In this document: positions 1-64,000 of the stretch, one piece after another
Layout of the letters: the number at the start of each line of letters is the position of its first letter
Position numbering within the stretch: position 1 is the stretch's first letter
Assembly (NCBI RefSeq): GCF_044704955.1
Contig: NC_091990.1
Coordinates: 156,674,001 to 156,738,000, forward strand
Reading direction: 5' to 3'
DNA from: Pristiophorus japonicus
Lineage: Eukaryota
DNA length: 64,000 nt
Program-made: the position numbers and the translations under genes
The notes under the pieces: model-generated
Seen by the model: the letters and a program-made list of their open reading frames with translations, nothing else
Databases searched by the model: none
Told to the model about the DNA's origin: nothing

Positions 1-613
1 GCTGGATGGTATCAAAAACAGAAAGTTCAAGGACAATGGGAGACAGTAAATCACACAAGTTGATGTACAGCATGTCAGTTGTGGCTTTGACCAAAGCCAT
101 GGATGGTGTGAAAGCAACATTAGAGTTCTCTCAAACAAGGAGTGATGGGAAAGATTGCATATAGCGCTGAAATTACATCAATATTGAAAATCTGAATATC
201 ACGACGACTAATTGTTTAAAAATTGTTCAACCTATCCTGTAATGCTGAATAAATTAGTTTACAATTACAGTAATGGACATCAAAACATAACTTTCACTAA
301 AAGTGTTCCAGGCGCGCAAGATTCAATTTAAGCATTGCTCACAAAACTAGACATGATTGTGATTTATGCACATACAAGTATGTTTTGCTTTTTATGTGGG
401 ATTCTAGTTTTTGGCACATTTTCTGAGTACTGATTACAAATTTATGATGATTTATTGCCAGAGTTGGTACATGTACAGTTTTGGATTAGGGAGTCTAGTT
501 TTTTGATCAGGTTGGTCAGAATATTCTAAAATGTAAACTTTGCACCAAAATGTTCTCTTTTTAAGTAATTTATTTCTCCCATTTAATTCTATGTTGCAAC
601 AGTTATTTACTGT

Positions 614-2044
614 GGGCTCAAAATTGGCCAGGAGTTGCTCCATTTTCTTTGGAGTAACTTGATTTTTCTGCAGTGTCTTAAAAATCCACATTTTACACAT
701 TCAATTTGCGCCAGTGTAAGTGAGTTCGTTAAGATTTTTTTTCAAGTTTTTTTTTCAAAAGGGGGCGTTACCAGCCACTTACGACCATTTTGGCCATTTA
801 AGCCACTTTGGCTAGCTAATAGTTACTCCAAACTAACTTAGGCTAGTGTATGTGGCCACTTGTGGCCGCTTGTGAAAATCCTTGTGGAGAGTTAAGAAAT
901 CACCGTAGGTAGTGGGTACATTGGAGGCCAGCAGAACTTAATGACTTGACTAAAGAATGTGAATAGGATCAAAGAGCTATACAGGACATCATATGACAAA
1001 CTTCGCAAAGTTAATTTACTATACAACAGAAGCATTCATGGAAGCTTAAACTACAAAAATAAAAGTAGTAAAGAGACAAAACATATTTACGTGATTTTTT
1101 CAAAATATCCAAATAAAAAATAGAAGTAAGTCCTACCCTACCTTCATCTGTAGCCCGGGAACATTACAGATTAATATAAACACTGACAGCAGCCAGTGAC
1201 AATCAATCAAACCAAGTGAAGATCCAGAATGGGGATTGCTTCTGAATGAATCCTCCCAGCGACGCAGCAAGTCCAGATTCCAGTCCCAGGGATCATCACT
1301 TTGGGATCAGCCTCAGGCTTGGGCTGATGAGTTTGAGGATGATTCTCCTTTTTCAGCAATGTTTGCTGGGCTGTAACCAGATTTCTTCTCTCCTCCTCTC
1401 TTCTTCCACCTAACGGTACCGATGACCAGAGCAATCAGGGCGACGGCAGCAATCACAATTCCAACAGTCAAAATGAGATTTGTTCCCTTTGGAGATCCGG
1501 GAGTCACTCGGAACGTCCCGTCCCAGTCTTGGTTCTTCACTCCTATGTTGTCACTCTGCTCATACTGACAGGAATAGGTGGCTCCATCCTCGGACTCGAT
1601 CTCAGCCCATCTTGTCAGCTGGTAGATTCCATCGTGGTTGGGCAGGATGCCATTGGATTCCGTGTCCGTGATCGGCTCGTGATTTCTCAGGAGGGTGACT
1701 TTGGTATCACGAGGGTAAAAGCCCGTGACGAGGCAGGAGAGTTAGGTCGGTTTATGGCCACTCGGCCTGGGATAGGGACGGGACACACACAGAGATGCTG
1801 GGGGCGAGGAACTATTGCGCATGCGCGCACACTCCAACGCGCATGTGCAGACATCCTGGCACTGTTTTCAGCGCGGGACACTGACTCCGCCCCCGACTCA
1901 ACTGGCCACGCTGCGCGAAGACCCGAGAGAGGCCAGACAGCGGCCAAAATCGGGACGTCTTTTTTTAGGCACGTTTGGAAACGTAGAAAAGTTGTGCAAA
2001 TCGGGTGAGTGCGCCAAAAATCAGCATGGGCCAATTTTGAGCCC
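614..2044. mobile_element. Non-autonomous TIR DNA transposon (Harbinger-like ends) carrying a captured MHC class I fragment
   Basis: Perfect 16-bp inverted repeats GGGCTCAAAATTGGCC (614-629) and GGCCAATTTTGAGCCC (2029-2044). The GGG..AAATT ends resemble the other Harbinger-type elements in the window. No transposase. Flanks are TGT/AAA, so there is no clean 3-bp TSD. Confidence 0.8.
1313..1741 (-). pseudogene. Processed (intron-less) MHC class I heavy-chain fragment: alpha3 Ig-C1 domain + connecting peptide + TM + cytoplasmic tail; probable 3' UTR continues to ~1150
   Basis: Manual minus-strand translation with no internal stop: LSCLVTGFYPRDTKVTLLRNHEPITDTESNGILPNHDGIYQLTRWAEIESEDGATYSCQYEQSDNIGVKNQDWDGTFRVTPGSPKGTNLILTVGIVIAAVALIALVIGTVRWKKRGGEKKSGYSPANIAEKGESSSNSSAQA*. 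It has the C1-set motifs CxxxGFYP, LPNxDGxYQ and YxC, a hydrophobic TM and a shark-type GYxPA...SSSNSS tail. An in-frame TAA (1742-1744) lies immediately upstream and there is no in-frame ATG. Confidence 0.92.
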
Positions 2045-2389
2045 AAAGTAACCATTGCACTTCAAAATCATGCTGTTACACAAAATGATATTTGAAAATG
2101 TGCATCATACACATATTTTGTATATCGTTAGAACAAGAGTGAGACAGGTAGGCAAGATGAAGAATGCCACACTGGAGAATGGAAAAAAAAATTGGACACC
2201 CCATGTCAGAATAAAACACTCTGACTTAAAATAGAGCACAGAACAGAGCCAGATTAAAGGGTTCTCTAATCTGCCCTATGTGCCTGAATTACAACCATAG
2301 AGAAGCACATCTATTCCACCATTTCTATTTTCAACAATTCTTATGCGTTGTAAGACATATTGCCAATTTAGTACTACATTATCATTCAT

Positions 2390-2665
2390 ATTGAGATCAA
2401 TAGATTTTTGGGCACTAAGGGAATCAGACGGTGTGAGATTGGGAAATGTTGATATTCAGAGGGACCTGGGTGTCCGTGTGCACAAATCACTGAAAGTTAA
2501 CATGCAGGTACAGCAAGCAATTAGGAAAGCAAATGGTATGTTAGCCTTTATTACAAAACGATTGGAATTTAAGAGGATAGAAGTCTCACTGCAGATATAT
2601 AGAGCCTTGGAGAATTGTGTAGTTTTGGTCTCCTTACCTAAGGAAGGAGATACTTGCCTTAGAGT
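2390..2665 (+). mobile_element. CR1 LINE ORF2 fragment
   Basis: QRDLGVRVHKSLKVNMQVQQAIRKANGMLAFI, the CR1 RT C-terminal region shared with the other copies here. Confidence 0.8.
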
Positions 2666-3300
2666 GAGTGCTTTCCTCCCTCAGCCTCTGCACTGAATGA
2701 CTTCTCATCCTTGGAGATTTCAACCCCCATCTCAATTCATCATGCTTTCTCTCCTCTGATTTCAATGCCTTCTAATCCTCCCTTAATCTTTCCCTCCATA
2801 TATAAACTCCCCGACCCATATTCATGGCCATCCCTTGTCCTTGCAATCTCACATGGCCTCGCTACTCCCATCGTGTCAATCACAGGTAAGGCCATCTATG
2901 ATCATTTTGCTGTATCGCTCTCCACCCACTTCCCCATCCCAACCCAATTTCTTTCTGTCCACCCCTGGAAAAAATTCTCTCCAAATTCACTAGCAACGAC
3001 ACTTTCAAAATCGTAATTGTCCAGCCTTTGGCCCTCCATTCATAATGTTTCTGCAGCTATTAATCTACTCAACCACACCCTCATTCCACATTTGATGCCC
3101 TAGACTCTATTAAAACCATTACTTTCTCTCACCCTGGCCGTTTATTTTCCCAGTATGGCCCTCATCTCCGCTCCCTAAGTCCAAGGGACGCAGACTTGAA
3201 TGGATATGGCGAACAACTGGTTTAGCCATTCACCGCCAGATCTGGCTGGACCACATAAAGCTGTCATCAACCCACGCCTAAAAAAAACCCAACTCTTGAC

Positions 3301-3427
3301 CAATGTTCCCTCTAATTTTGGGGGGGCTGCGCAGGCCATTCAAAATACTGTACATGCAAAGTTTTTGTATTGAAAAGCTTGCTGGGTGGGAATCCCTGGA
3401 ACATCACGCAGTTTACGGGGAACATTG
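3301..3427. mobile_element. hAT-type MITE
   Basis: TIRs CAATGTTCCC / GGGAACATTG and an 8-bp TSD CTCTTGAC / CCCTTGAC (1 mismatch). Confidence 0.8.
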
Positions 3428-3924
3428 CCCTTGACCCCTCCATCCTTGCAAACTACTATCTCAACTCCCTTTCCTCTCTGAAGTCCTTGAACATGCAGTC
3501 GCCTCCCAAATCCATGCCCCTCTTTCCCGGAAGTCCATGTTTTGAATCCCTCCAATCAGGTTTCCGCCTTGCCACCGTAAAAAAACTGCTCTTACTAAAG
3601 TCACAAATGACATCCAAAGTGATGTGACAAAGGTAAACATTCCCTCTTCATCCTTCTTGACCAGTCTGCAGCCTTTGACACAGTTGACCACTCCACCCTC
3701 CTCCAATACCTCTTCACCATCATCCAGCTGGGTGGGACTGCACTCGCCTGATTCCATTCATATCTATCCAGTTGTAGCCAGAGAATCACCTGAATTGATT
3801 TCCCTTCCTGCTCCTGCACCATTACCTCTGATGTCCCCCAAGGATCTATCATTTCCCCCCCCCCCCACTATTTCTCATCTACATGCTGCCCCTCGGTGAC
3901 ATCATCCAAAAAGACAGCATCAGT

Positions 3925-4352
3925 TACGAACATAAGAAATAGTAGGAGTAGGCCATTAGGCCCCTTGAGCCTGCTCCACTATTCAATAAGATCATGGCTG
4001 ATCTTCTACCTCAACTCTACTTGCCTGCACTATCCCTATATCCTTTGATTGCCTTAATATCCAAAATGGAATCGATCTCTGTCTTAAATGTACTCAATGA
4101 CTGAGCCTCTACAGCCCTCTGGGGTTGAGAATTCGAAAGATTCACCACCCTCCAAGTGAAGAAATTTCTCCTCATCTCAGTCCGAAATGGCCAACCCCTT
4201 ACTCTGAGACTGTGACCCCTGGTTCTAGACTCCCCAGCCAGGGGAAACATCCTCCCTACATCTACCCTGTCAAGCCCTGTAAGAATGTTGTATGTTTCAA
4301 GGAGATCACCTCTCATTCTTCTAAACGCCAGAGAATATAGGTCTAGATTATT
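3925..4352 (-). mobile_element. CR1 LINE 3' fragment
   Basis: ORF 4017-4364: LYSLAFRRMRGDLLETY...RTRGHSL...RRNFF, followed by the CR1 3' UTR. Confidence 0.9.
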
Positions 4353-5359
4353 CAATGTTTCCACATTGTTGATGTTGAGGAGACCCAGCTCTACCTCAGA
4401 CCCAGCTCTCTCAACCCCTCCACTGCCTCTAAATTGTCAGACTGCTTGTTCGACATTCAGCACTGAATGGGCAGAAATTTTCAGCTAAATATTGGGAAGA
4501 TCGAAACCATTGTCTTTAGTCCCCACCACAAACTCTGTTCCGTAGCCACCAACTCCATCCCTTTCCCTGGCAACTCTCTGAGGCTGAACCAGATTGTTCA
4601 CAACCTTAGTGTCATAGTTGACCCAGAGATAAGCTTCTGATCACATATCCAAACCATGACTGAAACCACCTATTTTCACCTCCATAACATTGCCTGACAC
4701 CACCTGTGCCTCAGCACATCTACTGCTGAAACCCTCATCCATGCCTTTGTTTCCTCTAGGCTTGACTATTCCAATGCACTCCTTGTCAGCCACCCACGTT
4801 CTACCCTCTGTAAACTTAAGGTCATCCAAAACTCTAATGCCCGTGTCCTAACTTACACCAAGTCCCATTCACCTATCATTCCTGTGCTCGCTGACCTACA
4901 CTGGCTCCCAGTTAAGCAACACCTTAATTTAAAAATTCTCAACCTTGTTTTCAAAATTCCTCCATGGCATTGCCCCTCCCTATCTCTGTAATCTCCTCCA
5001 GCCCTACAACCCTCCTAGATATCTGCTCTTTTCTGATTCTGGCCTCTTGGGTATCCCAATTTTAAGCGCTCCACCATTTATGGCCGTGCCTTCAGTTGCT
5101 TGGCCCTAAGGTCTGGAATTTCCTCCTAAATCCTTTCCTCTTTAAAGACGATCCTGCCGTAATATATTGTTATGTGGCTCAGTGTCAAATTTTAATTAAT
5201 AACGGCCCTGTGAAATGCCTTGTTACATTTTATTACATTAAAGGCGCTATATAAAGTCAAGCTATTGTGGTTGAGTGGATTTTAACTTATGATGGACATG
5301 TGAAAGGGTCTTGTACCAATTTTGTACCACTCTCCCACTCCCCAAGTTGAATCTTCGAT

Positions 5360-6025
5360 CACTAAAATATCACGGACAAGTAAAAAAATAGTCAAAAATG
5401 CTAATGTTAGCTTTTATATCTAGAGAATGAGAAAAAAGGGACTATAAATTATGATACAGCCAAACAACCCTTGGTTAGACCACACCTGGAGTACTGTGAG
5501 CAGCTCCGGGCACCACATCCCTGGAAGGATATATTGGCCTTGGAGGGAGTGCAGTGTAGGTTTCCCAAAATGATACCTGGACTCCAAGGGTTAAATTACG
5601 AGGAGAGTGTCCACAAACTAAGGTTGTATTCCTTAGAATTTACAAGGTTAAGGGGTGATCTGATCAAAATTTTAAAGATATTAAAGGGAACCGATAGGTT
5701 AGATAAAAACTATTTCCGCTAGTTGGAGCTTCTAGGACTAGGGGTATAGTCTAAAAATTAGAGTCAGGCCTTTCAGCAGTGAAGTTAGGAAATACATCTA
5801 CACACAAAGGGTGGTAGAAGTTTAGAACTCTCTTATGCAAACACAATTGATGCTAGGTCAATTGTTAATTTTAAATTGGAGATTGATAGATTTTTGTTAA
5901 CTAAAGGTATCAAGGGATATGGAGCAAAGGCAGGTATATGGAGTTAGGTTGCAGATCAGCCATGATCTAATTGAATGGTGGGACAGGCTGGAGGGGCTGA
6001 ATTGCCTACTTCTGTTTCTATGTTG
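5360..6025 (+). mobile_element. CR1 LINE 3' fragment
   Basis: VRPHLEYCEQ...LYSLEFTRLRGDLI and a CR1 3' UTR ending GTTTCTATGT. Confidence 0.85.
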
Positions 6026-6599
6026 CTATCTTCTAACCACAATAATTCAATTTCACTCTCTCTGCAGCCCTCAGAAGTCAGACAGGCCATATAACACAAT
6101 CTATTCTTTGGTTTCCTTAACGCCCTCATTGATTGTAGCATCAGTCTATTTTTTCTGTTGCTGTCCACATTGCAGACCCTCTGTGTTTGAAACAAGCAAC
6201 TATAGATGACCCCCACCTGTGGCGCAACCCATTCCCAGAGGATAGCATTCATTCAGAATGCGTCAGCTTCATATTATGCATCTAGCAAAAATCCCCTCAT
6301 TTATGACCATGGGCAACTAAGTTATTATTTTCCCCAAACAATCATGGAACGGAAGTTTCTTTATTTCTTCTATGAAAAATGAAATATATTACTGCTACAC
6401 AGAACAGAAATACCGTCAAGCCATCATTTGCAGTAGTCATTGCATGAAGCAGAAGCAATAGTATTGTTCAATGGAGAGGACACAAATTGGATCTGTCTAG
6501 CACAGCAGGGTGCACATTCAGAAAATGCGAGTTAGAGTATTTAGTACATTTAAAACAAATGCAGCAGAGTTCCTTTAAATCCTTTGCTAAAATTAAAAA

Positions 6600-7250
6600 G
6601 TAAATAATGTACTATAACTGATGAAGGTATTGAAGTTGATGAATGAAAGACTAGTTGATATATTTTCAAAATGTCATTAATAAAGTGCAGCACAAAGTCC
6701 TCTAAGCAAGGCTGCAATATGCAGAATTGGTGGGCGGTTATTAGGCTGGATAAAATATTGATTGTATTTATGCAGCCTGATGGTAGCAGCTTTGCATGGG
6801 GATCAGTTACAAGTGGAATTTCACAAGCATCAGTGTTACTAATTTAGACAAGGGCATTGGAGGAGCAATTTTTAAGCTTGCAGATAACACAAAGATAGGT
6901 GTAAGGACTTCAGATGAAAAAATATGTTGCAGGTGGCATAGCACCAATGTCTCAAATATGTCATAATATGGACTAGTGTGGCATAATGTATATAGGCAGG
7001 GGCAATTCATAGCACATATATACCATGTGTGTATGGACACTAAAGGCTGATGAGCAGCAGCCAAAATTGGAATTATTGTGCATGAATCATTGCATGTCCA
7101 TGACAGGTTTGAGAGCTTAAGAAAATATGATTGAAGTCTTTAAAGTAATGAAAGGATTAGTTTCTTTCCACATGGACAGGTTACTTGGTAGGCAGGACAC
7201 AAATCGGGGACAGCAGTTCAAATTCCAAAAGCATTGTTAGTTTAGATGCT
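6600..7250 (+). mobile_element. Old, highly decayed CR1 fragment
   Basis: Scattered RT-like remnants (K-ADNTK-G, MIEVFKVMKG). Confidence 0.5.
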
Positions 7251-7261
7251 ACAAAGTACTT

Positions 7262-8951
7262 CCGGGGTCAGAGGATCTAGTAAGGAGGAGAAACTGAGGG
7301 AAATCTTTATTAGTCGGGAAATTGTGTTGGGGAAATTGATGGGATTGAAGGCCGATAAATCCCCAGGGCCTGATGAACTGCATCCCAGAGTACTTAAGGA
7401 GGTGGCCTTGCAAATAGCGGATGCATTGACAGTCATTTTCCAACATTTCCAACATTCCATTGACTCTGAATCAGTTCCTATCGAGTGGAGGGTAGCCAAT
7501 GTAACCCCACTTTTTAAAAAAGGAGGGAGAGAGAAAACAGGGAATTATAGATCGGTCAGCCTGACATCGGTAGTGGGTAAAATGATGGAATCAATTATTA
7601 AGGATGTCATAGCAGCGCATTTGGAAAGAGGTGACATGATAGGTCCAAGTCAGCATGGATTTGTGAAAGGGAAATCATGCTTGACAAATCTTCTGGAATT
7701 TTTTGAGGATGTTTCCAGTAGAGTGGACAAGGGAGAACCAGTTGATGTGGTATATTTGGACTTTCAGAAGGCTTTCGACAAGGTCCCACACAAGAGATTA
7801 ATGTGCAAAGTTAAAGCACATGGGATTGGGGGTAGTGTGCTGACATGGATTGAGAACTGGTTGTCAGACAGGAAGCAAAGAGTAGGAGTAAATGGGTACT
7901 TTTCAGAATGGCAGGCAGTGACTAGTGGGGTACCACAAGGTTCTGTGCTGGGGCCCCAGCTGTTTACACTGTACATTAATGATTTAGACGTGGGAATTAA
8001 ATGTAGTATCTCCAAATTTGCGGATGACACTAAGTTGGGTGGCAGTGTGAGCTGCGAGGAGGATGCTATGAGGCTGCAGAGCGACTTGGATAGGTTAGGT
8101 GAGTGGGCAAATGCATGGCAAATGAAGTATAATGTGGATAAATGTGAAGTTATCCACTTTGGTGGTAAAAACAGAGAGACAGACTATTATCTGAATGGTG
8201 ACAGATTAGGAAAAGGGGAGGTGCAACGAGACCTGGGTGTCATGGTACATCAGTCATTTAAGGTTGGCATGCAGGTACAGCAGGCGGTTAAGAAAGCAAA
8301 TGGCATGTTGGCCTTCATAGCGAGGGGATTTGAGTACAGGGGCAGGGAGGTGTTGCTACAGTTGTACAGGGCCTTGGTGAGGCCACACCTGGAGTTTTTG
8401 TGTACAGTTTTGGTCTCCTAACCTGAGGAAGGACACTCTTGCTATTGAGGGAGTGCAGGGAAGGTTCACCAGACTGATTCCCGGGATGGCGGGACTGACC
8501 CATCAAGAAAGACTGGATCAACTGGGCTTGTATTCACTGGAGTTCAGAAGAATGAGAGGAGACCTCATAGAAACGTTTAAAATTCTGATGGGTTTAGACA
8601 GGTTAGATGCAGGAAGAATGTTCCCAATGTTGGGGAAGTCCAGAACCAGGGGTCACAGTCTAAGGATAAGGGGTAAGCCATTTAGGACTGAGATGAGGAG
8701 AAACTTCTTCACCCAGAGAGTGGTGAACCTGTGGAATTCTCTACCACAGAAAGTTGTTGAGTCCAATTCACTAAATATATTCAAAAAGGAGTTAGATGAA
8801 GTCCTTACTACTAGGGAGATCAAGGGGTATGGCGAGAAAGCAGGAATGGGGTACTGAAGTTGCATGTTCAGCCAGGAACTCATTGAATGGCGGTGCAGGC
8901 TAGAAGGGCCGAATGGCCCACTCCTGCACCTATTTTCTATGTTTCTATGTT
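7262..8951 (+). mobile_element. Young 5'-truncated CR1 LINE (RT domain and 3' UTR)
   Basis: ORFs 7246-8421 and 8453-8857: KSPGPDELHP, YLDFQKAFDKV, GVPQGSVLGP, KFADDTK, one frameshift near 8400, tail (GTTTCTAT)n. Confidence 0.97.
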
Positions 8952-8974
8952 TTGCAGAGAATCCTCTACTTTTA

Positions 8975-10545
8975 CATAGGATTACATAGAATATACAGCA
9001 CAGAACTGACTATTCGGCCCAACCAGTCCATGCCGGTGTTTATCTCCCATCTTTCCTCATCGAACTCCATCAGCATAACCCTCTATTCCCTTCTCCCTCA
9101 TATGCTTATCTAGCCTCTGTATAATGCATCTATAATATTTGCCTCAACCACTCCCTGTGAGCGCGAATTCCACATTCTCACCATTCTCTGGGCAAAGAAG
9201 TTTCTTCTGAGTTCCCTATTTGATTTCTTGGTGACTATCTTATATTGATGGTCTCTAATTATGCTCTTTCCCACAAGTGAAAACACTTTCTGTATCTAAT
9301 CTATCAAAACCTTTAATCATTTTAAAGATTTCTAATTGGTCACCCCTCAGCCTTTTTTCAAGTGAAAAGAGACCCAGCCTATTTGTCCTTTCCTTATAGG
9401 TATATCGTCGCATTTCTGGTATCATCCTTATAAATATTCTCTGCTCCCTCTGCAGTGCCTCTATATCCTTTTTATAATATGGCAACCAGAACTTAACGCA
9501 GTACTCCAAGTGTGGTGGTCTAACCAAGGATCGATACAAGTTTAGCATAACTTCATTACTTTTCAATTCTCTCCCTCGAGGAAAGAGCCCTAGTGCTTGG
9601 TTTGCTTTTTTTAGGGCCTTGTTAACCAGTGTCGCTATTTAAAAAAAAAAAGAGATTTGTGTATTTGTACTCGGAGACTCCTTTGCTCCTCTACCCCACC
9701 CAGACTCTCACTCTCATCTTTTCCTACAAAAATGTAATACCTCACATTTATTTGCATTGAATTTTATTTGCAATTATATGCCCATTCTGCAAGATTATTA
9801 ATATTTTCCTTTAATTTGTTGCAATCCTCCTCAGTATTTATTACCCCCCCCCAACCACCAATTTGCTATCATTTTCAAATTTAAAAATTATGTTTTTGAT
9901 TCCAAAGTCTAAATCGTTAATATAAATTGTGAACATTGGTCCCAGCACTGATCCTTGTGGAACACCACTGCCCACCTTCTGCCACTGTGTGAGTAGCTAC
10001 CCTTTATTCCTACTCTCGGCTTCCCGTCTTGATGCCAGCTAGCTATCCATTCTGCTGCTTGTCCCAACTCCGCATTCTCTGACCTTATTCATTTGTTTAT
10101 TATGTGCTATCTTATCGATGGCCTTTTGAAAATCTAAATAAATTACATTTACTGCATTACTCTTGTCTATTTGATCTGTTCCCTCTTCAAAATATTCAAT
10201 GAGGGTGGTCAAGCAAGATTTCCCTTTTGAAATCCATGTTGACTATTCATTATTATAATTTTTATTTCCAGATGTTCTTCTATTTTCTCCTTTAGTAGGA
10301 ACTCCATTATTTTTCCTACCACCGATGTTAAGCTGACTGGTCTATAGTTCCCTGGACATGTTTTACCTCCCTTCTTAAATATAGGAATTACGTTAGCTAT
10401 CCACCAGTCCTCTGACACTACACCTTTTTCCAATGAATTATTAAATATTTCTAGTAATGCCTCTATCATCACTTCCCTTGATTATTTTAAAGTGTGTGGA
10501 TGTAATCCAGGGTTTTTTTCCCCTTGAGTTTGATTAGTTTTTTTA
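8975..10545 (-). mobile_element. Older CR1 subfamily fragment
   Basis: ORFs 9255-9566 and 10209-10472 (PGNYRPVSLTSVVGK, SQHGFQKG); tail CATAGGATTACATAG. Confidence 0.85.
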
Positions 10546-10547
10546 TT

Positions 10548-11290
10548 GGCCCAGAAATTCCGATGTCCCGGGCCTGAATGAAGTTTCTACGGACCCGGGA
10601 AGGCATCGGAAGTGCCATTTTTCAGCGCGCAATGCGCATGCACTGAAAACCGGCTTTTCCGATCTGTCAAGCTTGACAGATCGTAGACATCTCGGGAGCG
10701 AGGACATTTATACGGGCAAGATTGTGGTATTTACCCATATCTTGCCCAGAAAATGTCCCTCAAAACTCTTGCGCCTGATAGAAGCAGGCGCATAGCCGAC
10801 TTTTACAGGCATGAGTTTAAAAACCTAACATGATTAAAATAAAAATTTTTAAAACCTGTTTGTTAAAAACCTGCCCACTCAGGTAATGTTATTTTATACC
10901 CTAACCCTAACTTAAAAAAAAAAATCAGCACATTTTTTTTCTTTAAAAAACATGTATAACAACTTTAATTTCTCTTCGTGTATTGTGTGAGGTGTTTTTT
11001 TTTAAAAAAAATGTTTTATGTAGTGTTTGTGCGTTTTGGGGTTTTTCTCATTCTTAGTAATGGGAGATTCTTACAAATCTCCTATTACTATGAATGAGAA
11101 AATACTTACCTATGATTGGGTGTCCACGCCCACGTGACTCCTGCAGACGTCCCAACGTGAACGCGCTGCGATGCGCAGTCACGAGTGGCCTCCGGACCAG
11201 GATCTCCAGGAGACCTCGCAGCTTGAGGTAAGTGCGCGTTTTATTTCTATTCCACAGTGCTTTGCCCGCGGGAAGACGTCGAGAGAAATT
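10548..11290. mobile_element. Harbinger-like MITE, family shared with 20792-21430 and 50251-50935
   Basis: Starts GGCCCAGAAATTCC; AT-rich core flanked by GC-rich arms; internal similarity to the two other copies. The right TIR is not clearly seen. Confidence 0.6.
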
Positions 11291-11676
11291 ATTTCATTAC
11301 TAATCTCATGTTCCAATGTCATGTCCACCTGTTCTATCTCCAAAGACATCAAGTTAAAGGTGGGAGGGCTAACAAGAGATCGTGATAAGTCCCAATGGGC
11401 TGCTGGAGCTTTTTCCGATTGGCTACAGGGGTCAGAAATTTGCTAGAGGCGTTTGTCTAACTTGGCCTAGGACTTTTTCTCTCAGAAGTTATTGCTGAAC
11501 TGACTTATTGGGAGGAAGATAAGAGGAAATAGATGGGATTTGTGGTAGATGCAGAGTGCACCATGTCCAGACAGGGTAGACATGGACCAGCTTGTTTTTT
11601 CCCCATCCTTTTCCATGTTTGAGTGACAGCATTAGACTTCATTCAAAATCTGAATTCTTCTCAGTCTTGATATAAT

Positions 11677-12342
11677 GGGCCAGCACTTGCTGGATCAGGG
11701 CATCTCATGGTGTACTCTGTTAGACTTCTTCCTGCACCCTTCAGCTAAAGAAATATGTTTGTGTCCTAATCTGCTAGGAGTTTGAGCTGATAACGGCATG
11801 ACAGGACGATCAGTGTATTTTCTTAACCCATGAGATTTAACGATTGATAAACAGAGGAATGACTGAGAAGGTGGTGAAAGAGAATCAAATCAGATACAGA
11901 AAGAGAAAGAGAGAAAGTTTGGATTAAGAGAGGGGAACAAGGGAGGCAGAAAGGAAAAGAAAAACATTTAAAATTTGACGTTTTAAAAATCTCAATAATT
12001 CATTACCTAAAGCATTGAAAATGTTCACTTTCTGGGCCCCAAGACATTGATAGGCAGTCAGTCATTAAAAGGGTAGTTGCGCTATTAATTACTAAACTTG
12101 ACTTGACTTTGTGGTGAGTTTAATGGGCAATTAATGTGCAAATCCGGTAAGTTCTTAAACATAATGGGGCGTCCAATGCTGTTTGTGCCAAGTAAATGGT
12201 GGAGCAGTGTAAATCAACCAGAAAGTTCTGGAGATATGCAACTCATGGCACATCTCCAACTCCTAAACTTGCTGGACGATTTGCACATGAATAATGATGT
12301 GCGTTGTTAACACGCTGTTATTTTTTCAGCAAGTTCTGGTTC
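11677..12342. mobile_element. Harbinger-like MITE
   Basis: Imperfect TIRs GGGCCAGCACTTGCTG / CAGCAAGTTCTGGTTC, flanks AAT/GAT; shares terminal sequence with 18986-19206. Confidence 0.65.
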
Positions 12343-12349
12343 GATACAA

Positions 12350-14036
12350 GAACATAATAGGAACAGGAGTAGGCCATATGGCCCCTCGAGCCTGTTCCTC
12401 CATTCAATAAGATCATGGCTGATCTGATCATGGATTCAGCTCCACTTCCCTGCCCGCTCCCCATAACCCCTAATCGTTTAAGAAACTGTCTATTTCTGTC
12501 TTAAATTTATTTAATGTCTCAACTTCCACAGCTCTCTGAGGCAGCGAATTCCACAGATTCACAACCCTCAGAGGAAATTTCTCCTCATCTCAGTTCTAAA
12601 TGGGCGGCCCCTTATTCTAAGAGCATGGCCTCTAGATCTAGTCTCCTCTATCAGTGGAAACATCCTCTCTGCATCCACCTTGTCAAGCCCCCTCATGATC
12701 TTATACATTTCGATAAGATCACCTTTCATTCTTCTGAATTCCAATGAGTAGAGGCATAACCTACTCAACCTTTCCTCATAAGACAACTCACTCATCCCCA
12801 GAATCAATCTAGTGAATCTTTTCTGAACTGCCTCCAAAGCAAGCATATCCTTTCGTAAATATGGAAACCAAAACTGCACGCAGTATTCCAGGTGTGGCCT
12901 CACCAATACCCTGTACAGCTGCAACAAGACTGCCCTGCTTTTATACTCTATCCTCTTTGCAATGAAGGCAAAGATACCATTGGCCTTCCTGATCACTTGC
13001 TGTACCTGCATACTATCCTTTTGTGTTTCATGCACAAGTACCCTCAGGTCCCGCTGTACTGCAGCACTTTGCAATCTTTCTCCATTTAAATAATAACTTG
13101 CTCTTTGATTTTTTCTGCCAAAGTGCATGACCTCACACTTTCCAACATTATACTCCATCTGCCAATTTTTTGTCCACTCACTTAGCCTGTCTTATGTCCT
13201 TTTGCAGCTTTTTTATGTCCTCCTCACACATTGCTTTTCCTCCCATCTTTGTATCATCAGCAAACTTGGCTACGCTACACTCTGTCCCTTCTTCCAAGTC
13301 GTTAATATAGATTATAAGTATTGGGGTCCCAGCACTGATCACTGCTGCACCCCACTCATTACTAATGGTCAACCAGAGAATGAACCATTTATCCCGACGC
13401 TCTGTTTTCTGTTAGCCAATCTTCTATCCATACTAAAATATTACCCCCAACCCCGTGAACTTTTATCTTGTGCAGTAACCTTTTGTGTGGCACCTTGTCA
13501 AATGCCTTCTGGAAGTCCAAATACACCACATCCACTGGTTCCCCTTTATCCACCCTGTTCATTGCATCCTCAAAGAATTCCAGCAAATTTGTCAAACATG
13601 ACTTTCCTTTCATAAATCCATGCCGACTCTGCCTGACCAAATTTTGCTTTTCCAAATGTCCTGTTACTGCTTCTTTAATAATGGACTCCAACATTTTACC
13701 AACCACAGATATTAGGCTAACTGGTCTATAATTTCCTGCTTTTTGTCTGCCTCCTTTTTTTGAATAGGGGCGTTACATTTGCAGTTTTCCAATCTGCTGG
13801 GACCTCCCCAGAATCCAGGGAATTTGGGTAAATTACAACCAATGCATCCACAATCCCTGCCGCTACTTCTCTTAAGACCCTAGGATGCAAGCCATCCGGT
13901 CCAGGGGATTTATCTGCCTTTAGTCCCATTATCTTACTGAGTACCACGTCCTTAGTGATTGTGATTGTGTTAAGTTCCTCCCCCCCTATAGCCCCTTGAC
14001 TATCCACTGTTGGGATATTGTTAGTGTCCTCTACCA
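12350..14036 (-). mobile_element. 5'-truncated CR1 LINE
   Basis: Frameshifted ORF2 pieces 13726-14037, 13389-13706, 13178-13372 and 12568-13158 with RT motifs, then the 3' UTR. Confidence 0.95.
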
Positions 14037-17000
14037 TATGACAGCAACACTAATTTGCTTTAACTAACTGGTCTCGTTAGTCAATTTTTGAATGGAATAA
14101 TTATAGATGAAAACACTAGCATTTAGTATGAATGGAAACTTTAATTTGAAAAATTAAAAGTACATACCATTTACAGGTTAACAATATTCTTACGGTGCTT
14201 TAGAATAAGAAACTAAATACATTTCTTTACATAATCTATTGGTCATTTGGCAAGATAGATAGTATAAAAACAGACTTGCACAAACATACATGAATATGTG
14301 CACCTGTTTAACTATCATATTTGAAATTTTATGTTGGCTTCTTCAGCATGGTCAAGGCTGCTCAAAGAATGCTATATTCATAAAGATCCCTTTAAATGTA
14401 CAAAAGCCATTATAAAGGTTATTAAAAAGTATAAATTGTGCAATACCATATGTATCAAGTAAAGTCCCACTTTATCCCATTTACATAGATGTCGTTCTCG
14501 GTTTACCTCCACATTGTCCATTTCTAACAATGTTATACCGGAATGGGTGTGCTTTTAATTGGCATCCGACTTCCACAAATCTGAACAAAAAAAGGAAAAC
14601 AGAAAATGCAGGAAACAGACAGAACTTATAAAGAGAAGATAGCTTAACTTTTCAGATGTAGAACCTCAAAAGCATTCATCTGCCTTTTCTCACTTTCGAT
14701 GCCAATTGATTCATGTATTTCCAACAATTTCTGATTTGATTTCTAGAGATCTAACTTTTGTACTGTTTTCCCCCCACCCCATTTTACAGAATTAGGCTAA
14801 CTGACAACTCACAGTGCGAGAGAGAGAGAAATCTGATGGAATCATGCATATCACTCAGTAGAGAGACCATGACCATGGTAAATGCAAGTGGTGAGGCAGC
14901 ACTTCTACGGTGGAGTCAAGATAAATCACTTGAGCTTAGTGATTTTAATCAATATCCTAAAGCCACATGGTGGAATCAGTCCATTACATGTATTTCTTGG
15001 CCAGGACATAATTATCACTCAATAATAGTAATGGTAAACCTTCAAAATAGCTAATGCTCAGCACGGTTAACACTAGAGCATTCTTCCAGTCTATATCCAC
15101 TACTAGAAACAAAAAAACACATAATTTCCATGAACTCTCCAGAAAGATTGTTAAAAAAAGCACATGGGAGTGATTGCAAGGATAGAAATCTCAAGTGACA
15201 GTCAGAAGCTTGTAAATTGATTCACTATTACTTTCAGCATAGGGTGTTAACTGAACTTTGACTGACTTATAAATCACTGATAATGCTGGGGATACGTTAT
15301 CTCGTATTATGTAGGCATTATTCAGTAATTTACAGCAATTCATTATTTTGTTTAAGTTGGGATGCAACTATTACTGCGGAGAGAGAGAGAATGAACAAAT
15401 GGTCTTGCATTTCTACAGAACCTATGGCTTATAACCCTTCCTTGAAGCAACAACTGTTGTGAAAAGTCAGTAATCAGAATTGTGGAGTAATGCAAAATGA
15501 TATAATAGCAGTCAAGAACATCAGATGTGATTTAAGAGCATCACAAGAAGATTGCATTTTTCTGTAGATTACATACAGGAACATGTTACAAAGAGAAACA
15601 GTGCACAGATGATGAATTACACAAGATCCACTTCTTTGAACCTTGAGAAATATTACTGCTGGAAAATGTATCAATCTGTACAATATATTACAGAAGTACC
15701 TACAAATCTGCTGAAAATCTACAGGTAATCTGTTAGGGAAGACTATTGAGGGATATGGAACAAAGATGGGTATATGGTGTGAGTTACAGATCAGCCATGA
15801 TCTAATTGAATGGTGAAACAGGCTTGAGGGGCTGAATGACCTCCTTCTGTTCCTTGGTGCAGAATATTTGCAGTTTGCTATTTCAGTTCTCTACCAATTT
15901 TTGTTAATGGCACAAATTATTCACAAAGGTTCAGAAAACAGGAATTATCATCTTTAAAGTAAAGGAATTCATTTGCACAATTTCCAAGCTTCTATAAAAA
16001 CTCAGCCATGCTCAAAATGGCATTTAGAGCATCCCATGCAGACGAAATAAGTGAAACAGTGCAAATTAGCGGTCTTGTCTCTGCAAGAGGTCATTGATAC
16101 CAGTCCTAGATTTCAGATTCTTTTCCTCAGTGCTGACAGCAAGCCTCAGCTCAATTATTAAAACGCTAAACATATTTGTCTTGGGATATGGGGGAAAGGG
16201 AAGGGAAGAAACAATCAATTTGCCTCATCTGCTGAAGGCTATGACTTGAATTCTGTCTCCTCTCCTCTACTTCTCTCTTCCCCCTCCACAAAAGGTATTT
16301 CGCATTCACATGAACAAAAATTTCAGCTCCATATCTATCACTGTGATAAGACTCCCGAATAGCTCAAAAATAATTCCTTCTATCAAGATATATTAAAAAC
16401 AAACAATGGGGAACTGGGTGACACAGCGGGTTAAACACTGACCGTGCACTTTTGGGACCGACTATATATCCAGACTAGACAGATTGATAAGGTGAAAGTG
16501 ATTGGTGCCTGCCTGCTGTAAAAGTTGTATGCAAAAGTTGTATGCACGTATTGGCCCCTTCAACAACAGGTTGCTCGATAGCGAGCTCAGGGGAAAGCAT
16601 GAGCAATATTCCTGGCCGTCATCCAACGGCACTGAACCAATTATACCTTCATCATCCCAATCGAGATCCAGTAACTCAGCACAAGTCAGAGATTGGACCT
16701 GCATTTAGCGACTGCCTGGATAACCATTCTAAGTCATCTGAGAATGCAGAACTAAAAGTGATAGTAAATACTGGTGTTCGTCACTTTTATCAGCGATTTA
16801 AAAAACATGATTCTTGCAGTAGGTTAGAACTTTGAACAGCCAGAAAAAGTTACACCCAATCCAGTGTAAGTATTTCACAGCAATTATTTGACATAATTAC
16901 ATAAAAGACCACAAAATAGTGCAAAGCTATACAATTCAGGTGTAAGCTGCAAAAATGTTGCAATCCTATTCTGTACAATTACTATTAAGTTAAATTTTAG

Positions 17001-17798
17001 GCTAGCAATGTAAAAAGGGGTGTGGTACACACACATTTATAATATTTTGTCAAAAGCTGTGCTAACATTAGTAAAAGAATATTGAAGAATTGGTATCCCT
17101 TTTCCTTTAAATGAAATGCTAAACAGTTTAAAACACAGCTAGGAAACATTGCATCTCATTTGATTCAATTTTATCTCCTTTATAATCCTACGTATACACA
17201 AGGAAACACAGATACGTAGTACCTCTTAATTTTTAATTCAATAAATATAACTCATGGCTTCAGAATTATGGAAATATCACAATTGTCATTTTCATATCCA
17301 GCAGAAAAAAAAAACGATGGGAATTTTTCTCGCCCACTTGTAAGGAGGGAAAAATCTCAAATTTGGCACTCAGATGTCACACAGATTGCCATTCAGGTGT
17401 CATTCAGTTTTGATCTGCTGAATGCCACACCCAGGCTCCTTGGCTGCATATTTCACATGGGCCAGATTAGGCCGGGGATTAACCCGAGTAAACAGATATG
17501 TAAAAGCCTACTGCAAAGTTAACTGTCATTTTGATACAAGTCATTTACCTGCACCATTGACAATTTTTGTAGCGTACAAGTGACACGGGACTATTCAATC
17601 CAAATGGGAGTTCTAAACTTGTTCCCTTTCATAGACTCCCCCAAAACAGATTCCATAGGATTAAAACTTGAAAGATCGAAGGGCAACAGGATTCCCCATT
17701 TTGAAGAGTAGTCAGTGCAAAACTCTGCATTGTCAATGTGGGATAAATACTATAGAAATGAAGGGTAAATGCACACATAAAAGCAAAACTCAAAAGCT

Positions 17799-17980
17799 TC
17801 AGATGGTCATAATCGCAGGTGGCTGCAACAGAGGTGTCCGTTCTCCACATGCTGGATTTCTCCTGCTTTTCCATTGGATGTACGGGCAAGGTGGAAAATA
17901 TGATCTATTTCGCACCAAACGAAACTGCAGTGCTATACCGATAACAAACAAAAATGCCCATATAGATGTCAGAACGTAAT
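17799..17980 (-). CDS. TM7SF3: TM7SF3 last coding exon (probable exon 12)
   Basis: tcttctccag|AT acceptor; (D)YVLTSIWAFLFVIGIALQFRLVRNRSYFPPCPYIQWKSRRNPACGERTPLLQPPAIMTI*; FPPxPY and GERTPLL match the TM7SF3 C-terminus as I recall it. Confidence 0.93.
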
Positions 17981-18373
17981 CTGGAGAAGAATTAAAAAAT
18001 TGCCATCAGTTTAACAAAAATCAGTGGGTTTTATAATATGGACAAAATGATAAGTGCCAATATCGAGTTAGTGTACTTGCTTATGCTGAACTTAATTAAA
18101 AATAACATTACCATATCCTATTCTAGTTCTGTAATCACTGCAGTTAACTGTCTTTATTAAACAGTGCAGATTACCAACAGTCCCAGAATTTAAACTACTA
18201 GAAATCACTGACACCAATTCTTCATTTATGAAAGTAAGCGGGATTTGACAGATAGAACCGTGCTTCAGTAACAGTGATCTCATTCCCAATTCCCAGTTAA
18301 CGAGCTAACAAACAGAACTGCACTCATGTCCTTCAATCTCAGGAGAAAGATTTTACTGAACTGAAACACCTAC

Positions 18374-18536
18374 CTGTACGTTGGAAAGGAGCATCGCTGT
18401 ACACCTTTGCAAAATCTGGGTGTACTGCTCTCTTGATGACATTTAGAATGATGTAAGTCAGGCTGGTGTAGACATATACTCCAACTGCAGTAATTACAGC
18501 ATAAGAGCCAACCAGTGCACACGTGATGATGTTCAG
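18374..18536 (-). CDS. TM7SF3: TM7SF3 coding exon (probable exon 11, 163 bp)
   Basis: atag|CTG ... ACAG|gtaggt; LNIITCALVGSYAVITAVGVYVYTSLTYIILNVIKRAVHPDFAKVYSDAPFQRT; phase 0 to 1. Confidence 0.95.
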
Positions 18537-18839
18537 CTATTAAAACAAAATACACAAACACACACACTATTAGAAGCAGTACATTTAACACTTATTCTAC
18601 AAAATCCAGCCTTGCTTCCCTTTAAAATTTCTGAAATCAATGATTACTTACTACATATGAAGGGCCGGGGGGGAGGAGGGGGGGTGGGGGAGAAGACTCC
18701 AACTAGATTTCAGACAAGGAAAAAATCTCATTATGTGCTGTTTGGTGATTGCACGTATTAGATCCACTGAAACTCAAACCAACCACAACATCAGTACCCA
18801 GTACCTCACAACAGTGGCAAAAAGAAAAATGCAAGAGGA

Positions 18840-19340
18840 ATTACTTGCATTTATAAAACATCTTTGACATCCTCAAAGCACTTCGCAGGCAATGTTGAAA
18901 CGTGGTCACTGTTTTGTAGGCAACGTGACTGCTATCTTTGAGCCTGTTGTGTGCAAATTAGCTATGAGATAAATGACCATTTAATGGCCCAGAAGTTTCT
19001 GGAACGGGGCATTTCGCGCCGTGCCCTGTCAGATAGATTTTTCCCCTCACCCTTCAGCTCAAAAGGTTTTTGCAGACCAAATGATCTAGCAACTTGTAGC
19101 AATTCAAGGGCAGTCTCTTTCTCGCCACAAGTTGCTGGCCGATTTACACATTAATAACGGCTAGTGCCATTAAATTTGTCATTACTTTGGCAGCAAACTT
19201 TGGGCCAATCTGTTTTTGACTGATGTTGGCCATGAGACCTGCAGAACTCCTCCGTTCTTGCTATGGGATGTTTTACATCTTCCCGAACAGGCAGACGGGG
19301 CTCACTTTAATGTCTCATCAGAATGACAGGCTTGATAGGG
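18840..19340 (-). mobile_element. Decayed Deu-type SINE interrupted by a MITE
   Basis: Reverse-strand similarity to the SINE at 44165-50190 (ACTTGCATTTATA tail, AAATGACCA..AATCTGTTTTT). Confidence 0.55.
18986..19206. mobile_element. Short Harbinger-like MITE
   Basis: TIRs GGCCCAGAAGTTTCTG / CAGCAAACTTTGGGCC with a 3-bp TSD AAT/AAT. Confidence 0.8.
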
Positions 19341-19609
19341 CACTATAAAAATATATGCCTTTCCATTTCAGTGTACATACTGGAGAAAGGGGCAGAATTA
19401 TATTTAATATTGCCGATCCTCACAAAATGGCAGAAGATAGATCCATGTTAGGCTGGGTGAGGAGGAATAAGAGAAAAAAATTTTTTTTCCCTAAAATCAG
19501 TACTAGAATATATTGTCATGCTGCTTACTTTTCAAAGCAGTTTTTGCACTACTGTTGCAGAAAATTTACTCTGACCTGGGAAACACAAAATATTAAATAC
19601 GGTACTTAC

Positions 19610-19707
19610 TGTCCTTGCAAATGGAATCAGAACCGTAGGCACCACCAGCGTCACACAGGCAAACACAATCCAGAAATTGAAGTCATTGCGGAATAAAGTA
19701 AAATTTG
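19610..19707 (-). CDS. TM7SF3: TM7SF3 coding exon (probable exon 10, 98 bp)
   Basis: aaacag|CA ... ACA|gtaagt; (A)NFTLFRNDFNFWIVFACVTLVVPTVLIPFART; phase 1 to 0. Confidence 0.93.
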
Positions 19708-19962
19708 CTGTTTCGGAAGAACATGCAAATGTAATTAGACATCAAGGACAAATTCAACATTGCACTAACATTTGGTGCAAATAAATGACACCATTTTGTC
19801 ACCACTTGCCCAGCGAGAAAGCTTTTTTGGCCATATTCCCAAATGAGCTAAGTTACACAAAAAACCCCAGAAAATGCTGTAAACACAGATGGTGTCTGAC
19901 CTGCAGTATAAAGAGAAATGACTGCTTTTGAATTGATGCAGGGCAACCACCCAAAATACAAC

Positions 19963-20686
19963 GGCCCGGATTTTGGGATAGGAATAATGGAGAGGCTATC
20001 GGCGCTCACTGTTAGAGTAATTCGAACTTCCAGAGTCCGCACATGCAGTTAAAGGCAGAAATCCAGAAGCTGGCGTCCGATTATTCCTGCTCCTCCACAA
20101 GCTTCCTCACCAACAGATTCAGCATTCAAATACATGAAGTGGGTCACCAGTTACCCGCTAAACATGCCAGAAAAAAAAAAATCAGGTTTGGTGTATTCCT
20201 GTGTACGTGAATTTTTAATGCCAGGTTAAGTCTTAATTACTGCCAAACACTCTCTCTGGCACTGAAAATTTAATTTTACAAGTGTGGAGTCTCATTCCTT
20301 CAGAATTAAATTGTTGGTGATTTAAAGAAAATAAAAATTACAACTCTTTAAAAAAAAAAAATTATTTTGGTCTCTTTGATCTTTCTCTCTCTTACTCCCA
20401 TCTTTCGTTCCCTCTCAACTTCACTTTCTGTACATGATTTTACATTGAATTAAATATTCTAATTGATACATCCTAGTTTAGACTGTGTCTCAGTGAGTAG
20501 TCTTCATTCTGCTGAATGCAGTTACTTGTTCGCACATGCCACAGATCTCCTTTAGAGGGCGCCACGCTGAAAGGATCTCAATACTGCAAGCTGCTGATCA
20601 AAAGTCTAAGAAATGTCTGTGGGCAGCTATAAGCATAATGAAGAGTGAGCGGATTCCCTTTGCCACTGACCGCAAAATCTGAGTCC
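19963..20686. mobile_element. Harbinger-like MITE
   Basis: Imperfect TIRs GGCCCGGATTTTG / CAAAATCTGAGTCC; the interior is related, in reverse, to 11677-12342 and 57790-58290. Confidence 0.6.
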
Positions 20687-20791
20687 ATAACTTGTCTTTT
20701 CTTTTTGCAAATGCTGTATGACTAATGCAGATTTCCAGCACTCACTGTTTTTATTTCTCATTTCCAGCAATTGTAGTTTTAACTATTTATT

Positions 20792-21430
20792 GACCCATAA
20801 TTTGCAGCCCCTATGGGCACGTACGAGGTCCGTACTCACCCGTAAGGGCCACGCAAGTTCCAGGTTTTCACCTGTACAATAAGGCAAGAATTCCCGACAG
20901 ATCCAATGCATCCCCAGGAAGAGAGCCTCCGCAGGCGGAGAGATGGGCCATTTGCCCAACAAATGCCCGCGATATTCTTACACCTGGTAAGGCCTGCTTT
21001 TACCAGCGCAAGAGTTTTTTTTTAAATTAGACTTTTTTTTGATAATTTATACATTAAAAAACCTGTACAAGGCGGCAAATTTATTTTTAGCCCTTTAAAA
21101 CATTTAAATTTATTTTTCAAAAAATTTAATTTTTGTTTTAAATATTTAATTAAGTGGCATTTTAATTGTAAATATGTAATGGTTTTTATTTATTTGAAAT
21201 ATAGATGTATTTTTGGGGTATTCCCATTCATGCTTATGGGGAATCACTTCTTTTGGGCCAGCCCACGTGATCCCAGGGGGAACTCACGATCCGCATGCCT
21301 CAGATATGTGGGCCTCTACCCACGGGTACCCGGAGAGCTCCAGAACTGCAAATCTCCATGCCTTCCAGACCACCAGGTACACGGGCATTTTACTTGCAGA
21401 TCGGAGGCATTTCCCCGTGGAAAGACTCAG
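20792..21430. mobile_element. Harbinger-like MITE (10548 family)
   Basis: Same layout as 10548-11290 (TTGCCCA motif, AT-rich core, GCCCACGTGA motif, similar right arm). Confidence 0.6.
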
Positions 21431-22463
21431 ACTACAAAGTTGACTTGCACTTTGTATTCAATTTTCATCCAGTGCAGACAATCTGGCGACATAACTCCAT
21501 TGTCCAGAAGGCAAATACCTCATTTAGAAGCCACAGTACTGCTACTTTCCATAGAAATAGGAAAAATCCCTGTTTCTCATGCATATGCATTAGTGACGTG
21601 ATGGTACCACTTTCTCTTCAATTTAAAAAATATATAAATTTTAGTAATTGGTACATTTTATCCATTTCGCCTCCTGTATTGAGATTTACAAATTAATTAA
21701 ATAGAATGAGATATTGGTAATTTGGACTAATCCAAAACAGTTACTCTGTTCCAATTGGTTTAAAGCAGTCACAATTTGCATAGTGAATCACACTCTCCAT
21801 AACTAGGCAGCTAAAATGGTAAATAAACTTGTAAAATCTAAACATCTAACCACAGTATTTGTACATTATAGTCAATGGGGTGTATAAAATCCACTGTGGA
21901 CTGGTGATGCGTAGAACATGAAGCTGATGGGCCACCAGAATTCACTTCCACCTTTGTAGGTCCCCATTCATAGTCAGCACCATTCTCATTTTATTCTACT
22001 TCCCTCCCCCCTCTGCCCCACCAGTCCGAGATGCGAACTGTGGAGTGCACATTAATATAAAAAGGATCCCACTGAGGACTTTCAAAACTAGCAGTACAGG
22101 AAGGTAGAACTTTTCACCAAAAAAAAGTGTTAAAGCACCTTACATGAACCAGAAGCCAGTCATGGTCATGAGGGAACTTTAAAAAAAAAATCAATCCCCA
22201 AGTAGAAACTGGCAGAACCAAGATGGCAACAAATCACTACAGGCCCACAAAAGCCCTTTGAAACCAGCCAAATCTCCTGGTCTTAAATCCTCTTAGCCAA
22301 GAGCAGGCACAGTAAAGCAGCAGAACCACAGCTAACTGGATGGGGGAGGTGGGAAGGGTGGGGGAAAAAGAAAGACACATACTTGGGCAATACACAAGTA
22401 TTGAGTCAGTTGAGTGCTTTGTTCCTCTCGTGGATGAAAAGGGATACAATTATTTCTATCATA

Positions 22464-22903
22464 CAGGTAAAATGCCTGAAATCCAGAGTTCTTAAAACCG
22501 TAATTGTCTGAAAACCGGACATTGGGCAGATGACAGGAGTCAGTGTTCGGAATCCGGAAAGCTGTTCGAAAATCAGATATTTTTATTTTTTTTTAAATGG
22601 TGCATGGAAGGCAAAGAGACGTCCGGAATCTGAAAATTGAACATTTTTTTTTAAATAAACGGCACAAATATAGGGTATGTAGACCTGCTCCTGAGCCTTT
22701 CGGAATGCCCCACGACTCCGACCCACGTGAGACCCGAGCCGACGCCCACCTGACCCACGTATTCCTCTCGGACTTCTCCGAAATCCGGAAATACCCGGAG
22801 ACTTGACCCAGGGGTTTCCGGGACGTCGGATTTCATCTTCGAAATCTGGAAAAACCTGAATGGCCTCGGTTCTGAGGTTTTCGGTTTTGGGATGTTCTAA
22901 CTG
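22464..22903. mobile_element. Tc1/mariner (Tigger/pogo-like) MITE
   Basis: TA|CAGGTAAAATGCCTGAAATCC ... GGTTTTGGGATGTTCTAACTG|TA; TA TSD; many subterminal TCCGG/AATCCGGAAA repeats. Confidence 0.7.
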
Positions 22904-22940
22904 TACTAACAAAGTTAATTGATTTCCTCCTTTGACTTAC

Positions 22941-23093
22941 CAAGTGGAGTAAAGAAAATCATTGCTGCCACCAAAAATCCCAGCACCAATCCCACAAACG
23001 CTACACAGGGTACAGGAATACCAAACCTCCATCTCACCAGGGTCACTACCTTACCACCGAGCAGTCCGACTGCTATGGAAATGGCAAACCGGC
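22941..23093 (-). CDS. TM7SF3: TM7SF3 coding exon (probable exon 9, 153 bp)
   Basis: ttttgcag|GC ... CTTG|gtaagt; (S)RFAISIAVGLLGGKVVTLVRWRFGIPVPCVAFVGLVLGFLVAAMIFFTPL; WRFG and GLVLGFL..FFTPL motifs. Confidence 0.95.
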
Positions 23094-23629
23094 CTGCAAA
23101 AAAAAAATATATAGCAAATCTTAAGGATATCATATATTTTCATAAAACTGGCAAAATAGAAAGCTCTTTAGAGGTGCACAATGAGTCTTTAGGACAACAT
23201 ATTGGTGCATTACCAACAGATATCAAAACAGTGCATATGTTTTGTATAATGCTCTCATGTCCCCAAAATCGCTTTCAAAACAATTGGACTAGTTCTGATA
23301 AGATTCTTAATGCTGTTCTCTATGAAGTTTCCAACCTAGTCAACCAATCCACCAAAGTTAAATTCAGGTAATTAAGTTGGGACATAAAGGTCACAGCTAG
23401 CTACTACTGCATGTGCTTTAGCCATATCTGTAGTGGGAGTTATTCTAACCTGCTCATTGTGAGGAACCAACCTCTTCGGTGGGTAGGCCCAGCAAGCACT
23501 GAACTGGGGCCCCTGGAAGTGCAAGGCTAATCATGTTCCTCGTGGTTTCCCAGGCTGCTGTCCAGAATGGCTGAACACAGGGGCATGACCAGAATGCATT
23601 TTATTTAATGTATGTCGGTTTAATTTTTC

Positions 23630-24250
23630 CACCTCCAAAACATGGCCCCTGCCTCAGCTCATCTGCTGATGAAACACTCATCCATGCCTGTGTTACCTTT
23701 AGGCTTGACTACTCCAACACACTCCTGGTCGGCCTCCCACATTCTACCCTTCGTAAACTTGGTCATCCAAAACTCTGCTGCCCATGTCCTAACTCGCACC
23801 AAGTACCATTCAGCCATCACCCCTGTTCTCGCTGAACCTACCTTGGTTCCCAGTTAAGCAACACCTCAATTTTAAAATTCCCATCCTGATTTTCAAACCT
23901 CACCACTCCCTATCTTTGTAATCTCCTCCAGCTCCACTGCCCTCAGAGATATCGGCGCTCCTCTAACTCTGGCCTCTTGAGCATCCCCGATTTTAATCGC
24001 TCCACCATTTTCAGCCGTGCCTTCAGCTGCCAAGGCACTAAGCTGTGGAATTCCCTCACTAAACCTCTCCGCCATTCTTTCCCCCTTAAAGATGCTCCTT
24101 AAAACCTACACCTTGACCAAGCTTTTGATCACCTGCCCCAATATCTCCTTATGTGGCTCAGTGTCAAATTTTGTTTGGCAATGCTCCTGTGAAGCGCTTT
24201 GGGACATTTTACTACATTAAAAGTGCTACATAAATACAAGTTGTTGTTGT
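23630..24250 (+). mobile_element. L2 LINE 3' fragment
   Basis: ETLIHACVTFRLDYSNTLL; L2 3' end followed by a (TTG)n tail. Confidence 0.85.
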
Positions 24251-24877
24251 TAATTGAAAAAAAATGGCGCCGGTAGTCCTTGCGCAATGACACAGGACAA
24301 ATCCCCGTGGTGGTGTTTGCTTCAAAGTCGGAGGTGCTCATATTATGCAGACTTGGATGGATATGTACATTCTGCAGTATGGTTATGGAAGCATGAAGAT
24401 TTACTCATGGAAAGGGTGGGGTGGATGGACGGAGGGGGCTCATTTTCTTTCTTGTTAACTGTATTGTAAAAAGCTTTCCATTAGCAACTAAGGAGTGGCA
24501 CAAATTTGTAACACAATGCAATGGAAACCCTGCCAGGAAAATATCCATTCACAAAATAAAACATGCGCATGGCACCCCATTTAAAATATATTCACCATCA
24601 TCAGCTTCAGTTCACTGACATTTTTATTACACTTTTCAAAGCATATTTAGCATTTCCTTGCCCAATCAGATCAAATTTGTTGCAATTCCCCCGCAAGTGT
24701 GCAGTGCAATTTAAATTTCAGTTGAGAGAAGCATTGAGATTGTGAGTGCTCACCTTGAAGATAGCAAAGAAGAAAAATTACATAACATTGAAGAGGCACA
24801 AGTATTGTCAAGTGTTTGCTTCGACAAATTGGAAACTAAGGAATATTCTGTAATTGGGTTTCTTATTCCTCACTTAC

Positions 24878-24958
24878 TGATGAAGTCGAGTGCAAAGAAT
24901 CGTGTTACCATCACAAAGCATAGGAATCCGAAGATCAAGAATCCAAAGAAGAGAAATT
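24878..24958 (-). CDS. TM7SF3: TM7SF3 coding exon (probable exon 8, 81 bp)
   Basis: ctctctgtag|AA ... ATCA|gtaagt; (E)FLFFGFLIFGFLCFVMVTRFFALDFI; phase 1 to 1. Confidence 0.93.
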
Positions 24959-25773
24959 CTACAGAGAGTTGAAAAAAAAAGTTAGTCTGGTTTAGAAATC
25001 CAATCTGGCAGAAGAGATATCAATTTATTATCCGTTGAAGATAACCATAATATCAAAGCATTGTAATGAGGTGGTGCAATGTGCACAATACTAAACGCAG
25101 TACGCAATATCATCAGAGCTAGGTAATATGAGTTCCTGAACATGTACTCAACTGACTCCACTTAATAGCAGGTGCATTAAAAGCAATACAAGAGAAATGC
25201 TGGAAATACACAGCAGCTGTCATTGAGCAGGCCAGCATTTTGGATGGGGACCTTTAGTTTTGCAACCTAAAGCATGGATTTTTCTTCATTTCAGCTGCTT
25301 ACAGACCAATGCGCATTTCCAGTGTTTGTCTTTTATTTCGGATTCTCAGCAGCTGCAGTTTTACTTTATATCTCAACTAACAGAATCCAACAGAAAATTG
25401 ATCCAGATACAAATTGCTTTCCTTTTACACTGGTGGCACTAAATTTCTGCAGAGATTCTGAGCAGACTAACTTGCTTATTAACAAAAACTGTTCTTATTC
25501 TTATGCATCTTTAAAAAATTGAGGGGGAGAGGGGTGTTTGGATATGCATAACCTATTACTACTTGCTCTGGGAATATAATTTTTTTTAGACCGAGGGAAA
25601 CATTTCCTGAAACCAACTCCACAATTTACAATCTACAGGATTTTCATGTAGGGAGGGGGGAGAGGAAGGAGGGAGACTAGAGGAAGAAGGCAGCAGAAGA
25701 GAGGATCTTCATGCTATAAACAATATCCCAATATGAAAACAATATTTTAAGACAATATTATTCAACATTTTAC

Positions 25774-25866
25774 CTGCTTCAAAGATTCTATGCCCAACCA
25801 AGCAGAGTGATAAGCCATAGACGCCAATTATTGTGCAGAGAACCTGTATGCAGATGAAAGTTCTAT
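25774..25866 (-). CDS. TM7SF3: TM7SF3 coding exon (probable exon 7, 93 bp)
   Basis: ttttacag|AT ... GCAG|gtaaaa; (N)RTFICIQVLCTIIGVYGLSLCLVGHRIFEA; CxxGHR motif; phase 1 to 1. Confidence 0.9.
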
Positions 25867-25959
25867 CTGTAAAATGGAAAAAAAAAAATTCATTTGTTTT
25901 GGATAATGAAAAGAAAAGTTTTCAGTGATGCTACTTATCAGATTTTTTTTTTTTAAAGT

Positions 25960-27405
25960 TACATTTTCTTCAAAAGAAAGGTGTTGCTATGGGAACCCGC
26001 ATGGGTCCTAGCTCTGCCTACCTTTTCGTGGGATATGTGGAACATTCTTTGTTCCAGTCCTACTCGGGTCCCCTCCCTCACCTCTTTTTCCGGTACATTG
26101 ATGACTATCGGTGCAGTTTCCTGCTCTTGCCCTGAACTAGAAAATTTCATTCACTTTGCATCCAATTTTCCACCCTTCCCTCACCTTCACATGGTCCATC
26201 TCCGACTCTTCCCTTCCTAGACTTCTCTGCGTCCATTTCTGGGGACATTCACTACAAGCCCACTGATTCCCACAGCGAATTGGATGACACTTCCTCCCAC
26301 CCCGCATCCTGCAAGAACTCCATTCCATTCCCCCAGTTTCTCCGTCGCAACTGCTCTGATGACGCCACCTTCTACACTAGTGCCTCTGATGTATCTTCCG
26401 GTTTCCTCAACCGAGGATTCCCCTCCGCCGTGGTTAAAATGGCTCTCGACCATGTCCGTTCTATTTCCCACACATCTGCTCTCACCCCTTCCCCTCCCTC
26501 TCAGAACCAAAACGGTTCCCCTTGTCCTCACCTTTCACCCCACCAATCACATCTTCCCCTCCCCCATCTCCCTCCGCGACAACCTGGTCCATTCCAGTCA
26601 CCCCCAGCACCCCCTCCCCTTCCCATGCAAGTGTAGGAGATGCAACACCTGCCCTTTTATCTCCTCCCTTCCCACTGTCCAGGGCCCCAAATACTCCTTC
26701 CAGGTGAAACAGCAATTTACTTGTACTTCTTTCAATTAGGTTACTATATTCGCTGCTCACGATGTGGTCTCCTCCACACTGGGGAGACCAAATGCAGATT
26801 GGGTGACCGCTTTGCGGAACATCTTCATTCAGTCCGTAAGCATGACAACGAGCTTCCGGTCGCCTGTCACTTTAATTCTCCGCTCCACTCCCACTCTCAT
26901 ATCTCTGTCCTCAAACTCCTGTACTGTTCCAATGAAGCTCAAGGAACAGCACCTCATCTTTCTTTTAGGCACTTTACAGCCTTCTGGACTTAAGAGTTCA
27001 ACAATTTCAGACTTCAACCACTGCCCACAATTTGCTCGGATGTATTTTTTCTCTCTTTGTTCCCCATGGCAGCTGGTCATTATTCCACCATTCACACCCT
27101 ATCTAAACTAATCCTTTTCTAACTTCGGCTATTACCATCTCAAGTCAGCCCATCATCCCTTTTGTCTTTCTAATCTCTCCTGTCTTCCACCCGATCACAG
27201 ACCTTCCCTTTTGTTCTTTCTTCCTCTCCCCCTTTCAGTGCTCCTTAAGAATGTTCATTTTGAACATTCGCCAGCTCTGACGAAGGGTCATCGACCTGAA
27301 AAGTTAGCGCTGCTTTTCTCCACAGATGCAGCCTGACCCGCTGAGATTTCCTGCTTTTTCTGTTTTTATTTCAGATTCCAGCATCCGCAGTATTTTGCTT
27401 TTGTA
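25960..27405 (+). mobile_element. Penelope-like element (RT + GIY-YIG endonuclease, degenerate) with 3' pseudo-LTR
   Basis: Frameshifted KGVAMGTRMGPS, FFRYIDD and YYIRCSRCGLLHTGETKCRLGDRFAEHL, followed by a typical pLTR end. Related short pLTR remnants lie at ~14590-14740, ~20690-20780 and ~25190-25350. Confidence 0.88.
27272..27312 (+). ncRNA. Minimal hammerhead ribozyme-like motif in the Penelope pLTR (probably inactivated)
   Basis: CTGACGA (27277-27283), stem II GGTC-ATC-GACC, then GAAA (27298-27301). The usual GAAACGTT reads GAAAAGTT here. Confidence 0.55.
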
Positions 27406-28404
27406 CCAGATTTTTGTCAGATTCTGGTGAAATCTCAACAACCTGTGTTTCGCCTTGTAGAGGTGACCACATTTCAATTACAACTTTTCCAGAAACTGAT
27501 TAGGTTCAATAACCCCCAAAAAAGTCAGCTGCATCAGAAAACCATATCTGGACTTGGATGTTAAACATAAAGCTTGATGATAAATTAGAACATTACAAAA
27601 TGAAGAACTTTAACATGGTCTTGGATTGTATGTGAAAGAGCTGGAATCTTAATATCAAAAGGCACAATGTGTAATTCTACTTTATATTAGAATTAAAAGA
27701 AAAAAACACCTTTGATAAATAATTCATTAATATTGCATTACAAACAAGCACTTTAGTGAAACAAACTCAGTGCCCAACTCTTCACCGTGCATCACAATTT
27801 AACATTTACTAGAATATTAAATATGCATGTTTTCCAGGTTTACTATTTCAATTGTAATCTGCTTGTAAAGTTTTTTTTTTAATTAAATGCGGAAGAAAAA
27901 TTTGATCAGGAAATTTTACTTCCTGTATTTTAAAAAACACTTTCTGCGGATAGCTGCCTACAAGGTGGTCATGTATTAGTTGGGACGCCTGATCTGAGCT
28001 GGTCAATTTGTACTGAAATTCAAAATCTTGGGTGAAGAGGGGTGAGGGGGGGGGGGGTGGAATTGAAATCCATCTCTGATCTGGCCGTTTTAAAAAAATG
28101 TACTAAAGGTTATAGGTGACGCAGAGCAACAAGAGCATCTTCTGACCAAGTTGCCTTTAACATTTTCAAAAAAAAAATTATACAATTGCCTGAATCGTGC
28201 AGGTATCGAAATTAAAACTATTCTTTAATTCCTCTCATTTCCTCAGGTCACACATCTGCTGAGCTGGGTGATCAAGCAACCAACTTCTCCCCAGCTGTCC
28301 ACCAATCCAGACTCTCACCTATTCTCCTTTTCATCTGCGAGTCTGGACACAACTCAAATATATTTTATAAAATTTCATATACCTGGGAGTTATATTTTCC
28401 TTAC

Positions 28405-28582
28405 TTGATTCCTTACATGCGTATCCTTCCGAGGACAAACTGCAGGCGTATGTGGACACAGGGGCATAAGACGCAGAGGTCTTCAAATGAGGGTCCCTGA
28501 CAACAACATTGTATATCACTCCAGTGCCAACGTACGAGTTTCCATAGACTATACTCTTCTCATGTGAACTTATTGACGTGAT
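28405..28582 (-). CDS. TM7SF3: TM7SF3 coding exon (probable exon 6, 178 bp)
   Basis: ccatag|ATC ... TCAA|gtaagg; ITSISSHEKSIVYGNSYVGTGVIYNVVVRDPHLKTSASYAPVSTYACSLSSEGYACKES; GVIYNV.V.DP and TYACS motifs. Confidence 0.95.
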
Positions 28583-28774
28583 CTATGGTTGTAAGAGAAC
28601 GTACATTTAGTCTTCAAGTATACCAATTAACTAAACTAAAATACAGTAAGACATTCGTGGATCTTGACCCGAATGTAAATGTTAGTTCTTTTACTCCTAT
28701 TCAGGATGGTAGGATGCTGCCAACAGCAGGTAGCGGTAAGTATCACAAGAAGCAGTGCCCACCAAAGTTACATT

Positions 28775-29406
28775 GGGTTCAAATTTCCCCAAAGTCCGCC
28801 AGTGCCCGATTCCCACCCAAAAAACCACTAAGGCTGGGAAGATTATCGTCGGCAAAAACTTGCGGAAATTTTTTTTTTAAATCCGCCCAACGAAAAATAT
28901 GGGCCGTGCACCCCCAGTCTGGGTGGAAAAGTGCAATTTTGGCTAGATTGGATGGTGCCTAAAGAAAATGGGCGATAAATTTTAAAAATCTATAAAAATT
29001 TACCCTGAAGCCGTGGGTTGGGCCTAACACAAGAAAAATAAAATTAATTTTGCAAAACACCTAGCTTAAAAAAAAATCAAAAAAACATTCCCAACACACT
29101 TAAATTAAATCCCCAACAGATTTTGAAAATAAATAGTACAAAACCAATCACTTACCTTTGTCTTGCAGACCTACATACCTACCGTCCAGCTCTATTGATC
29201 CTCGTGGGCCGTTTAAAAATGTTTTTTTTCCATAGTTACCTATGGGTCCCCGCTCAGTGGACGGTGCACGCCGGCGGTCCGCTCCTCAGCGGGACTTCGA
29301 AACCGCCGGCGTACCTCAGGTAAGAAATTACCGCTCACCTCATTACCGCCCACAATGGCCAATATCGCCCAGAAACCAGGCGGTAAGCCATAGGAAATAC
29401 CAGCCC
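28775..29406. mobile_element. Harbinger-like MITE
   Basis: TIRs GGGTTCAAATTTCC / GGAAATACCAGCCC with a 3-bp TSD ATT/ATT. Confidence 0.75.
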
Positions 29407-29767
29407 ATTAAATTTACAACATGGAAACAGGCCATTCGGCTCAACTGGTCTATGCTCCTTCCACCCTTCTGTTTCTGCAGTGATAGTCCAGTACTATAAC
29501 CACTGGACTACTGTATTCTACACAACATAAACACAAAGGTCTGTCTGCAGTGTTTGCATGGCTTGTAATTTTCATCCAGTCGTGATCTGGTAGAGATCAA
29601 GCCAAATCCCCACATGTTACCACAGCATTGAGGTGTCATCCTGCTGCACTCTACTGGTGTTATAAGCATTGGAATTAAGAGTCTAGGCATACAGAAGCAT
29701 TGTGGTTATGTTACTGGACTAATAATTCCGAGAACCAGAGTTCAAATTGATGGTGTTTAACCACACC

Positions 29768-30182
29768 TGTAAGAATAAAAGTGTTTATTAATGAGATTGA
29801 TTCTGTGTATGTATAAATATTGAAGGAGAGATTATACGAAAGGACAGTTTTGAAAGACAAAATGGATGCTCTCAGGCTTCCAGCATGTTGTGTGTGTATA
29901 TTGTCTTCTGGCTGAACAGAGCTTAAAGATGTGTATTGGAAAGCCATTGACCTAATCAAGGAATGCACCGGTCCTCCAGACAGACACGTGTGAAGAGAGC
30001 CAATAAGGAACTGCCCTGGAACCAAGATCCAATCCTGGGGCTTTGAGAAACAATGGCTTTGAGAGCTATAAGAACTCAAGCCAAAGACTTCGCTCTCTCT
30101 TATTTCCTGAGCACACCGCAAACCGTCTGCTCAACAGCCGAAACAGCAGGCCATGTGTTCAGCCAGCCAGCCAGCCAGCGGA
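29768..30182 (+). repeat. 5' LTR (3' part and PBS deleted)
   Basis: TGTAAGAATAAAAGTGTTTATTAATGA... and CAGCCGAAACAGCA...CAGCCAGCCAG both match the 3' LTR. Confidence 0.85.
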
Positions 30183-30219
30183 AAGTTTCGTGGCATTCAG
30201 CGCATTTTATTGTGCCTGC

Positions 30220-31624
30220 AGAGATGAGGAATTAATGAGGCAGGAGGCCAAAATGATACAAGATTTAAAAGAATTGCAAGTAAAAGAGATTCAAAGAAAA
30301 GAAAGAGATTGAATGTATTAAAAACAAAAGCCGCCCTTCAACTTGTGATGCAGTTAAAAGATGGAAAAATACAGCATTTAAGACAAGAAATTGGTCAATT
30401 AAACCACAGTATTAGGCAATTAGAAAGAGGGGCCAAACAGGCAGCTTCATTGCTACAACAACAAAACCTCTCAAATTTAAATGCCACAGCAGCCATTGTT
30501 GAAGCAAATGAAAACAAATTAGAGTTAAAAAAATATAAATGGGAAAACTTGAGGCTCCAGCAAGAGATAGAAGATGCTAATGGGGAAAAATTAAGGAAAG
30601 TAATTAAGAAGCCACATAGGGAGGCAGATCACTTCCAGTGCCAACTAGAAATAGCGAGGCTAAAAAGTAAAAGTAAGTTAGGGGAGCAGTCAGTATAATC
30701 CCCAGGAGAGTGCCGTAGGATGGGATACCTTGGAGACACAAGAGCCAATCGTAGCCGTAGTAACCACTTCTTCATGACATAATACACACGGTCATATCAC
30801 CAGTAAACATACCAACACACGGCCCATATCTGGTGCTGGGGCCCATAATGATGTATAGCCACGAGTTGGGGCCCATTAATGATGGGGAAGACTCATTGGA
30901 AGTTAACAGGAGATGGACAAATTTCAGGAGGGGTCACCCAGAGTTGGAAAAGAGACTTAACACGAGTTCTCCTCTTAGCCTATTGCACTTCCCTAAAAGA
31001 TAATCTGCCAGACGCAGTCCTCCAGCCTGCCTCAGCGGCCGATGCACTCATGGCTGAGATCCTAAACCATTTAGAGATCTGAAACTTGAACTTAGTGGCT
31101 CTGCTTAATCAGACCAAGCAGTGCCCAGAAGAGACCCCGAGAGCCTTCAGTAATCGCCTGTACGATATCTATCAACATACTCAGAACCAGGCACCCGCAA
31201 ATGCTACAGCAGGAAAGAACCAGGAACAATTTAAATCGATGTTCCTGACCCAACTCCATTCTTTAGTTAAAACCACCCTGGACATAGCCATGAGGCCCAA
31301 CAATCAGTGGACCGATAGGAGAGCAGTGCTCAAACAGCCTGGGAGATGGTAAAAGACCAGTTAAAAGTGAAGTCACCACACACTGCAAATAAATCAGGGT
31401 CAACGGTGGAGGGATCTCAAAACTACCCCTTTAAGGGACAATGCTTTAATTGTAAGGAGGTAGGCCACCTAGCAAAAGACTGCAGCAGACCCAGACCAGC
31501 ACAGAACCATGATGCAACGCATAGATACCTCCCGAGGGACGAATCCAAGCCCTCTGGGACAGATCAACGATTGGACCAGTTGATAACGCTCATACAAACC
31601 CAAATTGCCACGGGGAGGATATAA
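30220..31624 (+). pseudogene. gag: gag region: coiled-coil N-terminal segment, capsid-like segment and CCHC zinc knuckle (broken by stops and frameshifts)
   Basis: K/E/Q/L-rich heptad ORF 30309-30698; QCPEETPRAFSNRL (major-homology-like); CFNCKEVGHLAKDC. Confidence 0.85.
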
Positions 31625-31699
31625 AATCATTTACCGGTGCACTCATTAGAGAGACCCATTCCAGGATCGACCCTGTGACAGGGTTCGGCCCCCAGAGAT

Positions 31700-34600
31700 T
31701 GGTCTGAAGTGGGGTTCCGACGGTAGCGGGAGACCAGTAGTCCTTGTTGTCTTAAAAAGGGGGCAGGCAGCAGATTATGCTCATCGATACTGGCTCAGCC
31801 GTTACCATCATCCACACCCCATACCCTGAATGCCTTGCAGCGGCGGGCAAAGGTTGTATGACTCTTAAAGGGTTTGACGGTGATACAGCCACCGCATATA
31901 CAGGGAAGGCCACTGAACTTCAGTTAGGAGACCTCACCTGTAAGGTCCCAGCGCCGATGTTGATGACCACCCCCGACGGAAGGGGAATTGTAGGGGCTGA
32001 TGTATTGGATCAGTATGGCGCGGTGATAGATTATAATCAGGACTGTGTTTGGATGGGATTGAGAGATAAAGCAGGAGTGATAGAAATTTCAGATGCTCAC
32101 TCAGTTATTGCTATTAAAAAGCCCTCTGAGTATGACCCTCCGGGGAGCGAAAATGAAGCCGTGGGAAAACGAATTCAGGAACACCTAGTGGTGTTTGCCA
32201 CATGCAAGCATGACTGTGGAAAAATGGCAGGTGAGGAATCGATTGAGGGATCCCCCCCCCCACTCATTCACTAAACAGTACCCCATTCCAAGGGACAGTC
32301 ACCCTTATATCTGAGACACCATAAAATCCCTAGTCGAGCAGGGTGTTCTTAGGACAGGCACTTTCACGACCAATTTACCCAAATGGTCGGTTAAAAAGCC
32401 CGATAGCAGCTGGCACTAACTATTGATTACAGAAAGTTAAATTCTGTAACACCAGCCTGCTCACCGGTAGTAAGAAAAACTCCTACCATATTATCTCAAA
32501 TTCCTGCTGTATTTCTCGACCCTCGACATCGCCAATGGATTCTGGAGCATTCCTGTTAAGAGGGAAGACCAGTACAAATTTGCGTTCACATTTGAAGAGC
32601 AGAGCTACACCTGGACATGCCTGCCTCACTGGTTCCACAACGTCCCCTCGATATTCCATAAAAGAATGGCTGCAATTTTAAAAGACTTTTCCCACCCTAC
32701 CTGCTTGCTGCAGTACATAGACGACCTACTGCTGGCAGCCGACAGCATGGAGGAACATCTGTCCCTTTTGCATGAACTTTTGACATTGTTGGCTCAGGCG
32801 GGACTAAAGGTGAATCCCCGTAAGGCTCAATTGGTAAAAGAATGGGTCACCTTTCTAGGACTGTCCATTTCTCCAGAGGGATCATGCCCCGACTCTCAAG
32901 GTGAAGATAATACAGCGACTGCCATTAACTACTTCCAAAACAGCCCTACGATCATTCTTGGGTTAGGTGAGGTACCCAGGCTTTGCAGAGTGTGCAAAGC
33001 CCCTGTTTGATTTAGAAGAACTGCAGGGTGATGACATACACCCGGCATAGACTGACACCCACACCCAGTCCATGGCTAAAATTAAAAACTGCAGTGATAC
33101 GGGCCGCATGTTTGATCCCACGCAGCCCTTCCATTTGGAGGTCGGGGCCACAGAGCAAAGCCTCACTGCAGTTCTGTGCCAAATGCGAGCTGATCGATTA
33201 CAGCCCATTGCATATGCGTCTCGAATTCCTGAAGGGGGCAGAAGACATATACCGCATGCGAGCGCCACCTACTGGCCGTCTTCTGGTTAGTACATCACTT
33301 TACCTTTATTACTGGGTTAGACGACAATCCTGCACAGCGGGCATACATCTCTGAAACTACTGATGAAACCTGGAGATTCACTAGTTTCCTCGCAGCATCT
33401 CAGCAAATGGACATTGGAATTTACGGAAAGAGACAGTGATACCATCTCCAAACCCACCACATTGCTGCCACAATTTCTGATCTATGAGCCGGACCTATAA
33501 GAATGTCCTTTACCCCTGATTAACTTTGAGACCCATCCTATGCAGAAAGAGCCCATACAGGGTGCCCCAGATGTCTATATCGATGGGTACTCAATACACA
33601 TTGAAGGAGCCCCTCACACCAGGTATGCTGTGGTATTGCCAGAACGAACCATCCAACGAAGATGCAACAGACAGTCTTCACAATATGCAGAAATCGCCGC
33701 ACTTTTAATTGCCGTGAAGGAAACCTCAGATAGACCCGCGAATATTTGGTCCGATAGTTCCTATGCAATAAACACCATGCTCTCCTTGCCCTTATACTAC
33801 AAAAATAACTATTGTACAATAGACGGTAAGGCCCTGGTCACACCTGCTCTGGTCAGATCTTAAACCGCGATCCCAGCCCTGCTTCTTGGAAAGGTAGCAG
33901 CCCATAGAAAAGGGGGTCCACATAGTGAGGGAAATTCCAGAGAAGACAGAGCAGCCAAGGACACGGAGATTGATGGGGAGATAGAGAATATAGTGATTTT
34001 GTTAGCAAGGCCTCCCCAACAGATCACCTAGATTTAAAATCCCTGCAGTAGCAATACTGGTAATATGCTGTTATAAGCACCTGGCACGAGGAAGGCAGAC
34101 CCCTTCCTCAACCACCAGCCTGGGCTCCTAATACCACTGCTAGCCACTGCCCCTGACTCAGATGAGCAATTGCTGATGTTCAAAAGAAAGCCAAATGTCT
34201 GCCCGGTGGTGTGTGTTCCACCAGAGGTGGGTCAGGAACTGCTCTCCCTCTTTCACTCCCATCCACAGCAGGTCACTATTCAGCTCTGGTAACCTTCTAT
34301 AAAGGTAACATCCACAGCTTGGTGGCCTTCCATGAGGGAAACAATCAACCAATATGTGGCACGATGCCTACCGTACCTGCAACACAATCCTCCCGCATGC
34401 ACAAACCGAGCCTTGCTTCAAAGCGCACCCCACCTCAAAGGCCATGGACTCACCTCCAGATAGACTTCATTGGGCCACTTCCACAGGCGCAAGGCAATTT
34501 TCAGCATGCCCTAGTGGTGATGGATCAATTCACTAAATAGATTGAAGCATTCCCCTGCTGCTCCAACACTGCAATCACAGCAGCCAAAACACTATTGAGT

Positions 34601-35300
34601 CATGTGTTTTGTAGGTGGGGAGTACCAGTACAAGTGGATAGTGATCAAGGTTCACACTTTACCGGTAAAATTTTTACCCACCTGCAGGAAATGTTGGGGA
34701 TAAAACACAAATTACATATTGCTCACCACCCCCAGTCATCCGGAGGGGTCGAAAGGGGGAACAGGACCCTCAAGTTAAAGTTTTAAAAAAATTGTGCACG
34801 GACCACTCCATTCAATGGGCGAACATGCTGCCAATGTGCTTAATGGCAATGAGGTCCACACCTCAGAACAACAGGGGTCTCCCCATATCAGGCCATGAGG
34901 GGGAGGCTCAAGAGAACACCAGGCCAGCTAACACTAACAGGAATGAGCCCATGACAACAAAAACATGTAGTTCCAAGTGGCTGGAACAAGTGGTAGATCA
35001 CACCGATCAGATCAATCGATTTGTGGCCACCAAATTGGGGAAGTCAAGAAGACAAATTAAAAGATACTTTGACAAGAAAGTGCGTCCCTTTGAATACGAG
35101 GTAGGAGACTCAGTAATGATTCCAAATTATGGGAAAAAGCAGCTGTCTTTGAGCCCAGGTGGTGGGGAGCACATAAGATTATAGACCGATTGAACCCTGC
35201 AGTTTATTTGATTCAGTTACTGGGGAAGAAGGGTGTTAAGTACAAGAAGTGGTTTCACATTAATCAATCAAAAACTGCCAAAGAGTATATACTGCACTGA
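31700..35300 (+). pseudogene. pol: pol: aspartic protease, RT, tether, RNase H, integrase (broken)
   Basis: LIDTGSAVT; TIDYRKLN, LDIANGFWSIP, LQYIDDLL; tether PFHLEVG..LQPIAYASR; RH VYIDG/YAEIAA/WSDSSY/KVAAH..GN; IN LQIDFIGPLP, DSDQGSHF, HPQSSGGVER, WFHINQ. Confidence 0.93.
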
Positions 35301-35377
35301 TCTTGTTTCCCACAGACCATGTTACGGATCCTCACGATTGTCAGGACGACACTGGTCACGACCGAAGCCGAGTGAAG

Positions 35378-37692
35378 ATAGAAACATAGAAACATAGAAA
35401 ATAGGTGCAGGAGCAGACCATTCAGCCCTTCTAGCCTGCACCGCCATTCAATGAGTTCATGGCTGAACATGAAACTTCAGTACCCCCTTCCTGCTTTCTC
35501 GCCATACCCCTTGATCCCCCGAGTAGTAAGGACTTCATCTAATTCCCTTTTGAATATATTTAGTGAATTGGCCTCAACTACTTTCTGTGGTAGAGAATTC
35601 CACAGGTTCACCACTCTCTGGGTGAAGAAGTTTCTCCTCATCTCAGTCCTAAATGGCTTACCCCTTATCCTTAGACTGTGACCCCTGGTTCTGGACTTTC
35701 CCAACATTGGGAACATTCTTCCTGCATCCAACCTGTCCAAACCCGTCAGAATTTTAAACGTTTCTATGAGGTCCAGTCTCACTCTTCTGAACTCCAATGA
35801 ATACAAGCCCAGTTGATCCAGTCTTTCTTGATAGGTCAGTCCCACCATCCAGGGAATCAGTCTGGTGAATCTTCGCTGCACTCCCTCAATAGCAAGAACG
35901 TCCTTCCTCAAGTTAGGAGACCAAAACTGTACACAATACTCCAGGTGTGGCCTCACCAAGGCCCTATACAACTGTAGCAACACCTCCCTGCCCCTGTACT
36001 CAAATCCCCTCGCTATGAAGGCCAACATGCCATTTGCTTTCTTAACCGCCTGCTGTACCTGCATGCCAACCTTCAATGACTGATGTACCATGACACCCAG
36101 GTCTCACTGCACCTTCCCCCTTCCTAATCTGTCACCATTCAGATAATAGTCTGTCTCTCTGTTTTTACCACCAAAGTGGATAACCTCACATTTATCCACA
36201 TTATACTTCATCTGCCACGCATTTGCCCACTCACCTAACCTATCCAAGTCACTCTGCAGCCTCATAGCATCCTCCTCGCAGCTCACACTGCCACCCAACT
36301 TAGTGTCATCCGCAAATTTGGAGATACTACATTTAATCCCCTCGTCTAAATCATTAATGTACAATGTAAACAGCTGGGGCCCCAGCACAGAACCTTGCGG
36401 TACCCCACTAGTCACTGCCTGCCATTCTGAAAAGTACCCATTTACTCCTACTCTTTGCTTCCTGTCTGACAACCAGTTCTCAATCCACTACCCCCAATCC
36501 CATGTGCTTTAACTTTGCACATTAATCTCCTGTGTGGGACCTTGTCGAAAGCCTTCTGAAAGTCCAAATATACCATATCAACTGGTTCTCCTTTGTCCAC
36601 TTTACTGGAAACATCCTCAAAAAATTCCAGAAGATTTGTCAAGCATGATCTCCCTTTCACAAATCCATGCTGACTTGGACCTATCATGTCACCATTTTCC
36701 AAATGCGCTGCTATGACATCCTTAATAATTGATTCCATCATTTTACCCACTACTGAGGTCAGGCTGACCGATCTATAATTCCCTGCTTTCTCTCTCCCTC
36801 CTTTTTTTAAAAAGTGGGGTTACATTGGCTACCCTCCACTCGATAGGAACTGATCCAGAGTCAATGGAATGTTGGAAAATGACTGTCAATGCATCCGCTA
36901 TTTCCAAGGCCACCTCCTTAAGTACTCTGGGATGCAGTCCATCAGGCCCTGGGGATTTATCGGCCTTCAATCCCATCAATTTCCCCAACACAATTTCCCG
37001 ACTAATAAAAATTTCCCTCAGTTCCTCCTCCTTACTAGACCCTCTGACCCCTTTTATATCCGGAAGGTTGTTTGTGTCCTCCTTAGTGAATACTGAACCA
37101 AAGTACTTGTTCAATTGGTCTGCCATTTCTTTGTTCCCCGTTATGACTTCCCCTGATTCTGACTGCAGGGGACCTATGTTTGTCTTTACTAACATTTTTC
37201 TCTTTACATACCTATAGAAACTTTTGCAATCCGCCTTAATGTTCCCTGCAAGCTTCTTCTCGTACTCCATTTTCCCTGCCCTAATCAAACCCTTTGTCCT
37301 CCTCTGCTGAGTTCAAAATTTCTCCCAGTCCCCAGGTTCGCTGCTATTTCTGGCCAATTTGTATGCCACTTCCTTGGCTTTAATACTATCCCTGATTTCC
37401 CTAGATAGCCACGGTTGAGCCACCTTCCCTTTTTTATTTTTACGCCAGACAGGAATGTACAATTGTTGTAATTCATCCATGCGGTCTCTCAATGTCTGCC
37501 ATTGCCCATCCACAGTCAACCCCTTAAGTATCATTCGCCAATCTATCCTAGCCAATTCACGCCTCATACCTTCAAAGTTACCCTTCTTTAAGTTCTGGAC
37601 CATGGTCTCTGAATTAACTGTTTCATTCTCCATCCTAATGCAGGATTCCACCATATTATGGTCACTCTTCCCCAAGGGGCCTCGCACAATGA
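35378..37692 (-). mobile_element. Young 5'-truncated CR1 LINE inserted in the LTR element
   Basis: ORF2 pieces 35477-37711, nearly identical to 59036-62320; (ATAGAAAC)n tail at ~35378-35400. Confidence 0.97.
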
Positions 37693-38179
37693 GAAGTGGG
37701 AGCTGCAGCATGGCTCACGAACAGCATCAATCATCAATGTGCTTTGAGAAGCAATAGTGCACTGAAGATACGGGAAGGGGAGAGTCTCCACTAGAGATGT
37801 TATTGTACTATAGTAAATCCCCCAAGTGTGGCCTACACCTTTGTGTCAAAAGGCTACTCCGACTGAGACTCTGGGGGCCGGCATCCAACCGGCCAAAGGG
37901 ACTCTGGGGGCCGGCGCTGACTTACATCTTAGGCGCTTAATCAACTTTTAAACTTTTTAAACAACCCGAGTTACTTTTTATACAATTTGGAAATACTTTT
38001 AAACATTTAAGAAACTTTTAAATAACCTTGGAAACTCGAAGAAACTTCGTAAAACATCCCCCAGTGGACAGCTGACCTTCCTAATGCCTGCCCCCCAATC
38101 AAGCCACGGGCCACCTACCATCAATGGCGCGACTCGGCGCCGAGCTTGCGGCCAACACCCCTCCGTAGCCAATCAGGCT

Positions 38180-41100
38180 CATACAGCAGTGCCTGGTCTC
38201 CAGTCGTCTTGGACCCTATTGCCACTGGACCATGACCTAGCTCCGTCAAGCCCGTGTGGTTGCTGGTGTGCAGCAGCCCCCCCATGTTAAAAGAACTCAT
38301 GCACAGGCATCTTCAACTTCGTTAATATGAAGTTCGGGACCTGGAAAGTCAGGACCCTCATGGACAATTCCAACAGCAACAGGCCGGAACGCCGCACCGC
38401 CATAGTTGCCCGGGAACGCAAGACATTTTGACATCGACATCGCCGCCCTAAGCGAGACCCGGCCGGCAGGGGAAGGCCAGCTCAAGGAACAAGGTGGAGG
38501 TTACACCTTTTTCTGGAAAGGAAAACCAGAGGAAGAACGCCGCCTTCACGGAGTCAGCTTCGCCGTCAAAAATGAGCTGGTCGACTGCCTCAAAGACTCC
38601 GCCTACGGGGTTAATGAACGCCTCATGACTCTTCATCTCATCCTATCCCGGAACCAAGGCGCCACAGTCATCAGTGCGTACGCCCCAACACTCGATGCAA
38701 TGGATGAGGCCAAAGAGGATTTTTATTCCAACCTCGAGACATCCCTGTCCCACGTCCCCACGGGCGACAAACTGATCCTCCTTGGTGACTTTAATGCCAG
38801 GGTCGGCAAAGACTCCCTCTGGGGAGGCGTGATTGGCAGAGAGGGGATAGAGAAAGCCAACTCCAGTGGTACCCTACTCCTGACAAAATGTCCAGAGCAT
38901 AAACTCATTACCAAAACTCTGTTCCGCCAGAGGGACAAATATAAGGCATCGTGGCAACATCCTCACTCCAAACACTGGCACCTGCTCGACTCGTCCGAGC
39001 TAGGGATCACAAGGATGTGTGCATCACCCGCGCCATGACAGGAGCGGACGACTGCTGGATGGACCACCACCTAATCCGATCCATCATCGATATTAAATTA
39101 GCCCCAAAGCAGAGGCGACAGCAGAAGCAGTGCCGTAAAAAAGTCAATGCCAGGGCACGTAAGGACCCAGCTCAGAGAGCCCTATACAGCCAGCACCCCA
39201 CAGCTAATCTGGCATACCTTGATGACCCAGAGATGCTGAATGCCCACAGCGCTTGGTCTGTCCTCTAGGCTTCTATAACCAGTGCCTGTGAAGAGACACT
39301 TGGTTACTCAACCAGAAAACATCAGGACTGGTTTGATGAAAATGATCAGGAGATCCAAGAACTAATAGATCGCAAGTGCAGAGCATTTCTGAGCCTCAAG
39401 CAACAACCCAACTCGGGAGCTACAAAACAACGTTGCAGACGGCTCAAGGCTGAGGTCCAACAAAAAACCCGAGACCTGAAGAACAAGTGGTGGATGGAGA
39501 AAGCACAGGAGATACAACAACTGGCCGACAGCCATGATATGCGAGGATTCTTCACTGCAGTCAAGGCCACCTACGGTCTAAACTCCTAAGGCCCCACCCC
39601 ACTCCTGGCCAAGAATGGGGAAACATGCATGAAGGACACCGAGACGGTCAGGGCCCGCTGAAAGGAGCACTTCGAAGATCTCCTCAAATCGAGACTCTGC
39701 CTTTGACTCAAGTGTTCTCTACTCCATCCCGCAGCACCTGACCGCCACCATCTCAGTGAAACCTCAACGTTGCATGAGGCAGGCAAAGCCATAAAACAGC
39801 TCAAGAATAACAAGGCTACGGCAGCAGATGGAATCCCTGCTGAGGCGCTAAAGTATGGCGGAGAGGCGCTGTTGGCGCGGATACATGACCTCATCTCTCT
39901 CATCTGGAGGGAGGAGAGCATGCCGGGAGATCTCAGAGATGCAATGATTGTGACCATCTTTAAAAAAGGGGACAAGTCCAACTGCAGCAACTACAGGGGA
40001 ATCTCCCTGCCATCAGCCACTGGGAAAGTTGTAGCTAGAGTTCTCCTTAATGTTCTTCTCCCTGTGGCCGAGGAGTTCCTCCCGGAATCAGTACGGATTT
40101 CATCCCCTACGGGGCACAACGGACATGATCTTTGCAGCACGACAGCAGCAGCAGTCCTTATACATGGCCTTTTTCGATCTTACAAAGGCATTTGACACGG
40201 TCAACCGTGAGCGCCTATGGAGCGTCCTCCTCCGTTTCGGATGCCCCCAAAAGTTTGTCAACATCCTTCGCTTGCACCATGACGACATACAGGCTAAGAT
40301 CCTTACCAATGGATCCATTACAGACTCAATCCCACGTCCGGACCAAGGTCAAACAGGGCTGTGTCATTGCACCAACCCTCTTAATTTTCCTCGCTGCCAT
40401 GCTCCACGTCACAGTCAACAAGTTCCCCGCTGGAGTGGAACTAAACTACAGAACCAGTGGGAAGCTGGTTAACCTACGCCACCTCCAGGCCAGGTCCAAG
40501 ATCACCTCAACCTCTGTCGTTGAGCTACAGTACGAGGACGACACCTGCTTCTGCACACATTGAAGCTGACTCCAGGATATATTCGATGTATTCACCGAGG
40601 CATATGAAAGCATGGGCCTTACGCTCAACATCCGTAAGACAAAGGTCCTCCACCAGCCTGGCCTCACCGCACACCTCTGTCCCCCAGTCATCAAGATTCA
40701 CGGCGTGGCCCTTGACAACGTGGACCATTTCCCATACCTCGGGAGCCTCTTAACAAGAGCAGACATTGATGCGGAGATTCAACACCGTCTCCAGTGCAGC
40801 CTTCGGCTGTCTGACGAAAAGAGTGTTCGAAGAACAGGCCGTCAAATCTACCACCAAGCTCATGGTCTACAGGGCTATAGTAATACCCGCCCTCCTGTAT
40901 GGCTCAAAGGCATGGACCATGTACAGTGGACACCTCAAGTCGCTGGAGATATATCACCAATGATGTCTCCGCAAGATCCTACAAATCCCCTGGGAGGACA
41001 GGCGCATCAACATCGGCGTCCCCAGCATTGAAGCACTGAGCACACATGATCAGCTCCGCTGGGCAGGCCACATAATTCGCATGCCAGACATGAGACTCCC

Positions 41101-41487
41101 AAAGCAAGTGCTCCTTCACGGCAAACGAGCCAAAGGTGGGCAGCGGAAACATTACAAGGACACCCTCAAAGCCTCCCTGATAAAGTGCGACATCACCACT
41201 GACATCTGGGAGTCCTTGGCCGAAGACCGACCTAGGTGGAGAAAGTGCATCCGGGAGGGCGTTGAGCTCTTCTAATCTCAACACTGAGAGCGTGAAGAGG
41301 TCAAGCGCAGGCAGCGGAAGGAGCGTGCGGCAAACCAGTCCCACACACCCGTTCCCTCGGCGAATATCTGTCCCGCCTGTGACAGAGTCTGTGGCTCTCG
41401 TATTGGATTGTTCAGCCACCAAAGAACTCACTTCAGGAGTGGAAGCAAGTCTTCCTCGATTCCGAGGGACTGCCTATGATGATGATA
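38180..41487 (+). mobile_element. RTE-clade LINE, near full-length and degenerate, inserted in the LTR element
   Basis: APE endonuclease (DIAALSETR, ISAYAPT, LLGDFNARVG), RT (YGFHPLRGTTDMIF, FFDLTKAFDTVNR, VKQGCVIAP), C-terminal LRWAGHI.RMPD.RLPKQ and a (GAT)n tail. Confidence 0.92.
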
Positions 41488-41691
41488 CCTTACGAGGTGG
41501 GGACCAAGTCAGGCCATTCACTTTTCTCTTTCTCTCAAAGTTTAAAACCCATTATCCAGCGGTCATCCAGCTCACAGAAACATAAACAGCAGAGCTATCA
41601 GAACCCTCTCAATGTTTATGATATGTGAGCCCCGAGGAGATAAACCAAATGAGGAGTCAATAAGGATATTTCCCCCTCAAGGTGGAGAGTT

Positions 41692-41982
41692 TGTAAGAAT
41701 AAAAGTGTTTATTAATGATAAGATTGATTCTGTATGTATAAATGTTGAAGGTGAGATTATACCAGCCGAAACAGCAAGCCATGGGTTCAGCCAGCCAGAG
41801 GAGTGATGTTTACCTTTTTATAAATCATTATTGAAACTTTGTATCTGTTGTAACTAAGTCGATCCGTAGGATAGCCGACGACTGCTGATAAATGTGCATG
41901 TGTGTGTTTAATAAACTATTCCGAATTGTTTTAAAAGAATCAGTCTCACTGTCAATTTAATGCCAGAGATTGAGATCTTACA
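41692..41982 (+). repeat. 3' LTR (internal deletion)
   Basis: TGTAAG...CTTACA, AATAAA at ~41910, followed by the TSD CACC. Confidence 0.9.
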
Positions 41983-42792
41983 CACCTCAGACAGCAAGAC
42001 TGCCTCAGCCGACAATACAAATGCCAAGTAGTGTGCAGTCGGTCACAAGTAAAGGAGGGTAAAGATAACGCCAATCTGGAGCCCAAGGCTATCACGGCAC
42101 AGACCGGTGAAGTAGTTCAGCCATCATTGTCCTGTACAGACCTCACTCAGCCACAGGAAATATATTAGCATCAGAAAGACTGATCTGGTGATGTTTCATC
42201 TTGTCATTTATCTTATTGCTGTTTGTGACAGCTTGCTGTGCACAAATTGGCTGCCATCATTCCTATATTACAATAGTGACTACACCTCCAAAGTACAAAG
42301 TGCAAAGAACTTTGGTACATTCGGACGTCGTGAAAGATGCCATTATAAGACAATTTCAAAACTTAAAACTTGAAAACAACTGCACATATGCAAACTTACA
42401 CAGGGGCAACTGCTTTAAAGTGCATCTTGCTATGGAAAAACTGCTCAGCATAATAAAAACCGAGTGGCTTAAACAGTACCAGAACTGGGAACCAGTATTG
42501 GAGAGTTACTTCAATTCACTATGCAGTTCTTCAATATATAACATTAAATGGTGACAAACAGAACTCATTAATATGAAATTCATCTGGTCAGGGAGAATAA
42601 ATCTACTGGTCCTGCATCCAATTTTGCAATCTATGCCCAAAGATATTTTGCCATTAAAACTTAACTTGTGATCTAACAAGGGGAAAAAATGCAATAAACA
42701 GATGTAGATTTCAGAGTTCAGCAAACCGGTTGCAAAATTACGTTGCCATACAAAGAACAAAACTGACACAATGGGGGGGGGGGGGGGGGGGG

Positions 42793-43660
42793 AGGGGAGA
42801 ATTTTAACCTTAAAAAAAAACAGGTGGGTTAGGAGCAGGGGTTAGTTAAATTGTTAAAAAAAAGTCAGAAACCCGAACTGAACCCGCCTTCCAGAGGCAG
42901 GAAAGGAGCAGGAACGGAGGTGGACAGCCAAACTGTTGCCAGGAGGCAGAACGTCAAATTAAATACTATAATGAGACTGGAAGCCTCTTCTTTAACCTCC
43001 ATTTTGTGTTTAACCGCAGCTGGTCGGGTTTTACACTTGTAAAACCAGGCAGTTACAGCAAGGCAGGAGCTGTGCATCCAGGAGGCAAGTGCCTTTTTCC
43101 TACCTCCTGGATCCAGGGTCCCTGCCTAATCCAACCCCCTCCACGAGGCCTCCGATCGCTTTCCCAGAGCCCTGCACCAATGATCCCGAGGCCGGCCCCG
43201 ATCTTTCCACCACCCCTTCTCCTCTGGAGAAAGTCCCGGTGCTTCCCTTTCTCCAACACCCCGCCTCTTCCCCAACCATCCTCTGGAGGATAGCTCTGAT
43301 TTCCTCGCCCCCTCCCACCGGAGATCCTCTCTTCCACCACCCCCACTGTCCACAATCCTCTCATACACTCCCTCACTTTCCCTCCCCCCCACCTCTCCCC
43401 AACAATCCCCTGGAGGCTGAGCCCGGCCCCCACTAAATCCCTCCCCTGCATGGCCTAGTGCCGCAGGCCTATCTGCCGCAGCCAGCCAGCCTCTCCGCTG
43501 CAGCCAGCCAGCCTGTCCATCTGGCTGGCTGCGGGCGGGAAAACAAGGGCCTCGCATGAAAATCAGGCCCCGCCATTAAAGTTGATAGGGCCTGTGGGAA
43601 ACCTTTTCTCCCAGGTTTCCCGGCCATCTCCAACCCACCTTCCCCATTAAAATCCAATCC
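42793..43660. mobile_element. Harbinger-like MITE with a C-rich core
   Basis: GGGGAGAATTTTAA ... TTAAAATCCAATCC imperfect TIRs. Confidence 0.55.
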
Positions 43661-44685
43661 AAGAACTCTAAAGGACTATTTAAAGAGTGCAACTGAAGAT
43701 AGAAGTGTGAGAATATCTTAGCAGGCTTAAGAGGCAAGCGAACGCATCAGTAAAATGGCATTTAAGTTTATCAAATATTTGTTGGAACTTTGCAGAGTGT
43801 TTCATGATGAATTCCAGCATGGCATCAATTCCAGTTGCATTAAAAGCACCGAGAGCCAAGATCTTAGAAAACTCATAGGAGTAAAAGAACATTGAACAGA
43901 GACTACGGTGTATAATATAGACCCGTACGGTGGCAGTGGTTGATGAAAATAAGGCAAGCTTAATGTGCTGTACAGCTATAGATACAATAAACTGCCTAAT
44001 GATTGCTGTGTAGGATACCTGCCAAATAGTTTCAGATTTAGTACATTTTTTCTGTTTTCCAACAGAATGTGCTCAAAAAATCTATCCATATGATTTTATG
44101 TCCCACTTTAACAGGGCCCTCCTTGCCTATACTCAATTACAGATTTCTACCAATGAACTAGGAGTGTCAGCCATGGCTCAGTTGATAGCACTCTCTCCTC
44201 GGAGCCAGTTGGTTGTGGGTTCAAGTCCCACTCCAGAGATTTGAGCTTAAAAATCCAGGTTGACACTCCAGTACTGAGGGAGTGCTGCACTGTCGGATGT
44301 GCCGCTTTTAAGATGATATGTTAAACCGGGGCCCAATCTGCTCTCAGATGGGCGTGAAAATCCCATTGCACTATTTTGAAAAAGAACAGGGAAGTTATAC
44401 CGGGGGGCCAAAATTCAGCACCGCTAGAAACCTGGCACTCCTCCTGACTTCTTTGGGCCCGATATTCAGCTCCAAAAGTCAAAAAATAGGTTCCAGTGCT
44501 AAGGAACCCTTGCAAAGTGCATTTTTTTTTAGCGGTGTGGCTGTCTTCATTGGAGCAGAATTCCCACGAAGAAATTCAGCATGCAGGCAAGTGTTTCCAA
44601 CGAGCCAGCTGCTCCCTGGCCTTTTTAAAGGTCAGGGTTTGCAGCTAGGCCCAGGGGGCAGGGGAGAAAGAGAAGGATGGCTGGC

Positions 44686-46780
44686 ATGAGAGCAGGAAGG
44701 AGGGCAAATAGGTTTACAGATGTGGAGCTCGAGACCCTGATTGCAAGGTGTGGAGGGTAGACAGCCAGTAATGTGGGGAGACCAAGCAGACAGGTGATAA
44801 ATAACTGCTGGAATGAGATAGCAGAGTTGGTGTCAGGCACCTCGATATATCAGAGGACACCAGTGCATTCTGGAAGAGATTCCACCAACTGCCGACCTTG
44901 CATCCGCGACACTCTCCTTCAACATGCTCTTATTTCCCATACTCACTGTTTAGTCACTCAACCAACATTTCATTTTTCACGCTTCTATATTTTTGTGTGT
45001 GTGTTCTCACAATGGAGGCTCCCGTTTATCTCACACTTTCAGCTGCAGGTCATGGACAAACACTTGTGCACACATTCCTAATGCGTCATCACAGTCATAC
45101 TCAACAACCATGCTTTCTTTTGCAGGCTAAATTGGCACACAATAGAGGTGCGCGAAGGATGACCGGTGATGGTGATGCAGACATACAGGGGCTCACACCT
45201 TTAGAGCAGAGGGCTCAGATCGGCGGCCATGCTGTATTTCCTGTGGCTGACGGTCGTGCAGCCATCGAAGTGGGTAAGTGACATCTCTCCTTCAATGCGC
45301 CAGCGCCTACCATTCCTTTCCTTCATGGAAGTCTGCTAGTTGCATCCTCCATGACTTCATCCCCCATGACTTCATCCCCCACCTCCCCCTCACGGCAGCC
45401 CTTCTCCCATTTATGCTTGCAGATGACATTCCCCCTGTGGGCAGCGGAACTGGCGACACCGATATGGGCAGCATGGGTAAGTGAGGCCTTCGTTGAATGT
45501 GCTCGTTACTTGAATGCGCCAGTGTCGACTGTGCTTTTCTGTCCAAAGAGTGCTAGTTGCAGGCTCCATGCGTCAATCCCCCACCTCCCCCTCACGGTAA
45601 ACCTTCTCCCATTTATGCTTGCAGATGAAACACGGAGTGGCAGCACAGCACAAATGGACACACCACCTGCAGACCTGAAGCACAGGCCTGTGGACAAAAG
45701 CCCTCCAATCTCGACCAGCACTGATGATGACATTGAGGCCTCAAGCGATGGAGATCTTCGTCAGCACTCCCCGGCTCATCCAGACAACTGATGAGGGATG
45801 AAGAGGGATGAGGGATGAAGAGGGATGAGGGATGATGAGGGGTGAGGGATGATGAGGGGTGAGGGATGATGAGGGGTGAGGGGTGAGGGGTGACACAGTG
45901 GCACAAGCGCGTCACTGCTTCCACCCACACATGCCAACTCAAATACTGGCGGGAGCGCGTGGTCTGAAGTAGTTGAGATGGTAGGTGGGGCAGCACTGGG
46001 TGTTGCATCAGGGACTAGCGAGCTGCAGCATGGTGATAGGGCTAGGCAACCTTAGTTGCCACCTCTCCCGGGGGGTGCCGGGAGTCTGCACCGGAGTTCT
46101 GTTGACAAGGACTCAGATGATGCCATCGATGTATTGGCTTACGAGAGAAGGGTGGAGGCCATGCATTCCCAGGTGTTGGGGGCACTGGCAAAGGTGCCAG
46201 AGAGCCTGTCGGAAGTGGTGAAGAGCATGGAGTAGTCCGCCACCTGCATATTCGACAGCTCTGCGCACTCCACGTAGCCCATCATTGCCAGTGTGCAGAC
46301 GATGGTGGGCTCCCAGGTTGTCCATGCGAATCCAACTGTGCTGTAACCTGCAGGTGATGTGGCAGCTGCCATTTCAGCACAGGCATGAGCGAACAATCGC
46401 ATCGGTGCTGGAATGGAGAGGATTGCTGCGGCCCTGGAAGCTCAGAATGTTCTTATGCTCTCTGGGCAACAGGCCACGGAGCATCTTACTGCTGCCATCT
46501 CTGGTGGATTGGAAACTGTGGCTGCTCTTATGCAGTCTCAGCTCGATGCCACCAGACACCTCAGTGTTGCATCCGCAGCTGGGACCAACACGGGCCGCAA
46601 GGAACCTTCCAGTTTCATGCCGCTGCACCGACCTGACCTCGCTCACCTTGGTGGTGGTGTAAGGTGCCGCCCCGCGGGGAGTGATGCAGACTCCTCAGAC
46701 CAGGATCTTGATGATGTGCTCTCAGGATCACAGCATTCCTGGCCCCCGACCTCCACACATGGTTCCACCCGAGCCACTAC
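44686..46780 (+). pseudogene. Harbinger Myb/SANT-like DNA-binding protein gene (multi-exon, frameshifted)
   Basis: MRAGRRANRFTDVELETLI...CWNEIAELVSGTSIYQRT; ttgcag|AKLAHNRGARRMTGDG...LTPLEQR; 3' end approximate. Confidence 0.75.
45790..45892. repeat. GATGAGG/GATGAGGGG simple repeat
   Basis: Tandem GATGA(G)n units visible directly. Confidence 0.9.
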
Positions 46781-46782
46781 CT

Positions 46783-47805
46783 TCCTTTTCAGAATGGCAG
46801 GCAGTGACTAGTGGGGTACCGCAAGGTTCAGTGCTGGGACCCCAGCTATTTACAATATACATCAATGATTTGGACGAAGGAATTGAATGTAATATCTCCA
46901 AGTGTGCAGATGACACTAAGCTGGGTGGCAGCGTGAGCTGTAAGGAGGATGCTAAGAGGCTGCAGGGTGACTTGGACAGGTTAGTTGAGTGGGCAAATAC
47001 ATGGCAGATGCGGTATAATGTTGATAAATGTGAGGTTATCCACTTTGGTGGTAAAAACAGGAAGGCAGATTATTATCTGAATGGTGTCTGCTTAGTAAAG
47101 GGGGAGGTGCAACGAGACCCGGGTGTCATGGTTCATCAGTCATTGAAAGTTGCCATACAGGTACAGCAGGCGGTGAAGGCGGCAAATGGCATGTTGGCCT
47201 TCATAGCGAGAGGATTTGAGTATAGGAGCAGGGAGGTCTTACTGCAGTTGTACAAGGCCTTGGTAAGGCCACACCTGGAGTATTGTGTGCAGTTTTGGTC
47301 TCCTAATCTGAGGAAGGACATTCTTGCTATTGAGGGAGTGCAGCGAAGGTTCACCAGGCTGATTCCCGGGATGACAAGACTGACATATGAAGAAAGACTG
47401 GATCGATTAGGCTTATATTCAATGGATTTTAGAAGAATTAGATTCTGACTGGATTGGACAGATTAGATGCAGGAAGAATGTCCCCGATGTTGGGGGAAGT
47501 CCAGAACCAGTGGTCACAGTCTAAGGATAAGGGGTAAGCCATTTAGGACTGAGATGAGGAGAAACTTCTTCACTCAGAGAATTGTGAACCTGTGGAATTC
47601 TCCACCGCAGAGAGTTGTCGAAGCCAGTTCGTTAGATATATTCAAAAGGGAGTTAGATGTGGCCCTTAAGGCTAAAGGGATCAAGGGATATGGAGAGAAA
47701 GCAGGAATGGGGTACTGAAGTTGCATGATCAGCCATGATCATATTGAATGGTGGTGCAGGCTCGAAGGGCCAAATGGCCTGCTCCTGCACCTATTTTTTA
47801 TGTTT
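46783..47805 (+). mobile_element. 5'-truncated CR1 LINE inside the Harbinger element
   Basis: FSEWQAVTSGVPQGSVLGP...RRNFFTQR and the 3' UTR. Confidence 0.95.
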
Positions 47806-48235
47806 CCCAGAAGGGTGCTGGCCAGTCTGCATCCAGCCCTTCCAGGCCCAAAGGTGTTTGAGGGAGTCCTAGAAGGACAGCTGTAGCTCCCACACAACAA
47901 ACATAGCAGCTTTCCCAGACCCATGATGCAGCCACAGGGGAGACACTTAGGTGTAGTGTGAGGGGCGTTACGCACAAAAGGTGTTATAAGGACATGCACA
48001 AGGGTAAGCGATAATTATTGTTGTTAGTTGATGGGAGTCTTTTTGTTTATGTTGTGTTTTTGCACTGAATTGAGTATTTTGATAAATCTTTACTTTTGGC
48101 ACGTATCTGGCCAGGTGTTTCATTTGGGAGTGGGCAATTTTGCATGAAGGCACTCATTGTGATGGCCATTTAAAGTGGGAGCTGAAGGGTCATGTGTGGC
48201 TGGGATTAACTGAAGCGAGCAGCTATGAGATGCAG

Positions 48236-49288
48236 CTACACCTCCCTTGCAGGATGGCGAGGAGGACGACGCCTCCTAGCTCGGTGGCGACTGGGATCCT
48301 CCTCCACATCAGGTGGCACTGCTAGTTCGACCTCCAGCAGCTGGCCCCTCAGGACGGCCAGATTGAGCAGCATGCAGCAGACCACCATGAATATGGAGAC
48401 CTGCTGAGGAGAGTACTGCAAGGTGCCACCAGAGCGGTTCAGGCAACGGAACCTCTGCTTAAGGATCCCAATGCAGTGCTCGATGATGTACCTGGTGGCA
48501 CAATGAGCGTCATTGTATGCATGCTCTGGCGCTGTCCTGGGGTTCTGCAGTGGAGTGAGCAACCAGGTGGACAGGGGATATCCCTTGTCCCCAAGCAGCC
48601 AACCGCAATCCTGATTCGGGTCGGTGAAGAGGGCAGGCAAACTGGTCTGGCGCAGAAGGAAGGAATCATGGCTGCTTCCTGGGTACTTCGCATCAACTGC
48701 CAGGATCCGACGCTGGTGGTCACACACAAGCTGCAGATTTAGCAAGTGGAAGCCCTTGCAGTTCACAAAGATCTTGGGGTGATGCCGTGGTGCCCTCAGC
48801 CCAACGTGTGTGCAGTCTATCGCATCCTGCACCCTCGGGAAGCCTGCAATTCGGGCAAATCCATCCTGCGCTGCACCTCCTTGTCCCTCGTCATAGGGAA
48901 AGAGATGTCCTGCAACCTTCTCCTGTAGAGTGCATCTGTGACCTGCCGAATGCACCAACGTGCGGAGAATTGCGGGATGTTGCCAATGTCTGCAGTGGCA
49001 GACTAGAAAGACCATGTGGCATAAAATTTCAAGGCGATGGTCACCTTGGTATCTACGATCAGGGCAGTCCTCAGCGTTGAGGGGCTGGAGATCTTCGTGC
49101 AGGACAGTATAGAGCTCCCCGAGTACGTCTTTCCTAAATCTTAAGCCTTCGCAGGCATTGCTCATCACTGAGCTGGAGGAAGGAGAACCGAGGCCTATAG
49201 ACCCTTTGAGGGTAGGGCCTCCTTCCCCCACCTCTGCGTTGGCCACCTCCCCTGGCAGCTGGATGATGTCCATCTCCCTCCTGGCCAC
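48236..49288 (-). pseudogene. Harbinger (HARBI1-like) DDE transposase; C-terminal half in frame, N-terminal half frameshifted
   Basis: GFPRVQDAIDCTHV, NCKGFH.LN.Q.VCD, YPGSSHDS, WLLGDKGYP, YN.AH..TR.IIE...G.LK.RFRCL. Confidence 0.92.
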
Positions 49289-50250
49289 CCTCTCTAGCTA
49301 CACGTCTGGGTACATCTGCAGACCCATCTCTCATGGTTGCTGCCTCCCTTGCCCGCTGATGGCGACGCCTTCTCCTGCGTGCTGCTCTGCGTCTGCCAGG
49401 TGTTGCCCTGCCAACACTGATCCCATTCTTTTTCAGGCTGCACCCTGCTAAGCAGGCCTCTGCAGCACAGAATGAGGCCTACAGGCCTCCACTAAAGACT
49501 AAGAGCCGAAAGTCCTCAGAACTCACAATATCTCTGAACATCACTCAACAGGTTCAATGCAGGGGAAAAAACATAAGCAAAGCTTTCCTCCAAAAATCGC
49601 CCCAATCGCGGGAATAGTCCGTTAACCTCGTCCAGTGGTGTCGCGTTCCACGGCCAAGTGAACCGACAAAAACCTGGTGGGCTCACTGCTGAAAAAAAAT
49701 CTCAAGTGCTGAAAATGGGTGGCATAGCCACGTAGCAGTGGTGCGCAGTCTGATGACATCACCACAGCCCCTTTATCGCTGTTTCACCCCGCCGATTTCA
49801 GCAGAAGTGTGCACCGTTGGAACCCCCTCTGAGCTGAATACGCTTTTTGGGGGGGGGGGGGGGCGGGGGGGTGGGGGGAGACAATGCACCGGAACACGGC
49901 GGCCGATCGATTTTTCAGATCGCTCGCTGAAAACCCGCGTTAACAGTCCCTCCAGGGACGCTGTATTTCGTCCCACTGGTGTCCTGGCCAATATTTATCC
50001 TTCAATCAACATCACTAAAAAAAAAAGATTCTCTGATTATTATCACATGGCTGTTTGCAGGAGTTTGCTATGCACAAGTTAGTTGCCCCATTTCCTACAT
50101 TGCAACAGTGACTACACTCCAAAAAGTACTTCATTTGCTGTAAAGTGCTTCAGGATGTCCTGAGGTCGTGAAATGCGCAAGTCTTTCTTTTTCTTTAACT
50201 ATTTAGTCAGCCACTCGGTGATGTAAATCAAGAACTTGCAAAAACTAATG

Positions 50251-50935
50251 GGCTGGCAATTATGCTCGGAAGCTTCCTGTAGACAAATGCCTCCGATCCG
50301 CGAGAAAAGTACGCGCCTACCTGGTGCCTCCGGACACTCGCGGTCCTGGGCCTGCAGGTGCACGTATCCCGGGGGCGCATGCGGTTCACAAACATCCCTG
50401 GGAACACGCGAGTCGGCCAACCAATCACAAAGGGAATTCCCATTATGCTTATGCGGATTCCATTTACATATGGAATCTCCATAAGCATAATAGGAATCCC
50501 CTAAAAAACATTTTCACTGAACTTAAATAGGTTAAAAATTAATTAAAATACAATTTAATTAAAAATTTAAAACATTTTTTTTTGAAAAATAAATTTAAAC
50601 ATTTTTAAAAGGGGCTAAAAATGACCTAAACTAATTTAAAAAGGTGTCCTGAACGTTATTTTAACATTTATTTAAACCCTTTCGCTGGTAAAAGACGGCC
50701 TTACACCTGCTTTTACCAGGTATGGGAGTTCCGTGGGCATTCGCTGCGAAATAATTGGGCACATAGCCCAAATCTGCACAGCAAATGTCCATTTCCTGCG
50801 CATTCGTACGATTGGTCAAGCTGAAACTTGACAGATCGCAAGTTCTGGGTTTTCGTGTATGCAAATCGGAAACATGGAACGTGCAGGGCACTTACGACTT
50901 CTTGCGTGTCCCCAGAAAAAAAACAGGCCACAATT
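50251..50935. mobile_element. Harbinger-like MITE (10548 family, opposite orientation)
   Basis: Reverse-complement similarity to 20792-21430 (AAATGCCTCCGATC, GAATTCCCAT..GCTTATG, TTGGGCA). Confidence 0.6.
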
Positions 50936-52164
50936 TTATTTTTAATAAAGCACTCTTGTGGAATGCAGTTGTCAATATTGCCTTCTGCTTGTAATGTGTG
51001 GTTCAGATATCGGACTACGAACACGTTGTATTGCACAGCCGTAAATAGTGAAGTTTGATTTTGAAAACATTCTTGAATTATCAAACTTACCCTTTCATAC
51101 ATTGGCCTGAAACGAGTCAATCTTGGTCAAAATGCCCAATATTTTAAATCTCAGATGACAGCCAAAAGCACTGAACTGAAGTTTGCTATTCTCTTGCTGC
51201 TAATCTAACTTGCGACTTTCTGACACCAATTTGTGCATGCATCTCTGCACAGCATCTTCAAATTGAAAACAAGTAAATTAAAGTACAATCTTTTCAGATC
51301 AAAGTATCCTGGGGGCGAGGGGAGAGAAAGGGCCAGGAAAGCCTCTTCCGAGAAAGGAAATGAAGCAACATTTTAAGTGTATTTAAAGAACTACAATAGA
51401 TAACTTCCCCATACTTTTCAATGAGTCATCAATCCCCATTACCTTAATTTATAACTATCCTTCTATTAAAAGTCAACAACAAAATCAGCCAAGCCTTTTC
51501 CCTTTCTAGTATTACAATGAGTTGATAACTTTTTTTAAAAAGACTATCAAACTACGCTAAAATACTTACACATTTAGAAAAGACCAAGTTTCCAAGATGA
51601 GAACAAAAACTTAAAATATATCATCAACATCCAATTTGGTGCAGGTTCTCAGCACATCAAATTTGGACTTTTAACATGAAACAGATTTTTTTTTTAAACT
51701 TTCCTAAAATGAATGCAGCAGATTGGAAACATTGCAGCATACAGGTGTCCCTGATCAGTGCTCTAAAGAAATATCCAGAACTGTTCTTTTTAAAATGTTT
51801 TATAACCAAATAGAATTGTTCCAAATGAGTCCCAACCTCCACATTCCAACGCAATATCCTTTATCATTCCTTCTAATCATATTCTGGTACAACTGATCAT
51901 TTATATCAAATATGTAGAAATACACATCACCTAAACTTTTGTTGGTTCAAAGCCAATTAGAAGTGTGATTTGACAGCAGGAACACATTTTGCCTTTATAT
52001 ATTCAAATCATTTTAGCTTAAGGTAACAAATTAAATGTACTTTTCTAGTCATATTTACTGTACATAGTCAATCAGCACAAAACCTAGCTTTTAGTAACCT
52101 GGACAATATTTTCGTAAACTCATTTATCAAAGACATGGAAAGTATGCTGGATGAAGTTGGCTGG

Positions 52165-52570
52165 CAGAAGAACGAGAGGTGATCTTATCGAAACGTATAA
52201 GATTATGAGGAGGCTTGACAAGGTGGATGGAAAGAGGATGTTTCCACTGATGGGGGAGACTAGAACTAGAGGGCATAATCTTAGAATAAAGGGCCGCCCA
52301 TTTAAAACTGAGATGAGGAGGAATTTCTTCTCAGAGGGTTGTAAATCTGTGGAATTCACTGCCTCAGAGTTGTGGAAGCTGGGGCATTGAATAAATTTAA
52401 GACAAAGATAGACAGTTTCTTAACCGATAAGGGAATAAGGAGTTATGGAGAGCAGGCAGGGAAGTGGACCCGAGTCCATGATCGGATCAGCCACGATCGT
52501 ATTAAATGACGGAGCAGGCTCGAGGGGCCATATGTCCTACTCCTACTCCTACTTCTTATGTTCTTATGTA
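52165..52570 (+). mobile_element. CR1 LINE 3' fragment
   Basis: RGDLIETYKIMRRLDKVD...RTRGHNL and the 3' UTR. Confidence 0.9.
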
Positions 52571-53681
52571 AGTTGTACAACTTTTATGATCATTTATCGA
52601 ACACTTAAAAAGTGTCAATGTATAACACAAATATTCTTAAACAACTCCAATATGTTAAGCAATTATGGGTTGAAAGTTTTACTAAGACAATGGCACATCA
52701 TTAGAATGACAGTTGTGTAGTCATTGAAACCAATTCCTTTGTGAAACTTTACATAGTGATTGCTTAGAACAATATTGAACTAGACCCGATAATCAGAGTC
52801 TAAAAAGGTGGTGGTTCATATCATTTGTTTTTCTTAAAAAAAGTTCCAATTAAGTATTTCTTCAGAAGAGCCTTTTACATGGTTTTTATATTATAGAAGG
52901 GGACAAGAACACATCATGTAGGTTTGGAATGCTCCAGTAAAGGTTTAGTGAACCAGGTTTAGGTGACATTTCACTGTAACCTTGCTGTAACAGCACTAAC
53001 AAGGCTATTGTTTAAAATCACACTGCACTCGTACTGCAACAGAAGATATTAACTAAATAGTACTTGGCTATTGCACTGGAGGTTCAATTCCAGGAGACAA
53101 GTATAACAATCTTGGACCTTTAGTGGATGGTCCACTTAGAAATGTAATCATTATCGAAGAATGTTGAATTGCTGGAGATTAATATACAATCACTAAGTCC
53201 GACCACTAAAATGTATGTGTTTTTTTTAAAAAAAGGAAAAAAATCTACTGTGAGCATAAGTAAATTCTGGATTTTACTCACTTCTAGCAAATGCATGGTA
53301 CAGTTTTACCTTACTGCATCTGTCATAGTCTAGCGAACACCTTTAAATTATTAAAAGCAAATACTTTGCATTTATATAGCACCTTTCACATTCTCAAAAT
53401 GCCCCAAAGTACTTTGCAGTCAATTTGCACTTCAAAAAGTAACTGTCACTTATTTTATCGGCAAACATAGCAGCCAATTTGCACACAAGATTCCACAAAA
53501 CAGCATATGGCACAAGTGACTGCATTTTAAAACGGATGAACTGCTGAGGGAAAATACAAAGTTGGATACTTTTGAGGTCACAAGTGACAAACTTTATAAT
53601 GTCATGAGTGGATTTCAGCCAGTCAATAGTGGCAAACCCAAGGTTTAGATCATCCTGTGCCAATGATATACATTCAATTAC

Positions 53682-53853
53682 CTTCATTCCATTCTTTTCG
53701 ATGTTTTGTACAGATGACATTTTGCTCATTCCTTTTGTTAGGCTTTCTATGGTGAGGTCATTCTCCGGTAGAAAATACTGGTAAATATCATAGGTCAGCC
53801 TCCACCTGGTGTGAGCATCTGTCTTAACATCACAAGCAGGTGACAGCATTTGT
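53682..53853 (-). CDS. TM7SF3: TM7SF3 coding exon (probable exon 5, 172 bp)
   Basis: ttttatag|A ... AAG|gtaatt; (R)QMLSPACDVKTDAHTRWRLTYDIYQYFLPENDLTIESLTKGMSKMSSVQNIEKNGMK; RWRL.YD.YQYFLPENDL signature. Confidence 0.96.
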
Positions 53854-54139
53854 CTATAAAATGCAAGCAAAAAATATGTATATGTACTTCTCTGAACATT
53901 AAGTTTGCAGTTTGTTTGACTACATACTTTCAGTACAAATATGCAGTAGGAAAAATTGCATTGAATAATTAAGCTTTAGGCTTAAAAAAGACCAACACTT
54001 AGAAGCATCATATTTTTTGACTTTTCCCCATCCCCTTTGGAATTTGCAAGCCAGAAAACACTAGAATTCCTAGATTGCAAACTAATATAACCACTGGCTT
54101 TACCATACAGCATTTCCACACGTGAACAACCAATAAGTG

Positions 54140-54430
54140 CATCAAAACCACAACCTGCACCACCTAGATAGACAAGGGCAGCAGGCGCATGGGAACACCT
54201 TCAAGTTCCCCACCAAGTCACACACTATCCTGACTTGGAGATATTTCATCGTTCCTTCATCGTCATTGGGTCAAAATCTTGGAACTCCCTCCCCAACAGC
54301 ACTGTGGGAATACCTTCACCACACTGACTGCAGCAGTTCAAGAAGGCAGTTCACCACCACCTTCTCAAGGGTAATTAGGGATGGATAATGAATGCTGACC
54401 TCGTCAGCGATGCCCATATCCCAAGAATAT
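54140..54430 (+). mobile_element. LINE (CR1-group) 3' fragment
   Basis: HTILTWRYFIVPSSSLGQNLGTP-type 3' region ending GATGCCCATATCCC. Confidence 0.6.
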
Positions 54431-54576
54431 TTAAAGAAGCACATTTACACAGCTCGAAAGCACAATACCAGAGTTGCATGAGTTCATAGCTAGCACTGAA
54501 AGGCAACAATTTTTCTCATTCCCATTTGCAAAATAAAAAAATATCCAGTCACCTTAAAAACAACAAAAGGGTACTC

Positions 54577-54946
54577 GGAGAGCACCAGTTCCAACTGTCA
54601 CAGGACGGGAGGGTGGAGAGCACCAGTTCCAACTGTCACAGGACGGGAGGGTGGAGAGCACCAGTTCCAACGGTCACAGGACGGGAGGGTGGAGAGCACC
54701 AGTTCCAACTGTCACAGGACGGGAGAGTGGAGAGCACCAGTTCCAACTGTCACAGGATGGGAGAATGGAGAGCACCAGCTCCAATTGTCACAGGACGGGA
54801 GAGTGGAGAGCACCAGTTCCAATTGTCACAGGACAGGAGAGTGGAGAGCACCAGTTCCCACTGTCACAGGAGAGAGAGTGGAGAGCACCAGTTCCCATTG
54901 TCACAGGATGGGAGAGTGGAGAGCACCAGTTCAAACTGTCACAGGA
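54577..54946. repeat. 38-bp minisatellite, about 10 copies
   Basis: Unit GGAGAGCACCAGTTCCAACTGTCACAGGACGGGAG(G/A)GT. Confidence 0.95.
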
Positions 54947-55129
54947 GCATCCAGTCGTGCCCCGGTAACTGCCCCCAAAGGAAATGGAGTGGGAGAAATT
55001 GCACTCCGCTTCCATTGAGGGGTGGCAAGGCCAATTCTGTGGCAGGAGCAGGACTTCCACGCTGGGGGCTAAAATTCCCTGCCCCAGAAGGTTACCACCC
55101 CCAAGATGGGAGCCTATGTGGGGAGGCAG

Positions 55130-55841
55130 AGGGAGGTTGAGGGGAGACGGGGGCAGGGGATGGAGGGGAGAGTGGTGGCGGTGGGGGGGGTGGAGAAACC
55201 CAGGGCGGGGGACAGGAGGGGCCACATTGCAACAGAGGTCTGGGGGGGGTGAAGTGTGTTGCAGGGTGGGCCTGGGGGCTCTGTGCCTCGGTGCAGGGAG
55301 TGTTCAGAGTGGGGTGGACGGGTTGACTGCACAGATGGCGGTTGGTGGATGTGGTGTGGTTGGCGTCGCGGGGGTGTGGCTCCGTGGTGGCCGGGGCTGG
55401 GGGCTCGACATCCGGGGGTGTTCGGCATTTGGGAAGGATTCTGACGGGACGGGGTGGGTTGGGTGCGGGGGGAGTGTTCCCGGTGTTGGGTGTTTCCGGA
55501 GCCGGGGGTGGGGGGGGGGCACGCTCTTGGGATGGGGGGTGGGCTGTTTGGGGATATGTAGAGACTTCTTCACTCGGGGAGTTGTTGGCCTGTGGGGTTC
55601 CCTGCCGCCGAGAGTTGTTGATGCCAGTTCAGTGGATGTGTTCGGGAGGGAGTTGGATGTGGTCCTTGCGGCTGGGGTGGGGGGGGGGGGGGGGGGTCGG
55701 TGGGTGTGGAGGGGTCGTGGGGGTGGGGGGGGGGGGGGGGAGGTGCTGGGGTGGGTGATCAGCCATGATCTTGTTGAATGGTGGTGCAGGCTCGAGGGGC
55801 CGAATGGCCGACTCCTGCACCTAGTTTCTATGTTTCTATGT
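55130..55841 (+). mobile_element. Internally deleted CR1 copy with pervasive A-to-G substitution
   Basis: The start of ORF2 (endonuclease) is joined at ~55436-55440 to the CR1 3' end. It aligns to in-window CR1 copies largely via A>G changes; the (GTTTCTAT)n tail is intact. Confidence 0.85.
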
Positions 55842-55951
55842 ACTGGAAGAAATTACACTGAAAGAAAGTCACAGAAAAATAGGATCACTTCCAGTAGACA
55901 CTTCAAATTCATATCATTGTTAGTTACTGACTGTCCATGTTGCTGGCTTAC

Positions 55952-56072
55952 CTCGCTGTACCCAAGTTAGCCGGAGCAAACAGAACAGCAGTTTCATAAA
56001 TATTGTACATCAAGTGCAGGTTTGGGTCATTTTCTAAGACAAACTCTGTGTTGCAGGCACCGGGAACAGGAT
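55952..56072 (-). CDS. TM7SF3: TM7SF3 coding exon (probable exon 4, 121 bp)
   Basis: cttttcag|AT ... GCGAG|gtaagc; (D)PVPGACNTEFVLENDPNLHLMYNIYETAVLFAPANLGTA(R); PVPG.CN.EF and FAPANLG motifs. Confidence 0.96.
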
Positions 56073-56183
56073 CTGAAAAGGGGATGGAGGGGGGAGGGGT
56101 GAAGAAGAATCAGTGCTATTATTCTATAAAGATCTATCCATTGAACATTTTTTTTTCTTCAAAAGTCACATTCCTCAAATACT

Positions 56184-56366
56184 GGGGGTGAAACTGAACT
56201 GTGGCCGGGGTCCAAAACAGGCAATAGCACAAAATAGTCAATAGCACATCGCCCACCTGTTATACACACCATCTGATTTTCCTTTCCGTTGGCTTCATTC
56301 GAGGGTGCGTAATGAGCTGCCGATCTGCTATTGCCTGTTTTGTGCTCCGAAGTTGAATTTCATCCC
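56184..56366. mobile_element. Short Harbinger-like MITE
   Basis: TIRs GGGTGAAACTGAACT / AGTTGAATTTCATCCC. Confidence 0.65.
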
Positions 56367-56464
56367 AGTTTTTTTAAACTTTTGGAACAGCTACTTTACG
56401 AGTAAACCAATATCCTATTTTACCTTACTGTACAGTGCAAGGACTTCCTTAAGTATTTCCATTT

Positions 56465-57030
56465 GATTACATGGGATTACATAGGACATACGCCACAGAA
56501 ACAGGCAATTCTGCCCAACCAGTCCATGCCGGTGATTATGCTCCACTTGAGCCTCCTCCAGTCTTTCCTCATCTAAATCTATCCACATAACCCTCTATTT
56601 CCTTCCCCCTCATATGTTTGTCCAGCCTCCCCTTAAATGCATCTATACTATTTGCTTTTCAACCGCTACCTATGGTAGCGAGTTCCACATTCTCACCACT
56701 CTTTGGGTAAAGAATTGTCTTCTGAATTCCCTACTGGATTTCTTGGTGACTATCTTATATTGATGGCCTCTAGTTATGCTCTTCCCCACAAGTGGAAATA
56801 TTGTCTCTGTATCCACTCTATCAAAACCTCTCATAATTTTAAAGACCTCTATTAGGTCACCCCTCAGCCTTCTTTTTTCAAGAAAAAAAAAAAAGAGACC
56901 CAGCCTATTCATCCTTTCCTGATATGTACACCCTCACATTTCTGGTATCATCCCTTTAAATCTTCTCTGCACCCTCTCCAGTGCCTCTGGATCTTTTTTT
57001 AAAATAATATGACAACTAGAATTGTACGTA
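56465..57030 (-). mobile_element. CR1 3' fragment (same subfamily as 8975-10545)
   Basis: LEKRRLRGDLIEVFKIMRGFDRVD; GATTACAT tail. Confidence 0.88.
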
Positions 57031-58489
57031 GTTGAATTTAGAAAGGCATTTCAAATTACCATCAGACTTCAATGACAGCAGGTTCATAAGTAACTCACAT
57101 TCACAGAATGGTCACGACAAAAAAAAAAAACCTTATATTTATATTGCACATTGAATGTAGCAAAACATCCCAATGCCCTAATGATGAGGCTGTGACTGAA
57201 ATTACAGTCATAAAGACAGGTTTAAGGAGGCTTTTGAAGGTGGGTTGGATGTTGCATGGTGGAGATTTAAAAGAGTGTGAACAAGTTAACTGAAAGCTTG
57301 GCTACTAACAGTGGAGTGGAAAAAGTGCAGAACACTCAACAGACTAAAGGTACAGAATGAGATGTAGTGTTGGAGAAAGATGGAGAGGTAGGGTCGAGTG
57401 AGACCATGAAGGGATTTGAAGAGAAGGGCGAGAATTTCCAAGATTCCTACATTGTATAGTGAGCGCTCTGGAAGCTGATTCTAAACAAGTCACCATGCTT
57501 TATCACTCAGGAAGAAACTGTTGTACCGGTGCAGAGTTAATATTAGACTTAGTAAATAGTGGTCGTCACACAGAACTAATTATAGAACCAGGATTAATAC
57601 AAGTGTTTTATAATACACCCTGTAAGGAGCCATCCATTAGTTATCACGCAACGATATTACAGGTGGGTGACAGGAAAGAGAAGAGAGCAATCAAAAATTT
57701 ACATTCAAGGTAATTTAATTGTAAAAATGTACACTTGAGGGTAGGAGGTAAATAAAAAAAACATAAATTCTTCATAGTCATACATTAGGTGGGACAAAAT
57801 TTGTTCTCCGTGGTGGATGAACGTCACCAGCCATTCATTACACCTGCACTTGCCCATAGACTTTTTGTGGGCATTGGCACTCAAAGTTGCTGTCAGTCAA
57901 CAATCCAAAAAGCAGTGCCCTCTACAGAGCATCTGGGACCTGTGTGAACTGTGTATCTTCTTAACCAATCAGATTGAAGAATCGTTAATGAGCAGCAGAG
58001 TCTAAACCAGGAAGTATCATTTAGAATAGTGAATTCAATGTCAAATCAGATACAGAAAGCAAAAGAGAGGAAAGATTATATTGAGAGAGAATAAAGAGGA
58101 ATTTAAAAAAAATTTCTTTTTAAATCTCCAAGTATAATTAAAATCTGAAGGAATGAGACTCCATACTTATAAAACTAAACTTTCAGAGCCAGAATGTTTG
58201 TTTGGCAGTAATTAAGACTTATCACACATTTAAAAGGGTACTTACACTGTAATGGACACATCCTAACTTTTGTGGGCAAGTTTAGTCCGCATCTATTAAG
58301 TAAGCACTCACTGCTCATTGTGGGTGACATTTTTGCTTCTTTCCTTTGGATAAGTAAGAAGTTGGAAGAAGAGCATCAACAGCAACTTGCATTTATATTG
58401 CACCTTTAATATAGTAAAATGTCCCAAGGCGCTTCACAGAGGAGTTAGCAATCAAAATTGGACACCGAGCCACATAAGGAGGCAGACAG

Positions 58490-61400
58490 AAAGCAGGGAA
58501 GTATAGACCAGTTAGCTTAACATCTGTCGCTGGGAAAATGCTGGAGTCCATTATTAAGGAAGCAGTAGCAGGACATTTGGAAAAGCATGATTCAACATGG
58601 TTTTATGAAGGGGATGTCATGTTTGACAAATTTGCTGGAGTTCTTTAAGGATGTAATGAGCAGGGTGGATAAGGGGGGACCAGTGGATGTGGTGTATTTG
58701 GACTTCCAGAAGGCTTGCACAAGATAAAAGTTCACAGGGTTGGGAGTAATATATTAACATGGAGAGAGGATTGGCTAACTAACAGAAAACAGAGAGTCGA
58801 GATTAAGACGTCATTTTCCGGTTGGTAAACAGTAACTAGTGGGAGGCCGCAGAGATCAGTGCTGGGGCCTCAACTATTTACAATCTATATTAATGACTTG
58901 GATGAAGGAACTGAGTGTAATGTAGCCAAATTTTCTGATGATACAAAGATGGGTGGGAGAGCAAATTGTAAGGAGGTCACAATAAATCTGCAAAGGGATA
59001 CAGACAGGCGAGGTGAGTGGGCAATGATTTGGCAGATAGAAACATAGAAACATAGAAAATAGGTGCAGGAGTGGGCCATTCGGCCCTTCTAGCCTGCACC
59101 ATCATTCAATGAGTTCATGGCTGAACATGCAACTTCAGTACCCCATTCCTGCTTTCTCACTTTACCCCTTGATTCCCCTAGTAGTAAGGACTTCATCTAA
59201 CTCCTTTTTGAATATATTTAGTGAATTGGCCTCAACAACTTTCTGTGGTAGAGAAATTCCTCCTCATCTCAGTCCTAAATGGCTCCCCCCTTATCCTTAG
59301 ACTGTGTCCCCTGGTTTTGGACTTCCCCAACATTGGGAACATTCTTCCTGCATCTAACCTGTCTAACCCCGTCAGAATTTTAAACGTTTCTATGAGGTCC
59401 CCTCTCATTCTTCTGAACGCCAGTGAATACAAGCCCAGTTGATCCAGTCTTTCTTGATAGGTCAGTCCCGCCATCCCAGGAATCAGTCTGGTGAACCTTC
59501 GCTGCACTCCCTCAATAGCAAGAATGTCCTTCCTCAGGTTAGGAGACCAAAACTGTACACAATACTCCAGGTGTGGCCTCACCAAGGCCCTGTACAATTG
59601 TAGCAACACCTCCCTGCCCTTGTACTCAAATCCCCTCGCTATGAAGGCAAACATGCCATTTGCTTTCTTAACCGCCTGCTGTACCTGCATGCCAACCTTC
59701 AATGACTGATGTACCATGACACCCAGGTCTCTTTGCACCTCCCCTTTTCCTAATCTGTCACCATTCAGATAATAGTCTGTCTCTCTGTTTTTACCACCAA
59801 AGTGGATAACCTCACATTTATCCACATTATACTTCATCTGCCATGCATTTGCCCACTCACCTAACCTATCCAAGTCGCTCTGCAGCCTCATAGCATCCTC
59901 CTCACAGCTCACACTGCCACCCAACTTAGTGTCATCCGCAAATTTGGAGATACTACATTTAATCCCCTCGTCTAAATCATTAATGTACAGTGTAAACAGC
60001 TGGGGCCCCAGCACAGAACCTTGCAGTACCCCACTAGTCACTGCCTACCATTCTGAAAAGTCCCCATTTACTCCTACTCTTTGCTTCCTGTCTGACAACC
60101 AGTTCTCAATCCATGTCAGCACACTACCCCCAATCCCATGTGCTTTAACTTTGCACATTAATCTCTTGTGTGGGACCTTGTCGAAAGCCTTCTGAAAGTC
60201 CAAATATACCACATCAACTGGTTCTCCCTTGTCCACTCTACTGGAAACATCCTCAAAAAATTCCAGAAGATTTGTCAAGCATGATTTCCCTTTCACAAAT
60301 CCATGCTGACTTGGACCTATCATATTACCTCTTTCCAAATGCACTGCTATGACATCCTTAATAATTGATTCCATCATTTTACCCACTACTGATGTCAGGC
60401 TGACCTGTCTATAATTCCCTGTTTTCTCTCTCCCTCCTTTTTTAAAAAGTGGGGTTACATTGGCTACCCTCCACTCCATAGGAACTGATCCAGAGTCAAT
60501 GGAATGTTGGAAAATGACTGTCAATGCATCCACTATTTCCAAGGCCACCTCCTTAAGTACTCTGGGATGCAGTCCATCAGGCCCTGGGGATTTATCGGCC
60601 TTCAATCCCATCAATTTCCCCAACACAATTTCCCGACTAATAAGGATTTCCCTCAGTTCCTCCTCCTTACTAGACCCTCCGACCCCTTTTATATCCGGAA
60701 GGTTGTTTGTGTCCTCCTCAGTGAATACCGAACCAAAGTACTTGTTCAATTGGTCCGCCATTTCTTTGTTCCCCGTTATGACTTCCCCTGATTCTGACTG
60801 CAGGGGACCTACGTTTGTCTTTACTAACCTTTTTCTCTTTACATATCTATAGAAACTTTTGCAATCCGTCTTAATGTTCCCTGCAAGCTTCTTCTCGTAC
60901 TCCATTTTCCCTGCCCTAATCAAACCCTTTGTCCTCCTCTGCTGAGTTCTAAATTTCTCCCAGTCCCCGGATTCGCTGCTATTTCTGGCCAATTTGTATG
61001 CCACTTCCTTGGCTTTAATGCTATCCCTGATTTCCCTTGATAGCCACGGTTGAGCCACCTTCCCTTTTTTATTTTTACGACAGACAGGAATGTACAATTG
61101 TTGTAGTTCATCCATGCGGTCTCTAAATGTCTGCCATTGCCTATCCACAGTCAACCCCTTCAGTATCATTTGCCAATCTATCCTAGCCAATTCACGCCTC
61201 ATACCTTCAAAGTTACCCTTCTTTAAGTTCTGGACCATGGTCTCTGAATTAACTGTTTCATTCTCCATCCTAATGCAGAATTCCACCATATTATGGTCAC
61301 TCTTCCCCAAGGGGCCTCGCACAACGAGATTGCTAATTAATCCTCTCTCATTACACAACACCCAGTCTAAGATGGCCTCCCCCCTAGTTGGTTCCTCGAC

Positions 61401-63125
61401 ATATTGGTCTAAAAAACCATCCCTTATGCACTCCAGGAAATCCTCCTCTACCGTATTGCTTCCAGTTTGGTTAACCCAATCTATGTGCATATTAAAGTCA
61501 CCCATTATAACTGCTGCACCTTTATTGCACGCACCCCTAATTTCATGTTTGATGCCCTCCCCAACATCACTACTACTGTTTGGAGGTCTGTACACAACTC
61601 CCACTAACGTTTTTTGTCCTTTGGTATTCTGCAGCTCTACCCATATAGATTCCACATCATCCAAGCTAATGTCCTTCCGAACTATTGCCTTAATTTGCTC
61701 CTTAACCAGCAATGCTACCCCACCTCCTTTTCCTTTTATTCTATCTTTCCTGAATGTTGAATACCCCTGGATGTTGAGTTCCCAGCCCTGATCATCCTGG
61801 AGCCACGTCTCCGTAATCCCAATCACATCATATTTGTTAACATCTATTTGCACAATTAATTCATCCACTTTATTGCAGATACTCCTTGCATTAAGACACA
61901 AAGCCTTCAGGCTTGTTCTTTTAACACCCTTTGTCCTTTTAAAATTTTGCTGTACAGTGGCCCTTTTTGTTCTTTGTCTTGGGTTTCTCTGCCCTCCACT
62001 TTTCCTCATCTCCTTTCTGTCTTTTGCTTTTGCCTCCTTTTTGTTTCCCTCTGTCTCCCTGCATTGGTTCCCATCCCCCTGCCATATCAGTTTAAATCCT
62101 CCCCAACAGCACTAGCAAACACTCCCCCTAGGACATTGGTTCCGGTCCTGCCCAGGTGCAGACCGTCCGGTTTGTACTGGTCCCACCTCCCCCAGAACTG
62201 GTTCCAATGCCCCAGGAATTTGAATCCCTCCCTGTTGCACCACTGCTCAAGCCACGTATTCATCTGCGCTATCCTGCGATTCCTACTCTGACTATCATGT
62301 GGCACTGGTAGCAATCCCGAGATGCCCTATAGTGTGGGAAAATGAGAGGTTATCCACTTCGGCAGAAAAAAATAGAAAAACAAATAATAATTTAAATGCA
62401 GAAAAAATGCAAAGTGCAGCAGTACAGCGGGACCTGGGGGTCCTTGTACATGAAACACAAAACGTTAGTATGCAGGTACAGCAAGTGATCAGGAAGGCAA
62501 ATGGAATAGTAGCCTTTATTGCAAAGGAGCTGGAGTATAAAAGCAGACAAGTCCTGCTACAACTGTACAGCGCATTGGTGAGGCCACACCTGGAGTAATG
62601 TGTATAGTTTTGATCTCCATATTTAAGGAAGGATATACTTGCAATGGAGGCTGTTCAGAGAAGGTTCACTAGGTTGATTCTGGAGATGAGGGGGTTGACT
62701 TATGAAGATAGGTTGAGCCTATACACATTGGAGTTCAGAAGATCTTATCAAAACATATAAGGTAATGAGGGGGCTCGACAAGGTGGATGCAGAGAGGATA
62801 TTTCCACTCATAGAGGAAACTAAAACTAGGGGGCATAGTCTCAGGATAAGGGGCCGCCCATTTAAAACTGAGATGAGGAGGAATTTCTTCTCTCAGAGGG
62901 TTGTAAGTCTGTGGAATTCTCTGTCCCAGAGAGCTGTGGAGACTGGGTCATTGAATATATTTATGGCGGAGATAGACAGATTTTTAGGCAATAAGGGAAT
63001 AAGGAGTTATGGGGAGCGGACAGGGGAGCTGAGTCCATGATCAGATCAGCCATGATCTTATTGAATGGCAGAGCAGGCTCGAGGTGCAAAATGGCATACT
63101 CCTGCTACTATTTCTTATGTTCTTT
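58490..63125 (+). mobile_element. CR1 fragment (58490-59035 and 62325-63125) split by a younger antisense CR1
   Basis: RT reads ...GEWAMIWQ and resumes at ~62325 with the following (Y)SVGK-EVIHFG region through to the 3' UTR. Confidence 0.88.
59036..62320 (-). mobile_element. Young, nearly complete CR1 LINE: end of ORF1 (SGNH esterase-like) plus ORF2 (APE + RT)
   Basis: ORF1 tail 62087-62314 (PDGLHL); ORF2 60045-62009 plus 59232-60041, separated by one in-frame TAG; small deletion near the 3' end; (ATAGAAAC)n tail. Confidence 0.97.
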
Positions 63126-63444
63126 TAAGGAGCTCTTATGACAAGTGGTCAAAAATGTGGTCAAAAGAGGTAGGTTTTAAGAATCTTAAAGAGAGAGAGG
63201 TAGAGAGGCAGAGAGGATTAGGGATAGAATTTCAGAGCTTAGGGCCCAGAGAACGGAGGGCATGGTTGCTAGTAGTGGGGGGAGCAAAACTGGGGATGCG
63301 CAAAAGGCCAGAAGTGGAGGAGTGCAGAGACATGGAGGTTGTAGGTCCGAAGGAGGTTGGAGGGATTTGAACACAGATGAAAATTTTTAATTCGAAGCAT
63401 TGCTGAACCGTAAGCGAAAGTAGATCAGCAAGCACAGGGGTGAA

Positions 63445-63577
63445 CAATCACCCTACATCAATTGTGAGATCCCATGGAGGCCGCTCACCACCGCTGCTGC
63501 TGGAAGAGATACCATGCACAGCCGCACAACAAATTTAAAGGGCCTGTGCAGGGAAAAAAACATTGGAGGGAACATTG
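63445..63577. mobile_element. hAT-type MITE (same right end as 3301-3427)
   Basis: CAATCACCC ... GGGAACATTG with a degenerate 8-bp TSD GGGGTGAA/GGGCTGAG. Confidence 0.5.
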
Positions 63578-64000
63578 GGGCTGAGCATGACTTGGTGCGA
63601 GTTAGGGTACGGGCAGCAGAGTTTTGGATGAGCTAAATTTTAGGGAGAGTGAAACAAAAGCATGAATGAGGGTTTTAGCAGCAGATGAGAGGCAGGGGTA
63701 GGTGATATTATGGAGGTGGAAGTAGGCAGTATTGGTGATGGAGAGGATATGGGATCGGAAGCTCAGCTTAGGATCATACAGGATGCCAACATTGCAAACA
63801 GTTTGGTCCAGCCTCAACAGCCAACAGCTTGGTCTTTGAGAAGACAGCAGGTATGGATGGAGACCTGCTCGTAGACAGCCTCACTCAGCCCACAGGGTCT
63901 GTAAGCCAAGAGTCAATATTCTAAATATATCTGAAGAGCAGTGCATGAGGAAGCTGCATTTCTCCAGGCAGGCTGATTTAAAAAGCCTGCGACAGCAGGG

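What the first reader, a model, noticed from the sequence alone, without database searches (positions are those of the whole stretch)
614..2044. A TIR DNA transposon carrying a spliced MHC class I cargo (Pack-TIR of an adaptive-immunity gene)
Seen: perfect 16-bp TIRs enclose about 600 bp (~1150-1741, minus strand) encoding most of an MHC class I alpha3 domain, TM, cytoplasmic tail and stop, plus probable 3' UTR, all contiguous. Established: class I heavy-chain genes normally have introns between the alpha3, TM and cytoplasmic exons, so the cargo looks mRNA-derived. The neighbourhood (TM7SF3) is not MHC. There is no poly(A) tract or separate TSD around the cargo, which argues against an ordinary LINE-made retrocopy landing in a MITE. 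Inference: a non-autonomous Harbinger-like element captured a processed class I sequence and may have spread it genome-wide. That would create many MHC-I-like loci that could confound MHC annotation, donate a ready TM/tail module to other genes, or produce antisense/small RNAs against class I mRNA.
Basis: partly seen in the sequence, partly recalled or inferred. Interest (0 to 1): 0.92.

Follow-up and report, generated by a model that had tools for sequence, protein, structure and literature searches.

The report
Shark transposon carrying dead MHC-I fragment
A small, very abundant cut-and-paste transposon in a shark genome has had its middle replaced by a 584-base, intron-free and non-functional piece of an MHC class I gene. 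This is a vertebrate example of a known kind of gene-fragment-carrying ("Pack") transposon, not a new immune gene.

Summary
Perfect 16-bp TIRs (614-629 / 2029-2044) bound a 1.43-kb element. On the minus strand, 1313-1741 is a 142-codon open frame. It is 82% identical to the C-terminus of a Pristiophorus japonicus class I heavy chain: partial alpha3, TM, tail and stop.

Public contigs of the same species show three things:
- The flanks are single copy.
- The arms belong to a MITE with thousands of copies, most of which have 15-38 nt where the cargo sits.
- The cargo (refined to 1160-1743) matches an abundant RNA-like contig that runs on past 1160.

The cargo is therefore an internal fragment, cut at both ends, with no poly(A). 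It is not a LINE retrocopy. It crosses three intron positions inferred from horn-shark isoforms.

The "captured mRNA" reading is not required. DNA contigs at about 5-8 copies are already intron-free across the same junctions, and a scan note reports single-exon class I genes in this genome. Ordinary DNA-level template switching during break repair is sufficient.

The scan noted at least four similar MHC-I-bearing elements (1357-1464 bp) on other DNA of this genome. That favours post-capture spread, but I could not confirm shared junctions. I found no evidence of function.

The parts
607..629 (+). Left terminal inverted repeat (perfect core 614-629; extended match from 607)
614..1159 (.). Left arm of a very abundant MITE family (AT-rich, 37.5% GC). 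It includes the A/T-rich tract at 733-760, which belongs to the family and is not a cargo poly(A).
   Evidence: summed contig depth is 5.7e4-2.6e5 against 9 in the flanks. for GC content.
1160..1743 (-). Cargo: a 584-bp internal fragment of an intron-free MHC class I sequence (50% GC)
   Evidence: class I-like contigs align from 1160 and stop at 1743. The RNA-like contig rec19 is collinear over 1160-1690 and runs on beyond 1160..
1523..1741 (-). Alpha3 (C1-set) domain lacking about its first 19-20 codons; residues L1-W73 of the frame
1397..1522 (-). Connecting peptide plus transmembrane segment (residues 74-115). It equals the 42-residue block skipped in H. francisci isoform X4.
1313..1396 (-). 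Cytoplasmic tail (residues 116-142) and TGA stop (1313-1315). It crosses the position of the 13-residue exon skipped in H. francisci isoform X2.
1160..1312 (-). First 153 nt of the class I 3'UTR, cut short. RNA-like contigs continue beyond it by a median of 162 nt.
   Evidence: loose end at 1160, rec19
1744..1755 (.). 12-nt linker between the cargo and the right arm, probably a remnant of the family's GC-rich centre
   Evidence: joints land at 1756, with between-letters ending ...TGTGCGGTA. The identification as a remnant is inference.
1756..2044 (.). Right arm of the MITE (GC-rich). It starts with GGCCACTCGGCC (1756-1767), the reverse complement of the motif that another scan note called the family's capture site.
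   Evidence: joints to 1756/1757; depth up to 1.3e5; scan note s1-874693
2029..2051 (-). Right terminal inverted repeat (perfect core 2029-2044)

Best explanation
This is a Pack-type non-autonomous TIR transposon.

Shown: an ordinary member of a very abundant MITE family, roughly 0.86 kb by subtraction, lost about 12-25 nt of its GC-rich centre. In their place it gained a 584-bp internal piece of an intron-free MHC class I sequence.

Inferred mechanism: a double-strand break or gap inside the element was repaired with a template switch (synthesis-dependent, microhomology-primed). The break could come from abortive gap repair after excision or from a stalled fork. The left junction lies at 1160/1161, where arm-like and cargo-like matches overlap by about 2 nt. 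A short linker remains at the right junction.

Inferred donor (about 60:40): the template was most likely DNA of an intron-free class I retrogene, which this genome carries in several copies, rather than an mRNA or cDNA.

Inferred spread (about 70%): the composite kept both ends and was probably moved in trans by the family's transposase. That would give a small subfamily of MHC-I-bearing copies.

The cargo itself is dead. It has no alpha1/alpha2 domains, no start codon or leader, and a stop codon directly upstream. It is about 11% diverged at the nucleotide level.
For: - TIRs and their uniqueness in the window.
- Single-copy flanks (depth 9/5), arms at 1e4-3e5, and cargo at 114-620 in the DNA runs.
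- Eleven listed joint rows run from 1137-1161 to 1756/1757 with 15-38 other letters between them. Most family members therefore lack the cargo, and both arms belong to one element.
- Class I identity and collinearity.
- Internal fragment: the RNA-like contig rec19 (663 nt, 89% identical) is collinear over 1160-1690 and continues past 1160. Contigs rec6/14/31 stop exactly at 1743, and rec6/14 carry 777 nt further upstream that do not match the right arm.
- Intron positions: H. francisci isoforms skip exactly the TM block (42 aa) and a 13-aa tail block, and one isoform reads through after ...DW. The cargo is continuous across all three positions.
- Intron-free DNA templates exist: DNA contigs rec4/12 (1269-1472, no gaps, depth 44/58, about 5-8 copies) cross the tail junctions. 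This agrees with scan note s1-874703.
- Another MITE-linked class I copy exists: the joint 1527->1761 in DNA contigs links the TM/tail part to the right arm in a different structure.
- Dead cargo: upstream stop. An open frame is expected by chance in 19-44% of simulations at 5-11% substitution.
- No transposase domain in the arm ORFs.
- Other loci: scan notes s1-877408, s1-874478, s1-877520 and s1-876478 report elements of 1464, 1357, 1428 and 1427 bp carrying the same kind of cargo.
Against: - Shared junctions, and therefore post-capture transposition, are not demonstrated here.
- At several cargo sites (e.g. 1174, 1359, 1410, 1467) no DNA contig carries this copy's own letter. This probably reflects rare-variant dropping by the contig builder, but it means the interior of this locus is not independently confirmed by reads.
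- No TSD is evident beside the 16-bp core.
- DNA contig depth across the cargo points to tens of copies. That is hard to square with about five sightings in roughly 20 Mb, unless the scan's windows are not a random sample or many copies are under 85% identical.
- The order of events (retrogene first, capture second) is inferred.
Confidence: 0.6

Rival explanations
1. Direct capture of a spliced class I mRNA or cDNA at the break (RNA-templated repair, or a reverse-transcribed fragment used as template or filler).
For: The cargo is intron-free across three to four junction positions. It is collinear with a highly abundant RNA-like contig. Scan notes report a class II alpha cDNA-like cargo in the same family (s1-877413) and several class I retrocopies, so cDNA of these genes was evidently available in the germ line.
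Against: Intron-free class I DNA at about 5-8 copies exists in the same genome (rec4/12; note s1-874703), so a DNA donor is sufficient. Nothing in the junctions is specific to an RNA template.
Confidence: 0.3
2. A one-off event at this locus. The fragment was pasted into a resident MITE in situ and never moved. The other MHC-bearing MITEs are independent events at a fragile centre.
For: No same-junction copy could be shown here. The family centre is variable in many copies (many different joints and fillers). A follow-up on a sister locus (s1-874478) reached the same conclusion.
Against: Four other noted elements are 1357-1464 bp long, against 1431 here. A separately noted cargo is 584 letters long, equal to the 584 bp measured here. 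Independent captures would not be expected to give the same size.
Confidence: 0.2
3. An ordinary LINE-made, 5'-truncated processed pseudogene that landed inside a MITE.
For: The cargo is intron-free and 5'-truncated. LINE ORFs are present in the window. An A/T-rich tract lies at 733-760.
Against: The cargo stops inside the 3'UTR, whereas RNA-like contigs continue a median of 162 nt further. There is no poly(A) and no TSD at its ends. The tract at 733-760 lies in the arm at depth 2.6e5 and so belongs to the MITE. About 12-25 nt of the MITE centre was replaced rather than duplicated.
Confidence: 0.03
4. An assembly chimera that joins a MITE and a class I sequence.
For: No listed contig spans the element, and at some cargo sites this copy's letters are absent from the DNA contigs.
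Against: Both arm-flank junctions are confirmed with 0 mismatches (rec1, rec8). Both arms are collinear with cargo-free relatives. Similar composites are noted at other loci. Contig builders drop rare variants.
Confidence: 0.03

Closest known systems
Pack-TIRs of animals (Tan et al. 2021, Nat Commun 12:4280, PMC8277862) and Pack-MULEs of plants
   Same: A non-autonomous TIR element with intact ends and a host-gene fragment in the middle. Origin is proposed to be template switching during gap filling or fork stalling, with possible later amplification.
   Different: The cargo is intron-free. That survey deliberately discarded intron-free captures of multi-exon genes as possible retroduplicates, so this class is under-sampled. 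The paper does not mention sharks (0 occurrences). The cargo here is a class I antigen-presentation gene.
ARF6 retrogene inside a MER20 transposon (human case in PMC8277862)
   Same: A retro-derived, intron-free gene sequence enclosed by a DNA transposon.
   Different: That case holds an almost complete retrogene, and the authors could not exclude recurrent retroposition. Here the fragment is cut at both ends inside the transcript, which excludes simple retroposition.
Templated or filler insertions at repaired double-strand breaks, including cDNA capture (yeast Ty1 cDNA capture, templated sequence insertions in mammals; cited from my own knowledge, not checked here)
   Same: A short stretch is replaced by a copy of distant sequence, with little or no homology at the junctions.
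   Different: Here the break lies inside a mobile element, so the product can in principle be spread.
LINE-mediated processed pseudogenes of MHC class I
   Same: Intron-free and non-functional.
   Different: No poly(A) or LINE tail, no TSD, and 3'-truncated.

Membership tests
Pack-TIR (transduplicating non-autonomous TIR element) | Terminal inverted repeats at both ends | tested here: met
   16/16 perfect and 22/23 extended
Pack-TIR (transduplicating non-autonomous TIR element) | Arms belong to a repeated TIR family whose other members lack the insert | tested here: met
   Arm depth is 1e4-3e5 against 9 in the flanks. Joints 1137-1161 -> 1756 have 15-38 nt between them.
Pack-TIR (transduplicating non-autonomous TIR element) | Internal sequence derived from a non-TE host gene that exists elsewhere | tested here: met
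   82% identity to a P. japonicus class I protein. Class I-like DNA and RNA-like contigs extend beyond both cargo ends. The parental locus itself was not located.
Pack-TIR (transduplicating non-autonomous TIR element) | Target-site duplication flanking the element | tested here: inconclusive
   The flanks are tgt/aaa beside the 16-bp core, and TA/TA or TTA/TAA if the ends are 610/2048.
Pack-TIR (transduplicating non-autonomous TIR element) | Multicopy: the same composite at several loci with different flanks | tested here: inconclusive
   Only unchecked scan notes report other loci. My data show multi-copy cargo-like DNA and one different MITE-linked form (1527->1761), but no same-junction copy.
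PIF/Harbinger MITE (Tourist-like) | 3-bp TWA target-site duplication | tested here: inconclusive
   TTA on the left and TAA on the right are both TWA but are not identical. A 2-bp TA duplication (Tc1/mariner or Stowaway-like) fits this copy without any mutation.
PIF/Harbinger MITE (Tourist-like) | Ends shared with an autonomous element encoding a DDE_Tnp_4 transposase and a Myb-like protein | tested here: not met
   An intact DDE_Tnp_4 ORF lies at 48236-49288, but its surroundings share no sequence or TIR with this element. The true partner could not be sought in the rest of the genome.
LINE-made processed pseudogene | Copy reaches the mRNA 3' end with a poly(A) or LINE tail, and has its own TSD | tested here: not met
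MHC class I heavy-chain gene (functional) | Leader, alpha1 and alpha2 groove domains, and a complete alpha3 | tested here: not met
   The frame starts at alpha3 residue 20 or so with a stop just upstream. No other Pfam domain was found.

The most novel reading that the evidence does not exclude
The MITE family has a break-prone centre that repeatedly takes up spliced transcripts of highly expressed antigen-presentation genes (class I here, class II alpha at another noted locus) by RNA- or cDNA-templated repair, and then spreads them. This would make it a recurrent vertebrate Pack transposon for immune-gene mRNAs. It would sit alongside an unusual burst of class I retrogenes and retrocopies in the sawshark genome.
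Probability: 0.15. Interest if true: 0.75.

Novelty: new member of a known kind. Interest (0 to 1): 0.42.

Why it matters
- It is a clean vertebrate example of a DNA transposon that took up a host-gene fragment. It belongs to the intron-free class that the main animal survey filtered out, so such cases may be more common than the published counts suggest.
- Copies like this will appear as spurious class I alpha3/TM hits when shark MHC genes are annotated or counted.
- Read together with the scan's other notes, it suggests that class I sequence in this shark has been copied around by several transposon routes. That broader pattern, rather than this single dead fragment, is the part worth following up.

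Tried and rejected
- My first alternative was a retrocopy running to the A/T-rich tract at 733-760. I rejected it because that tract lies in the arm at depth 2.6e5 and because the class I match ends at 1160.
- No other copy of the element or its arms occurs in the 64-kb window.
I therefore could not read the gene structure of the shark class I genes or other loci, and used isoform skipping patterns as a proxy.
- A protein search with the ORF spanning the cargo/right-arm junction (1529-2005 +), meant to fish out same-junction copies, found nothing. This is uninformative.
- The search of earlier findings by sequence returned nothing.
- The open 142-codon frame is not evidence of selection.
- There is no Rfam family in 1-3000, and no notable DNA hairpin at the right edge of the slot (z -1.06).
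- The cargo-free centre itself was not folded, because it exists only as typed letters in a tool output.
- The DDE_Tnp_4 ORF at 48236-49288 is not this MITE's partner by sequence.
- The TM7SF3 context was not verified (one search failed; no exon search was done).
- Literature searches found no report of MHC fragments in shark transposons.

Full report
**1. What is in the sequence**

The 16-mer GGGCTCAAAATTGGCC lies at 614-629 on the plus strand and at 2029-2044 on the minus strand. It occurs nowhere else in the window at up to two mismatches (0.08 hits expected). The inverted repeat extends outward to 607-629 / 2029-2051 with one mismatch.

On the minus strand, 1741->1313 is an open frame of 142 codons. 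It ends in TGA and is preceded by an in-frame stop. Its first 61 residues are an immunoglobulin C1-set domain (Pfam 2.8e-12). The nearest solved structures are CD1c and nurse-shark MHC class I 6lup.

The best protein match among all those fetched is a Pristiophorus japonicus class I heavy chain, P0161. It is 81.7% identical over all 142 residues (E 2e-79). Next come a second P. japonicus protein, Squalus acanthias class I, and a Heptranchias protein, at 75-77%.

The alignment is collinear. It starts about 19-20 residues into alpha3 (…PTQ|LSCLVTGFYP…), runs through the connecting peptide, transmembrane segment and tail, and ends at the shared C-terminus …SSNSSAQA. The genome is therefore that of a squalomorph shark. 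Scan notes name it as the Japanese sawshark, which fits the best hit.

**2. What the rest of the genome says**

I laid Logan contigs of four public runs of the same species on window 200-2500.

- **DNA runs X1 and X3, flanks.** Depth at 200-584 and 2125-2355 is 9 and 5-7, so the flanks are single copy. Contigs match them with 0 mismatches and run 25-28 nt into the element at both ends.
- **DNA runs, arms.** The arms (585-1123 and about 1740-1893) reach 1e4-3e5, so this is a MITE with thousands of copies.
- **Cargo-free relatives.** Eleven listed joint rows go from 1137-1161 straight to 1756/1757 with 15-38 other letters between them (for example GGCAGCGGGCCGTCCTGTGCGGTA). Most family members therefore lack the insert, and the two arms are halves of one element. 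By subtraction that element is roughly 0.86 kb.
- **The slot.** 1756-1767 reads GGCCACTCGGCC. This is the reverse complement of the motif another scan note (s1-874693) called the family's capture site. The insert thus sits in the same slot as the cargos noted elsewhere.

**3. Limits and nature of the cargo**

Class I-like contigs align from 1160 and stop at 1743.

- A 663-nt contig of run X5 is collinear with 1160-1690 at 89% identity. It continues beyond 1160; the loose ends there have a median length of 162 nt.
- X5 and X6 have no depth on the flanks. X6 reaches 35,000-190,000 on the cargo. They are therefore most likely RNA runs, but this is inference because the record gives no kind.
- A 961-nt DNA contig (depth 46/59) stops matching at 1743 and carries 777 nt further upstream that do not match the right arm.

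The cargo is therefore a 584-bp internal piece of a class I transcript-like sequence. Its 5' end is cut inside alpha3 and its 3' end is cut inside the 3'UTR. There is no poly(A) or T-run beside 1160 and no duplication around the cargo.

About 12-25 nt of the MITE centre is missing. Twelve nucleotides (1744-1755) remain as a linker. At the left junction, arm-like and cargo-like matches overlap by about 2 nt (1160-1161).

This is the signature of a break repaired with a template switch. It is not the signature of target-primed reverse transcription.

**4. Is it 'spliced'?**

As a proxy I used NCBI's isoforms of the closest Heterodontus francisci gene:

- One isoform skips exactly the 42-residue connecting-peptide/TM block.
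- One skips a 13-residue tail block.
- One reads through after …DW.

These mark introns at positions matching window coordinates of about 1523/1522, 1397/1396 and 1358/1357. The cargo is continuous across all three.

A single-copy DNA contig breaks at 1318, just before the stop codon. This may mark a fourth intron in one paralogue.

**5. But mRNA capture is not required**

In the DNA runs, a 205-nt contig (185 nt in X3) at depth 44/58, about 5-8 times single copy, covers 1269-1472 without gaps. That DNA is already intron-free across the tail junctions. Two single-copy DNA contigs (1160-1466 and 1185-1466) are intron-free as well, and the first of them extends past 1160.

A scan note with a follow-up (s1-874703) reports an intact single-exon class I gene in at least six near-identical copies in this genome. 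Other notes report class I retrocopies. My depth data agree with this, though I could not read those loci.

I therefore favour ordinary DNA-level capture from a retrogene (about 60:40) over cDNA or RNA capture.

**6. Did the composite spread?**

*Evidence in favour.* The scan's first readers noted elements of 1464, 1357, 1428 and 1427 bp with a 'spliced MHC class I fragment' on other pieces of this genome. They also noted a cargo of 584 letters, which is the cargo length I measured here. Cargo-like DNA is multi-copy: 8-17 distinct contigs per site, with summed depth 13-60 times single copy. One DNA form joins the TM/tail part at 1527 to the right arm at 1761, which is a different MITE-linked class I structure.

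*Evidence against, or missing.* The notes are unchecked. I saw no second copy with the same junctions. The one contig crossing 1160 (X5 rec18) has only 17 nt on the arm side. A protein search for junction-spanning ORFs was blank. A depth of tens of copies fits poorly with about five sightings in roughly 20 Mb, unless the scan's windows are not a random sample. I put post-capture mobilisation at about 70%.

**7. Function**

No function is indicated.

- The frame lacks a start codon, a leader and the groove domains, and follows a stop codon.
- Staying open is expected by chance in 19-44% of simulations at 5-11% substitution.
- The arm ORFs have no Pfam domain.
- The RNA-like runs do not cover the flanks of this locus.
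- There is no Rfam family in the region.

**8. Superfamily**

Directly beside the 16-bp core the flanks are tgt and aaa. If the ends are placed at 610/2048, the flanks are TA/TA, or TTA/TAA. This copy alone cannot decide between a TA duplication and a mutated TWA (Harbinger) duplication.

A 350-aa DDE_Tnp_4 ORF lies at 48236-49288. It shares nothing with this element.

**9. Comparison with the literature**

Pack-TIRs are known in animals (PMC8277862). That survey discarded intron-free captures and does not mention sharks. I found no report of MHC fragments in shark transposons. I therefore class this as a new member of a known kind.

**Caveats**

- At several cargo sites no DNA contig carries this copy's own letter. 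I attribute this to contig builders dropping rare variants, but it means the interior of this locus is not confirmed by reads.
- The TM7SF3 neighbourhood was not checked.

Noticed in passing
window 48236-49288 (-): An intact 350-aa ORF with a DDE_Tnp_4 domain (PF13359, 9.7e-33). It is either a PIF/Harbinger-type transposase or a HARBI1-like domesticated gene. No clear TIRs were found around it, and it has no similarity to the MITE at 614-2044.
   Followed up: partly
window 60045-62009 (-), 59232-60041 (-), 7246-8421 (+), 46681-47448 (+): LINE-type ORFs. One is a 654-aa endonuclease plus reverse transcriptase ORF; the others are RT fragments. The window is rich in retroelements that could make retrocopies.
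   Followed up: no
window 2356-2700: Another extremely abundant repeat starts about 310 bp to the right of the element (contig depth 1e4-3e5 from 2356 on). The ORF at 2343-2696 has no Pfam match.
   Followed up: no
protein P0006 (XP_067865201, Heterodontus francisci, 'CD1d2-like', 214 aa): This gene model looks chimeric. Its N-terminus has no class I alpha1/alpha2 similarity and may be transposon-derived. It is followed by a class I alpha3-TM-tail on a 74-Mb chromosome. This hints that class I 3' fragments outside the MHC also occur in the horn shark.
   Followed up: no
window 1160-1743 versus public runs X1/X3: DNA contigs show a 3'-biased excess of class I-like copies: depth is about 370-620 over the 3'UTR and tail, against 110-230 over alpha3. 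Several indel variants are present (4-bp deletion at 1207, insertion at 1230, and skips of 34 and 50 nt), so degenerate class I copies exist besides the intact genes.
   Followed up: partly

Follow-up and report, generated by a model that had tools for sequence, protein, structure and literature searches.

A dead provirus in the genome of the shark Pristiophorus japonicus belongs to a multi-copy, env-less endogenous retrovirus family of the SnRV-like grade

Introduction

Lokiretroviruses combine a dual RNase H with a coiled-coil Gag N-terminus, an NYNRIN/CGIN1-like integrase and an Env resembling the F protein of Mononegavirales, and the five chondrichthyan genomes screened in their description were all negative (PMC7947760). 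Their sister group, the Odin retrotransposons, is known solely from sea anemones and carries only gag and pol, with a dual RNase H (PMC9040795). Both studies leave open whether retroviral env originated once or several times (PMC7947760, PMC9040795); the Env of foamy viruses is F-like (PMC11468914). On the canonical side of the retroviral tree, the SnRV-like group (clade Huo) has a deep-branching reverse transcriptase (RT) and members in amphibians, coelacanth and turtles and is already known from the elephant shark as CmiERV lineage I (PMC6001957, PMC4422223, PMC4977317). Section 7 of PMC4299795 reports env in crocodilian endogenous retroviruses (ERVs) of the Ovex1/SnRV neighbourhood.

Here we analyze an LTR element within a 64,000-nucleotide stretch of the P. 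japonicus genome, hereafter the window. A preliminary description had presented it as a lokiretrovirus/Odin-like element of retrovirus grade. Our analysis identifies it as a provirus that is dead and rearranged, one of many copies of an ERV family. Taken as a whole, our reading is that of a dead provirus from the SnRV-like grade on the canonical side, in whose family env was likely lost before likely retrotransposition in germ cells, and we assign it a probability of roughly 75%.

Organization of the element

The element begins with TG and ends with CA, and CACC flanks both ends. The 4-bp target-site duplication noted earlier also occurs in seven of 11 callable other copies. In window coordinates, its features are:

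29764..29767, + strand: left target-site duplication, CACC (sequence)
29768..30174, + strand: 5' LTR, comprising U3 and part of R (the LTR match of other copies stops at 30174)
30184..31624, + strand: gag, broken, with coiled coil, C-terminal part of capsid and one CCHC at 31442 (zf-CCHC, E 5e-7)
31756..32100, + strand: aspartyl protease, DTG near 31786 (Pfam gag-asp_proteas, E 7e-5, below cut-off)
32260..33050, + strand: RT and thumb, split by frameshifts and stops (RVT_1, E 3e-25; tblastn pieces)
33110..33440, + strand: tether, a degenerate gypsy-type RNase H (PF17919/PF17917; catalytic acids missing relative to gypsy rows)
33567..33975, + strand: second RNase H, complete, with D-E-D-D, His loop and one in-frame stop (PF00075, over cut-off)
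34200..35290, + strand: integrase with HHCC, D-D-E core and GPY/F-type C-terminus, broken (rve, E 1e-7)
35299..35380, + strand: probable env stub, first part (pyrimidine tract, AG at 35314-35315, ATG at 35319)
35381..37690, - strand: nested LINE, 5'-truncated (RVT_1, E 3e-14; other copies are empty at this site)
37691..37841, + strand: probable env stub, middle part (joined to 35380 in other copies)
37842..41485, + strand: nested LINE, almost full-length, short target duplication present (endonuclease, E 2e-6; RVT_1, E 1e-9; junctions)
41486..41678, + strand: probable env stub, last part (precedes the 3' LTR in other copies too)
41679..41689, + strand: polypurine tract, directly before the 3' LTR
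41692..41982, + strand: 3' LTR, with about 295 nt of U3 deleted (sequence comparison)
41983..41986, + strand: right target-site duplication, CACC (sequence)

Going by motifs, the LINE on the reverse strand is presumably CR1-like and that on the forward strand presumably RTE-like. Without the two LINEs the element measures 6,255 nt, rather than the ~6.5 kb first estimated. Two losses had been overlooked. The interior restarts at 30184, equivalent to position 423 of another copy's interior, the stretch deleted in between having held U5, the primer site and the beginning of gag, and part of U3 is gone from the 3' LTR. With its primer site lost and two LINEs taken in, this copy is unable to copy itself.

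The proposed dual RNase H is borne out. The motifs cited for it and for the RT all lie where they had been reported: LDIANGFWSIP at 32522 and LQYIDDLL at 32708, PFHLEVG at 33126 and QPIAYASR at 33201 in the tether, and VYIDG at 33573, YAEIAA at 33684, WSDSSY at 33747 and KVAAHRKGGPHSEGN at 33891 in the second domain. The tether matches RT_RNaseH_2 (E 2e-8); of the acidic residues that gypsy RNase H rows retain, the first, the third and the last are missing from it. The second domain, checked against RNase H profiles, matches PF00075 at E 2e-8 (34.9 bits, cut-off 25.8) and aligns residue for residue with the RNase H of MLV, foamy, SnRV-type and lokiretroviruses. In one other copy, a single natural open reading frame (ORF) spans the tether (E 2e-21), the RNase H (E 4e-17) and the zinc domain of the integrase. 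Integrase motifs lie at 34457, 34637 and 35250, and other copies contain both H2C2 and rve domains. In another copy, the gag region has a match to Gag of the snakehead-retrovirus type (E 4e-10), and the best solved relatives of the element's RT are foamy virus Pol (E 3e-22), followed by caulimovirus-type, Ty3 and MLV proteins.

Phylogenetic placement

The protein closest to the element is a Xenopus tropicalis Pol (P0005; 58% identity over RT and tether), followed by proteins from coelacanth (49%), frogs (44-46%) and turtle (36%), all with a dual RNase H. The Pol of P0005 is unbroken, and it is sister to the element in the RT, RNase H and integrase trees.

In the RT tree the element lies on the canonical-retrovirus side (95/97), outside classes I and II and the foamy viruses, and lokiretroviruses form their own clade (100/100). 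The same placement is obtained with a 140-row RT tree and a quick 68-row one, and adding the tether to RT puts the element on the canonical side at 100/99 in three trees. The RNase H tree joins the element to Xenopus at 98/93, with lokiretroviruses apart (98/97), as does the integrase tree (100/99, lokiretroviruses apart at 100/100), in which some relatives, the element not among them, group weakly with lokiretroviruses (83/74). These placements refer to a set without Odin, ERV-L or elephant-shark CmiERV sequences, in which published fish foamy-like ERVs are unlabelled. Rows were counted as lokiretroviruses when their motifs matched those of the published Loki-Str Pol; these labels and those of the reference viruses are putative, and row L031 is presumed to be SnRV.

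A clade uniting the element with lokiretroviruses is rejected by the AU test (p-AU 0.032), and one uniting them with the whole grade is borderline (p 0.0496). Grouping the grade with SnRV as one clade is not rejected on RT (p 0.39); this clade receives 0.92 in FastTree on RT, is unresolved in the RT tree and is not recovered with the tether. Because SnRV leaves the group once the tether is added, joining foamy, epsilon and gamma viruses (81/99, 96/98 and 88/96), SnRV-like denotes a grade here and not a demonstrated clade.

RT, RNase H and integrase all join the element to a Xenopus ERV, in the early-branching part of the canonical retroviruses (class III, SnRV-like grade); its family stands outside the lokiretroviruses. 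The family belongs to the deep class III/SnRV-like grade (clade Huo) and to neither a gypsy clade nor a named genus. That this group is already described comes near the outcome by which the preliminary description would be refuted. Of the position claimed in that description, depth in the retroviral tree stands, and affinity to lokiretroviruses or Odin is not supported.

A chondrichthyan lokiretrovirus or Odin-like element would be new in view of the five negative genomes. The dual RNase H and coiled-coil Gag N-terminus are as in lokiretroviruses (PMC7947760), the C-terminal half of the integrase resembles Loki-Str by eye, and databases name relatives NYNRIN-like. A dual RNase H is, however, common to all retroviruses and hence diagnostic of neither group. 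The element is set apart from lokiretroviruses by the trees of all three domains and by both AU tests, and it lacks their RT motifs; loki-motif proteins score far lower against its RT than its nearest relatives do. The long double-protease region of Loki-Str Pol and the loki-motif rows (protease-to-RT gap of 593-610 aa in three and 347 aa in one) is also absent from the element, whose family has a single protease; across the family, its relatives and the genome of SnRV type the gap spans 204-213 aa, and in the element 205 aa. Like Odin, the shark family has gag and pol only and a dual RNase H; Odin is, however, sister to lokiretroviruses, and the element falls on the canonical side, in trees without an Odin sequence, with an env loss that looks secondary. 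We consider this reading largely refuted and very improbable.

The dual RNase H puts the element at retrovirus grade, and each of the trees separates it from all gypsy rows at 100/99-100. If it were an ordinary member of Ty3/gypsy that carries an additional RNase H, this could account for the tRNA-Ala priming described below and for the automatic names of relatives, 'Gypsy retrotransposon integrase-like' (for P0005 in UniRef, 'Gypsy retrotransposon integrase-like protein 1'). This reading is refuted by the RT trees, and its probability is practically nil; the complete second RNase H and an RT off the gypsy clades likewise exclude membership of Metaviridae.

Foamy viruses, which provide the best solved RT match and, like the element, make 4-bp duplications, form a separate long-branch clade in all trees (100/100), and the shark Gag has a zinc knuckle; the element is not assigned to Spumaretrovirinae. 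Its RT lies outside class I, which rules out the epsilon- and gammaretroviruses. ERV4, characterized (PMC4299795) by a 5-bp duplication, a Gag without zinc finger, no GPY/F motif and the presence of env, is ruled out by the element's 4-bp duplication, CCHC, GPY/F-type integrase end and missing env. With SnRV-like ERVs the element shares a coiled-coil Gag with one CCHC and the protease-RT spacing, and with Ovex1/SnRV relatives the GPY/F-type integrase end (PMC4299795). In the elephant shark, CmiERV lineage I is defined by having env, which the shark family lacks; 100-700 ERV insertions of all kinds are quoted, against hundreds of copies for this family alone; and the supplement on lineage I yields no match to the family's primer site.

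Loss of env and amplification of the family

The genome contains at least 150 copies of the family. The 150 RNase H matches scored, from at least 150, all lie at 79-88%, and 150 of 150 stub matches, likewise from at least 150, have frames of 79-151 aa, except for one of 342. We also find 122 LTR-primer junctions of one spacer variant and 11 exact junctions of polypurine tract and LTR. Other copies carry a tRNA-Ala primer site; ARAGORN finds tRNA-Ala in a tandem array and none at the first three primer-complement loci. LTR divergence among copies is 3-10%, a self-match at L011 (distance 0.32) having been excluded from LTR dating for not being an LTR pair. On the faster published shark rate, the amplification would date to some 30-100 million years ago.

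The earlier statement that env is not recognizable holds for the element and for all sampled copies, but an env-like stub after pol had been overlooked. Among the 60 loci read, out of hundreds or more, no env-bearing family member was found, and in each of the 37 measurable copies the space is insufficient for env. A short distance between the integrase end and the 3' LTR is seen in 17 of 20 copies chosen by RNase H and in 17 of the 20 measurable among 40 chosen by primer site, two more being long through CR1 insertions. Two of the 60 loci (L134 and L155) give Env hits, both attributed to another family, which in L134 joins at a break; in L155 the attribution is by similarity only.

One locus joins the pol of the shark family to the pol and env of another family.

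A splice acceptor and an ATG follow pol, an arrangement shared with an env-bearing relative; the AG is kept in 33 of 40 copies and the ATG in 36 of 40. Measured from a fixed probe, the stub ranges from 285 to 514 nt in insertion-free copies, its length varying through deletions. Seven Env queries showed no sequence similarity to it; its position and splice signals suggest that it is an env remnant. Because acceptor and ATG survive after pol, the family's env was probably lost rather than primitively absent. A primitively env-less, Odin-grade lineage at the base of the canonical retroviruses, with an ordinary 3' untranslated region after pol, would agree with the early branching in RT+tether trees, with the lack of env in any sampled copy and with the lack of Env homology in the stub. 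The conservation of the splice signals and the deletions behind the stub's length argue against it, as do equally deep or deeper relatives that carry env (our trees; PMC4299795), and we regard it as unlikely.

Under the reading we favor, the family would have lost env and then spread by retrotransposition inside germ cells, in cis and not by reinfection. Gag-Pol particles would have primed on tRNA-Ala, the second RNase H would have degraded the RNA template and integrase would have made the 4-bp duplications; afterwards, the copy in the window would have lost its primer site and taken in the two LINEs. Alternatively, a defective derivative could have spread by trans complementation, with packaging or pseudotyping supplied by families in this genome that have env or by a rare, unsampled parent with env. 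Several such families at this grade do coexist in the genome, and the fused locus described above fits such a route, but copies retain full-length gag and pol, with natural ORFs of up to 667 aa that fit use in cis, and the 60 loci include no env-bearing member. We judge trans complementation improbable.

Env-bearing families in the same genome

Further families of this grade in the shark genome retain an Env, and moderate evidence indicates that it is paramyxovirus-F-like, a feature thought to mark lokiretroviruses. For the Env of one sister family, database homologues named from sharks and a skate reach 92% identity, in agreement with the shark host presumed at the outset. A genome search with PF00523, run with a stricter first stage, gave no matches and carries no information; it also missed the F-like Envs found later. 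None of 28 candidates was recovered when a SnRV-type Env was queried against the genome, and Pfam found no Fusion_gly in 12 downstream ORFs, with weak Ig_3 in two and TLV_coat in one. Neither the sister Env nor its profile has a match among PDB sequences, the AlphaFold model of that Env (mean pLDDT 42.9, pTM 0.29) is too poor for use, and BLAST of the frog protein P0007 against SnRV-type Env found no match in the Ig-like tail.

F-like Env in SnRV-grade families favors an F-type Env as ancestral for retroviruses. Tentatively, and with less than even confidence, the family may mark a grade, made up of ERVs from sharks, amphibians, coelacanth and turtles, that branches below the split of foamy viruses, SnRV and orthoretroviruses, with its env-bearing members, those of this genome and SnRV itself, carrying the same F-type Env as lokiretroviruses and foamy viruses. 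Our literature searches, which covered work on anamniote envelopes in part and left Repbase and Dfam outside their scope, found no paper on the shark family and none that reports an F-type Env for SnRV-like ERVs.

Conclusions

This analysis adds a large shark family without env to a deep ERV group that was already known, and illustrates that a dual RNase H without env need not mean a lokiretrovirus or Odin. Of greater weight is a by-product: the shark genome holds several early-grade families, some with an F-type envelope, and such families are material for testing a single against a multiple origin of retroviral env.

Anatomy and copy number of the element

The window copy of this endogenous retrovirus (ERV) has a net length of 6,255 nt and is interrupted 3′ of its integrase by two LINEs, for which reverse transcriptase (RT) and endonuclease were both shown.

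Features of the window copy
29768-41982: element, starting with TG and ending with CA, flanked on both sides by CACC
35381-37690, minus strand: nested LINE, presumably CR1-like
37842-41485, plus strand: nested LINE, presumably RTE-like

Pfam searches recovered a zinc knuckle, RT, a gypsy-type RNase H-like tether, a second RNase H above its cut-off and an integrase core, with an aspartyl protease scoring below cut-off. Compared with gypsy sequences, the tether lacks three of four catalytic acids; the second RNase H retains the D-E-D-D residues as well as the His loop and can be aligned with its MLV, foamy, snakehead retrovirus (SnRV)-type and lokiretrovirus (loki) counterparts. Pfam and catalytic residues bear out the degenerate tether and complete second RNase H of the preliminary description, whose RT, tether and RNase H motifs were found where it had placed them. 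The window pol is split into seven tblastn pieces in three frames, and relative to other copies this one has lost U5, the primer site, the beginning of gag and, at the 3′ end, some 295 nt of U3. The Gag N-terminus, lost here, gave a weak CARD_2 match below cut-off in another copy (L016:314-1177, E 0.007) and no CARD_2 match in a second.

In the 5.9 Gb host genome, an RNase H search returned at least 150 family matches at 79-88% identity (150 of 150 scored; 9,589 loose candidates), and the LTR-primer junction is present 122 times in one of its spacer variants. Sixty copies were read, 20 picked by RNase H and 40 by primer site, and the RNase H-integrase DNA of the window is 85-91% identical to 45 of them. 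Copies free of large insertions or deletions measure about 6.7-7.5 kb, with LTRs of ~550 nt. A 4-bp target duplication is present in 7 of 11 callable copies of the family. Host tRNA-Ala genes have a 3′ end to which the primer site is complementary; the complement of that site has 428 exact matches, and most of the first 100 listed lie in a large tRNA-Ala tandem array (L108, G000 C1 near 476.2 Mb).

LTR pairs diverge by 0.033-0.099 (17 pairs) and, in another set, by 0.052-0.085 (7 pairs); the window's own pair gives 0.040 over 104 sites only, and none of those sampled is identical. The corresponding ages are 33-99 million years at a rate of 0.5e-9 per site per year (PMC10699275) and 75-225 million years at 2.2e-10 (PMC4422223).

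Absence of env

The preliminary description noted no recognisable env, and the sampled copies of the family likewise lack one. In 17 of the 20 copies picked by RNase H, the 3′ LTR comes after the integrase end at 285-824 nt from a fixed probe, the two longest spacings containing CR1 pieces; of the other three, two are interrupted by other sequence and one lacks the end. Twenty of the 40 primer-site-picked copies were measurable, with spacings of 275-455 nt in 17, two lengthened by CR1 and one unreadable. Seven Env queries against 61 loci matched in two only, each match being traced to another family. One junction (L134:5751) links the family's integrase with another ERV family's RNase H, behind which lies that second family's env.

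The short stretch between pol and the 3′ LTR (the stub), translated and used as a query, gave at least 150 matches, whose open frames measure 79-151 aa except for one of 342 aa. Immediately behind the end of pol come a pyrimidine tract with an AG, kept in 33 of 40 copies, and then an ATG, present in 36 of 40; a related family has the same layout where its env begins. From this splice-acceptor-like arrangement, and from a length that varies through deletions, we infer that the stub is probably the remnant of a deleted env; it shows no sequence similarity to any of the seven Env queries. CR1 pieces sit inside the stub of three copies (L014, L020 and the window at 35381), each at a different site. 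Env-less ERVs attain high copy numbers. Recognised routes for such elements are retrotransposition in cis and complementation in trans (PMC10435555).

Phylogenetic placement

Closest to the element are Pols of ERVs, all with dual RNase H and either unnamed or automatically named, from X. tropicalis (58%), coelacanth (49%), frogs (44-46%) and turtle (36%). Loki references came out of the same protein searches, recognised by RT motifs that the published Loki-Str Pol carries; their named hosts include a lamprey and bony fishes. The remaining references were drawn from viral contigs that we take, from motifs and genome lengths, to be foamy, gamma, epsilon, class II and SnRV-type; all trees were built without Odin, ERV-L and CmiERV sequences.

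RT trees of 140, 68 and 40 rows place the element together with the X. tropicalis Pol (P0005) on the canonical-retrovirus side (0.96; 91; 95/97), and loki in a separate clade (1.0; 99; 100/100). A constraint that joins the element plus its two closest rows to loki was rejected (p-AU 0.032), one that joins the whole grade to loki was borderline (p-AU 0.0496), and one that unites the grade with SnRV was not rejected, at a cost of 0.1 log units (p 0.39). The element is again paired with P0005, and loki again separate, in the RNase H (98/93) and integrase (100/99) trees, some relatives leaning weakly toward loki in the latter. Support for the canonical side rises to 100/99 in the RT+tether trees, where the family falls in a grade that branches early, below a group of foamy, SnRV, epsilon and gamma viruses; this order may be biased by the long foamy branch and by uneven decay of the tether. 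The protease-RT gap (205 aa, against 204 in SnRV-type and 593-610 in loki) and a match of the family's Gag to SnRV-type Gag (E 4e-10) agree with the tree placement. The lokiretrovirus-like label first given runs against all three domain trees and against the rejected constraint. The original observation is confirmed and its interpretation partly supported: the dual-RNase-H, env-less anatomy stands, and the loki/Odin-like label is not supported.

One Pol of the turtle/bird branch (P0151, three cluster members) has a dead RT motif at unbroken length; we take it to be possibly a domesticated Ovex1-type gene.

A possible F-type Env in sister families

A frog-type integrase query found other ERV families in the same genome, of which 20 loci were read; at least three further dual-RNase-H families are represented (L109-L125, L128). 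In most loci with a downstream ORF, this ORF reads as an Env that is tipped by an Ig-like domain and has a furin site and a membrane anchor; several families have a post-pol ORF that combines an Ig-like N-terminus with an RxKR site, a hydrophobic peptide and a membrane anchor. One family groups in the same early grade and another lies closer to the fish/epsilon side; named Env homologues come from sharks and a skate.

This Env resembles both the F protein of paramyxoviruses and the Env of loki. ESM Atlas ranked Fusion_gly clusters first (0.90; 207/256 features), and hhalign against 37 paramyxovirus F proteins gave 47% probability (E 2e-4, 118 columns), where the controls, gamma Env and five shuffles, gave E 0.24 and 0.71-1; Pfam and PDB sequence searches returned zero matches, and the predicted structure was too poor for use. 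The Env of the SnRV-type reference (L031:6131-9535) matched the shark Envs (E 5e-4) and, weakly, paramyxovirus F (E 0.009), and gave no alignment with gamma-type Env. A further family (L126, L127) carries a gamma-type Env (TLV_coat, E 8e-14) on an apparently deep-type pol. A frog Pol of the early grade (P0007) continues, at residues 1190-1331, into what looks like a signal sequence and an Ig-like domain; an Ig-tipped Env may begin here.

Foamy Env is described as F-like in structure (PMC11468914), and F-like Env among vertebrate retroviruses is still treated as a loki trait in a recent preprint (10.1101/2023.10.26.564294). A bolder, tentative reading, to which we give roughly one chance in three, places the element in a basal grade; the F-type Env of that grade would then mean that retroviral env arose only once.

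Relation to known groups

Lokiretroviruses are defined by the loki RT clade, dual RNase H and an F-like Env, and none of five chondrichthyan genomes screened for them is marked as a hit in the available text (PMC7947760). Odin elements, env-less sisters of loki, come from sea anemones (PMC9040795); the element works alike, through gag-pol and dual RNase H, yet is not an Odin. Clade Huo, a relative of SnRV, comprises class III ERVs from every major vertebrate lineage (PMC6001957). Elephant shark has an SnRV-like lineage (PMC4422223), and SnRV-like ERVs, possibly an ancestral branch, are the main ERV type in coelacanth (PMC4977317). Relatives of Ovex1 and SnRV may carry a Gag zinc finger, GPY/F motif and env, unlike ERV4 (PMC4299795), and the available text of a frog ERV survey holds no mention of this group (10.1101/2024.07.05.601823). 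On this comparison with published groups, and with Odin, ERV-L and CmiERV outside the trees, the element fits best as a new family within the known deep SnRV-like/clade Huo grade.
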